Of a stretch of 64,000 bases of DNA, positions 1-64,000 are shown piece by piece; position 1 is the stretch's first letter, and each line of letters starts with the position of its first letter. The position numbers were made by a program, and so were the translations under genes. This DNA is from Octopus sinensis (Eukaryota): assembly GCF_006345805.1 (NCBI RefSeq), contig NW_021825821.1:248001-312000 (forward strand), written 5' to 3'. Below the pieces are notes generated by a model that made no database searches, had not been told where the DNA came from, and saw only the letters and a list, made by a program, of their open reading frames with translations.

Positions 1-980
1 AAAGCGTTTGACTCCGTCCCAAGGATCCTAATTCAAAAGATATTTGGTACAAATATTTCTACACCTATGAAGCTATGGATAGCGAATTTTTTGAGCGGAC
101 GTCGTGGGAAAGTGTGCGTCGGGAACGAGAGTTCAAGATCACGCTTATTGCCCAATGGTGTACCCCAGGGTTCTCCTTTATCCCCGACCCTCTTCAACTT
201 GTTTCTGAATGATCTCCCGGTTCCTATGGATAATAATGACATACTACTCTCCTATGCCGATGACATAGTTGTCGCATCAAGGGATGTAAATGCCGAATAC
301 GCGAAGGAAAGACTACAAAGAATACTGGACGACTTATATGGATGGCTATATGAAAACAGACTACATGCATGTTCCGAAAAGTCAGCAGTCACCCTATTCA
401 CGAAAAACAGGAAGATGGGGACGAAAACTATTGAAGTCACGCTGAATGGAGTCCCAATAACACAAAAGAAAACACAGAATATTGGGTGTAACGTTTGATA
501 CTTTCCTTTGTTTTTCACCTCATGTTGAATCGATCGTGTCAACTTGTATTAAGAAAATCAATTTTGTGAAAGCCTTTCTTTGGAACTGTGGGAGAACTTG
601 TCCGCCAGGGGTAGAGACCCTTTACAAGCAGTATATCGAGCCAACAATAGGCTATGCATGTGCTGCTTGGGGCTGTAACCTGGCGGCAACGAACCAAGTA
701 AAAATCGAGAAAATCCAAGAAAAATCCATAAACCTACTGAAGGACCATACCGACAGGAAAATTGTCCATCGAACACTGGAGTCTCTTGTAGAGGCAAGTG
801 GGAGGGATCGTGGAGATGGACCACAAGCATTTCACCGTACATACAGAAAGTGTGTGGGGTCACGGTCTGAACATCGTGAAAAGATGGCTCGACTGTTGAG
901 AAATGTCGGAATCACCTGAACACGTTAGTTAATGGTTAAGACGGTGATTCTGTTTTTTGGCTTAAATAATAATAATAATT
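1..980 (+). mobile_element. 3' part of an APE-type non-LTR retrotransposon (RT C-terminal half, frameshifted)
   Basis: KAFDSV, GVPQGSPLSPTLFN and SYADDI motifs; frameshift near 482; (AAT)n tail at 964-979. Confidence 0.85.
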
Positions 981-1690
981 GTCACGTTAAACTCAATTGA
1001 AATTCTTTTTTTGCCTCCTAGAACTTCCTCGCTCTTGCAACCAATGGATCAAGGAATTATAAAATGCTTTAAAGCCGAATTTACCAATTTGAAAATAAAT
1101 GATATAATCGAAAAGGTTGAGGCAGGGGAAAATTGTCAGAATGCAATTAATGCAATCACCCTTAAAACTGCTGCGACATTAACATTCTTTGCTTGGAATA
1201 AAGTTACTCCTATGACCATCAAAAATTGTATCCGTCATGCACAATGGATAAAATGTGAAACAATCACAATCAACAGTGAATCTAAGAACTACGAAAATAT
1301 AATTAAGAAATTTCAAATTGACGATCCAATATCTTATAGTGAATTTGTTGATTACGAATATACTGAAAATGAAGAGTTAATGGAATTTTTAGAAAAATCT
1401 GAAGCTGATACATTACTGTCAAAAAAAGTTCAATCAGTTAGTGATTTTATTTAATAATTATACTTAGGAAACAATTATTGAAGAGGAATCAAAGGAGAAA
1501 AGAGTTAATCTTTCAGAAGCTTTCAGAGCTCTAAAGATTATTAAAACTTATGCTTCTCAGGTAAATGAAGATATAGATGATCATGAAAATATTATGCGAA
1601 TTGGGGAAATGTTAAGAAAATTAATTAAAAAAATAAAATTTCTGATTTTTTTAATATAAATAATTTTATGTATTCAGTCATTTGAATATA
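981..1690 (+). mobile_element. pogo/Tigger DDE_1 transposase fragment with a 31-nt intron (1437-1467)
   Basis: PPRTSSLLQPMDQGIIKCFK and AWNKVTPMTIKNC motifs; splicing GT..AG 1437-1467 continues the ORF as ETIIEEESKEKRVNLSEAFRAL. Confidence 0.8.
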
Positions 1691-4500
1691 CATTGTTCTT
1701 GTGGTGTACGGATGGTTGGTTTTTCGCAGTCTGAAAAAGTCATTTCCATGGACGGATCCACAGAAATTTTAACAAATGGAACTCAAGAAAGTGTGGACCT
1801 GACAGTTCATGGTCATCCTGATGCCTCGGGCAATTGCAATTACGGACCCCCACAGACCCCTTCAACTTTGATTCCCATGAAAGCTATTTGTAAGTCAATC
1901 GAATCTTCCAGCCTCGGCAGATCAAATTCGAAGGCTATAGATCCCTCCACATTCCATGGAGGTCGGGGGCGATTGCGGGAACGGGATCCTCGCTTTACTA
2001 CAAAGCCGACATTGTTGTAAAGAACTTGAGGATCCTTGAAGAGAACCGATGCGAACTGATCGCACTAGAACTCCTAACTTCCATTGGATGGATAACAATC
2101 GGTGGAATGTACTCGAAGGACCTCAGAAACTACCCTGAAGTGATCAGGAAGTTCTTTGAGGATAATGAGATGGCCATTCTTGCGGGAGATCTCAACGCCA
2201 AAAATACCGCTTATGGATGCGAGACCTCTAACCAAGATGGTCGGGCTTTACTGAGGATCGCGAGGAAATATGACCTTAATGTCCGGACTTCTGAGGAACT
2301 TAATCATTTCTGCTTCAGTGGAGGTGATCGCCTCGGACTATTTCTTTCTTCCGCGTCTGTGAGCCCTTTTTGCGACAGGCCCCGGATAGAACTGCGGACT
2401 GGGAGTGACCATCTGCCCCAATCAATGTTGTTGCGGACATCTACGGAGTTGGTATCAGATCTCTTCACGGGATACGACTTGTCCCATGTGCAATGGCCCA
2501 TGTTCGCCATATTCATGGGTGCAGCTTTGGAACCTCTCTCCCACATGCATCTGTCCACGAGTGAAAGTATTGATTATCTCGATATGGCCATACGAAAGCA
2601 TGTGGTGGCCTTTCTGGACAGATTCGCTTCTAAAAAACATATGAAATCCCAGGGATCTTGCGCGAAGAGGTCCGATACTAGACTATCTGAGCTAGTCAGA
2701 GACAAGGCGCGACTGGAAAGCAAAAGAAGGAGGTGCTTCGAATCTGAGGACTCTGGAAGTCTAAAGGCCCGAATCAACACCCTGAAGAGTCGGATCGACG
2801 AGCTGACTAAAGCTAACACAGATGAGGCATGGAAGAGAGAATGCTTAAAACTCAACAAGAAAAATCCTAAATTCTGGAAACTATACAAAATAATGAACGG
2901 GACGGAGGCGAAAGGTGAAGAAATCATTCTTAAATCGGTGGATGGAGGCTTTATTCCTACTGAGGAAGTCCCGGAGGTCTTCCGCCAGCAGCTAGCAGGG
3001 GTTCAGGAGGTGGACCCTTCGTCTATCCTGCCTCTGAAAATATTCGAGGAGTCGACCCGAAATTTGTTTTGGATGGACCCTTGTGCAGGGAAATAACCAC
3101 GGAAGAGACGTTCGAAGCAATCAGAGGTTGCAAGAACAACGCTCCTGGATTTGACTTCATCCCTATGGAGGTGTTCAAGAAGGCACCCGGATGCTTGCTT
3201 CGTATTCTGGTAAAACTATTCAATGCCAGTTGGGACAATGGTCACGTCCCATCTAGCTGGAAACGAACAATCGTCCGAATGATCCCAAAACCTGGAAAAC
3301 CAAATACGCAGGCAGGAAGTTATAGGCCAATTAGCCTTATCTGCACAACGTCGAGGATAATGGAAAGAATTATTTTCAATCGTTTATCGGCTTACGTGGA
3401 ACAAAATAATATACTCGCGGAGGAACAGTGGGGTTTTAGACCTGGTCGTTCAACCGGTCACTGTTTCTCGCTTCTTGAGGAAGAACTGTCTCGGGCCAAA
3501 CTCCATAAAGCCTGCCTAACGGCGGTCTGCCTGGACGTCTGCAAGGCCTTTGACAGTGTCTGGCACTTGGGGTTGATAGATAAAGTAGCGGAGTTGGGTG
3601 CTGGGCGAAAAACTGTCAGATGGCTAAAGGACTTCTTGTGCGAGAGAAAATCGTTCATTCGTTGTGGAAATTTGTTATCGAAGGCCGTGAATCTGAGGAG
3701 AGGTGTTCCTCAGGGATCGGTTCTCAGCCCCTTGCTCTTCAATATATTTCTGGCCGACGTCCCGAAACCACATTTTCCTACGAGCAGACTAATTATCTAC
3801 GCGGACGATATCTTGGTTACGGATGTCTCGATGTGGGGACCCCGACACAGAAGAAGGTTGTCCTGGAGCAGACTAGAACCGTACTTGGAGGAACTTGAAA
3901 TCTGGTGCAATGGTAAAGACTTGAATCTCGCTCGGGACAAAAGTACCATTTGTTGGATTTCAATGGGTCGTGACAAAAAACCGACTTTCGAGGATTATGG
4001 GAACCTGATTATATCGAAGAACCTACGTTACCTGGGAGTAACTATAGACCCCACCGGGTCATACAAACCCCATGTGCATGCAAAGCGGAAACAAGGAGCG
4101 AAAATCCTAAAAGGACTGAGGCGTTTTTGTCTAAGCGCAGAAACGTTTCTACACATCTACCAGACTTATGTTCAGCCACTAATAATCTATGGTTCGGAGG
4201 GCTGGTACCAAACTGATGAAAGGGACCTTCTAATCGCCAAACTCGAAAAAACCAGACGATTTGCCATCAAACTGGCATTCGGCCTGGAGCTCAGCAGTCC
4301 GCTGGAGGACCTGCATGAGCGGAGTGTTGACACGATAGACGCGATCCTGGCAAAAACTCGAATTCGCTGAGGGAGATAAGACAGTCTCCTGGGGCAAAAC
4401 CGAAGTTGAGACCTTCGTGGCTCTCGTTATCAAGCCCCCTAAGCTCTAATTCCTCGGCCACTTTTCTTTTGGACCTATTGTATTAAATAAACCATATTCA
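1691..4500 (+). mobile_element. APE-endonuclease + RT LINE, frameshifted near 3069
   Basis: AGDLNAK and GSDH endonuclease motifs; YRPISL, KAFDSVWH, GVPQGSVLSP, YADD and YLG RT motifs. Confidence 0.9.
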
Positions 4501-4533
4501 TTATTCATTCAATCTTCCAACCCTGGAGAATGG

Positions 4534-7500
4534 ATGTCATCTCTATTGATTTGTGTCAAAGACCGTCTTAAACGAGTCCCCAGAGGAGGTTGGCCCCTCA
4601 TTGCTACACATTTTAATTCTAAATTCGGAAAAAAGAAATCAATATATGAATTAAAAAAACTCGCTTCTGTCTTCGGGAATAGAAGCGAAATTTCCAAAAA
4701 TGAAAATAGAACGAATAATAATTCCCCTGATTTGGCACTTTACAACAAGGTGCATGAGGAATTATTAATTCAAATTGATGCAAATAATTCTAAAACAATC
4801 GATGCGAGGCAACAGACAAGGAAGATACCGTCTCAATATGTAAATCACGAGTTAATCGAAATAATAAATAAATCATTGATCGAATATACAACAAACAACC
4901 TACCTACAAGTATTGAAGATATTTCAACTCTGATATATTCCGCGCAATGTGTGTATCAACAAATTACAATGAGAGATCCAATTAAAACGAATTGGAAGCA
5001 GAGAATACAAAATAAAATTGAGTCTTTGACTGAAAAAAATATATTAATATCAAAATACTTTATGTCTACTATCAAAGACGAAGAAAAGAAGAAAGTCAAT
5101 GACATTTTATGTTCTTACAATTACAAAAAATCCAAAAGGGGAGAATTTGAAAGAATCTCGACAACAATCACAGACCAGATTCGAATTCTAAACAAAAAGG
5201 TGTCTATTGCAGATTCAAGGCGACAATACGGAATTGATAATCGGAAGTTTGAGTTGAATCGAAGGTCGTTCTACAGAAACCTCCATTCTAACTCTGATAA
5301 TGCTCTGATCGATTGTTTCGACACATCTGATTGTCTTAAATTTTGGATGGACGTCTGGAAGAAAAAGGACAAAAATGAGTTAAGTTTTGGAGTGAATAAG
5401 AGAGTTACTGGTGCTGAGCACCATGACTCCGACATCAATGACGAGTTCATTTTAAACTTAATTGAATCTCTTCCTAACTGGAGAGCTCCGGGATGTGATT
5501 GTGTATACAATTTTTTCATCAAAAAATTGGATTCTCTTCACAAATTCCTATTTCAAGAAATCAGAAATATTATTAACGGAACTAGTCACCCGCAAAGTTG
5601 GTTTTATACTGGATTCACTTACCTGATCCCAAAGAAAGCAACCTCTATTGACCCCAAGGACCTCAGGTTACAAAGTGTGTGTATGCCATGTTTGTACAAA
5701 CTGGTTACAAAGTGTGTGAATGAAAAAATTGCAATATATGCCGACACTTACAACTTGATAACTGAGTACCAGCTTGGAACTAAACGACATTGTCAAGGAG
5801 CAAAAGAACTTGCACTTTTAAACAGATGCGTCAACAAATCGCACGATAATAAATTATTTTGTGCATGGATCGACGTCAAGAAAGCATTTGACTCAGTTAG
5901 TCATGACTTTCTTGTTGAAATCCTCGAAAACTCTGGACTGCCTAATTGGATAACTAGTTTTATTATGTCAATTATTCCAAACTGGAAAGTCTCTTTGAGA
6001 TTGGGAAAAAAACAGCTGGGAACTGTTAATATAGAACGTGGTATACTCCAAGGCGACTCTCTGTCGCCCCAATTATTTGTACTTGTTTTGGATCCGTTAA
6101 GTAGACTTTTATCTTCAAAATATCCAAATATATCGATAAATTCTGGTGACATTAATTCCCTAACCTTTTCTACAAATCACTTCCTATTCATTGACGACTT
6201 GAAGCTATTGTCCAAAGAAGAGGAGACATTGGCGTGGATGATGGAAGATGTGAACTATTACTTTGAATCATCTGGACTGGAGAGGAATTTCGATAAATCA
6301 GCAACAAATAGTTACCTATTAAGAAATGATGGTAAATTGATGGATGGTCTGGACAGCTACAGATATTTGGGAGTTTTAGAAAACAGATGTAGTAAAGTAC
6401 TCAAAGAAGACGTACTCAAAAATATTAAAGAAGAAATGCAAAACCGTATTGAAAAGTTATCGGAAACTAAATTGAACTCAGTCAATTTATTTAAAGCAAT
6501 CAATGAACATGCTCTATCACTGTGCAATTACTATATTGGACTCATTGACTTAGAACCCTGTGAATTTGAAGAAATTGATAAATTAGTCAGAAAAATACTT
6601 ATGAATTTGAATGTGCATATGAAACCAGCTTGCAAAGAAAGACTTTACTTACCGAGGAATATGTTTGGAAGGGGATTGATATCTATCACTTTCAAAGCTG
6701 AAAAAATGTTGCTTGATTTCAAAACAAGTCTGGAAAGGCGAAAATTTACTTCTCTGAGGAGTGCAGGAATTCTGTGGGCTGAACAACAAAGAAAGTCACA
6801 TATGGCCACAATCACAGAATTCTTGCAAATAAAATATGAATCAACCCAGCACATTGAACAGACACTAAAGAGTCTGCAGATTGAGTGTCTCTTATCAGCT
6901 ATTAAAAAGAAAACTCTCCATTCAAAATTATTTGAATCACTTGATAATGAGACTTTCGATATACAGACATCCTCAAAATGGATTGTAAAAGGAAATATTT
7001 CCCCTAAATCTGAAGCCATGTTCTTCCTTCTGCAGGACAGGAATATTTTCTTCCGCGAGCTTGGTTCGAAATGCCCACATTGCAAATCTTCTAATAAGAC
7101 AGTCGACCATTTGGCAACTCGATGCAATAGAATGCTTAATTCCGATTATACAAGGCGACACAACGAAATTGTTAAATGCATACACATGCACCTATGCAGA
7201 AAATTTGGATTCAAAAAATCAAAAGGGTTGAAGACTCACTCTATCCAAAGCGTAATTACCAATGATCGTGCTGAATTACGAGTTGACACTACTATCCCTA
7301 CCGAGTCAAAAATTCAATATAACAAGCCGGACATTTTCCTATACGACAAAAAATTAAACCACATATGGCTAATAGAGATTGGAGTGACGTGTGTGGATAA
7401 TTTAAAAGCAGTTGAAGTTGAAAAACTTCATAAATATGATATCCTGGCAAGTGAATTAGAAATCATTTACAAAGCCAAAGTCAAAATACTTCCGATTGTC

Positions 7501-7842
7501 ATTACCTGGGATGCGATCACCTCCAAGTATTTTAAAATATACATGGATTTGATTAGCATTAAAGACAGTGTTCTGGCATACATCCAAACGATTGCATTAA
7601 AGAAGACGTTGGAAGGAATGTTCGTAGAATATAAACATGGTTTCGAAGACGTAATGACTAAAGCATTGATTCTCAACAAAGATTATGCAGTGTGGAACAC
7701 TCACCAAAGGGGAGCTAACTCGATGAAGAGGAGACATGATGAGGTGACAGAAAACGAATACTCTGAGGAAGGACAAATTAATAGCAAGAGGATCACGAAA
7801 GATGATGGTGCTGTTCAGGGAGGCTTAAGACCAGTAAATTGA
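4534..7842 (+). CDS. R4/Dong-like RLE non-LTR retrotransposon polyprotein (Myb-like N-terminus, RT, CCHC, PD-(D/E)xK endonuclease), 1102 aa
   Basis: APGCD, KAFDSV, GILQGDSLSP, FIDD, CPHC..H...C, RRHNE and KPDI..IEIG motifs in one uninterrupted ORF. Confidence 0.9.
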   Translation: MSSLLICVKDRLKRVPRGGWPLIATHFNSKFGKKKSIYELKKLASVFGNRSEISKNENRTNNNSPDLALYNKVHEELLIQIDANNSKTIDARQQTRKIPSQYVNHELIEIINKSLIEYTTNNLPTSIEDISTLIYSAQCVYQQITMRDPIKTNWKQRIQNKIESLTEKNILISKYFMSTIKDEEKKKVNDILCSYNYKKSKRGEFERISTTITDQIRILNKKVSIADSRRQYGIDNRKFELNRRSFYRNLHSNSDNALIDCFDTSDCLKFWMDVWKKKDKNELSFGVNKRVTGAEHHDSDINDEFILNLIESLPNWRAPGCDCVYNFFIKKLDSLHKFLFQEIRNIINGTSHPQSWFYTGFTYLIPKKATSIDPKDLRLQSVCMPCLYKLVTKCVNEKIAIYADTYNLITEYQLGTKRHCQGAKELALLNRCVNKSHDNKLFCAWIDVKKAFDSVSHDFLVEILENSGLPNWITSFIMSIIPNWKVSLRLGKKQLGTVNIERGILQGDSLSPQLFVLVLDPLSRLLSSKYPNISINSGDINSLTFSTNHFLFIDDLKLLSKEEETLAWMMEDVNYYFESSGLERNFDKSATNSYLLRNDGKLMDGLDSYRYLGVLENRCSKVLKEDVLKNIKEEMQNRIEKLSETKLNSVNLFKAINEHALSLCNYYIGLIDLEPCEFEEIDKLVRKILMNLNVHMKPACKERLYLPRNMFGRGLISITFKAEKMLLDFKTSLERRKFTSLRSAGILWAEQQRKSHMATITEFLQIKYESTQHIEQTLKSLQIECLLSAIKKKTLHSKLFESLDNETFDIQTSSKWIVKGNISPKSEAMFFLLQDRNIFFRELGSKCPHCKSSNKTVDHLATRCNRMLNSDYTRRHNEIVKCIHMHLCRKFGFKKSKGLKTHSIQSVITNDRAELRVDTTIPTESKIQYNKPDIFLYDKKLNHIWLIEIGVTCVDNLKAVEVEKLHKYDILASELEIIYKAKVKILPIVITWDAITSKYFKIYMDLISIKDSVLAYIQTIALKKTLEGMFVEYKHGFEDVMTKALILNKDYAVWNTHQRGANSMKRRHDEVTENEYSEEGQINSKRITKDDGAVQGGLRPVN

Positions 7843-7909
7843 AAAATTTAATTAATCTAACTTTTAATTTATCATTAATCTCAATAGGTAATTCAGTCAT
7901 TTGTATATA

Positions 7910-8027
7910 AAATGAAATACTTAATCTATATTGTAAGTTTATGTTTTAACTATAAAATATTGTTTAAATTGCCTCTCGAATCCGCTGATTTTTTGGTCGG
8001 TCCAAAAATCGGCGAGAGGTTTTACTG
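7910..8027 (+). mobile_element. Right end of the pogo/Tigger element (TIR followed by TA)
   Basis: GAGGTTTTACTG|TA at 8016-8029 is the reverse complement of a Tigger-type CAGTAAAACCTC end; joined to 981-1690 by a 19-bp direct repeat (1672-1690, 7891-7909). Confidence 0.65.
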
Positions 8028-8171
8028 TATGTTTTATTAATAAATTGTTCTTGGAAAACTGTTGACTATTTGGTGAAATTTTTCAATTTAATAAAATTAT
8101 CAAATTAAACGATAATAAGGCACTAGTTAAGTTTTGACAGTTTTTAAATAATAACGACCAACACTCTAAAA

Positions 8172-8919
8172 CTGGGGTTCTTAGCCTTTTTAAGACTGAG
8201 GACCACTTTATATAAAATAGACATTTTTTTGCTATTAGCGCACAATTGCTGGCCTCGTCAGGGGGAGGTTTAGATATTTTCGACTATTATGAAAATAAAG
8301 GACAAGTCAAATGTAATTCAACGAAATTTCTGATATTGTTTCTTTGGAATATTTTTACTCATGTTGAGGAGCTCTATCTTCAAAAAAGTTAATATCATCT
8401 TGTAACCGTAATCTGTTTCTATATCTTGTTTTTAGAAAAGTAAGACACGACATCGATATTTCACTGTAATAAGTAGTGGAAAATGCAAGTATTGATTCCA
8501 AAGCAGTTTTACTCATAATTCAATACTTACAAATAAAATAATTACTTATGAGAATACCAAAAATCTAATAATGAAGTACATTTGAAAATAATCCGACAGA
8601 CTGATTACTTGAATTTCAATTAAGCTCTAGTGAAAATTGAGTTCCTGATATTCTTTAAATAAAGTCAAGAAAGTTGAACGATCAAGTTTGGAATTAGGTC
8701 TTCGACAGGAAAATAATTATTTGAAATAATCACTGAGACCTATTTGTTTTAGATATAAATTAAAATTTAGCATATGATGCTTCTAATCTCGGTTTATTGG
8801 GATTTATAAAACCATTCAAGCTTTGGAGGTGAATCAAATTTCGTTCTTTTGACTTTAAATATTCAGGTGAGCAACACTTTACTGAGTGTACGCCTGAGGA
8901 CCACGGTTAAGAACTGCTG
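8172..8919 (-). mobile_element. Deleted hAT (Buster/Charlie-like) element
   Basis: Imperfect TIRs CTGGGGTTCTTAGCC / GGTTAAGAACTGCTG; minus-strand hATC remnant AFSTTYYSEISMSCLTFLKTRYRNRL. Confidence 0.7.
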
Positions 8920-9204
8920 CTTCAGTCCAAAGTCCCTTGTTGTTCTTGATACAAAACATTTTTAAGCTCGCAATGATGAGTGAAAATAAATTTTTATTTT
9001 TTGTTTATTTAGATTACGGCACAATGACAAGAAAAAAGTAATGCCTTCAGAAACTATCTAAAATTCCAATCTATTTAGGTCTTGTCATTTACGACATATC
9101 TAGTAAATGCATATAATAATCTCATCTATAAACCATGATAAATTAATTATTGTAACACAAATTATAGTCATTTTTGAACAAAAAGGAAAATGAATGTTAC
9201 AACA

Positions 9205-11058
9205 TCACCACGAAAAGGCAGCCTTTTCACGTATACTCATAGACCCACGTGTGTTCCAAAGTGTCCTCGAAATCCATAATTCGTTTATAGATTTCACATG
9301 ACCCACAGAAGCTGCACCTTTCCAAAATATTAAGTCCATTTCCGATTCCAAAAATGTCTTAAAAGCAAGAAACCTTTAGATTACAAAACACGCCAATTTC
9401 TTCATTATTCATCATATTTTGTGGCAAATTCTCCCGAATAAAAAACTTTAATAACTTGTCAACTCCTCTGAAATTGAGGCCTCCTCCAACCACTAGAATG
9501 GACCTCAACATTCTAGTCTTTTGATCCTCCAATGCTGAAATAAAAATACAAATCCCCACCACACTGAGTCACACTGTGTACGACAGCCTTTGCTACAGAA
9601 GGAAGGTCTTGGGGAGTCTCTCCGGGCATCGTGTTCTCGGCAGATCCGCCAAATTTCAGTTCCTCCGAACCCTCTGACTGACACCCCCCGGGATTACTCC
9701 CATCAGAGGAATCCCCCAATGTCTCGATTTTTGGCTAATTCGACATGCTTCGAGCAATACTTTATTTTGGACTACTTTCCGGTGTTTTGGGTCACGATGT
9801 AAATAATCGTCATGACAAGTTTCAGTATCCAATGTCAAAACTGGGGATTTAGGCACAACTGCCATCATTTCCGAAGAAAAGAGTGCCAACGAACAAGACA
9901 GGAGTTGCAGGTTTCCAATATTTGTGAAATATTCTACCCTTTCTTCCCCCTCCACAGTGAAATGTAGACATTTCTCAGCCATTCCACGTGTCTAACAGAC
10001 TGACTTAGATTCACAACCTTGGAATGAGTCATACTGCAATATCTCATCTTCAACTGCTCCACAAGTAAATCAGACTCCACAGCAAGGCCAGAATCAGTCA
10101 AAACATGTCTAAAAATTTCGCTGATTGTTTTCCCGCCATATCCAAATGTAACTCTGTTCATTTTTTAAAGAATCAACAACTTGCCTGGTTTGTGGATATA
10201 TAAAACCCTCTTCGACACAACACACGCTCGTCTTGGTGTGTCCCACGTCGACCACACAAACACTGCTCAGGCCAGTCCCCAAAGCAACCAAAACCGATTC
10301 CTCAAATGACCCAAACAACTGACCTGCTGTAAAAAAACCGCGTTGAATTTCAGTTCGTTGAGAAGAGCGTCGACCAACAAATTGACATGCGAACGGACAA
10401 ATAAATCCGGGATTGACAAAATCACGTTGTAAGTTGAATTGTGGGTTATTCCCAGGCGGGATATGATAGTGGAGGATATTATTTGGATGAAATCGGCCAC
10501 TGCAGACGTCAAGGGTCTCCTGCTGTCGTTTAGACGGCCGAAACGGAATGGGAAATGCAACTCGTATGAGTCACGGGGATAAATGTTGAGGGCCTTCATA
10601 CTCAAATGGACCAAAAACCTCAGAACCGACATAAAAGTCGCACTGTTCTGACAAATCAGTAAATTTTTGGGTAAAAATGTCAGAACCTTTGTTCGGTGTC
10701 TATTTTTGGTAAAAACACATCAACTTGAACACGATCTTTAGATTTTAGCCTGCTAACCAATAATTCGACGTCGGCTTGTCCCTTGAGGAGGGCATCAGGG
10801 TCGATTTGGTACTGGGATAAGAATGAGGGTTACTCTGTCGAGGACAGTGTCACTATTGCTAATATAACCCACGTGCATTTTGCGGGCAATGCAATTTGGG
10901 ACTTTCAGGGGGACTTGGTCAGTACAACGTCCAATTCGGAGATTTAGAGAGCCCGGGTTGATCACAATTATGTTTTCTGGGGGTACAGTCTTAAATGTGA
11001 TGGGATTTTTATTTACTTCAGTATTTGATTGATTTTGTGAACGACGAGGTCTCGGCAT
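9205..11058 (-). CDS. ACTR8: Actin-related protein 8 (INO80 complex), about 10 micro-introns
   Basis: IVINPGSLNLRIGR, YVGSEAL, VCVVDVGHTKTSVCCVEEG and WKGAA..ELWI..REKAAFSW*; frame restored by 22-31 nt introns. Confidence 0.9.
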
Positions 11059-11263
11059 GTTAAGTACACAACAAACGTATAATTTAAATATTAATTCTTT
11101 AATATTTATGATAATAAAAATTAAAAGTCATTGTTTTAAATAAAATATGTTAGGTTTTGACTTTTAAAAGAAAAGTTTTTATTGTTGTAATTTAAATTAA
11201 ATTTGTTTACTTATATTAATAAATTTTATTTATTCTGAAATATATTAATTTTAAATCAAGTTG
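11059..11263. promoter_or_regulatory. Probable bidirectional promoter between ARP8 and VPS28
   Basis: 205-bp, very AT-rich gap between divergent start codons at 11058 and 11264. Confidence 0.5.
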
Positions 11264-12075
11264 ATGTCAGGTTGGTTTGTTTAACTTATAATAAATAGAC
11301 TCTATAAATCCAAAGTGGTTTGAAGTATTAAAATATTACTTTTACTTCTTATAGGAAGTTAAATTATTCAAAACAACCAAAGACCGTCAAATGTTTTTAT
11401 TTATTTATCATAGTTCAAGATATGACAACTTTTCAGAAGTCTATGCCTGCCTGAGTACACTCGAGGCTCTCGAAAACGCATATATCCGCGACCTCATCGA
11501 GCCTGAATTGTACTTTCCGTGAAGCTGTCACGTCCAGATATACTCAGACGTGCAGTAAACTACTTCAGCAGTGCAAGGCAGCATTCAGACAGGCTGGGAA
11601 ATTCTCTAATTTTGTGGAGTTTGCGAAAAAATATTCTGTTTTTATTATAATTTATTTTTTGATGAATGTTCCCGCCGCTCTTGAACGACTTAATTCTGGC
11701 GAACCTTTATTACCGACGTCTGAAGGCGGGAATAAATCGGCAAAAGAAATATTACAAATCACGTCGGTATTTGGTTTCCAGATTTTAGTTGTTTATAACT
11801 CTAATGGACAAATTAAATTTGGGAGACGTGGCAAAGGATCAGTTACACCACGATGTGACCGATCTGCTGCGTTTACTGCTTCCCTATTCGAATAAATATA
11901 CCACATTTAATGGCCGTTCTCAAATAGATAAATGGTCTTGCTGTTTTTATATTTTTGTAGGTATAGAGTTTTTAATGATATGGGAGCTGCTGATGTGCTA
12001 CAAGGGGATCAGATACGGCAGTTTCTATTTGATGTTGAGTCTGCTTTTGAGGATTTTAAAGGATTGTTTCACTAA
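11264..12075 (+). CDS. VPS28: ESCRT-I subunit VPS28, 7 micro-introns
   Basis: Spliced product MSDSINPKWFEEVKLF..YDNFSEVYA..LEALENAYIRD..PAALERL..FITLMDKL..IRQFLFDVESAFEDF. Confidence 0.9.
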
Positions 12076-12262
12076 CATTTATTCTTTTTGACCCTATATT
12101 TAGTCATTCTAACGCGACGTATTTTGATACCACTCTATAGGTATTTATTAGACGAAATCTATTTCAATAAAATTTGGAACTGCTTGCGGAATGTTGACGA
12201 AACAGGTACAACGCTATATTTAGTCTGCATTTCTTTAAAGAGTGAGTTGGGAACCTACTTCA

Positions 12263-13600
12263 CTTTTTTTTAGAAATATGACAGATATTGGCAATTGTGA
12301 AAGTAAGAAGATAGCTAAGCTAATTAATGGCCTCACGAGACACCCGGCCAGCCTCGCAATGGCGAAGCCGTTTCCTCGGATTACAGCAATCGACAGACGT
12401 TCCAGGAACCAAGAATACTCTCTTGGATCGTGGCTTGTCCTTGAAATCCGTCGACCGAGCGAAGGAAGCTGAGTGTCTTGGGGCCGCAGATCCCGGAGGA
12501 CTCCACGGCAATTGGAGTAAAGAACAGCATTAGTGCGTCTGGCAGATTTTCAGCCCGACACGGAGGGAGATTGCGATTCTTAGGCATTCCTTTCCACCAA
12601 GTTCCCGATGGAAGGGAGAGCCTTTAACCAGACACCGCCGCCTTCGCAGCGACCTGCACGGAGGCAAGCGACACGGTGTTGATTGGAGACAGGAAGGAGG
12701 CCTTCGAAAATTGTCTCGTAAGAGATTTCGTCCCATTGACGCTGTACAGATTGAGAATTGGGCAGCTTCGAACCAAACCGAGCCTCCCACCGACTACAGG
12801 CTGCAGAGTAATCTTCAGACAATTTCCGTTCGGGGAGGTTTCTAAGAACGATGTCTGAGAGAATACGAGAAGCGTAGTGGGCGGATAGGAATGCGGGGAG
12901 GGCAAGATCGAAATAGGATCTCAAGGCAAGGCCGCCCCAGCGCACAGGCAGGGATGCCTGAGTCCAGCCTGGATCGTCGAAAGCCAGATTGCAAAGAGAG
13001 CTCGTACCGAGCCTGAGGATATTGTCAAAATCGGAAAGAAGGTCACGTCTTTGAAAGCAGGGTGCACATCTTAAAATGTAAAGGATTTTAGGGACGGAAA
13101 AGTGGTTTCGGAGAAGGAAAAGAGCCACATGAGGCTCGGCGACTTTAAGCTTCTCGATCATTTTGGATAAGTGGGAAATTTTTCCAGCGAGTGAGCATTC
13201 GAGGGCAGAAGGCCCCATCATGAAGGCACCGAGGATCGTAAGATTTGATTTGTCCGTAATCCGGACGTCTGAAAAAATGCCTCGGCACGTGGAAATTGCA
13301 GCAGTGAAGTAACTCGAATTTAAGCCAATGTTCACAATTTCGGATTTATCGGCGTTTATAGATAGGCCGATGTCCGAGAGGGAAGGGAGGATAGAACGAA
13401 GGTCTCCAAAAACAGCATCGGGGAAACCAAAAATGGTTGCGTCATCCAGATACCACATGCTTTCAGTACGAGGTCTTCCGAGACCACGAAGGGATTGACA
13501 GCGAGAGTGGCAGGAGGCGGCTGAGGTCTGAAGTCGTGGGGCTGAGAGGAATGTTTTTCTCTGAGAGATTTCAGAACAGCGGGTGTCGATGACAAAAGGA
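12263..13600 (-). mobile_element. CRE-clade RLE retrotransposon, deleted 3' portion
   Basis: WYLDDAT, QASLPVRWGGL and AVESSGI.G..ERLSIAVIRGN motifs; T-run at 12263-12271. Confidence 0.85.
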
Positions 13601-13973
13601 CACTGATTGTTGAGAGTTCTTTTTTAACTGAGATCCAATTGTTTCTCTTTGTTCATCCTTAGTTTTCTCAGATAATGATTTGTGAAGAGTTTGAAACTGG
13701 CGTTTTATGAAAGATGTTCGACAAGCAATTTGGTCGGAGCACACTTTGTTTTCTAAAAATAAAATATTAACCTCTATTCAGCAATCCATATTCTTTAATC
13801 CATGAATATTGAAATGCTCATTTGAATAAAACAAAATGTTAAAACTATTAAAAAGAATTAATATCCTATCATATTTTAATAGTTTAAAAAAGAAATTCAA
13901 AATTTCAAAATGTTCCATCAAAAGTTTCAAAAGTGCCATCCATGACACGCGTACTAGTGTTTTGCCATCCCTG
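13600..13973 (-). mobile_element. hAT left-end fragment inserted in the CRE copy
   Basis: Minus-strand terminus CAGGGATGGCAAAAC next to the nnnTAnnn-type flank CATTAGAA. Confidence 0.45.
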
Positions 13974-14129
13974 CATTAGAATATAGTGTCTAGATTCTAG
14001 ACACTAGACTCTAGAACGTTCCATTTTACCATGGCACGGTATATCAACTCCGGGTATTTTGACAGAAGGGCAGCTTCTTTAAATTAGGCCACCACAACTC
14101 ATTTCTTTGGAACCAGGTGTCAGGTTCTT

Positions 14130-14590
14130 TAACTCGACGAGGCGACAAGCCTGACAGCACCGCGGACATCGCCGTCCATAAGTTTGCAATTAACTTTTCT
14201 GTAGAAGTAGTCGTCATCGTACGGAGGTGCAGTAAGATTTGAGGAGGTTGAGCTGAAAGAAGACTGAATTGGCGAGATAGACCTGGAGCCACCCAGGAGA
14301 AAAACAGTTCCCGTCGGACGAGGACAGTTCGTGTTTGACGGTCGTAGCAAGCGAGGGGGAGGTTTTGTTATTGGATGGGAGAAAGCCGAGGCCGAAAGAG
14401 GCAAAGCAGAACAACTTAAGCCAATAAGATTGCCCGTCGGAGGCCAAAGCGTCGTCATTTGCGGTGGACAAAGAGGAAGCAGCTAAGATACGAGCATCTT
14501 TTGGGATTCTGTGCAGGATTTGCCGGAGGCGGCGGAGGAGTTTGATGGATTTGAGGTCTATTGTTGATGCGGCTGCAATCAAGTCTGATG
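14130..14590 (-). mobile_element. N-terminal fragment of a CRE-clade element
   Basis: RIPKDARILAA and KLMDGDVRGAVRL match RIPKQARLTAA and KLLEGDVRAALRV in the 24141-25640 ORF. Confidence 0.75.
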
Positions 14591-14599
14591 AGCAAATAA

Positions 14600-15635
14600 T
14601 GCAGGAATATAACCGTTATTGTCTCTAAACAGGCTCTTCGGCGATAATATAGAAGAGTGTGTAATTTGGTGCGCAGAGAGGTGGTTGATCTCTAACACAA
14701 TGAAATGCGTTCGCTGTAAAGTAAGACCTATATTCTCACAAATAGAGACGCTGTCGTTTATCTAAGTCAAGAAGAAACGTGGACAACGCAATTTGGTTAT
14801 TTATTCCATGCAATGCTTCTCGAAGTATAAGAACGAACAGCTGGTTTTGCAGTAAGTGATTCTTAAACTAATTTTAGGAAGTCATTTACCGTTAGCGAAA
14901 ATTTTGATGCTTACATATATGTGGGCATTAAATTACCAGGGAAATCTCATCTCATACGAACTAGAAATTTCGCAAAATACGATTACAGATTGGAAGAACT
15001 TTTGCAGAGAACTTATTACAGTGTCTCTTGCAAATGCTCCTATTAAACTTGGGGGACTTGTGGTTAATGAAGATACATTAGGTAATTCATTTAATTTTAA
15101 TTTCTAGAAGAGTCGATAGTGGAAATCGACGAGTTCCATCGAGGTCATTGGCGACCAGGCCATTGGGTATTGGGTGGAATAGACAGGGAAACTAGAAAGT
15201 GCTTTTTTGAAGAAGTTGCAGGTTCTTTTTTCCATTTATCCTTTAGACAGAACAGCGGAAACACTTAATGAAGTTATTGTTTGACGCGTACTTCCCGGCA
15301 CCCATATCATTACTGATGGTTGGGCAGCCTATAATGGGATTGCGCAGATTGGAGGAGGGATTTATTCACATTCTGTGATAAATCACTCCGAGCATTTTGT
15401 TGACCCTTTGGACCGCTCCATCTATACTCAAAATATTAAGAACACATGGATGCGAGTGAAGAGAAGACTAAAAAGGCAATTTGGTAAAACTCGTAAATTT
15501 ATTTTAGGAACATCGCGATCGTTATTTGAGTCTTATTTGGACGAATTCACGTGGCGGACTTCGTTAGTTGATAAAGAGAAGATATTCCAAGAATTTCAGC
15601 TCCTAATAGTTAACAAATACGATTTTTCGGCTTAA
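14600..15635 (+). pseudogene. Merlin (IS1595/ISXO2-like) transposase with five micro-introns and a premature stop
   Basis: Zinc ribbon, VEIDE, WVLGGIDR, IITDGWAAY, VINHSEHFVDP, TQNIKNTW and YLDEF motifs; introns 14721-14745, 14852-14877, 15082-15107, 15222-15246, 15484-15507. Confidence 0.85.
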
Positions 15636-16185
15636 TTTTTATTCTTAAAAAAATATATGAATATCCAATAGACAATCCCATTAAAATTAAATTAAAAAAT
15701 AATGAAAAAATAATTTAAGTATATTCTTTATACGTCGAGATTTATACATTGACTAAAATTGTAGATTACCCAAAAGGGATAGAATGGGTCCCGAATACAG
15801 GGTCAGAGAAAGGGAAGGAATCTGCGGAGCAGCGAGTGCCGAGAGTCGGAGTGGCGGATGGGGAATGAAAATGATGGGGTGCCGGAAAGACAAGCGGGAC
15901 AGACCCAAGATGGAATACGTTCCGAAGTGCGGCGGGAAAGGGAGACACAAGAAAGATGAAAGAACAGAGAACACGATGAGCATGGACGGCCTCTTTCTTT
16001 TGTTAACCATGTTGCAGATTGAGCAGGGGGAAACGGGATTAAGAGTGGGATGAGAGACCACTATATGAAGGAATGAGAACAGAACGAATAATGGATAGAA
16101 AAGGATTGTTAAAAAGAAATAGAAATAGACAGAGAAAGATTAGATGGATAGGAAAGGATTAGATAGATCAGAAATATTTGATAGA

Positions 16186-17800
16186 AACATGGCCCTGGCC
16201 CTTACCATATTTCCTCGTCCTCGGGGGTTCAACAAGGAGATCCATTGGGTCCTGTTCTCTTTTTCCTTGGTATTGATCACATTGTTAAGAGCTGCTCAAC
16301 CCCGCTGACCCTCGCACCCTCGGAGGTCATCCCGAAACTGTCTTCAAGACCCTCGTTGACCTAACTTGAATGCGTTGGTCTTATACTGAACACTTCAAAA
16401 AGTGAAATCATTAATTTTGGGTTCCGTCGTGATGAATTCGAGGTTATTGTTTCCTCTTTCAGTGAGATAATTCCCGGAGCGTCCATCACGCCTAGTATCA
16501 GTGTGGAGATATTAGGCTGCCCATTGACAGATGGTGGAATCAAGGACGCTCTTGAAACTAAGGAAATGCTACTGGAAAAGACTTTTGTTCGTCTTAATTT
16601 GTTGGACCCACATACAGCCTTCTTCCTGCTCGAAAATGCCCTTGGCATCCAAAAATTAAATCATGTGCTACGAGGGTCACCCTGCTTCTTAGAAAATGAT
16701 CAACTTTATTCTATTAATGTCCTTTTCCGGAAAACAAGCGAACGCATAATAAACATCAAATTCGACGATCAAGGCTGGAAACAAGCTTCCCATCCTGTCT
16801 CCTTTGGAGGTCTTGGCATCCGAAATCCTATCGATGTGTCCCGCCCCGCATTCCTGTCTTCACTGTACAGCAGTCAAACTCTGGTTCGGAAGATTCTCCA
16901 TCTCCTCCCCGAATCTTCATTACCTAAGATGACTGCCTACTTTGACAGTTGGAGCGAAAACGAATCGAAGCTGCCGTCGGACTTCTCCTTGCAGAAGAGT
17001 TATGACAAGATTGTGTGCGAAGGTCGGTTCGAGAGTCTCCTAAAGACATCGAATCAACACCGTAGAGCATGCTTGCTTGCCGGGAGGTCCGCGGGGAGTG
17101 AAGAATGGTTGGAAGCCTTCCCGATCAGAAGCTTGGGGACTCTCTTGGATTCTGACACACTGCGAGTTGGTATCTGTCTACGTATCGGTCTCAAAGTTTG
17201 TGAACCACACAAATGCCGCTGTGGTGCATCGATTGATCAATTTGGACTCCACCCTCTTTTCTGTCGAAAAAGTGCTGGTAGATTCCCGAGGCATTCAGCT
17301 CTCAACGACGTTATAAGAAGAGCTCTCGATTCAATCGGATTCCCATCAGTGCTGGAACTACCTGGATTGGACCGAGAAGATGGAAAACGCCCAGACGAGA
17401 TGACTATCTTTCCGTTTTTGGAAGGAAAGCCTCTCGTATGGGATTCAACATGTTCCGACTCCTTGTCCAAGACAAACATGTTGAAAAGTGCCTGTAATGC
17501 CGGCACAGCTGCGGATAAAGCAGAGGACATCAAGAAGAAGAAATATGATGGGCTCACCGATCGTTAGGTTTTCCGGCCGGTTGCTGTCGAAACCCTGGGA
17601 TCGATTGGGAAGGAGTCGTTGTGTTTCCTCAAATGTATTGGACGTCTCAAGACCTTGAGAACACACAATCCTCTGGAGACGAGATGGCTCCTCCAGAACG
17701 CGTCCCAAGCAATAGTGAGGGGAAACAGGATCACTATCAGTTCTTCTTATTTATAATTACTTAAAAGATTTGTATTCTTTAAAACTATTCAATTTTTGAT
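16186..17800 (+). mobile_element. 5'-truncated CRE-clade retrotransposon
   Basis: GVQQGDPLGP, CRCG..HPL, RHSALN and KRPD..WDST motifs; imperfect TSD AGAAATATT(T/G)GATAGA at 16170-16185 and 17801-17816. Confidence 0.85.
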
Positions 17801-18779
17801 AGAAATATTGGATAGATGAGAACCAAAACAACAACAAACCTACTTAACTATAAACTGATAATTAGTGAACATTACTTAATCGGGTTTAAATTACAAATTG
17901 AATTAATAACCAACTGTGCATGTTAATTTGTTGATTTAAAATTTTTTGCTCAGCGAGATAAAGACTGATTTTTTGACACAAAGTCCTGAAAATAATTTTT
18001 TATAAATGTTGCCTCCACTATTTTCAACCTTTTCTCAAATCATATTATTGGAATACTAATTACGAACACTTTTCCATGCGATAATTTCAAAAATTAATTT
18101 GAACAACAAAATTGAATTTGTTCATTGAATAATAATTTCAATTATTTAACGTCTATATAAAAGTATTATGACAAAGGAAGCATCATATTACAATGAAATT
18201 AAAATCAGAGGTGCTAATCAAAATAGATTTAAAATCGAACATATTAATAAAGTGATTGTTTTCCAAGTTGTAGTTTACTTCCGCATTTTGCAAAATAGGG
18301 AACCAATTATCACCAAATTAATAATTATCTAACAAAGTCGTTAAATAAGTACAAATATTGAAAGGAAACTAAAAAATCAATCGTAAATTCAAATATAAAT
18401 ACCAGTATCGGTAAAAAATCCACATTTTATTATCATGGAATTTGATACATATAACAAGGAAAACTCAGCAGTTGATAAAGTTTTAACATTTCAAAACTAA
18501 TTTTGAGTGGTCATGTATTGTCTGGGACTTGAAGCAAAACGTTTGTGTGAGAAACTTGCGATATAGACTGATAAAGTATAAGGAATGTTTCCGAGGCGAA
18601 GATGCAGTAAATTGTGTTCAAGCATACTTGTATAAATACCCTGATAAGTATCGCAATGTGACAAAGTATTTTTCCTTGAAATTTAAACTTTAGAGAAAAT
18701 GTTATTAAATTGCTCAATTCGTTTGTTCGGGCGGGAATAATCAAAAAAATGTCATCGTCTAAAAATCCATTTTTTAAGC

Positions 18780-19895
18780 GAGATAATGAACTTTATAGGC
18801 CTGATTTATTTGGAATTATTTAGCAGATTCGGGAATGATTCTCAATTTCCGAGTCAACGGTTTTTAGATAAACGATTTCCTGTAGATCACAATAACACAA
18901 ATCAAGTGCGACATAAAACTTTGAACGACGATGCTTCAGGGAGTATTTCCGAAATTGCAAGTATATTTGGGGATATTCTGCACAGCGAGTAAAACTTGAT
19001 TCATTAAATTGCAGATTGACTACACTGCTCAATTTATATAGAATAAAAATTACTTTTGGAAATGAAGACGATTTTGATATTTACAATAATATTTTCATTA
19101 ACATTTGTGATAATCCTGATGCATATTTCAGTTGAAAAATGTTGTAATAATTTTAGAACAAATCCCAAAAATTGTTTTCCACGGAATGAACTTTGTACAA
19201 GAATTTCAAAGTGAAAAAGTATAAATTTTATTATAGACGAACATCAAATATTGCAAAAATACAGAAAACTTTACTTCAACACGTTGAAATACATTAAAAG
19301 TAATTTGCGAACAAAAATTCCACCATTTCCGTCACAAATAAACGAGATGTTTTGGCTGTATTTCGGTTTAATTTGAAAAAAATATGTTTTTAGAAAAATT
19401 TGTGGGAAAAGAAGAATTGGAAGAATGTTTTGAAGTTGTTTTTAAATTCGGCTGGGAGAGTTACTTTAGTCATAATGGTACTAAAATACATCAAACTTAG
19501 ATTTTCGCCGAGTTTGTAATGCTCGAAGATTTCTTCAACTGAGCTTTATCAAGTTCAACACCGCCCACAGATGCTACATGATGAGTCTACTTTTGTTTCT
19601 CAATAATTTAACTCGCCAAAAACTGGAATATAGTCCTAAAATGGCTCGGAAGGTTTTATTTGGTATTTTTTAATTTATTTAGCATATCCAATTTTTCTTG
19701 CCGTTGTTTTTTGACAGGAAATTAAAATTTGGAAACCATAAATGGAAGCTTTTATTTTTGTCATTTTTGGTCAGCAACGCCCATACATTGTGTCTCCCCG
19801 CACATGATATTAAATATCAAGGAATCAACCAAATCAATTTCGTTTATTTAAAATATATAATTTATTCCTAGGAAAAATTCAATATGGAATGTTGA
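18780..19895 (+). CDS. Unidentified multi-exon gene (3' exons readable, 5' end not resolved)
   Basis: Removing 23-30 nt GT-AG introns gives about 190 continuous codons, e.g. QINEMFWLYFEKFVGKEELEECFEVVFKFGWESY..KMARKHIQFFLPLFFDRK; family not recognised. Confidence 0.4.
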
Positions 19896-19975
19896 AACAC
19901 AAAATGGACTAAAAACAACACTCATGATTAAATTTTAATAAAATTTGAATACTTTTACTAATAAAAATAGTCAAA

Positions 19976-20429
19976 TCAACAAGTAAATAATTGTTCGGCA
20001 ATTTGAACGAATAGTCTAAAATAAGCACAACTCATACTCAGAATGTTCTAAAGCAGAAAAAAAAGGATCTTGCACTGCATCAACGTAGGCTCTATGCAGA
20101 TCCTTAAACTAAGAATTATAAAATAGATGAAAACAATATTAATAAGTCTTTGGTCAGAAATGATATAATCCTCGGGAAGTGCCAAAATGAACTTTACACG
20201 AGTGGAGGTCACATATGCGTACATTTTATAGTCGTCGAGGGAGAGGACATAACCAATGTAATTATTATTTTGTTGTAGTAGCTGTTCATCTATCATATCT
20301 AGACTGGCATGAATCAGTCCGTCTATTTTTATGTCTTGAGATAAAGACTTGTAAATGTAAAGTAGGCAATTCTAATCAAATAATAAATTAGATTACATCA
20401 TTCGAAACAACACCCACACCAAAATCCAT
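19976..20429 (-). CDS. TRAPPC2L: Trafficking protein particle complex subunit 2-like (sedlin family)
   Basis: IHASLDMIDE, YIG..DYKMYAYVTSTRVKFIL and FKDLHRAYVDAVQDPF motifs; 3 micro-introns. Confidence 0.85.
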
Positions 20430-21317
20430 TAAATTTAAATTTTAAATAATAATTTAAATAAAATGTTATCTACATATTTAGTGGAGTCATATATCAATTT
20501 GTTCTACGAAGTAAATAAATGTATTCTCAAGTGTATTCACCTATCATCAATAATACCGAGTTAACTCCATTTCTTATGCCACTTTCAGATTTCGACTCAT
20601 ATAAATACACAAACACGGGCATTCTCTTTATAATCACAATAATTGCCTGTTGTGGAGGTTCCATCATGCACTGTCTCCTCATTTCAGAACCAATCCTCAA
20701 CGCCATTCCAAAAAATTCAAGTCTTTTACAAATCATTTTAATTTTGTATTTCTCCATTTTTGTTTAAATTAGTCTGATTATTTATTTCACGCCTGTGCGG
20801 AAATTCATTTTGAAAAATCATATTTTTTACTGCTTTCTGCAAATTGTTGACAACTTCAGGAAAGTTTTGCGAATAAATTATTCCGCGATTTATATATCCA
20901 CAAAATACGTTGATCTTCCAACCTTATTTATTTATACTTTTTTAACAAGTATTTTCATTTTTGATATATAGACTGTCCATATGTTTTCTTCATTGAATTT
21001 TTGGCATCTTTTTTGGGCTTTCCTTTGATGGTTTCAAATCCGTTTAAAAACCCGAATTTGTTAATTTTTGGTTAATTTTTGTTAGAGGGCTTGGGTGTAC
21101 TGCATTAGTGTGTATTCTATTTAATATTGGATATGCTTTGCAGATTACTAAAATCATGATTGACTTTTTGTATTTTTTTTCGTTTGCTCTTTTTACTTTG
21201 GTAACTTTATTTAAATAAATTATTTGTTTGTTTATTAAAATTAATTTTATATATTAAATAATAAATTAATAAAGACAAGTGATCTGGTGGACGTTATTCC
21301 AGAAATAAAAAGTTAAA

Positions 21318-21751
21318 TCAAATTATGGACATTCCTTCTACTTTTCCTGTCTGAATGTGAAAGGAAGGAGCAATCCACTGTCCGCAGGGGCATTGAGAGC
21401 CTGAGAAGTGTAAAAGTAGGGACATGCCTGATAGTTTATATCTCCCAAGTTTAGCCGAACATTTGGGACAGTAAATCTTTCCCTGGTTGCCTGAAATGGT
21501 CTCACTTATCCAGTCCTGACAGTCAATAAATATGGAGGCGTTGCAGGGAGTGGACATTGCTTTTAATTGGGTTGATAATTCTTGTGATTCCTTCACTTTC
21601 TTTACTCTCCAGTCAAATGCGATCTCCCCATATCCTGTGGTATGTGTTACCAGTGCATCATAGTCGAAGAGGTACATTCTGGCGATAATTGTTACAGATA
21701 TTCTCACCTACATTGACGACATCTAAAACGAGAGTCTGCACCACACAGCAT
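21318..21751 (-). CDS. Stand-alone DUSP12/YVH1-type zinc-binding domain protein
   Basis: FRCRQCRMYLF..H..GKIYCPKCSAKLG..GSQCPCGQWIAPSFHI; 2 introns, one GC-AG; no phosphatase domain seen upstream. Confidence 0.8.
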
Positions 21752-22567
21752 TGCTTTATTTAATAATATATTTTTAAAATTTATTTTTATCATCGTGATA
21801 TTATTTATTAGATTTATAATTTTCTATTCGTGGATGGCCAGGGTAATTATCCATATTAAGAAATATTTTCTCTCTAAAAGAGAAACAAGAAGAAATATGA
21901 CTTGTCCTTTGAGTCGTTTGGAATTTTGTCTTTATCCTTGCGTGTCAAAGCAACTGTTCGGAATATTTTTGGGCTGGTTTTTGTCCATTCGGCGTAATAT
22001 TCTAATAAATGGTTGCTTTATAATCCTGGACTAGGATTGATAAACAGTTCTTTAGTAGGAAGAGTGCAGTGTGACTATAGGCACAGGATAAGTTTCCCGA
22101 AAAGAGAAATTCGAAAAATTTTAGCTTTATGACAGAGGGTCGGTTTTCACTCAAATATAGAACATTTAAGGAAAAGCAAGTATTCATTCGAAGGAAGTGC
22201 ATTTAGGCAGCAGTTTGTCGAATTCTGTACATTCTAATGCAAGCAAAAGATTAAAAATTCAACACGAGTGATTCGAGTGTCTTCAAGATGGTTTCATTAT
22301 ACCGTCGTTCATAAATCAAGATGCGTTTTACAGGAAAAAATAAGAGTGGGCATCAATGATAATCTTGTAGAACTCCACTTGCAACGTCAGTTATGGAAAT
22401 TTCAAATATTAGCGCAGAAGGTTTAGAGCTGAGGTCGGCAGATAGTGGGCCATTAACAACAATTTGTCCACCGCAAAACCAAAAGCGTGTAGTTGACTAA
22501 GGTTTCGTTTGCCCCAGCCACACAAAGAGAACTTTTAAGAAAAAACAAGGAAGTTAATTATTCTAAT

Positions 22568-25500
22568 GTAATTAAATCAACTTAAATAAGACTACGAAAA
22601 TCGTTAAGTCCCAGCGGCAAGGACGCAGTGTGCGTTGCCCCGAACAATGGCCAGGCCGATGCGCTGGCGGAACCAGAGGCCCTCTCTCGAGTCCTTGAGC
22701 CTCCTCCCGATCGACTGCCCGACTTCGTTGAGAACGAGTCAGTCTCCTTTCCCGCAGCTCCAGAGGTCTCCAGGGCGATTGCCGTAACGCGGTAGCGGTC
22801 CGCGAGCGAAGAATATTTTTGTATTTTGATCTTTTCGGCGTGGTTTGCAGCCGAACAAGGGTTTGCGGCGGAAGAATGGATCCTCGATTTTGAAAAAATA
22901 TCCACAACGGTAACATCCCATACGAGGGCCTTCCCCGACGAGTACGGGAATATTGTCATCCCGTCAGGCCTTTTGCCATCTGCCCGATCGAGTCCGACCG
23001 GTTTGAGGAGGCACGAATGGCCCGCCGATTCGAGACCGGCCTTCACGATTTCATTGAGGGCCTTGTGTCTGTGTTCCCTGCCTGCGCTTCTCTTGCAGGA
23101 AAGTGGGTGCAGTCCCTTTTCGTCAACGTCCTCACCGCATCTGCAGCGGTGTTTTGCGCAAACATCCAGGCCGAGACGATGAGCCACTCCGATGCGTATG
23201 GCAACATCGTCTAGCCACGTCCCGATGCTGGAAAGAGGAAGAGCATTCAGCCAGCCGCCAGAGTGAGGGTCGGATGCCGCACGAAGGCATGCAAGGCGGT
23301 GTTGATCAAGGGTTGCCGAGAGCTCAGACACACGCGCTCGGCATGCGATAGAGTCCCAGGCACGTTGGGAGGAGCAATCTTCGGGCCTCTCAGAAAAGCA
23401 GCGATCCCAGGTAGTGAGCCCATCCGAAAAAGCACCGTCCAGGCAAGATCCGAAAGATTTGAGTAGGATCTCAGAGGCCAGGTTGTTGCACATCGAAAGG
23501 GAGGATAGATATGCCGGAAGTGCCAAATCGGATGCAGTGCGGATTCCCGCACCTCCGAATCTCAGTGGGAGCGAGCATTGGGCCCATCCCGGACCATCGA
23601 GGTAGACATTGAGGACGGATTCGGCAGTCTTTTTCAGGATTGCGTCGTATGTGGCGAGTAGGTCTATATGCAGGAAGCAGGGATTGCTCCTGAGGGTGAA
23701 AATGAGTTTCGGCAGATGAATAGCTGTTCTTCAGGAGGAAAAAGGCAGTGTGCGAGTCCAAGATATAAAGATTTGTTGAAAGTCTTTGGAAGTGTTCGGC
23801 TTTGGCGGAAAGCATGCATTGGAGCTTTGGGGTAACGTTCGCGCAAGATAGGGTTGCTCTGAAGCGGGCCACAGCGGATCGGAAGTCGGCCCCCGAACAC
23901 GAGACATTAATGATCTCGGTCTTCTTCGCGTTGACCGAGAGGCCGAGGGTAGCCAGTGCTGGTACGATGTGTTCGACATCCCGAATAACCTGGTCAGCAT
24001 GGCCACCCAATGTGGCATCATCAAGATACCACAGATTGAATTGAGAGACAGCAAGTCGAGCTGCCTCATCGATTGTCATCGCGAAGAGGAGTGGCCCTAG
24101 CGGATCACCCTGTTGCACGCCGGTCTCCGAACGGATGATCTCATTCCCGTATACAAGACTGCTCTCCGAGCTGTAGGCAAGCAAGCAAGACAAGATTGAT
24201 TATTTCTGGTGCTCTTCGAGCGCATGTTTCCAAAATAGCATCGCGGCGCACGCTGTTGAAAGCGTTGGTGATATCAAACTTCACAGCGATAAAATCGGTA
24301 GTAACTCGTTGGCCCATGTAGAAGAAACCCCTGGTGGCGTGAACGGCTCCTTTGCAGCCGCCACGCACACCAACACCGACTTGCGTAGGCGAAAGCTCGG
24401 CCCCGATTCTCGTTGCAACCCTTCTGGCAGCGACTTTGCCGCAGAGCCTTCTGAAGTAGTTGCCAACCGCAGTTGGGCGGACACCTCCGTCCGGTTTTTG
24501 AAAAGCGTGAAGGTGGGCAGCGAAAAAGAGATTCCTCGCGAAGAGGGGGATCCTTCCGTCGATGATCCTTCCGACCAGTTTCGTGATTGAACACAAGAGC
24601 CGAGAGCCGGATTCCCCGGTGATCGCAGAAGTCATGTCCTTGATATGCCCCGGCCGAAGGCCGTCAATTCCCCCGCTGCTGCTTGCTCCGAAAGATCTGA
24701 TTCCCGACAGAACTTCTTCCTCAGTGATGATCATCGGTGTGGGGCTTCGGGGGAGAGTCCAAGGCCTTGGGTCTTCAGGGGCCGGCGGATGCTTTGACCT
24801 CAGCAGAGTTGATGTTCTGGACGTACACTCGGCAACAGAGTCCCCGGAGCACAAGACTCGGAGGGCAGCTCTCACGTCTCCTTCGAGGAGCTTTCGATTC
24901 ACCCGATCGATCATCCTGGCGTCCTGTCCGATGCCATTTTCGCATAAGCCGGACTTCCTCTGAGAGGAGGGAAGAGGGAAGGGTAGGACGAGATTGTCGC
25001 ATTCCTCGCCAAAGGAAACTGCCCGAGACTTAATTGCGGACGAGATTCCCTTGCCGCGATTGGCCGGCTCGTGCATGTTTCCAAGGACGAGAGGTGCAAA
25101 CAGGACGATACGTAACCACGGGAGGTCTTCTTCGGAACTGAGTGCTTCTGAGATAATTTCTTCGAGGCAGGAAGCGGCCGTCAGGCGAGCTTGTTTGGGG
25201 ATACGGAGAGGGATGTCTCTTGTGCCACGAAGAGAGGACAGGGACAGAATAAATTCCTCAGTCGAGAGATTGTGGGGGGTAGTAGTACGAGAGGGTCGCC
25301 GATTTGGCCCAGCGCCCTTTGAGTTGAAGAGGCAGCGGGCACAGTGCCATGCGCCCAAGGCACTTGCAGTCGCTTTAGACAAAGATACACAGCTCAGGTG
25401 GAAATGGGCATCACAGAGGGCGCAGTGGATTCCCCGTTTGCGGGGGTTTGACACGAGGCACGACTGACATACTGTCGGGGAGCGAGTGAACTGTTCAAGT

Positions 25501-25788
25501 TTTTTCATAGTTCGATTTTCTTCAGAGTTCGTCATATATTTCACACAGATCGAAAAGCGTTTAAAAACAACGACAACGACAACAACGCACGTTGGAATCG
25601 CCTTTGATTGTTGTACCACGCCGAAAAGATCAAAATACAAAAATATTCTTCGCTCGCGGACCGCTACCGCGTTACGGCAATCGACTTTGATTGTTGTACC
25701 ACGCAGAAAAGATCAAAATACAAAAATATTCTTCGCTCGCGGACCGCTACCGCGTTACGGCAATCGCCTTTGATTGTTGTACGGTTGT
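22568..25788 (-). mobile_element. Near full-length CRE-clade RLE retrotransposon with an N-terminal PHD finger, frameshifted
   Basis: C4HC3 PHD; GIDGLRPGH, NAFNSV, GVQQGDPLGP, YLDD, CRCG..HPLSC and KRPDG..WDVT motifs; candidate TSD ATTATTCTAAT at 22557-22567 and 25789-25799. Confidence 0.9.
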
Positions 25789-25790
25789 AT
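25596..25790 (+). repeat. 83-bp tandem repeat holding an inverted copy of the CRE endonuclease-coding segment
   Basis: TTTGATTGTTGT recurs at 25603, 25686 and 25769; the intervening ~70 bp is the reverse complement of about 22775-22843. Confidence 0.85.
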
Positions 25791-25919
25791 TATTCTAATT
25801 AATTCCGAATTATGAGTCCTTGTTCTTAAGTTTCCTTTGATTGTTGTGCGGTTGTAAAAATGCTAGCAAGTTCGTGAATTCCTCAATGTACTTATTATTT
25901 TTTTGAATTGTATAAAAAA

Positions 25920-26600
25920 TAATAAAGATTTTCTAACTCGTACATATAACTCGTAATTAGACTTGTGACTATTTCATTATTGAAGATAATGTAAAACCCT
26001 TATCTTTGATATGAAAACATGGAGTTGCTCTCCAAAAACTTTATAACATCAAGCGACATTACAAAACTTGTCATTGCAATAAATTCAGCAAAGTTACAGG
26101 AGAACTACGCTTACTGAAAATTAATAGACTCGATGACAATTGCCAAATGCAGACATCTTTCTTTAATTTGAGTTGTAAAAATGACGATATCACTCGTACT
26201 AGTTTTAAAATTTCAAAGATAATTACAAAACAAATGAAACCATTTACAGACGGCGATTATATCAAAGAATGCCTAATTGCATTAGCAGAAAATTTATTTT
26301 CTATCAAAAAAATTTTGAATCTTGAACTGCACGATAAAAATAGAAGAAATCGTTGGATTTAAATTTCTCTTTAAAAAACGTTTTTGTAAATTTTGATTAT
26401 TTTTCAATAGTATTGACAAAAAAAATATTTCTCAACTTGCCGTATTTGTTCAAAGGCTAACTGATACATTCCAATTTTTAAAAAATTTATCGGGTTCATT
26501 TCAATGATGGGCAAAGTCAGACGTCTTCAGACATTTAATGCAACTTTTAACAAAATCCAATCTCCCAAATTCAAAATTTGTTGGAATTACGACAGATGGG
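25920..26600 (+). mobile_element. Degenerate hAT transposase (GTF2IRD2/SPIN-like) fragment
   Basis: MKPFTDGDYIKECL and GITTDG motifs. Confidence 0.7.
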
Positions 26601-26649
26601 GGTTCTTTTATACTTTATAACCAAAAGGAAACAATTACATTATTCTGTC

Positions 26650-26930
26650 TGGATTCTATCGCAGTGGAAAACAGAGTGAAGGCATATATCCAAACACTCG
26701 TTTTAAGAAAAACATTGGAAAGTATGCAGGTGGAGACAAGACATGGAATATCGGTTCCCGAAGAGGAGCAAGCAGTGATTAAGTGTCAACCGAAGGATTC
26801 TTCTGAATCAGCAATACGAGTGGACGAAGACCTCTATGTACCGACTATGATAGTTGGGTATAAGAGACGAAGATTGTCCTAAAAAAGTATAGATGCTTAA
26901 AAAATGCTATTATAAATTTTTATTACTCAA
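26650..26930 (+). mobile_element. 3' end fragment of an R4-like element
   Basis: AYIQTLVLRKTLESM matches the C-terminus of ORF 4534-7842. Confidence 0.7.
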
Positions 26931-27249
26931 TAAAATTTCGACATAGTTTAATAATTGTATTATTCATCAAAAGGCTTTGATTGCTAAATCAGTCAAATTC
27001 GGTAAGACACTACTGTTAATGTAGTTTTTTTTCAACTGATTGATTTTTGTACAAGTTAATGTAGTTAATTTTATTTTATCCCGTGGCTTAAATTATCGGA
27101 ATTTCAGGCAATTTTTAATGGATACTGAAGCAGAATATCAAAATCTCTTATTTTTTGACTAAGAGATTATTTAAGCAGAGGGAAGTACAGTTACAGAAAG
27201 GAAATATCACGCATTTTGTGCATTTTCCAACCACAAATTCATTTTAAGA

Positions 27250-27420
27250 CATTTATTGATGACCAAAGAACCAGGGTAAACCAGTTAATTATAATCCAAT
27301 TAATCACCAATGCACTTCGCAGGCGACGGAGTTTCTTCGGAAGGGTTCGATCCTGTCAGATGATCGACCTGAGACGACGATGTCTCCCAGGGTCCGATGT
27401 TCATGAAGATGCAAACGTAT
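27250..27420 (-). mobile_element. LINE 3' end fragment, same family as 48698-49116
   Basis: Reverse complement shares GACCCTGGGA..CATCGTCGTCTCAGG.CGATCAT..CAGGATCGAACC and ATTATAATTAACTGG with 48975-49085. Confidence 0.55.
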
Positions 27421-27459
27421 TTATAAAATAGAGATTACAATTTTTATTACTGTTATTTA

Positions 27460-28010
27460 TTATTCTATTGATATGCGTTGGAAAAGCCATGTCCGTTCCC
27501 GATGATCATTTCTCCTTCTGCTTGCTAAATCCTCCAGTTTAATAAGGAATTTTTTACCGAGGACTCCCGATGTCTCCACTGCGATCGGGGCAAAGATATG
27601 GCGGTGAGATAATGCACTGTATTTCTTGATTTTTAGCGTTTCGGCCAGGTTAGCTGCGGAGCCCGGCTCTGCGGCTGACGTAAAGATGTTTCCGGCAGAG
27701 AAGGTGTCTGTGCAAGTTGCGTCCCAAAAGAGCGACTTGCCATTTTCGAAGGGGAAAGTCGTTAGGCCGTCAGGACGTTTACCATCCTCCGAACCAGGCC
27801 GACCGGTTCCAACTGTGATGGGAATCCGGCAGTTTCGAGGGTCCGCTTAACTATGTCGTTCAGGGCAGTGTGTCGGGGAAAGCGTCCGGAGCTTCTCTGG
27901 CACGATAATGGGTGCAATCCAAAGGGGTCAACAGTCGATCCACAGCGGCACCGGTGTTCTCGGCATACGTTTAGTCCCAGGCGCAATGAGACGCCGCTAT
28001 CAATAGCCAT
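27460..28010 (-). mobile_element. CRE-clade 3' fragment
   Basis: [36 protein letters not shown] and WDATC motifs. Confidence 0.8.
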
Positions 28011-28904
28011 CTTGCGTGGGAATTGCCATTCCATCTTATCCTCTGCTGCTAAATAAATACTAAATAACAGATTCAAAAAAAATAATAAAAATCAAAAAAA
28101 TAAATAAATTTAGAACATTTTTATTACTTTACGTGAATTTAAGAGTAAAATGTTGTTTTATTAATTTTCCAGGCTCATAAAAATGTTTTCTCAAAATAGT
28201 GTCGCGATTTGCATACATTGCGTGTGCTTAATGAACAAAAAGTAACATCAATGGACTAATGAAAATTACCACTAATGAAAAGACGCACTGATCATTTAAC
28301 GTGTTCTTCCTCACTGACTGTCGTTGATTTTTGAATTGTGATTAAATGAACTACCAGATTATCCAGCTGCACAATTAAGCCATTATTGGTGATAAATATG
28401 CAGTTTGATTTGCATTTTAATGAGGATGACTGATTCGCATTTTGATGATATGTTACTTTTAGGAACTAGTGAGATTAACTTGGATTTTTATTACAAAACT
28501 AAATTTATTTCATTGAAAATTCAATATTTTTTGTCGTTTTTCTCGTTTTGCCTGCATCACATAAAAATAAAATTTTGACTCGCGAAGCCAAAATTGGTTT
28601 AGAGTAAACCAGGCACTGATCGGTAGGGTACGTTGAATATCTTTTCTCTTACTGAAATGAGCTTTACAAATACAGCCTCTTCTTACTGAAATGAATCCAT
28701 TCATTAGGTCGATCGTGGGTAGAATTCTTTAGGAAACAATTATTTTCCAGACGAATGGGCATATAAATAGGATCCTTTTAGAGATTTCAATGTTAGTTTC
28801 TAGCACCTCAGTCCCATTTTTCTCTGCGGTCCTGCACATTAAATAAATATTATTTTCAAAGTTAATATAAAACAATATGTAAAAATGACAGTTTTAAAGT
28901 AATT

Positions 28905-29220
28905 AATTAATTAGCTTAATCTTCTCTTTTTGGGCCCATAATACAGTGACCGTATGGGTGTGTTCTCGTCGAAACACACTCCACATTCTGAGGCTGCCCT
29001 TGGTTGACATTCCGTGTCAGCTTTCTCCTCACTAGGTATCGATATACCATGCCTCTCTTCAGCCTGCATGCTCTCCAGTGTCTTCCTCAGAACCACTGTC
29101 TGAATATATGCTCTCACTCTTTCTTCCAGCTTGAGGACATCAAGATGACTCTTGAAAAATCTTCAACTTCGACCTGCTTGAGGCAATTTTGCGAAGTAAT
29201 CTCAAAGTTAATAAAATAAG
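28905..29220 (-). mobile_element. R4-like 3' end, internally deleted near-copy of 33460-33870
   Basis: YIQTVVLRKTLESMQAEERHGISIP..PKKRRLS* shared with 33465-33797. Confidence 0.8.
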
Positions 29221-29307
29221 CAATATTTTTAATTAATTTAATTACATTTTATTTAAACAACATTTATATTCACGAAATTATTCAATAAATTCCTTAATTA
29301 CCGACTA

Positions 29308-30999
29308 ATGTCGCATAGCTGCATAGATGGTAATATATTCAGAGTTAATCCGCAGACAAAACAGATTGTTTTCAGCCAATAAACACAACAATTCTCTCGC
29401 TTAACGACGTTTATAACCGCAAAACAAACCAAATAAATATCCAAGTCTTGGAAAAACACCTTTTTTCCCAAGGCCGACTCACTCCCGAGGCTGTAATTAA
29501 AATAGTGTCCATGGCAACTCTCCTTTTTAAAAAAGAGTCGAATGTTCTGGATATTAGTTCCGGTCCTATTACTAGTATCACTCTCCCCATATTTTTAGCA
29601 AAATAGTCTGCGGAGACATTCATGGGCAGTACTATGACCTCATTAAGCTATTCCAAGTCGGGGGAACTGCTTCTAACAACAGGTACCTCTTCCTGGGGGA
29701 CTACGTCGACCGAGGATTCTTCTCAATCGAAGTACTTTTTATAACTAGTCCGTTAGTGTGTCCTTCATCTTTGGTCGTTAAAGATAAATAAGCCAAATGG
29801 AATATTTCTCCTCAGAGGAAATCACGAATGTCGGCATCTTTCTGACTTTTTCACTTTTAAGAGAGAATGTATTAAAATCCTCAAAAATCGTTTTAGGCCT
29901 TTTAAAATACAACCAGGAAGTGTATGACGCGTGTATGGAATCGTTTGACTGGCTTCCGCTTGCCGCGGTCGTCCATCAGCAGTTTCTCTGTCTTCATGGC
30001 GGGCTTTCTCCGGATATAAAAACCCTCAGAGATCTGAAATTGGTTCGTATTATTCAGTTTATGCATCAAAATACGAATTTGTGATGTTCTAGATTGAGAG
30101 GGCAAGGGAACCTCCTTCTGCGGGTCCCCTATGTGACTTGCTGTGGGCAGACCCTCACGAGAATTATGACGACACCACTTCCCCTGCCACGTTTACTTGT
30201 AATGTTCTTCGAGGGTGCTCATATTCGTTCTCATTTAACGCTTGTTGCAAATTCTTGAACCGAAATAATTTGATTTGTCTTATAAGAGCTCACGAGGCTC
30301 AGGATGCTGGGTTGTCGGATGTTTTTTTGATTTAAAGTTATCGGATGTATGCCAAGAACCCCAAAACGGACTTTCCGTCGTTGATAACCATATTCTCAGC
30401 TCCCAACTATCTCGATGTGTACGGAAACAGAGCTGCTATTTTAAAATACGAAAACGGAGTTTTGAACGTACAGCAGTTCAAGGCCAGTCCTCATCCTTAC
30501 TGGCTCCCCAACTTCATGAACGCCTTGACTTGGTCCCTGCCCTTTGCTATCGAGAAAGTAAGCGAAATATTGGTCCAAATGCTCAACGTGTGCACAGAAG
30601 ATGAATTAGTCGAGGAAGACCCTTCAATTTGTATTTTTGTGTTGAAATATATTCTAGTGTCGAGTACTCTTCGGAAAGATGTGATCAAATCAAAGATCAT
30701 GGCTGTTGGTAAGATGGCTAACAGTTTTTCTGTTTTGCGGTATTTTTATGTTAATTTATTTTTAGAAATGAAAGTGAATGTATTCTCCAATTGAAGGGAC
30801 TGACTTCGGACGGTCTCCTCCCTCAGGGAACGCTTTCTGGTGGTCGTACGGGAATTAAAGAAGGTTTTTTAGTTAGTCAAAAACTGAAGCTCTTGCCAAA
30901 CTCGGATTTGATGAATGTCCTAAATTTAATTTTGAGGAAGCGAAAATGATTGACAAAGTAAACGAACGATTCCCCCCTCCGCGGACGGATAAACATTAA
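29308..30999 (+). CDS. PPP3CA: Calcineurin A catalytic subunit (PP2B), 9 introns of 25-50 nt
   Basis: [47 protein letters not shown] and the autoinhibitory [16 protein letters not shown]. Confidence 0.95.
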
Positions 31000-31257
31000 T
31001 TTAGTAGCTTTAGGACTAACGTGACGATTTATAATTAAATAATAACATTTTTCATTGAAAAGGAACCAATTGATTATGGTTATTGTTTAGATCGATTTAT
31101 TTTGTTATTGTTTATTTGATATTTACACATTTTGAACGATTTTTATTGGAATATAAAATAGCAATTATACATTGAATTATATTATAATTGCAGATTACAA
31201 AGAAATTATACTCTTATTTAATAAATCTCTTATGCTTTAAAAGTTTGACCCAGGCAT

Positions 31258-32070
31258 TATTTTCTTATCCTTGCAGACGACCTGATTATCGCTGCAAGAG
31301 ATAAATCTCCTTCTGTGGCTGTTGAAATGGTCCAGTCGCACCTCAACCGTGTATGTGATTGGCTATCTGCAAACATTTTGTGTGTGTCTGCATCTAAATC
31401 CCAATTCACCCTCTTCACTACTGATAGAAGATTCAAGAATGGACCGGAACTATTCATTGGAGACAAACATATTCCCTCTTCGCGTACCCAAAAGATCCTT
31501 GGCGTAGTTTTTGACTCCTTAATGACGTTTTCAAGTCACGTGGAGGAGGCCCTTGCTAAAGGTCTTCGGAAGTGGAACGTCTTGAAAGCTCTGTTAAAAA
31601 AGAGTCCCTTCCCCCTGAAAGATTGTGTCAGCAAGGTCTACCAACAAGTGATTGCCCCGACGGTTGAATATGCCTGCTCAGCCTGTAGGTTTGCAATTGC
31701 TTGTTCGAAAGCAGAACGTTTGAACTCACTCAGAAGGAAGATTATGCTCCACACTGACACCTCAGTTGGCAGGTTTGTTTCCGAGGAGGCGACGCGGAAG
31801 AATGGACAGGGTTTCCTACGTTTCTGCAAGGAACTGGGAGACCCATTAAAGGAAAAGGTGGCCCATGCAGAGGAATTTCGGTCGGTTATAAAGAAATGCA
31901 CTTCGATTGAGTTCCTCTGCAGAAGGAAGAGAAGGCGTTTCCGGATTACGGTTGGGTCATCAGAAGATCATGTAAGGAGAGTCCGACTGTTGTTGGAGGC
32001 AGGGATCATCTAATTAGTTAGTTCTGACCTATCTTTCTTGGTGATCTTGGAGTCAATAAATAATAAATAA
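31258..32070 (+). mobile_element. 5'-truncated LINE RT fragment
   Basis: LADDL and KILGVVFD motifs; (AAT/AATA)n tail; related to the 1-980 element. Confidence 0.8.
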
Positions 32071-32077
32071 TGTACAA

Positions 32078-32954
32078 CAGAGATTCTCAACCGTAGCACA
32101 ACGAGCCACATGAGGCCCTTTTTAGATTATAAAGATATAAGTTAAGTCAAGCCATATTCAGCCAATTCCGGCTATTGGCAATTCTATTGATCAAATTCCT
32201 CCATACATTCTTGTCCCTAACAAGCTCTACAATCTCCAAAAGTGATGTCAAGCTATTTTAACGACTTTTGAAGTTCAACTTAATTTGTATCTTTCTTTTT
32301 CCTCTTTCCACTAAACGCAGAAAGCAGATTTTCTTTTCTATATCATCCCTTCTAAGCACTTGTTTCAAGTATGATAATTGCTGTTTCCATATTTTTGCCA
32401 CAAGCGACAATGATAGTTTAATTTTTATAAAATCTTTATCATTTAATACTTTCTCGTATCAATTTACTTTCAAAAGTTTACGCCAGCACGATAATTTCAA
32501 TAAATCTACTCTACTGCTGTCTGCTTTGAACAAATGCAGCAATTTACAATGATATAGGAAGACTAGAAACACAATCGTGATGAACAGTCTTATCTATGTT
32601 CTGAGACAGACATTCTTGCTATTCTACATCCAATACAGTTTTATTACCGTACTTTTTCAAATAGCCATCTGCCTATTGATTTCCGAGATACAACCACCAT
32701 CTCAAGTTATCAGACTACCCAAAAAGATATTGCTCTCACCACATTCTATTTCTCCTTTATTGACAATAACTCTCATTTTCCAATAAATATACACATATTT
32801 CAAATATTCTAACTACTCTTTTTATTTTAAACAGTTTTTGCATTAAATTTTGATTAATATTCTGTGTGAAAGCACAAAACATGTTTAGTTCGGGCCGCAA
32901 AGGAACTCTTAATAATCAATTTGGCTCTTGAGCTAAAAAGGTTAAGAACTCCTG
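32078..32954. mobile_element. Degenerate hAT element
   Basis: Imperfect TIRs CAGAGATTCTCAACC / GGTTAAGAACTCCTG. Confidence 0.55.
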
Positions 32955-33028
32955 ATTTATACCAGTAAAAAACTTAAGTGACATTTCTTTTTTCAATAAT
33001 TGTTTACTCTTTATACATAAAAGTAAAT

Positions 33029-33364
33029 GTTTGTTTTATTAATAAAAGACAAAGAGAAAAATGGTCATTGGCAGATAGCCAGAGTATTGCCTCTGACTAT
33101 GGCTATAGATATTCGTTCGGTTAAATACCGGTGCTCAGACGGGTCGCCTGTAACCCTTTCGATTAGTGAGCCAATCCGCTGGAGTAGGGTCCGAGTAGAA
33201 GGCCCCTGTATTCCTGACATCTCAACAACACTCTGTCATTCCCAATTCCAGCGTATTTCTCATCCTTCCTCTTCTCAGCCCGTTCAGACGGGGCTCCCGA
33301 ATTTTCGATACACAACTTGATATTCTGATTGGAAAAGGATTTCACGCACATGACGTCCCAAACT
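33029..33364 (-). mobile_element. CRE-clade 3' fragment with a 9-bp TSD
   Basis: WDVMCVKSFS..AEKRKDEKY and ERISIAIVRGN; AAAGTAAAT at 33020-33028 and 33365-33373. Confidence 0.75.
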
Positions 33365-33459
33365 AAAGTAAATTATATGGGGAATGAGTATAGTGAGATT
33401 AGTGTTACTAGTCGGGTATAGTATGTTATGTAAAGTTTTATTTAAAATAAACACAAGTA

Positions 33460-35170
33460 ATTAATTAGCTTAATCTTCTCTTTTTGGGCCCATAATCCAG
33501 TGACCGTATGGGTGTGTTCTCGTCGAAGCACACTCCACATTCTGAGGCTTCCCATGGTTGGCATTCCGTGTCAGCTTTCTCCTCACTAGGTATCGATATA
33601 CCATGCCTCTCTTCAGCCTGCATGCTCTCCAATGTCTTTCTCAGAACCACTGTCTGAATATATGATCTCACTCTTTCTTTTAGCTTGAGGACATCAAGAT
33701 GACTCTTGAAAAATTTTGAGACAATTCCATCCCAGATCATTACAACAGGGATTACTTTCACTTTTGCGTGATAAATTGCTTCAAGTTCATTTGCCAATAA
33801 GTCATATTTGTGGAACTTCTTAACTTCGACCTGCTTCAGGCAATTTTGTGAAGTAATCCCAACTTCGATAAGAGTAATTTTATTCCTTATTTGTCACGAA
33901 CAAATATATCAGGTTTGTTATTCGCCACAGCTGTATCCGTACTAATCGTAGTATCCACACGAATCTCCACAAATTCATTGCTAACAACAGATTGAACTGA
34001 GTGTGTCTTTAGTTTCTTAGTTTTCCTTATTCCATATTGACGACAGAGATATAAGTGAATACATCTGACTACTTAGTTATGCCGTCTAAGATATGAGCTA
34101 TTCAGCATTCTCCCGCACCTAGTTGCAAAGTGATCAACTGTTTTTCTTGCCGAGTTACAATGCGTTCACTTATTTTTCTATTATCAAAAAACATGTTGCG
34201 GTCCTGAAGTAGACAGTCTCCCTTCAGTCATGGGGGAATGATTTCCATTAACCAACCATCCAGAAGATTCACAAACATTTACTTCCGTGTCATTTAGACA
34301 TTGAAATAAGATAGAGTGCATCTGCTTTTTTTCAATTTCTTTAAGCAGATATTCATGCTGTATTTCCATCAATGTCGACATTGTCAAATCCTTTGCAATC
34401 TCAATGTTGTACTTTCTGGAAATGAATTCTATGATAGTGGCCATGTGTGTTTTCTTTGAATTAATGACCGTAGAATTCCTGCTCTTCCAGGCAATAATTT
34501 GCCTTATGTTCTAAGTCATTATAAAATTGGAGAAGCATCCGTTCAGCTTTATTACTAACAGACTCCATGCCTCTTCCAAATTTATTTTTTGGTAGATAAA
34601 ATCTTTCTTTGTTTGCGTGTTAGAAATGTATACGTCTGTTCATAAGAATTCGGCAAATATTCTTATCAATCTGCTCAAATTCTCCAGGCTTAACATCAAT
34701 CAATAGTTATAAAGTGAGATTGCATATTCATTTATCCCTTTAAACAGGTTAACTGAGTTTAAATCAGTTTTTGTCAAATTTTCAATACGCGTAGATGCTT
34801 CTTTATTGATTTTATTAATAATTTCTTCTTTAAGGACATTACTGTTCTTATCCTCAAAGACTCCCAAATATTGATATCCATCCAATCCATCAAGAAGACG
34901 GGCTTTGCCAGACAATAACTTTACATTTGTTGCGGATTTTTAAAATTTCTCTCCAGCCCAGCTGCATAAAAAACAAATCCACTTCTTCCATCATCATAAC
35001 TATAGAATCACTATGGTGAGAAAACAGTTTTATATCATCAATAAAGAGGAGGTGATTAGTTGCATAAGTGGGTTCCCCATTTCCTGGAGTCCCCATCGTT
35101 ATTTTCGGAAACTTTCCATTCAGCAATCGACTTAGAGGGTCCTTTAACAAAGCAAAGATCTGCGGTGATG
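33460..35170 (-). mobile_element. Degenerate R4-like retrotransposon (RT to RLE)
   Basis: TNHLLFIDDIKL, YLGV, LNSVNLFKGINEYA and NKPDIF motifs with many frameshifts. Confidence 0.85.
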
Positions 35171-35254
35171 TATATCTAGATTGAGATTATATTACAAAAG
35201 TATTCTGTCAGACTGGACTGTACAGGTCAATAAAATGTGTTATTATCAGTATTT

Positions 35255-35344
35255 TACGTTGTAATATTGTAATACTTAAAGAAGAAAAAAGTAAGCGATT
35301 GGGTGGCTAAGGGAATTGTCGAGAGCCTGAGGGTCAGCTCAACG
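35255..35344 (-). mobile_element. Ultra-truncated CRE 3'-UTR insertion with a 13-bp TSD
   Basis: 35281-35346 is the reverse complement of about 44440-44503; ATTATCAGTATTT at 35242-35254 and 35345-35357. Confidence 0.75.
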
Positions 35345-35535
35345 ATTATCAGTATTTGTCATGATTTTTATTTATTTATGATTGAACTCAAGGTGAATTA
35401 TTTTATACAAATGACGTGTGGGTTATTAATATTTTTAATTTATTTTAAATTAGAATATGTTTAATTTGTTATAATTAGGATAACCTCGTTGGGAATAAAT
35501 ATTTAACTAATTAGGACAACTTAGTTGGGAATAAA

Positions 35536-36049
35536 ATGCTAGTATTAATTCCTGTGCTATTTTTAAATATTTTAACTGATCCAATATCGTTCAAATATTG
35601 TGGGGGAACTGCAAATATAACATATATTGATATCTCAAATTGTAATAAGAAATCATGCAATGCTTTCAGAAATGAAAATATAAAAGCTAAAGCTAAGATA
35701 ATTTTTGGTATATAAATGTATTTTATTTCTAGCGGAAAAGCATGATGTGCTTTATTCAGAAATTCACACAAAACATAATTTTGAAGTGATGAAAAGGCAC
35801 AATTTATGTCAGCTTATTGAATCCGGATGTCCAGTTTTAAAAAATCAAAAAATAATAATTAGAAGGTCAAAAAAACTGCCATTTTACTTTCCTTTTGTAT
35901 TCTAATTAATTTATTTTAATTAGGGATTTACAAGTACACTAGTTTGGAAAATTTTTGATGAAAAAAAACTAATTTCATGTGCGAAATTTGATATTAATTG
36001 CACCACACCGCCAAAAAATGTAATTAATGTCAAAATCAGGGTCAACTAG
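35536..36049 (+). CDS. NPC2/ML-domain lipid-binding protein, copy 1 (3 exons)
   Basis: Signal peptide followed by FKYCGG..SNCNKKSC..LC..SGCPVLK..VWKIFD..ISC, a six-Cys ML-like pattern after removing two micro-introns. Confidence 0.7.
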
Positions 36050-36099
36050 TTACCATTCGTTAACATAAATTAATTAATTCATAAAGGAAAAGGACTTTA

Positions 36100-36728
36100 A
36101 TAAGTAAATTGGTTTAATTTATTTTGAATCTTTTAATTATCCTCATATCCAATGGCTAGATTAATGTGTTGTATTTTCAGGTAAGTTAAAAAATTAAACG
36201 TTTGAAAATCAACTAATCGATGTGGACTTGAATTATCCAACAAAATTAATATATTTCTTTCTTCTGAAAGCATTATTGCATTTATTTTTAAGATTCAGGT
36301 TTTAAAAATGTCAATTGTCATCCACAAATTTCTACAGGAGTTCATGACGTTAAAAACATCAAAATTAAATTGTTTTAAGCGTCGAGGGTTTTTATATTTG
36401 GCAATAACTAATGAAGAGTATTTATCCAAGATAGCTGCGGCAGAGAAGCAGACTAACACTTTCTTTTTCTGTTTAAAACCGAACGAATATTCGCCGTGCT
36501 GCACAAATTACTTAGTTGCTGTATATTTGAAATAGAGTACAGTTCCGTCGCATTTAAAAATATTTTCTTTAACATAAAGGACAACTTTAGCGTCCAATGT
36601 TTTGTATTGTAAATTGTGTCGCTTCCTAAATCTTTGAAGCTAAACATTAGACGATATGAAATCATTCATTTATATTTTAGATGCGAACATGGATCTAATT
36701 TGTTAATCGTAGGCCCAGACAGAGGAAC
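36100..36728 (-). mobile_element. Degenerate pogo/Tigger DDE_1 remnant, duplicated at about 56280-56900
   Basis: IAKYKNPRRLK..WMTIDIF and ILLDNSSPH motifs. Confidence 0.55.
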
Positions 36729-37136
36729 CAAACCAAAGTAAATTATATCAAAAATATTTTTTAGAAATTATTCAAGCTAAACACTAAATAATGAAATTAT
36801 TTGCAAATGATTATTTATTTTAATAATTTAATTTCCACCCAAAATCACAATTATTAAATTTATTTAATCATATCAATCAATCAGATAAATTTTGCCTGAA
36901 AAACTACTCAGTTAAATCTTTAAGTGTTCAGAGACAATTTTTTTAAAAAGACCAAATATCGAGAACACTCAAACAAGACGTTTTGGTTTAGTAAAAGAAC
37001 TGTGATCTCATATGAGTAGCTAGAGTTAATTTATGTTTTGCTTACATACAAACGTTTTTAAATTGTATACATTTTATTAAATAAAATATAAAACTTTAAA
37101 AGTTTCTAGTAGTAATTTTTCGTGACATTTCAATCC

Positions 37137-37869
37137 ATGGCACATCTTGATCCAAATCAATTAAAAGAAACCCAAGAAACTTGCTTTAATAAAGTTTTTT
37201 GCCGTTAAAATATTTTAGATTGACCAAGAACCAAAAAGCCTTCATGTTTGGGCTCAAATAGCTCAAGAAACATTTTCATTATCTAAAAGTAAGTAATTGT
37301 GTTGTCTTCATAGCATAGCTCCGCCCACAAACGACTGCACTCGCGTAGAACGTGATGTCGAATCATTTATTATTCCTCCAAATGTTATCAATGCTCAAAA
37401 TATAAACTCCAATCGACGAAAAAGAGATTATAGCTTAGTATTTAAGGTCTATTTTTTAATAAATATATTTAGAAATGTTATTGTAAAGACATGCCAACTG
37501 TGAAACCGATAAGCTATAAAATAAGCCCAAAATCGTTGATTGAAGCAAAAAATATTTGCTCATCATTGAAAGAGACAAATATTGAGCTAATCTGTATTTT
37601 TATGAATCATTGATAGCACGGATTGTTGAAATTGGCGGGAAAGAAGCGGCAGAGACCGCCCTTTCAAAAACATTGGAAATTGAAAAAAACGGAGGAATGA
37701 CGACTTTTGTTGATATTCTCTCATTGAGGCTGTCTAGGACGGAAAACGTAGGAGGACGCCTGGCGGAGTGTTTATTTATCGAATTAAGCACGATTTTGGG
37801 TTTTCTGCTGGTCGGCTATATTTGATGTTTCTAGACGTGAATGTGAAAAATAAGCCCACTCGTGAATAG
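37137..37869 (+). CDS. PHAX: Phosphorylated adaptor for RNA export
   Basis: ETNIELISRIVEIGG..TLEIEKNGGMTTFDGKRRRTPGGVFI (PHAX RNA-binding domain) after removing 6 introns of 23-30 nt; last exon less certain. Confidence 0.8.
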
Positions 37870-37939
37870 TATGTTATTCTTGAATTAAATAAAAGTACAA
37901 TTCATAAACAGGCTCTACTGGAATTGCAAGATATTTTGT

Positions 37940-38430
37940 CTACAAAAAATAATTAATTTCTTTTGATATTTTGAATAAAAACTTACTTTTTGAAATATTC
38001 TCATATTTCTGTTGAAAAATAAACATTTTTAGTTTAGAAAGGGTCCGCCCCTTCTTTTTCGAGGTGATGGCAAGCACGGGCGATGTTGACGACACAGTTA
38101 TTTGGTGATAAATCTTGTTTATTCTTTTGTCCAGTTCAAGTGTTCTTTCCCACGTTTCAACTCTGTTTATATAAGAAACAATCATGCTCTTAGGTGTTTC
38201 CTTTATAGTAAGTGATTGAATGTATGCGTGCATACTCTTAATGATATTAATGCATATTGTAGAATTATTTCAATAACTAGCCCATCCCATGTTAATACAA
38301 TACGTACTATTTTTACTCCCGCATGATAGATTAATTCCATCTCTTTAGATGGGATGTCATATTTCCTCATTTTTTCAATATCCACTTGGTGTATGTTTTG
38401 GAAAGATGTTATCCTAACTTAAGCCAACAA
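37940..38430 (-). mobile_element. R4-like 3' fragment
   Basis: EKMRKYDI..VLTWDGLV and AYIQSL motifs. Confidence 0.7.
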
Positions 38431-40559
38431 AGTCTAATTCTTTATATAAATCCTCATTTTGATTAAAAAACTGTGTTGATTTTTTAATTATTTCAATGCT
38501 TTGTTGGAATTTAAAACAGAATTTTCATCATGAAGTTTTTCATTCTTACCCTAAATGGAAAGTGAATCAGAATTACTATTAAGGTAGTCCATCTAATTTA
38601 ATTCCGTAAATTCGTGATAGATAAATTGGTTTTTATCAACTGGATCCAATATTTGTAGCGCTTTTAAGTCACTAGCACAAAATACTTCACAAACTTATTA
38701 AGAACAGAAGAAAGGAACCGAGTTGATGAGGTTTGAAGAGGCCTCCATGGATGGCAAGAAGGCTAGGAGGGGAAGATTAAAAAAATAAAAGAAATAAACA
38801 GGCAACATGAGCCTCAAACTTCAAAAGACGAGGAATGAGGGACTCGGCGTTTTTCGATTTTCATTAAGGTACCGAGACAAGCCATGAATTGGAGATCCAA
38901 TTAGAATCAAAATATAAAAGGGGATATTCCTTAATCCAACGATCATATTGCTCATGGGCGAGAGAGATGACTCGACTGCCTACAAACGAGTGTTCTCAAA
39001 TTTTGATCATTAGGGAAAAACCAATGCCCGAAAAACAAAAGATTATCTAAGATATCAAAAATTTACTATTGTGATCAAGGCCAAAGTTGAATCCAAGTTT
39101 CGGACATAATAATTTTGTCGAAAAAAATTAAATAACTTGACGAAAAATAGGCCAAGCGTACAAATAGGTATAAATCAGGATAGCAAATATAAACAAATTA
39201 AAGAAAATAATCAGTTTCAAAATAAAAATAATTCCCGTGGGATTCTTCAGAAACATTTGTCGAACGCCGCATAGCGCTACATCGCCAGCTTTTTTGACAC
39301 CCAAACAGAGTTGGTGTGGCATTAGCAGTTTGTTGAATCTGTGGATGATTTTTAAACAAGCGACTTTTCAGGTTAAACGTCTGAAACGTTCTCCACAACC
39401 AGCCTGTCCTTATTCAGGGCAGTTTAATTAGCTATAAAAAACGATCCCGAGCAAATATGAAAATGTCGCCATTCATTATCTGAGTACAGAAATTTCAAAA
39501 TCTAGTTCGTCCTTCAAAACTGCTTTCTTGAAAACACGGGCGGGAAACAACGCGTCGGGTACATTTTTCGCAATTGTCGGCCTGAGAGTCAATCCACTTA
39601 ATCGTGGAAGATGAAAGGGCGAATTTTTGAAGCGGAGCAGGCATAGTCTACAGTTTTAAAGATTGTATATTACAGAAACTGACTCTTTTTTTAAATCGTC
39701 TTCAGGACATTTAAGTTGCGAAGATTGGCACTTGGTAACATCATTAAATAATCGGAAATTACGTTTTTTTGCTAGAATACGAGTTAATCTTATCCCAATG
39801 TAACATCTTTTAAATCTAGTGGTAGACGGTTTTCTTCCATCTTATACAATTGGAATACGTTGAATTTCAAAAAACTTAGTAGATTAGTTGTAATTATTAT
39901 TATTTAATTTTAATAAAATATTTGTTAATTACATTAATTTGGAAAAATTAAAAGCATGACACACAATATGTTAGTCAGTGACAAAAAAATGATTAGTCAG
40001 TGACAAAAAAAATGATTCAAAATTAACCCATTCCTAATTAATATCTGGTATGCTCTCCTTTTGCCGTAAAAATTTCCCAGCATCGTTTTTTAACTAATAG
40101 AATGAGTTTTTCAATAAAATGTTTTGGAATATTTTCCCAAAAATAAATTTCTATTTTGCACGAGACAGAATAAGCCTTCAGACCGTAGTGAGTTATTGCC
40201 TTTGGCTCATTCACAAAATCGTCAGTTGTACTTTTGTATAGGATGGAATGAAGACATTTTGATAGAATCTGGTCCAGTAAATACTTGTTCTAAGTACCGA
40301 CCACAACACGTTTTTTCACCGTTATTATCAAGAATTTAAAGTATGAATTAATTAAATAGTCTTCTTCTTCTGATCGATATATCCTCTATTCCAGGGTTTC
40401 TCAACCAGGGGGTACATGTGCCTAAGGGGTACGCGGAACATTTTTTAATTTGTTATTATTATGTCACATGCCTCGGCGATTACTATGCCCCACTCGTTAT
40501 CTCTGAGAAATATGATTTTTCATTTTTTAGAAAAATTAAAAAAATCAATCATAAGGTAG

Positions 40560-41455
40560 GTAAGGTAACAACTTTATTTAGGTAACAACGAATAGTATGT
40601 GGGGTAATAATTAATGAATCGGTAAGGCTTGCTTACCGACTTCTTCCGCGAAACAAAAAGAAAAGAGGGACCCCAACGTCTCAGTATAGAATTACCTTTG
40701 CAGGTAAGTCCCAGTGACTGTTGACCAAAGTTTGTAGTTTTTGATGCCTTTTTCAACGATTTCCCCCACCGTGGGCGTTTTAGCCTCGAGCCATGGGGGA
40801 ATCGGGCATTCCGGGCTTTGGGAGTAGGCGATTTTTAACGCCAGTCTCCGAGTTTTTTCGAACTTCTCGATAATGGAACTCCTCTTTCTAGAGAAGTACC
40901 ATGCCTCTTTTCCAAATATAAGTCCTGGTAAGATCACCGTGTTAAAAACATAAAGGAAAGTATCTGGTTCCAGATTAAACTTTCTTAGGCAAAACAGAGC
41001 GTTTGTTGCTTTCTTTTTCCGAATTTTCGCATATTCAGTGTATTTACCATTTTCTTCAATTTGCAATCCCAGGTATTTTATTGAATGTTGTCGTGGTATG
41101 TTAGTAATCAGGCATGGTGAATTTTTAAGATTTCTACTTTCTGTGATTCTCAACAGGGCAGACTTCTCACGTGCGACAGTCAGCATGTTATTTCTGCACC
41201 AATGTTCGACCTCTTCCATATATGACAGCATTCGTTGTTCAGATAAGGCAGGTTTCGGTGAAACATCGAGGATGACCACATCATCCGCATATATTAGAAT
41301 TTCCGTCCGTACATCATTTGGAGAAGGTAGATTACTCATTACAATGTTGAATAACAGAGGACTGAGTACTGATCCCTGGGGGACACCTCTTTTTAATTTT
41401 AGCTCATCCGAGTCATGGTTCAGTAAGCTAACCACTGATCGTCTGTCGCGGAGGA
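40560..41455 (-). mobile_element. 5'-truncated LINE RT nested in the hAT
   Basis: GVPQGSVLSPLLFN, YADD and KYLG motifs. Confidence 0.85.
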
Positions 41456-42470
41456 AAACGCATTAAATATGATGATCAAAAACGCATTAAATATGATGAT
41501 CACGGGACCCTTACATCATACGTATTGTCCCAGACCGCAAAACCATATATGGAGGTTTTATATGAGGTTTTTAAACATGAATTATTTGTAGATTGCTCAA
41601 CTTATAGCCAGAAACAAAGTATCTCATTGTTCTGGAGAAAAACTAATAAAACCAGGCGCGTTACTAATGGCAAGATTACTGATTGGGAAAGATGTTGAAA
41701 AAGAATTTAAGAATATACCACTTTCAAATGATATCATCTCTATGCTAATTCATGAGATGTCAAAAGATTTGCTAGAACAACTAATTTTTCGTATTCACCA
41801 CAGTCAATTTCCAATATGCATCAAGTTGGATGAATCTACAGATATCAGTTCAATATGCTACTTAGTCGCATTTGTTCGATTTGTTGAAGACGATTCTGTC
41901 GTGGACGAGTTTTTATTTTGTTTGGAAATGACAGGAAGAACACGAGGAAATGATATATTTCATCTCTTTTTGTCTTTCCTTGTTTCCAATAATATTCCCT
42001 GAACTAAAGTTGGGTCGATATGCACTGATGGAGCACCTGTCATGCTCGGACATCGATCTGGTTTTATTGCACTGGTTAAAGATGTCGCACCTCATATTAT
42101 CGCAAACCATTGCGCAATACATAAGTATGCTCTTGCTGTAAAGAAGATGCCTCAAGAATTAAAAATTGTTCTTGATTCGACCGTAAAGTCAGTTAATTTG
42201 ATTTGTGCGAGGGCGACTAATCATAGACTTTTTAAATTATTATGTGAAGAAATGGGAACAGAACATTCAGTACTAATTTTCCACACTAAAGTTCGGTGGT
42301 TGTCAAGATGAAGGGTGCTTAAACGGGTTGCCGAATGAATTGGTGCACTCACTACTTTTTTACAAGAAATAAATAATATAGAACTCGCTAATATGTTCGC
42401 AGATTATGCTTTCAAACAAAAGTTATTCTATCTTGCTGATATATTTGGAATAATAAACGAATTAAATTTA

Positions 42471-43179
42471 CTAGAATTTGGATCGACGTCATCGACGGGT
42501 TCGCTATTGGACAACGAAACACTGCGCATCGGGGTCGCTCTTCGGCTGGGGCTCGATGTCTGCGCCTCTCATCCCTGTCGATGCGGAGGTACGGTGGACG
42601 TGAAAGGCCTTCACCCCCTCTCCTGCCGCCGGAGCGCAGGCCGCTCGCCTCGCCATGGAGCAATCAACGACGTTATCTCAAGAGCTCTCAACGCTGCTGG
42701 CTTCCCCAACGTGCTTGAACCAGACGGATTGGACAGGGGGGACGGCAAACGCCCGGACGGGATGACCACCTTCCCATTCTGAAATGGCAATTGCCTGATC
42801 TGGGACGCCACGTGCGCAGACACGTGGTCCCCATCTGCTCTACTGTCATCTGCTTCTTCTTCCGACTCGGTCGCGGCCGTGGCGGAAGCCCGCAAAGTAG
42901 AAAAGTACAAGAATCTTGCCACTCGGCATTCCTTCATGCCTGTGGCTTTTGAGACATCAGGCGCTTCCGGTCCGCTGACTTCATGCTTCGTAAAAGACCT
43001 CGGTATCCTCATCGCTCGGAAGAAGATGGATGCTCGCGAGTCTTCTTGGTTGAGGCAGAGGATTTCGCTCGCAATCGTGCGCGGGAACGCGCAAGCAATC
43101 CGTTCGGCTGGGTTAATTTAGTTAACTGACAATTGTTTTGCTTCTGTGAAAAAAAAAGTTTAATAAATAAAAAAAAAAA
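42471..43179 (+). mobile_element. 5'-truncated CRE insertion with poly(A) and an 11-bp TSD
   Basis: RLE motifs; AATTAAATTTA at 42460-42470 and 43180-43190 splits the hAT motif NELNL|SIQG. Confidence 0.9.
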
Positions 43180-43307
43180 AATTAAATTTATCCATACAAG
43201 GCAAATCTTTCTTTTTTATCCTGGAAGTAATAATATCTCAAGCATAGAAGCTTTTCAAAAACTATCAAAAGTTGAATTTATGGAGAAAAAAATTAACTAA
43301 AAATGTT

Positions 43308-44533
43308 TTTCTTGTTGAAGAACTTTCTTTTCGTCCCCAGACTGACCTATATTCTCCGTTCCTCCCCGTGTTTCGCTGCCACAGACTCATTATCCAGAAT
43401 CGATAATCTTGTCCACCAATCGCTAACATTCCACCTCAATTTGAGGTTCACTGGTGACGGTTTTACCCGTGCCAGTTTACCAACTCGCTTCGGGGGGATC
43501 GGGATCCGCCCTTGTGCGGACCTGGCCCTACCCTGCTATCTCTCATCCATGTCGGCTTCCAGGAATTCCGTTTGCTCAGTTCTACTTCCCTCTCTCGAAC
43601 TTAATGAGCTCTCGGAATTCTCATCTGCATGCCGTACGTGGTGCTCACTCAACCTTGATTTTCCCACGATCCCTTCAGTTCAAAGGGGCTGGGACGAAAT
43701 TCTCTGCTTGAACACATTACGAAAACTTCGCTCCAAGTCGGACCAACTCCAGCTGGCCACCCTTAACTGCGCCTGTCAGCCGCACACGGGCGACTGGCTC
43801 AAAGCTCTCCCCACTCCTAGTACGGGGTTACTACTGGACGACGAATCCTTGCGGATTGGGATCAGCTTACGATTGGGTTTGGACATCCGCCAGCCCCACC
43901 CTTGCCGGTGCGGGTCCTCAATTTCGTCAAACGGCTTGCACGCCTTGTCGTGTAAGAAGAGTGCCGGGAGAATTCCCCGTCACACTCATCTGAATGACGT
44001 TGTGAGGAGGGCTCTAGAGTCGGCTGGTTTCCCTTCCACCCTAGAGCCAGTCGGCCTTTCCCGGAGCGACGGCAAGCGTCCCGACGGGATGACGACCTTT
44101 CCTTTTAGGGAAGGCAAGTCCCTGGTTTGGGATGCCACGTGTGTCGACTCTTTTTCGGCGACAATGCTTCCCAGGACTGTCGCAAACCCGGGTTCCGCCA
44201 GTGCGCTGGCTGAAGAGACAAAGATGACGAAATACCGGTGTATTTCGGACGCTTTTGAGTTTGCCCCCCTCGCCTTCGAAACCTCTGGAATCGTCGGAAA
44301 GGCTGCGACTCAACTCCTCACCGCCATTGGTAGAAAAATCTCCACAAAAACAAACGACCGGAGGGAGACGAGCTGGCTGTTCCAGCGAATCTCGGTTGCT
44401 GTGCTCCGCGGAAACTGCCACTCAATACGCAGCGCGGCATCGTTGAGCTGACCCTCAGGCCCTCGACAATTCCCTTAGCCACCCAATTGCTTACTTTTTT
44501 CTTTCTAGTTTGATTTTGAAAAAAAAAAAAAAA
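43308..44533 (+). mobile_element. 5'-truncated CRE insertion (thumb + RLE ORF) with poly(A)
   Basis: 382-aa ORF with SLPTRFGGIG, CRCG..HALSC and KRPDG..WDATC; TSD AA(C/A)TAAAAATGTT at 43295-43307 and 46584-46596. Confidence 0.9.
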
Positions 44534-44689
44534 TTCTCTGTGTTGCACATGCGGGGCTATAAACATTATGGCTTTCGTGAAAAGTGCTTATATCTTAATA
44601 ATAAAATGGTATGGTGTGTGTCTGTCTGTCTGTCTGTCTGTCGTTCTGTCTGTCTGTCTGTGTGTGCACACCAACTTCAAATTGGCAAT

Positions 44690-45210
44690 ACGATGTCCTC
44701 GACTTACATGATGAGGTCCTTAAAACTTTCCCTCCAAAAAAAAATTAAAAAAAATTTTCTGCATTTTGGTTAAAATGAACAACTACGATGTCCTCGACTT
44801 ACATGATGAGGTCCTTAAAACCTTCCCTCCAAAAAAAAATTAAAAAAAAATTTTCTGCATTTTGGTTAAAATGAACAACTACGATGTCCTCGACTTACAT
44901 GATGAGGTCCTTAAAACCTTCCCCCCAAAAAAAATTAAAAAAAATTTTCTGCATTTTGGTTAAAATGAACAACTACGATGTCCTCGACTTACATGATGAG
45001 GTCCTTAAAACTTTCCCTCCAAAAAAAAATTAAAAAAAATTTTCTGCATTTTGGTTAAAATGAATAACTACGATGTCCTCGACTTACATGATGAGGTCCT
45101 TAAAACCTTCCCCCTAAAAAAAAATTAAAAAAAAATTTTCTGCATTTTGGTTAAAATGAACAACGCGAATGTCCTCGACATTCATGATGAGGTCCATAAA
45201 AACCTTCCAG
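44690..45210 (+). repeat. 94-96 bp tandem repeat, about 5.5 copies, inside the Helitron
   Basis: Units start at 44690, 44785, 44881, 44975 and 45070, plus a diverged partial copy near 45165. Confidence 0.95.
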
Positions 45211-45439
45211 GCAAAAATCTCACGTATTAAGAATATCCTTGATGAAAACGACAGCGAGAATATTAACAATGATGAACTCCTAATTATTCTCGAGAAAGAA
45301 ATTCAATTCATCCTATGTTTTTCTCTTTAAAATTAAATGCATATATCATTATCGACCATGAATCAAAATTAAAGCTATTATCATATTTGACTTTGACAGA
45401 ATGTGCAATTAACAGATTTTGAAAAACACTTTGATAGTT

Positions 45440-45656
45440 TTTTTTTATGATAATTTATTTTAATATAGTTAAGCAATGGAAAATTAACACCGAAAATAGT
45501 TAAGTTCCAGCGGCGAGGACGCAGTGTGCGTTGCCCCGAACAATGGCCAGGCCGATGCGCTGGCGGAACCAGAGGCTCTCTCTCGAGTCCTTGAGCCTTC
45601 TCCCGATGGACTGCCCGACCTCTTTGAGGAACGAGTCAGTCTCCTTTCCTGCAACT
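45440..45656 (-). mobile_element. Short CRE 3' insertion inside the Helitron
   Basis: Closely matches 22605-22760; TSD CTTTGATAGTT at 45429-45439 and 45657-45667; T-run adjacent. Confidence 0.85.
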
Positions 45657-46975
45657 CTTTGATAGTTGAAACCACATTAGCACAATCATTAACACAATTT
45701 ACCACCAATTGACAGCGCAATCTGAAGAATTTGCGTAAAAATATTCACTATTTAGTTAAGTTTTTCGTAAAGATAGAATTTATTTTCGGTATGTCTCTTT
45801 TCCTAAACTTTTTTATTATTCAAAAATAATTTTTTCAATAGATAACCGAAGGAGAGAAGACGACCTTAAGAAAATAAGTTTTTCGTAAAGATAGAATTTA
45901 TTTTCTGTATGCCTCTTTTTTCCTAATATTTTTTATTATTCAAAAATAATTTTTTAAATAGATAACCGAAGGAAGAAAAACGAAGCTAAAGAAAAAACGG
46001 GCACCTTAAGGTAATTAATTAAATCTTTTTTGTGTGTCGCTTTTTTGGCTGCTGCTACTCTGCCTGCCCCATTTCCGCCAGTGGTTTTATTACGAAATCT
46101 TGCGCCACCTAAATTATGCAACGGAACGAGGTTAGTTATCAAAAATTTAATGGCTAACGTAATAGAGGCGACGATATTAACAGGTAAGTATAGAGGTGAG
46201 GATGTTTATATTCCACGAATTCCGATAATTTCTGATGAATTACCATTTAGATTTAAAAGGCTGCAATTTCCTTTGAGGATGAGTTTTGCAATGACAATAA
46301 ACAAGGCCCAGTGACAGTCATTAAAGGTAGTTGGGTTATTTTTAGAGAATGAGTGCTTTTCACATGGACAGCTGTATGTGGGATGCTCGAGGGTAGGCAG
46401 AAGAGAAAATTTATTCAGATATGCCAAGGAAGGACGGACGACAAATATCAACAGGCGATAGAATAGGGTTACATTAAACCAGGTAGTTTTATACATCTAC
46501 ATAAACTTATAGTTGTTTGATGAAACAGGCCCTCCGCAGGAGCTAGGTCGCGGTGAGCGAAGCGAGCTGCCGAGCTAGTAAATAAATAAAAATGTTATTT
46601 CCATGTTTCCGATGTTGGAGGAATTAATTGGAAATAATAAACCTGAAAAATGATTTATTTTACAAATCGACGAACACATAAAAAAAAATTTGCAAATTAA
46701 ATTCGGAGAATATTTTAATAGCGATCAGATTGTTCCCGATTGGATTTTAGAACCATTTTTGTGTAAGATTGATGTGGCTCAGGAACTTCCTTTTCTACAA
46801 GAATTAATCGATTTAAGAAGCTCTGCGACTGCAAGGGTTACTTTTACAATTTTTATGATTATTCCGATACTTTTCAATTCTTGCACACTTTTGGAATTTT
46901 GGAGTAAAATGATTCCAAAGTATTCGTTACTGACTATGGCTAGTATGCAATATTTAATTCCTTATCAAACAACAT

Positions 46976-48402
46976 TGTAATTTTTTAGCACGCGGTTGCG
47001 CACGTTGGTTTCTATTAGTGTGTTGCGTTGGCCACCAGAATCACCTAATCTAAGGATTTCCTTCAGATGTATGCATATGTCTGTTGTAACGGAGTCGGTT
47101 CTACTCCCCTTTCCGAACATAACGGCGACGACTCAGACTTGTGCACATTCCCTGTTGGATCTTCAATGGAAAGGGTTTTCTGGAGACAATGATCTTCTTA
47201 ATTACACGCGTGTGTTGCGTTGGCCACCAGAATCACCTAATCTAAGGATTTCCTTCAGATGTATGCATATGTCTGTTGTAACGGAGTCGTTCTACTCCCC
47301 TTTCCGAACATAACGGCGACGACTCAGGCTTGTGCACATTCCCTGTTGGATCTTCAATGGAAAGGGTTTTCTGGAGACAATGATCTTCTTAATTACACGC
47401 GTGTGTTGCGTTGGCCACCAGAATCACCTAATCTAAGGATTTCCTTCAGATGTATGCATTGTCTGTTGTAACGGAGTCGGTTCTACCCCCTTTCCGAACA
47501 TAACGGCGACGACTCAGACTTGTGCACATTCCCTGTTGGATCTTCAATGGAAAGGTTTTCTGGAGACAATGATCTTCTTAATTACACGCGTGTGTTGCGT
47601 TGGCCACCAAATCACCTAATCTAAGGATTTCCTTCAGATGTATGCATATGTCTGTTGTAACGGAGTCGGTTCTACTCCCCTTTCCGAACATAACGGCGAC
47701 GACTCAGACTTGTGCACATTCCCTGTGGATCTTCAATGGAAAGGTTTTCTGGAGACAATGATCTTCTTAATTACACGCGTGTGTTGCGTTGGCCACCAGA
47801 ATCACCTAATCTAAGATTTCCTTCAGATGTATGCATATGTCTGTTGTAACGGAGTCGGTTCTACTCCCCTTTCCGAACATAACGGCGACGACTCAGACTT
47901 GTGCACATTCCCTGTTGGATCTTCAATGGAAAGGGTTTTCTGGAGACAATGATCTTCTTAATTACACGCGTGTGTGTGCGTTGGCCACCAGAATCACCTA
48001 ATCTAAGGATTTCCTTCAGATGTATGCATATGTCTGTTGTAACGGAGTCGGTTCTACTCCCCTTCCGAACATAACGGCGACGACTCAGACTTGTGCACAT
48101 TCCCTGTTGGATCTTCAATGGAAAGGTTTTCTGGAGACAATGATCTTCTTAATTACACGCGTGTGTTGCGTTGGCCACCAGAATCACCTAATCTAAGGAT
48201 TTCCTTCAGATGTATGCATATGTCTGTTGTAACGGAGTCGGTTCTACTCCCCTTTCCGAACATAACGGCGACGACTCAGGCTTGTGCACATTCCCTGTTG
48301 GATCTTCAATGGAAAGGGTTTTCTGGAGACAATGATCTTCTTAATTAGTTCGGATACTTGTTCTCTCATTTTCATATTGTAACTTTTTTTGGACAAAAAA
48401 AA
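46976..48402 (+). mobile_element. Retroposed insertion (poly(A) + 9-bp TSD) built from a spliced 192-nt concatemer
   Basis: TSD AAACAACAT at 46967-46975 and 48403-48411 splits hAT PYQTT|YLCE; A-run from 48395. Confidence 0.8.
47019..48347 (+). repeat. Seven head-to-tail copies of a 192-bp unit
   Basis: The GTGTG unit start recurs at 47018, 47210, 47401, 47590, 47779, 47970 and 48161; differences are mostly 1-bp indels. Confidence 0.97.
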
Positions 48403-48697
48403 AAACAACATACTTATGCGAAACTGCGATGTCTTGTTTATCATTTATTAAAAATAAATCTCGTAATCGATTGAAAGTTGGAGATGATATGCGAATCGCT
48501 CTTAGCAACATGGATCCGAATATAGAAAAATTGTTGCAGAAAAGCAACAACAAATATCTCACTAGAATTAAAACTTTACACTTTTTAGGCATAAAATATT
48601 TTATTGATTTTATTTAGTTAGAAAATAATTTATATTTTATTTTATAATTAAATCATTTATCTCAAAAAAAGATATATAAAAATTTAAAAATCGATAG

Positions 48698-49116
48698 CCC
48701 CCTTGGCTGAAGACTAAGCTATGGATAATGGATTTGGACAGTCGTGAGTTCGATTCCGAAGAAGGCAGTTTTCATCCTGGGGCCAATTCTCGTTATCGTT
48801 CCCCTGCCCGTGAGGCAACGAGTACTTCTGGCACGACACAGTTGGAAATGAGGATCTCTTACCTTCCTTCCGGTCTTAGCGTGGCGTTATGGGGTCCACC
48901 ATGTCAGTTGAAAAATTCCATTCGGATATGGCAACGCACTTAATGCCTACCGAAAAAGGACTTCTAGATCTCAGACCCTGGGACATCGTCGTCTCAGGCC
49001 GATCATGCGGGCAGGATCGAACCTTTCAGTAGGATCTCCCTTGTTTGGATCGGCGATCACGGGGATTATTATAATTAACTGGCTTATTCGTCTTTGGTCT
49101 TTAATAAATAAATAAA
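48698..49116 (+). mobile_element. LINE 3' fragment with (TAAA)n tail and a 13-bp TSD
   Basis: TAAAAATCGATAG at 48685-48697 and 49117-49129. Confidence 0.75.
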
Positions 49117-49202
49117 TAAAAATCGATAGGGGTACGCGGGATCCATTTTTAACCCCAAGGGGTACAACTTATCACAAATTTGAAAAAGGTTAAGAACCGC
49201 TG

Positions 49203-49390
49203 CTCTATTCGCACAACAATTCAGCTAGACAAATCCGCCTCTTTCCTTTCGAGGTGATTGCAAGCACTGGCGATGTTGTAGACACCTTTTTTGGTGATAA
49301 ATCTCTTATTCTTTTGTCCAGTTCAAGCGTCCTTTCCCACTGTTTAACTCTGTTTCTATAAGAGACGATCATGCTCTCAAGTTCAGTTTT
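49203..49390 (-). mobile_element. R4-like 3' fragment, the target of the hAT insertion
   Basis: LESMIVSYRNRVKQWERTLELDKRI matches 37940-38233; appears to continue left of the hAT at 40350-40391 (IEDISIRRRRLFN*). Confidence 0.6.
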
Positions 49391-50524
49391 TATCTTCAAC
49401 TGCAAAGTACCGTAATTTTAAGTCAATATATGCCGGTCACATTTTATTTTTTTCAATCATTGTTTTTTACCAATTTTGAAATTATCTCATTTTGTGTACC
49501 TTTTTTTGTCTTTAAATAACAAATTTTACTGTACGGAAAAAACTGAAACGAGTTGAGATGGAGCAAGCTGGTCGTGTCTACATCTTCACATTGCTGCGCA
49601 CTTAAAGAATAAAAAATTCTTGAAGATCAGTGGCAGTAATCATGGATGTAGATCGTACTTTTGGAGTTTTTATACTTTAATTTGTTAAATTTTTTTGTGG
49701 ATGTAACTTGAACGAGAATTAATTTATTTTTGGCTTCACACAAAAAGAAAGGCGTTTCGAGCCACATTATGTTTCAACTGAATTTTTAGTCCTGTCAGCG
49801 AAGAAATCATGTTGATCACCTAATCATAGATCCCTGTTCCTGATTTAATTGATGTCGTTTTTAATGTCGACACTTTCCGCTGAAATATGCAGGCAAAGAC
49901 CTTTTTCCTCAATTTTGTCGATATTTTTAGAATCAACCAAAAGTGAGATCCAATACTACGACCTGTTCCTGCATCTACTAGACTTGCTCTGAATTTTACT
50001 TTTTTCTTTTCAACAAATTCTTGAGTGCTATATTTTTAAAGTCTATTTAGCGCGTTTCACAAGTCCATATTTGACATAAAATTCTATTGGTCTGGTCGAT
50101 CACAGCTGTCGATGGAATTAATTACCGCTTTTAGACTATAAATAAGTTAGTAAGCAATTCAAACTTCAATTAGTATGCAAGTTACAAAACTGGGCTCTTT
50201 TCCTCTAAACCTACTTGCCAAAACGCTGATCAGAAAACCGGATGGGAGGCACTGTGTCTTACAATAAACAAGACAAGGATGTGTATCTAATCTCTCTATT
50301 TGGAGTATGAGCCTTTTTCAGGTTGAAACGATTGTTGACTCTGAAGTTAATGTCTATTTTGTCGTACACATATTTTTATAGCTCCCTCAAATAAACTAGG
50401 TAATAATAATTTCCTAAAGTTATTTAAAATCGATTTTGAGCCTATTTATGTGTTAATTATTGGAATTATTGAAGGACAAAATACCGTAAAATAACTTTTA
50501 GATAAATTCCAAGACAAATAATTA

Positions 50525-51609
50525 TTAGAAAGGATATTCCTTCATGTGGACGTAACTAAAGAACTAACAGATTCTCAATTACTTCTCCAGTCGAACGGCA
50601 CGGTAGTCCTGTCCCAGTTCATTCAACCTCGCAATGTCCTCCGCGGACAACTCAAAATCAAAAATCTAAAAAAACACAAAAATCTCCCACATCCAAATTG
50701 CTCTGAATGTGAGCCGGATTCAAACTCTTAGGAATGACAGCACATCCTCTGTCGATGTGGAATCGAAGGAGCACTTGGACGGCCGACTTGTCGTATTTGG
50801 CAGCAATTTCCCTGACTGTTTCATTTTCCACAAACAGAACATCCTTGGTGGTGTCAGCCCTGAAATGAGGACAAATGTCACCATGGACGGTCGGGGGAGC
50901 CCAGAGGACTGTAGGCAGTGGTAATGATGTTATTGGCCTTGCCAAAGTCAATCCAATCTCGATTATCCAAAAAAGGGTGAGCCTCGAATTGGTTGACTTC
51001 CGGCTGGATGTTAGAACTGGACAGAATTCGCTCGAGTTGAGTGGGGTTAAAGTTGGACACGCCGATATTCTTGGCAAGTCCTGCTCTCTTGGTGGCCTCC
51101 ATTCCTTTCCACGTGCTCTCGATGTCTCCGGGTCCCTCAATTGTCCGCCCGTCCTTATCCTTGGGGAATAAATCGTCCCCGGCCTAAATGGAGCAATGTG
51201 ACAACCTTGAAGCTCATTGGCCAATGGACCAAGTACAGATCGACGTAATCCAGTCCCAGGTTGTTGAGAGACAAATGCAGGTTCATCATCACGTCATGTT
51301 CCTGGTGATATGTCGACCACAGCTAAGCATGGGGATAACGCTCAACCTTCGTGGTCACAAAAATGTCTTCCCGTCTGATAGTTCCGTCCGCTATTTTTTC
51401 GCGGATTGCCTTCCCGACTTGAGTTTCGTTTTCGTAGACAAAGGCAGTGTCGATGTGGCGGTATCCGCAGGAAATGGCCTGCCTCACCGAGTTGTACGCC
51501 TCATCCCCTGTGGCCTACAACTCGGTTACTAATTCACAGGCACCTTCCAGGTTCCTAGACCAACCACTGGAAATGCAGTCCCATCAGTAAAATAAAGACA
51601 CGAGTTCAT
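50525..51609 (-). CDS. Aldo-keto reductase family 1 (aldose reductase-like), 6 micro-introns
   Basis: [59 protein letters not shown] and YPF*. Confidence 0.93.
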
Positions 51610-51671
51610 CAAAATTTTTTAATATATTTAAATTACTTTAATTTTTTTAATAGACAGTTTTATTTATTTAA

Positions 51672-52073
51672 ATGATTAATTTATTATTATTTAATTCCAA
51701 TAAATGGAAATATTACCACCCAGGGGTGTGGTTGTGGTTTTGGATACCCTTGGATATCTCCTAAGCATTTGATTCGGGGAATAGAACCAAGTTTCTACGC
51801 GTTAGACGACTTGGCGGTTAGAATGGTTTGGACATTTGTGATATGCCTAACAGTGATGCTTAGAGATGTATCGTCGATAGGGTTCTAAACAACAATCGGC
51901 AAGGGTATCTCGTCACTGCCAATGTCGGCGAGCATTTTTGGAACTTTTACCAATACAACGGATTCTTCACATCACTGACAATAAAGCATTGGAGGTCGTT
52001 TAGTATTTCGATATTATGGATTTCACAATTCAAAACTTTAATGAATTCGAACTTTATTCTGAGTGTTGTGTAA
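51672..52073 (+). CDS. Possible small secreted orphan protein
   Basis: MINLLLLIPINGNITTQGCGCGFGYP..LARCIVDRVL..; requires one 47-nt intron and removal of one T near 51690. Confidence 0.25.
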
Positions 52074-53879
52074 ATGGTTAATTGGAATGCAATATATGCT
52101 TTAACTGCTTCGTAAATTGTTTTTTAAAAAAATCATTTTGTTTATTACTTGTTGATCTCTGTTTAATAAGGCAGTAAAAAATTGTCATTTCACTAATTTT
52201 GTAGAAATACTTTGTTACAACCTGACAATTCACTTTTTATTTTCTTATTAAAGAAACTAGAATAACTTCATGTTTATTCTTAACCTAGGATAATAGTTCT
52301 CTCTATCGCATCTAACGTCAATGAGAAAGTCCGAATTTTGTATGGGAATCCTTAGAAGCAGAGCCTATGATATTCCAACAGAGGAATTTAATCCCAGTCA
52401 AAAATGGTTTGGAAAATATAAGAAATAAACTGCCGTTAACTGGTAGCATGTCTATCAAGTTAGTTAAAAATAAAAATTTTCGGAAAGGAATAGGAAAGAT
52501 ACAAAATTGAGATTTGCAGCCTTCCTGAAATGAAAGTTTCTTCTGGTTTTAAAGGAAATTTCACAAAATACCTTATCATCTTGTTACCGTCAAAGAACTG
52601 TCACTACGGTCTTGGCTTTGTGGTGAGGACATACTGAAATAATTTTTTAATGATAATAATTGTCGTAAGTTATAGCGTCGGGGCCAGTTCTAAGTGTCCG
52701 GAGTGATAAATCGGATTTATCACTCCAAATCATTATGATTTTGGGAATAAATTTTATTTGTGTCGCCTAATTTTGGTTAAATAACGTCCTATACGGGGAT
52801 ACGGATGAAATTATTGGTAAAATGTACCCGCATGTTTTTCTGGTAGGCAAAAAATTGAAATTTTATTTTTGTTGAATTAGATAGGAAATGGGTCGAATTG
52901 GGGATAAAATGTCTATATTTTTTTCCGGATTTTTATATTCAAAAATTTAAATTTTTATTTAACAGTTTTACGTTTTTTAAACTGTAACAATTAAAATTGA
53001 TTTCGATAAAAATATAAAAACAAGAAAATATCCACTCACTAGTTTTTTTAGCAAGGAACAATTTCTAGTAGTGGAAGAAGTTTCTCTGCATTCCGTTCTC
53101 GTTGAGAATTGCACATCTGGTGAAAGGAAGACAATTCCAAAGTCAATGATTAAAAAAATTAACTTTTAAAAATTACATTTTCATTTTATATTCAATCAAT
53201 TTGTAATGTTTCTTTAAAAATTGTTTCATAATATAAGTGAACTTTTGCTTTGTTTTATTCGACATAGGAGACGTTGCTTCTATACTGGAAGAAGGTCATC
53301 TCGTCTAAACCTCTTCGTCACATAAAAAAGACCGGAAGAGTTTGCACAGAATCATTGCACAGAATGGATTAAAAGAATTACAGAGGGACATTACTCGACA
53401 ATGATCACAAACTTATCATCACACGCATACGGATATAGCAGTTTTTTGACAAGCAAATGAAGAAGAATGAGGCAGTCGGTTGTCTACAAAGATGCTGAAA
53501 TAACCTGAAAGACATGACATAATGTCGAGATGCTTATATGAAGTTGACATTGTCAAAGACCCAGCTATCGCATTTGAAACGACGTTGAACTTGCTTACGT
53601 AGACGGCTGTGAAAAGTGGTCAAAAGAGAGGCTTGTAATATGAAGTTACAATCAAACAAGTATCTAAAAACCAAATGGAAGTACGCCTAATCCTGAGATT
53701 ATTTATCACTCAAAAATATGGAATGCTGAGAAAAAAAGTAATCAAATTTTTCATCAAATAAAAGAATTTCAGAGGAGCTAATATTTTGACGATAAACGAT
53801 GTTGATATGTCGCAAGACAAAATAATTTATTTTTATTTATTAAGACCAAAAACACCGCCATAACCATAATTAACTATTT

Positions 53880-55350
53880 CACTTTCTGACTGGAAGACAC
53901 CTGGGGTCGATAAGGTAATTTCTTTATAAAAAATTGCAAACCAATCCATGATTGCATGTGTCGAGCAATCGAACAGTTTACACTTGACTCTGGCTCGATT
54001 CCAGAGTGGTTATGTACTGGGGTCATTTATTTAATCCCTAAAGTAGATAACCCTTCCGCTCTGACAGATTATCGTCCGATAACCTGTATGCCCAACCTGT
54101 ACAAGTTGATGACTAAGGTGGTGGCTACTGAGATCAGAAATTTCGTGGAGGTGAATGGGATTCTATCCGAGAACCAGTTAGGTACTCGGCAGGATTGCCA
54201 GGGAGCTAAGGAGCAGGCACTGATCAACAAATGCCTCGCGAGAGCCCACGGAAACTCACTAGTGTCGATGAGGGTGGATGTGAATAAGTCATATGACTCG
54301 GTTGATCATGTCTACCACGTTGAGTGTCTGCGAAGGCTTTAGTTGCCTATGTGGTTTATCAAGTTTGTTGCAACTGTGATGGACAGGTGGAACGTGCATC
54401 TACACTACAACAAATGCGATATAGGCGAGGTTAAGCTAGAGAGGGGCATATTACAGGGCGACAGCATGTCTCCGCTGCTGTTTGTCCTCTGCCTAGAACC
54501 GCTGAGTAGAGTCCTCACTGCCCAATTCGAACAAATGTCGATCGAACATGAAGGAGGGTGTTTTAGCACCAACCATCTCATGTTCATAGACGACATTAAA
54601 CTGTTCGCTCGGTCTTCAGAGATCCTCCACTCGATGGGCAAAGTCTTGGAAGGTTTCATGAAGGCCGTGGGTCTGGAGCTCAACTACAAAAAGTCGGCGA
54701 CTAACACCCCGGTGTGCGGTGACCTAGTCAAAGTCTTGGAGGAGCACCAAGGGTATAAGTATCTTGGTGTGGTTGAGAGCCCAGCCTCATTAATCACACC
54801 CGAAACGAAAAAGTGTGTAGTGGAGGGTGTGCGTAGTAAGGCGGCAATGTTATGTAAGACTTGGCTCAATGCACGGAACTTATTTCATGCCTTGAACGAG
54901 TACGCCATCTCATTGCTAAACTATTACGTTGGCCTGATCGAATTCGAGCCGAGTGAGTACGATGAAATGGACCTTATTGTCCTAAGAGTAGTCCGAGAGA
55001 ATCACGTCCACGTGTTGGCAAGCAATAAGGAGAGATTATACTTGTCTCGCGGGCAGCTAGGACCACAAGCGGTACTTAAGACAGTTGGGTGTAAATAAAT
55101 CTCTACAGGCTTATATACAGTCAACTGTTCTTAAGAGGACTCTGAAGAGTATCTCGCTTGATGCTTGCCGATCCAGCCCTTTCTTGACGTTTAGTCAGCG
55201 AGAGGCGCTGGACTGCACCTTCTCGAAAGTCTACAGTGCCAGAGAAGAGGAGGAAGAAGGGGAGGAGGTGCGTAGAGTGCCACCATCTGCTCACTTCGAA
55301 GGCTCTGGACTTAGTTAGAAAAATTACTTAGCTAATTAGTTTCTTTTTTA
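53880..55350 (+). mobile_element. R4-like RT fragment with an internal deletion
   Basis: DYRPITCMP, GAKEQ, GILQGDSMSP, FIDD and AYIQSTVLKRTL motifs. Confidence 0.88.
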
Positions 55351-55435
55351 ATAAAGATGTTTAATTTGTTATAATTAGGATAACCTCGTTGGGAATAAAT
55401 ATTTAACTAATTAGGACAACTTAGTTGGGAATAAA

Positions 55436-55916
55436 ATGTTAGTATTAATTCCTGTGCTATTTTTAAATATTTTAACTGATCCAATATCGTTCAAATATTG
55501 TGGGGGAACTGCAAAAATAACATATATTGATGTCTCAAATTGTAATAAGGAATCATGCAATGTTTTCAGAAATGAAGATATAAAAGCTAAAGCTGAGATA
55601 ATTTTTGGTTTATAAATGTATTTTATTTCTAGCGGAAAAGCATGATGTGCTTTATTCAGAAATTCACACAAAACATAATTTTGAAGTGATGAGAAGGCAC
55701 AATTTATGTCAGTTTATTGAATCCGGATGTCCAGTTTTAAAAAATCAAGAAATAATAATTAGAAGGTCAAAAAAACAGCCATGTTACTTTCCATTTGTAT
55801 TCTAATTAATTTATTTTAATTAGGGATTTACAAGTACACTATTTTGGAAAATTTTTGATGAAAAAAAACTAATTTCATGTGCGAAATTTGATATTAATAT
55901 CACCACACTAATGTAA
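55436..55916 (+). CDS. NPC2/ML-domain protein, copy 2
   Basis: Same 3-exon structure as 35536-36049; ends DINITTLM*. Confidence 0.7.
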
Positions 55917-55918
55917 TT

Positions 55919-56197
55919 TTTTTTTTGGACACAAAAAAATATCTAAAAGTAAAAAGATAGCCAAGCTAATTAAGGGCCTCACGAGACACCCGGCCAGCCT
56001 CGCGAATGGCGAAGCCGTTCTCTCGGATCACAGCAATCGACAGACGTTCCAGGAGCCAAGAATACTCTCTTGGATCGTGGCTAGTCCTTGAAATCCGTCG
56101 ACCGAGCGAGCGAAGGAAGCGGAGTGTCTTGGGGCCGAAGATCCCGGAGGACTCCACGGCAATTGGAGTAAAGAACAGCGAGTTGGAGAGGTGGCCG
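55919..56197 (-). mobile_element. Short CRE 3' insertion absent from the paralogous segment
   Basis: T-run plus TSD ATGTAATT at 55911-55918 and 56198-56205; empty site at about 36018-36025. Confidence 0.88.
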
Positions 56198-57032
56198 ATG
56201 TAATTAATGTCAAAATCAGGGTCAACTAGTTACCATTCGTTAATCATTAATTAATTAATTCATAAAGGAAAAGGACTTTAATAAGTAAATTGCTTTAATT
56301 TATTTTGAATCTTTTAATTATCCTCATATCCAATGGCTAGATTAATGTGTTGTATTTTTAGGTAAGTTAAAAAATTAAACGTTTGAAAATCAACTAATCG
56401 ATGTGAACTAGCATTATCCAATAAAATTAATATATTTCTTTATTCTGAAAGCATTATTGCATTTATTTTTAAGATCCAGGTTTTAAAAATGTCAATTGTC
56501 ATCCACAAATTTCTATAGGAGTGCATGACGTTAAAAACATCAAAATTAAATTGTTTTAAGCATCGAGGGTTTTTATATTTGCAATAACTAATGAAAAGTT
56601 TTTATCAAGATAGCTGCGGCAGAGAAGCAGATTAACACTTTCTTTGTGCTGCTTAAAACCGAACGAATATTCGCCGTGCTGCACAAATTACTTAGTTGCT
56701 GTATATTTGAAATAGAGTACAGTTCCGTCGCATTTAAAAATATTTTCTTTATCATAAAGGACAACTTTAGCGTCCAATGTTTTGTATTGTAAATTGTGTC
56801 GCTTCCTAAATCTTGGAAGCTAAACATTAGACGATATTGAAGTCATTCATTGATATTTTAGATGCGATCATGGATCTAATTTGTTAATCGTAGGTCCATA
56901 CAGAGGAACTTTTTTATGTTCTAATTTTTAAAATTTCAAAAATTTCGAGATCCAGATTTTTCAGCATTTGAGGATCACTTTTATGTTCAGAAAAATTGAA
57001 ATAAGTTCCATTATCAAGAAACGAACCATCCT

Positions 57033-58039
57033 TTAAGAAAAGGAATAAATTCCATTATCAGGTCTATTTTGATCTGTGCATATTCCTCTTAGACATGTCA
57101 TGTCCAATTTGAATTCCAAACAACATTGTTTAACTATTTCAAATATATCTTGACCCCGTACATTTCCATGTAGTGACTTCATGGATAGAAAATCCTCATG
57201 TATTTCAAAATCGAAGGACAGAGTACGAATAAATATTATCAGCTGAGCAGAATCACATATATCATTCGACTCATCAATGGCAAGTGAAAATAACGTAGTT
57301 TGAGAATTTAATTTTTGTAGGAGTGATAGATTAAGATGCTCGGCAATATGAAACTGTCGGCGCTGAATTGTGTCACGTGAAAGTGGAATTGCTTCAAAGT
57401 TATGCTTCTTGTCGGGATCAATGCATTTAACTGATTCCATGATACATCTTTTCACAAGTTCGCCGTCTGAAAAAGGTTTTCCAGCAGATCCAAGGATATG
57501 AGCAACTCGAAAGGATGCTTCAACTCTTGCATTTGCCACATTTAAAAAAGTTTTTAAACATTTTTTTGTTGTCTTAATTTGTATTTCAAATTTTCGACGG
57601 AATCTTCTCTTGAACACTTGGACTTGATAACTAGGTGGTCTAAATGTCTTTGAAAATGTTGTTTAGCATTGTCCCGTTTTATAGTTTTCACAATCTCATG
57701 GCACAATAAGCATTGCATGCTATTGTTGTCTGTTTCGACTACGAAGTATTCACTTTCCCAGTTGATATTAAATTTTCTTTTTTCTTCATTCAAAGAACGT
57801 CGTCTTTTAACAGGTAATGACATAAATAAATTAAGCCGTTTATGATAATTACTTTTAATAAAGGTTAACCATTATATAAAAATAGAATTTTATTTAATAT
57901 GAATATTTTTAATTATTATTTAGGGTTTTTCTTGTTTAATTAACACCATGAGCATTATATTTAAGATTAGTTGCTCGATGACCTAATTGTGCCCACGGCC
58001 GCACATTCATCGACTCACGGCCGCACTTGCGCACCCCTG
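57033..58039 (-). mobile_element. hAT (GTF2IRD2/SPIN-like) 5' half
   Basis: TIR CAGGGGTGCGCAAG; BED-like CLLC..H; KPFSDGELVK, FSLAIDES and GICTD motifs. Confidence 0.85.
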
Positions 58040-58049
58040 TGCTAGAGTG

Positions 58050-60070
58050 TTCAGGGATCTCTTCGTGGATAACGACCTTTGTGAAGAGTATTGTTAAAAG
58101 ATGGAATGTAAACCTCCATATTGACCTACGAAAAATTGGTTGTGTAGAACTTGGTTGTGGGATTCATTAGCGGATTCATTATCCCCACAATTGTTCGTTA
58201 TGGTAATGGATCCCCTTAGTCGAATATTAAATGAGAAATTTCCAATATTGGTGATTAACCAAAGTGACTCTAATGTGGAGACTTACTCGACGAATCATTT
58301 ATTCTTTGTGGACGATCTTAAACTACTTGCATATAGAGAGAATACGATTGTAGAAATGGTGAAAACAGTCCGCAAGTTTTTTGAAACTACCGGGTTGGAG
58401 ATGAATCCTCAAAAATCTGCGTCCAATCAATTTTTCGTTCTGTAAACCTATGGAAGGGGAGGAAGGATATCGTTATTTGGGGATGTTAGAAGACAAAGGG
58501 AGTGTTTTTCTCAAAGAAAAAGTTATGGGGTCAATCTTACAGAAAGTTAAGGAAAGAATAATCAATCTCTGCAAAACAAAACTAAACTCTGCAAACTTGT
58601 TTCATGCCATAAACGAGCACTATCGCTATATAATAATTATATTGGCTTGATCGACATTGAGCATTCCAAATTCGAAAATATTGACCTGCAAATCAGGGGC
58701 TTACTCGTCTCCCTCAAAATACACTTAAAGCCGGCAAACGGCTGTATTTATGCAGGAAAAATTTTGGAAGAGGATTAACGTCGATTGTTTTTAAAAGTGA
58801 ATTGATGCTATTCCAGTTCTTGGGTGGCCTTGAGAGAATGTCTTCAGTTTGCCTGAGAGGTCGGGAAATCTGTGAGCAATTAAAACAAACCGCTGGAGCT
58901 GCGGGAAAGGAGACTGACTCGTTCCTCAACGAGGTCGGGCAGTCCATTGTTCGGGGCAACGCACACTGCGTCCTCGCCGCTGGGACTTAACGATTTTCGT
59001 TGTCTATTCTTCAAAAAAAAGAAAATTAAAACAAATAAATTGCACTTATCAACGATCGCAGGATTTCTAGTCTCCAAATATGGTATTGAGAAAAGAGAAA
59101 GCATCTGTGTGGAGTCTATCAAAACAGAAGAATTGGTTAATCAAAAGGATCGAATGTATTCCATATTTTTCAAATGTCTAAATGACCAGAATACTGATAT
59201 AGAAACGTCAAGTGGGTGGCTTTCGAGTGGAAATGTTTCTCCCAGAAGTGAAGCACTATATTGCCTACTGCAGGACAGAAATCTGTTCTTTTTAACCAAG
59301 GGAGCATTGTGCAATCATTGTATGGGAAGCAAAAAACGGTTAAGCATTTGGCAACCCGGTGTGAGAAAATGTTAAACAGCGATTATCTGCGAAGACACAA
59401 TGAAGTTGTGAAGTGCATTCATCTTCATTTGTGTCGAGCCTATGGTATTAAAAGAGGACGGAAATTAAAGGCTCATTCTGTTCAGTCCATAATATCGACG
59501 CATAATGCTGAAATCCGAGTCGATACGTCAATTATGACGGAAACAAAAGTTCAATCCAACAAACCAGATATTTTCGTCCATGACAAAACTAAACAAGAGA
59601 TAACCTTAATCGAAGTTGGGATCACTTTACAAGACCGCCTCAAACATGTCGAAACCGAGAAATTCCATAAATATGATCTGCTCGCAAACGAACTTTCGAT
59701 ACTTTATTATGTAAAGATAAAGATTATCCCGATTGTCTTGAAGCGCGATGGCGTTGTTTCGAGATACTTCAAAAACTATATGGACAGATTATCGATTGAA
59801 AAAGCTACAAGAACTTATATTTAGTCTGTTGTTCCAAAAAGGACTCTAGAAAGCATGGTGATTGAACACAGACATGGAATGAGAGTATCTGCCGAATAAT
59901 AAACCTCTTACCAGCTTGCAGAAGTGGCATGCCGTCGTGACACGCCGGTGAAAGATATGAGACAAATAGAAAATCTATCTGACCGGGAAATGGAGAGTGT
60001 GGAGGAACTGGTTGCAAACTCTTCTCCTAAGAGAAGGAGAGAGATTTCCAATAATCGAGACTGAGAATCT
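58050..60070 (+). mobile_element. Degenerate R4-like retrotransposon
   Basis: DSLSPQLF, FVDDLKL, HLATRC..RRHNEVVK and NKPDIF..IEVG motifs. Confidence 0.88.
58890..59023 (+). mobile_element. 134-bp CRE 3' insertion inside the R4 copy
   Basis: TSD AATTAAAACAAA at 58878-58889 and 59024-59035; A-rich tail; internal deletion relative to 22605-22760. Confidence 0.85.
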
Positions 60071-60449
60071 AAATTAAATAATCTAGCTAAAGTTATATAC
60101 AATTAACGTCTATTTGTCTATTAAAATTTTGTAATTTCATCAATTTCCCAGTGAATTACATACTTGAGGATAATTTAAAAAATTACAGTTCACTTTCTAG
60201 ATTTGTAAGTTATATTGTGATAGGCTGAAATTACAACTTTCGGCGGACCAGCATATATGCGAGGGGAGTTATGAACTCATCTTTGGTGTCTGAAAAATCG
60301 AAGGTATGGATTGAAATGGATACTCCAACACGGCCTCGATTGTTGTCCATGATTAGGTGACCGAAAAGATTAAGTGACTCGCATTTATCACTACGAAAAC
60401 TCATTTTTAAATAGTTTATTTATTTAAGTTATATTTGACAATATTTACA

Positions 60450-60747
60450 ATGACCTCTGATGTTGTGACACAGCCCTTCAGTAATTTGGATATGTATTCA
60501 GAACAAAAATCTATAAAATCGACTATATTCAGTTTATTTGTGAATCAACCAATATTTACACTCGGTTGCGCCACCTAAACTAATTTCAGGGCTAACGGGA
60601 GCAGGAGTGTCTGTGATTGTCGGACTGCGTGCCATGTCCAGAGGGAACCAGAAACTGTCGCAATCAATGATGAAGACTCGTGTGGTCTCACAGTTCGTTG
60701 CCTTCTGTGGTCTTATCTACGCAATATCAAAGACCACTAAGGACTGA
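60450..60747 (+). CDS. HIG1-domain mitochondrial membrane protein (HIGD2/Rcf1-like)
   Basis: NQPIFTLGLTGAG..GLRAMSRGNQKLSQSMMKTRVVSQ after removing a 25-nt intron. Confidence 0.8.
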
Positions 60748-60849
60748 CTCGCTATATAACTTATCTGGTGCATTTACATTTTACTAAGTTCTTTCCTCAA
60801 TCAGAAAACAGTCTTTTATTTATTAACAATCAAACTTGACTACCTGCTG

Positions 60850-63000
60850 CTGCATTTTATTAAAGATATGTCGACATCCAGCCTCATATACTAGCTGTAT
60901 TGCTCCGAATTACATATTTTCTTCACTAGCTTAAAATTTGGTCTGAATTTGGCTCGAAGAAGTGACAATTCCTCAACGAAATAGGGAATACCACGACAGT
61001 ACGTCGTAGTTTACCAGTTCTCGGTGGTACTGGTTGTTAATAAAGAAATCTTTTTGTCCACGTTGTCAAAATTGGATTGATGAGACCTACTTTATTAAAA
61101 TTGAGCACTTGTAAGTCGGCGGTGGGAACAGAGAAATCCAACAACCTCTGCAATCTTCTTTCTGGTTTGAACTTGACTGGGTGACATGATACGGTGACTA
61201 TTTCGAGTAGTTGAGGCAGAGATATTTTTGATAAGACACATCGACACTTCCATACCTGGCATTCTTCGCACTCCTCCTCCAACAGGTGGTTTTCAGGAAA
61301 ATAAAAGTCACGGTCCAACTCAATCACCAAAAAAATGGCCTTCTGCCTTTCACGGACACTTTTTTGTCAAACTCTCCGAGTACTATTGCTCACTGAAAAT
61401 CCCTTTTTTCATTCCAAATATAGGCAGCTAAATGCTTTTCCGTCCTCATTAACAATGGTTTTATTTTGAACAAGTGGAAGCTTGGTTTCGCTCTGTCTGC
61501 TTTGCTTTCCTGGAACACGTATTTCTAAGTGCCCTTCAAAAACACAGAAATGTTTCCAAGTAGACAATATTTTAACATATTTTTCTAATGCTATTCTACA
61601 GGCACATTTCTACTTAATGGAGCTTCCCTGAACCTCCCATGTCATATAAATGGTATATATGAACACAAACGGGAAAAGTCTAATGTTGTCCACATATTTG
61701 CATATAAGTTAATATCTCATAAAGTGTGCCTTCCTGAAGTATCCTGTACACCACGTGAGGCATTAATATCTGTTTACGAAAATTAATCATAACTTGTTTT
61801 TTAGACGTGGCAGTGTACGTCCCTTTAGAATCATCCGGAATTTTTCGATAATTCGTCTGCGAGCTGTCTATGTGAGACCGTGGAATTTGAGTGAAGGTTT
61901 CCCTCTGCTTTTTTGTCGAGTTTTACACGTGTTTTGAAATTTAATTAAACTTTCATTTTGGATTTGTCAAACTTTAATTAAGTAAATGTCCTCTAGAAAA
62001 CATTGGAGAATATGATAGTTGAACATAATCTTTTCAGAAATAGAGGTGGAGCCTGAAAAGAGATTCTGTAAAAATAAAAATGAAAAACTAGACCAAACGT
62101 GTATAATCCTCTTTTAAAATAAATGACTGCATCCTTCGACGTAAATATGATACGTTTTCTTTACTTAATTTTTTGTTTTTATACCCTGCCTTTTCTTGCA
62201 TCCAGCACAGGAATACTGCCCTATAGGATTTCTTTTTGTTTGGTGCTGATGTGTATTGGCAGTCCTTAATGCCGACTTTCCAATTTACGACGACTAGATA
62301 ATTAAATTTTAAAGTTCTTCCAAGACATAAACGACATTCTAAATTCCGGCGACTTAGTTAAGAAAAACTATGATTTCTGCATTCGACCGCACGTGACCGT
62401 CTTCAAAATATCGGCCAAATTTGAAAAGAAAGTGGGGAGAAATTATTGTCTCAATCCAGTCAGTTATATCAAATTACTTAACCTGTTTATTCTTCCAAAT
62501 GGTTTAATGACAAAACAATTAGATGCTAGCTAGGTGAGTAGCTAAGAGAATAATCAAGAGCGTAAGCGTCAGCTCAACGACCATATTGAATGTTAGTTTT
62601 TGCGGAGTAGAGCGATCTAGATTTGCTGAAAAAGCAGCCACCTGCTTATACATATCCTTGTCACGACAAAAGAGTACTTACATTTTACTATTATGAGGGA
62701 CCTACTCCGTAATGCCAAAAAATCAAGAATAGGTTGGCTAAACTCTTAGAAACCAACAAAATCGCCGTTTTAATGAAAAAACCTCCAAAAACTGAGACCT
62801 AAAATTAAAGATATGTCAAGAGAAACTACAAAGTTGATGGAAAAGTTGTCGGAAGACCAGAATATAGTAGATATTGTGAGGACCTAAAGTAATGAGTAAA
62901 TACAGAAACCAGTAGCTGGTGAACAAAGCTCAACGTGATTTGAAAAAGCTATTTCTGAGTCTTTGAATGCACTGGATATTAGTGACATTAAATAATCAGA
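60850..63000 (-). CDS. Probable unidentified multi-exon gene, possibly a membrane protein; boundaries unresolved
   Basis: 26-28 nt GT-AG introns near 62799-62826 and 62884-62909 join hydrophobic exons (LFQITLSFVHQLLVLTISTIFW..VSVFGGFFIK); ORF 61037-61330. Confidence 0.3.
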
Positions 63001-63234
63001 GTATGCAAAACTCTGCCGAACTAATACAGTCTGTTATGGACGTGCTGTGTCCTCTTACATTGAAGGTCATTATTCTCTTCAATTTAGAACCTACTTGTGC
63101 TCATGGTCCTGGCAGAGAATTTCGATTTCCATTCTCCGAGGGGACAATCAGGAAATTCTTTCTGCACAAAAATGATATTTCGTTATTTTAAAAATAATTT
63201 GTCTAAATTAAAAAATATTAATTCAACGTTTGTG

Positions 63235-63924
63235 ATGACGTGCGAATTTGTGATTCCTGGAGACATAGTTCCAAACACAAACGATGATACCCGCATTGTC
63301 GGATTTGGAATAAGAAAAGACGAAAGTAATATTTTTCGGTGTGTTATGGCTGGATATATACACCGAGATGGAAATAATATATCCATTGATTCAATTGGAA
63401 AGATTGTTTCTTTTATTTTTATTATTTCTAGTATATGCCCAAAGTTGGGGACTACGTAATCGGTGTTGTAACCAGCACAGGAGAGTACCACCGCGTCAAC
63501 ATCAACGGCACTGGTCCTGCTTCTCTAAACTCGAATGCCTTCGGTACCAGTAAAAAGAGTCGGCCAAACATTAACGTTATTTGTTGACTGATTTCAGATT
63601 GGGAGCATAGTTTTGGCCCGTGTTTTAAACTGTGGGCGAGGATGTGAGACTCAACTAACCTGCGACTCCCTCGTCAAGAAAGGTTCAAAGCTGGGACTGA
63701 TTGGAGAGAAGAACTTGCATTATTCCAGCAACGGAATGCTGTTTTCACTGCCTCCCCACATTTGTCGTAAACTAAGATGTATGCAAGTCCCTATTTTGAA
63801 CGATATTGGGAATGAATTTGCTTATGAAATTGTGGTTGGAATTAATGGATATGTTTTTGTCGATTCAACTAAACCTGAAAACACTTTGCTTATTTACAAA
63901 AAACTTGGTTCTCTTGTAAAATGA
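63235..63924 (+). CDS. EXOSC3: Exosome complex component RRP40
   Basis: VIPGD, YMPKVGDYVIGVV, SKKSRPNINIG.IVLARV and YEIVVGINGYVFV motifs; 2 micro-introns. Confidence 0.9.
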
Positions 63925-64000
63925 ATTTTGTTTATATTTATTTCTGATGTGAATTAATTTCACCACCTAGATAATGGCGGATGGCCAGAGAGATTTGTTC

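Follow-up and report, generated by a model that had tools for sequence, protein, structure and literature searches.

The array at 46976-48402 of the window (the whole stretch of DNA that was analysed, 64,000 nucleotides) is best read as one copy of a young, low-copy, non-autonomous retroposon that begins with a splice acceptor and ends with a splice donor. Spliceosomal head-to-tail joining of its units is supported, as is LINE-type insertion of a linear, polyadenylated plus-strand RNA. The host of the element is likely a dicyemid that was sequenced together with the octopus.

Structure of the array

The following features were located in the window.

46580-46975, + strand: hAT transposon fragment, left flank; runs on into the right flank in empty paralogous copies
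46967-46975, + strand: target-site duplication, left copy (8-9 bp)
46976-46988, + strand: leader (13 nt) ending in T6-AG, an unused splice acceptor
46989-46994, + strand: micro-exon CACGCG, 6 nt, the opening bases of every unit
46995-47018, + strand: 24-nt GT-AG intron, kept in unit 1; size normal for host introns
47019-47204, + strand: unit 1 exon, 186 nt
47035-47183, + strand: predicted unbranched rod hairpin inside the unit 1 exon (folding against shuffles)
47205-48347, + strand: units 2-7, intron-less, 189-192 nt each, joined TTAATTA/CACGCG
48348-48394, + strand: unused splice donor GT and U-rich tail (47 nt)
48395-48402, + strand: A-run, read as a poly(A) remnant, merging into the duplication
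48403-48411, + strand: target-site duplication, right copy
48412-48570, + strand: hAT dimerisation-domain fragment, right flank

The leader, micro-exon, 24-nt segment, 186-nt exon, six further units, donor GT and A-run all lie where the sequence-only reading had placed them. The leader reads TGTAATTTTTTAG, and units 2-7 start at 47205, 47396, 47585, 47774, 47965 and 48156. The repeat length of 192 nt given in that reading applies to unit 7 alone; units 2-6 measure 189-191 nt as a result of scattered one-base indels, which are likely long-read noise. The tail was also said to resemble the 5′ acceptor region, which is so in the window copy only, the tails at other loci being different. The head-to-tail junction is free of microhomology, and GT/AG at both junction types would be expected by chance with a probability of ∼2e-5 (local base composition).

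AAACAACAT is present twice, at 46967-46975 and 48403-48411. The flanks were assigned to hAT by tblastn of a PF05699-positive neighbour (E 8e-7), and nine hAT paralogues were examined: four read AACAACAT once across the insertion site, three have one base different at the empty site and two are truncated. Because these copies cross the site with the duplicated bases once, the proposed duplication was retained and its size corrected from 9 bp to 8-9 bp.

A perfect 10-nt palindrome, ACACGCGTGT, lies at 47204-47213. It requires that both the head-to-tail and the intron junction have been made, and it could allow RNA-RNA pairing.

Copies in the assembly

A search of the assembly DNA with the exon yielded 57 matches; these fall at 22 loci, which lie without exception on small contigs. 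A six-frame peptide search returned the same 22 loci only; further multimers exist, as had been anticipated. Two locus pairs have common flanks, giving 20 insertions. Seven of the insertions consist of one whole monomer (leader-AG, 6 nt, 24-nt intron, 186 nt, donor-tail). A single donor-tail, always last, is present at each locus (22/22), and an A-run of at least eight at 15/22; roughly half of the loci are flanked by 8-11-bp duplications, and several are 5′-truncated. LINE-type insertion is supported by these A-runs, duplications, truncations and terminal donor-tails. Together with the exact donor/acceptor junctions, the A-runs and duplications uphold the earlier view of a spliceosome-joined small RNA element mobilised in LINE fashion. 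An AG directly precedes the first unit at 10/22 loci and all 10 such units keep the intron, while no spliced monomer was found among the 22 loci. No complete 5′ end lies more than ∼20 nt ahead of the acceptor. The first 20 nt of the tail has 20 exact matches in the assembly, all at element ends and none followed by a leader.

After one spurious match outside the element had been dropped, 39 internal junctions were counted. Exactly TTAATTA/CACGCG is read at 36 of them, and the other three carry one- or two-base deletions; 21 enter spliced units and 18 enter intron-keeping units. Two subfamilies can be distinguished, A14 (monomers and the first unit in the window) and T14 (arrays), and T14 is carried by 18/18 internal intron-keeping units of the assembly. 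Contig C9338 holds ten 216-nt units. Contig C5291 holds 13 units. The acceptor has become AC in two of them, and neither is spliced; of the remaining 11, 10 are spliced. This pattern is what unit-by-unit splicing of a linear chain would produce. C9231 and C10248 have a common 60-nt 5′ extension that occurs nowhere else, with five and two units, respectively. In the window and in C9231, one intron-keeping unit is followed by a run of spliced units.

The arrays are mosaics of alleles that occur also at other loci. Variants private to an array recur within it (T151C in 4/13 units, T160C+C173G in 4/5, A149G in 2/7), and window unit 2 is unlike units 3-6 at position 149. Identical units are neighbours in 12 pairs versus 7.8 expected in random order (p 0.03, post hoc labels); the arrays are noisy, and part of the variants may be polishing errors. 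Past their first 26 nt the tails are strongly diverged, though the units are ∼99% identical.

A 52-nt mini-unit with both ends and the intron, and without the rod hairpin, occurs at loci L009, L012, L021 and L068 (C9497, C7756, C9311 and C8594). Its breaks show microhomology, and it suggests that reverse transcriptase jumped at the rod.

Host of the element

All 22 loci lie on small contigs of a second animal inside the octopus-labelled assembly (window contig C2292; C8901 and C8852 alike). The ornithine decarboxylase (ODC) of C8901 is named as an octopus protein and its next relatives are only ∼45-50% identical; a second ODC, on a chromosome-sized contig, has exons kilobases apart and is 41-46% identical to it. 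The C8901 ODC introns measure 26, 25 and 25 nt and are left out of RNA contigs. The aldo-keto reductase at 50580-51613 of the window (− strand) has at least five GT-AG micro-introns of ∼22-29 nt. With host introns of 22-29 nt, the 24-nt segment of the element is an intron of ordinary size.

The host is an animal, since innexins are found on the same element-bearing small contigs. Near-intronless innexin genes number in the dozens on the parasite contigs; the chromosome-sized contigs have far fewer. Dicyemids inhabit cephalopod kidneys. According to PMC13644364, the only animals reported to have introns so short are myxobolids and dicyemids, and a median intron of 27 bp is given for Dicyema (PMC6543705). 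From the 22-29-nt introns, the host is likely a co-sequenced dicyemid; an innexin from an element-bearing contig gave no match to a named dicyemid (best 30-35%). Dicyema japonicum is described in PMC6736024 as repeat-rich, with LINE ORF2 copies. The assembly probably does not cover the parasite genome completely. The element-bearing contigs and their host genes would belong to the parasite, not to the octopus whose name they bear.

The junction in RNA and short-read DNA

Seven runs from three studies contain the element, and four of them (X1, X3, X4 and X5) were compared with the C8901 monomer and its ODC neighbour. None of the seven is catalogued as RNA. The comparison showed X1 and X3 to be RNA of the element's host, the ODC introns being removed, and X4 to be DNA; in X5 no intron was spanned. 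In X1, a 222-nt contig (192 plus a 30-base overlap) closes on itself through a fully spliced junction at a depth of 15, against 16.5 for ODC. In X3, a 246-nt contig (216 plus 30) has a depth of 23 against 48 for ODC, and its junction is followed by the A14 intron. RNA from two studies thus carries the head-to-tail junction. As contigs, both are unable to separate a circle from a linear chain; contigs also drop short tips, and the absent leader and tail coverage may be tip clipping. A14 after the junction in X3, versus T14 in all internal intron-keeping units, points to joining at the RNA level; this argument is weakened by 8/1324 ODC bases that differ between X3/X4 and the assembly, as these isolates may hold extra arrays.

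In the X4 DNA the spliced junction has a depth of 349 versus 47.5 for a single-copy gene. The possibility, raised in the sequence-only reading, that the array is a long-read artefact is thereby refuted for the junction itself, which is what this check covers, rather than the number of units at the window locus. The unit stands at roughly 35-79x single-copy depth, which fits the assembled count (depths rough), and the depth just upstream of the unit corresponds to roughly 8-13 leader copies, about the assembled number. Among the joints listed for X4, none connects tail to leader. Between isolates, 2/394 bases of the element differ versus 34/1430 in the ODC coding sequence (p 0.014), a hint of constraint or of recent spread.

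An X3 RNA contig connects unit position 1 with the flank of a site at C12762 (L098:1530) that is empty in the assembly. Trans-splicing to a host RNA was considered and rejected because the flank has no GT there; the joint is likely a polymorphic insertion.

Proposed mechanism and alternatives

The mechanism that we favour, and to which we assign an even chance, is a back-splicing cassette whose RNA is also trans-spliced into linear poly(A) chains, retroposed and locally expanded. Pol II transcription would start just upstream of the acceptor. The host spliceosome would join donor to acceptor within one RNA, with predicted 216- and 192-nt circles as products, and trans-splicing between RNAs would give linear chains with one leader and one poly(A) tail, the presumed source of new chains. 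The 24-nt intron would be removed only once a unit has an upstream junction. Linear chains would then be inserted by a LINE through target-primed reverse transcription; neither a partner LINE nor a promoter was identified for the element. Inserted arrays would be re-transcribed and cis-spliced unit by unit, and units could be gained locally by unequal exchange. Related behaviour has precedents: engineered circRNA cassettes yield trans-spliced linear concatemers and ladders of circular concatemers in the experiments described in PMC13622603, and trans-splicing prior to LINE-1 insertion has been proposed (bioRxiv 10.1101/2025.02.02.635956). Linear templates are indicated because all loci end in the donor-tail, which a circle lacks. 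The chain mechanism also accounts for the exact junctions, the A-runs and duplications, the intron kept in every unit behind an AG leader, the lack of a spliced monomer, the unspliced broken-acceptor units of C5291, the mosaic arrays, the common extension of C9231 and C10248 before different unit numbers, and the X1 and X3 contigs that close on the junction, with A14 in X3. Against it, chains of 7-13 units made by trans-splicing alone need many intermolecular events, the clustered identical units and repeated private variants require local copying, which rolling on a circle supplies as easily as DNA exchange, and the RNA is seen as contigs, not as raw reads or a full-length transcript.

Rolling enters the main rival scheme, which we regard as possible but less likely, in which the LINE reverse transcriptase primes on the poly(A) of a linear copy, switches to a back-spliced circle via the shared exon, rolls several times and jumps back to a linear copy. 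It amounts to the original proposal extended by at least two switches. The single intron-keeping unit before a spliced run in the window and C9231, the clustering of identical units, the recurrence of private variants and the closed RNA contigs would all follow, and the mini-unit that lacks the rod at four loci suggests that the enzyme jumps there. Runs of identical spliced units are explained as well as by the chain mechanism, but many switches are needed: about five for C5291 and several for C9338. The difference of window unit 2 from units 3-6 at position 149 also speaks against this scheme, the circles are predicted only, and no tail-less insertion occurs among the 22 loci. A related proposal, held with similarly limited confidence, is that of a selfish cassette kept by selection, in which a rod circle closed by the spliceosome would be the template for rolling by the LINE reverse transcriptase and circles or chains would encode an endless 64- or 72-residue repeat. 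Plain rolling-circle reverse transcription of a single circle, the original proposal, accounts for tandem exact head-to-tail junctions and closed RNA contigs and is nevertheless to be abandoned as highly improbable: the unspliced donor-tail that ends every locus is absent from any circle, an acceptor AG stands at 10 starts, with the window copy among those that keep a leader, and units of 216 and 192 nt, as well as different SNP alleles, occur together within one insertion. Published circRNA-derived pseudogenes, moreover, mostly lack A-tails in the account of PMC4897178.

One leader, one tail and mixed intron states would need no unusual chemistry if an unseen template existed, either a tandem of complete monomers that arose by template jumping or by duplication of DNA, or else a DNA minicircle, and the tail-leader spacer were removed by cis-splicing. 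Thousands of circular DNAs are described for dicyemids in PMC6543705, an A-run precedes three leaders, and the probable incompleteness of the parasite assembly leaves room for such a template. We nevertheless consider it rather unlikely, as the 20 exact donor-tail matches are all terminal with none followed by a leader, no tail-to-leader joint is among those listed in X4, leader copies are about as many as assembled, and allele mosaics are not expected from one template. The alternative offered in the sequence-only reading, a partly spliced transcript of an intron-containing array, would likewise account for the mixed arrays, but the assembly contains no array whose units are separated by a spacer intron. 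Very unlikely, in our judgement, is a viroid-like replicon whose circle is copied from RNA to RNA and whose genomic copies are fossils of intermediates. The rod-like predicted fold, unit lengths that are multiples of three with one stop-free frame, and the lower divergence from isolate to isolate than in ODC are in its favour; it is opposed by circular folds of ordinary stability, the lack of an Rfam match, an open frame that also arises in shuffles, insertions of one polarity only with intron flanks, splice sites that could not be regenerated from a circle, and an RNA depth only about that of ODC mRNA (library type not recorded). Least credible of all is that the array is a minisatellite formed purely at the DNA level, or an assembly artefact, and that its GT/AG ends arose by chance. 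The many one-base indels of the arrays would suit this reading; for the junctions it is refuted by the low chance expectation, the lack of microhomology, the 20 independent insertions and the fact that short-read DNA and the RNA from two studies contain the junction.

Comparison with known elements

SINEs and processed pseudogenes are short and poly(A)-ended, have 8-11-bp duplications, show 5′ truncation and stem from several source copies. The element resembles them in size, poly(A) end, duplications, 5′ truncation and number of source copies, and its insertion is of the LINE type. It differs from SINEs in that neither the tRNA scan nor Rfam detected a tRNA-like or other Pol III head (tRNA, 7SL or 5S with A and B boxes), its RNA is spliced and its tail is common to no other repeat of the assembly, so that no tail shared with a partner LINE was found.

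Animal non-LTR retrozymes, according to the account in PMC7229834, have 150-450-bp units in dimers to long multimers with <50% GC. The element shares with them such short tandem units of low GC, the target-site duplications and the non-autonomous state. Its RNA may be circular, as that of retrozymes is or may be, but its closed 192- and 216-nt contigs prove neither circles nor their levels. It differs in having no type I hammerhead in its units, whose ends are spliceosomal sites, in having a true monomer with leader and tail, and in the donor-tail, mostly followed by an A-run, that closes each insertion. Circle templates, proposed for retrozymes in the same account, are not required here. By analogy, the element would correspond to a retrozyme in which the spliceosome does the work of the hammerhead and which needs no ribozyme.

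A back-splice-type junction in genomic copies, non-colinear here and exact in 36/39 cases, is shared with the circRNA-derived pseudogenes treated in PMC4897178. Those consist of exons from a host gene, mostly with no A-tail; the element, in contrast, has no parent gene that could be found, the cassette itself is mobile, and its copies form multimers with a tail. A pseudogene of that kind would have nothing from outside the circle and few terminal adenosines, whereas the element ends in a donor-tail at 22/22 loci and has an A-run of at least eight at 15/22. The engineered back-splicing minigenes, as constructed in PMC13622603, likewise have the acceptor first and the donor last, and circles are among their products. 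The element is natural and mobile, its predicted pairing lies inside the exon and not in flanking repeats, its flanks are only ∼15 and 30-60 nt long, and its host has micro-introns. Zeta viruses, in the features summarised in bioRxiv 10.64898/2026.09.16.752053, have in common with it a length that is a multiple of three, a stop-free circular frame and a rod-like fold. They differ from it in that only one strand of the element is open (1/6 frames), that it has no ribozyme, is <324 nt long and exists as DNA at 22 loci; in the sequencing runs it was met in unstranded contigs only.

No description of such an element was found in the main texts of the open-access literature searched, and within these texts a non-autonomous LINE-mobilised retroposon of this architecture appears undescribed. 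Its layout would be that of an engineered circRNA minigene, here in a natural and mobile form, and its genomic copies record head-to-tail splicing products as monomer, dimer and 13-mer with the intron kept or lost. Two questions become testable with it: whether tandem retroelements are reverse-transcribed from circRNAs, which is only proposed for animal retrozymes, and whether the tandem back-splice junctions of genomes can instead stem from linear RNA joined by trans-splicing. A spliceosome adapted to introns of 22-29 nt would be able to join ends that lie 190-216 nt from each other or belong to separate molecules.

Predicted fold and coding capacity

The exon is predicted to fold into a rod with 53 bp in its longest unbranched stem, versus 21 ± 10 in shuffles (7/500), and an MFE z of −2.0. 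Such a rod would bring donor and acceptor close. Circular folds have no extra stability relative to shuffles (z −1.0 and −1.3), and the whole-monomer fold has z −0.8. Selection on the rod pairs was not detected, 4/17 variants breaking a pair versus 5.6 expected (p 0.21). Pairing of the 24-nt intron with the region of its own acceptor is also predicted and may be the cause of intron retention.

Both 192 and 216 nt are multiples of three, and one of the six frames is stop-free, its sole stop being formed by the unspliced donor. An open plus frame also occurs in 10% of shuffles, and one copy of the element has a stop. The open-frame peptide has no Pfam family, its best ESM Atlas score of 0.81 is at chance level, and no diverged relative was found in its own genome; a protein role of the frame is not supported.

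The judgement that there is no obvious ribozyme was borne out by Rfam, with no match at E up to 10 over 46900-48500, and by the absence of the hammerhead core CTGANGA within the element on both strands. A tRNA scan of the element found no tRNA; an 11-mer noted by eye is B-box-like, with one mismatch. A 28-nt pattern of the element had no match in metagenome or viral contigs. Unspliced parent loci had been expected, and intron-keeping monomers do exist; no parent host gene was found, as DNA and six-frame searches gave only the 22 element loci (the parasite assembly may be incomplete). The idea of a spliced-leader RNA was rejected, the donor-tail being found only on the element and the ODC RNA contigs having no added leader.

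Surroundings of the insertions

At L031 (C12598), the 10 bp of the target duplication also occur, without a mismatch, in the element's own exon near its 3′ end. Copies at L062, L066 and L068 lie within ∼1 kb of housekeeping genes, namely those for ornithine decarboxylase, uridine kinase and tRNA synthetase, and on the same strand as the gene. The window itself is dense in mobile-element debris (40692-41462, 42440-44451, 46015-46400, 53914-55098 and 44689-45208), namely two RT fragments, CRE-like non-LTR pieces, a Pif1 (Helitron-like) fragment, hAT pieces and a 95-bp tandem repeat.
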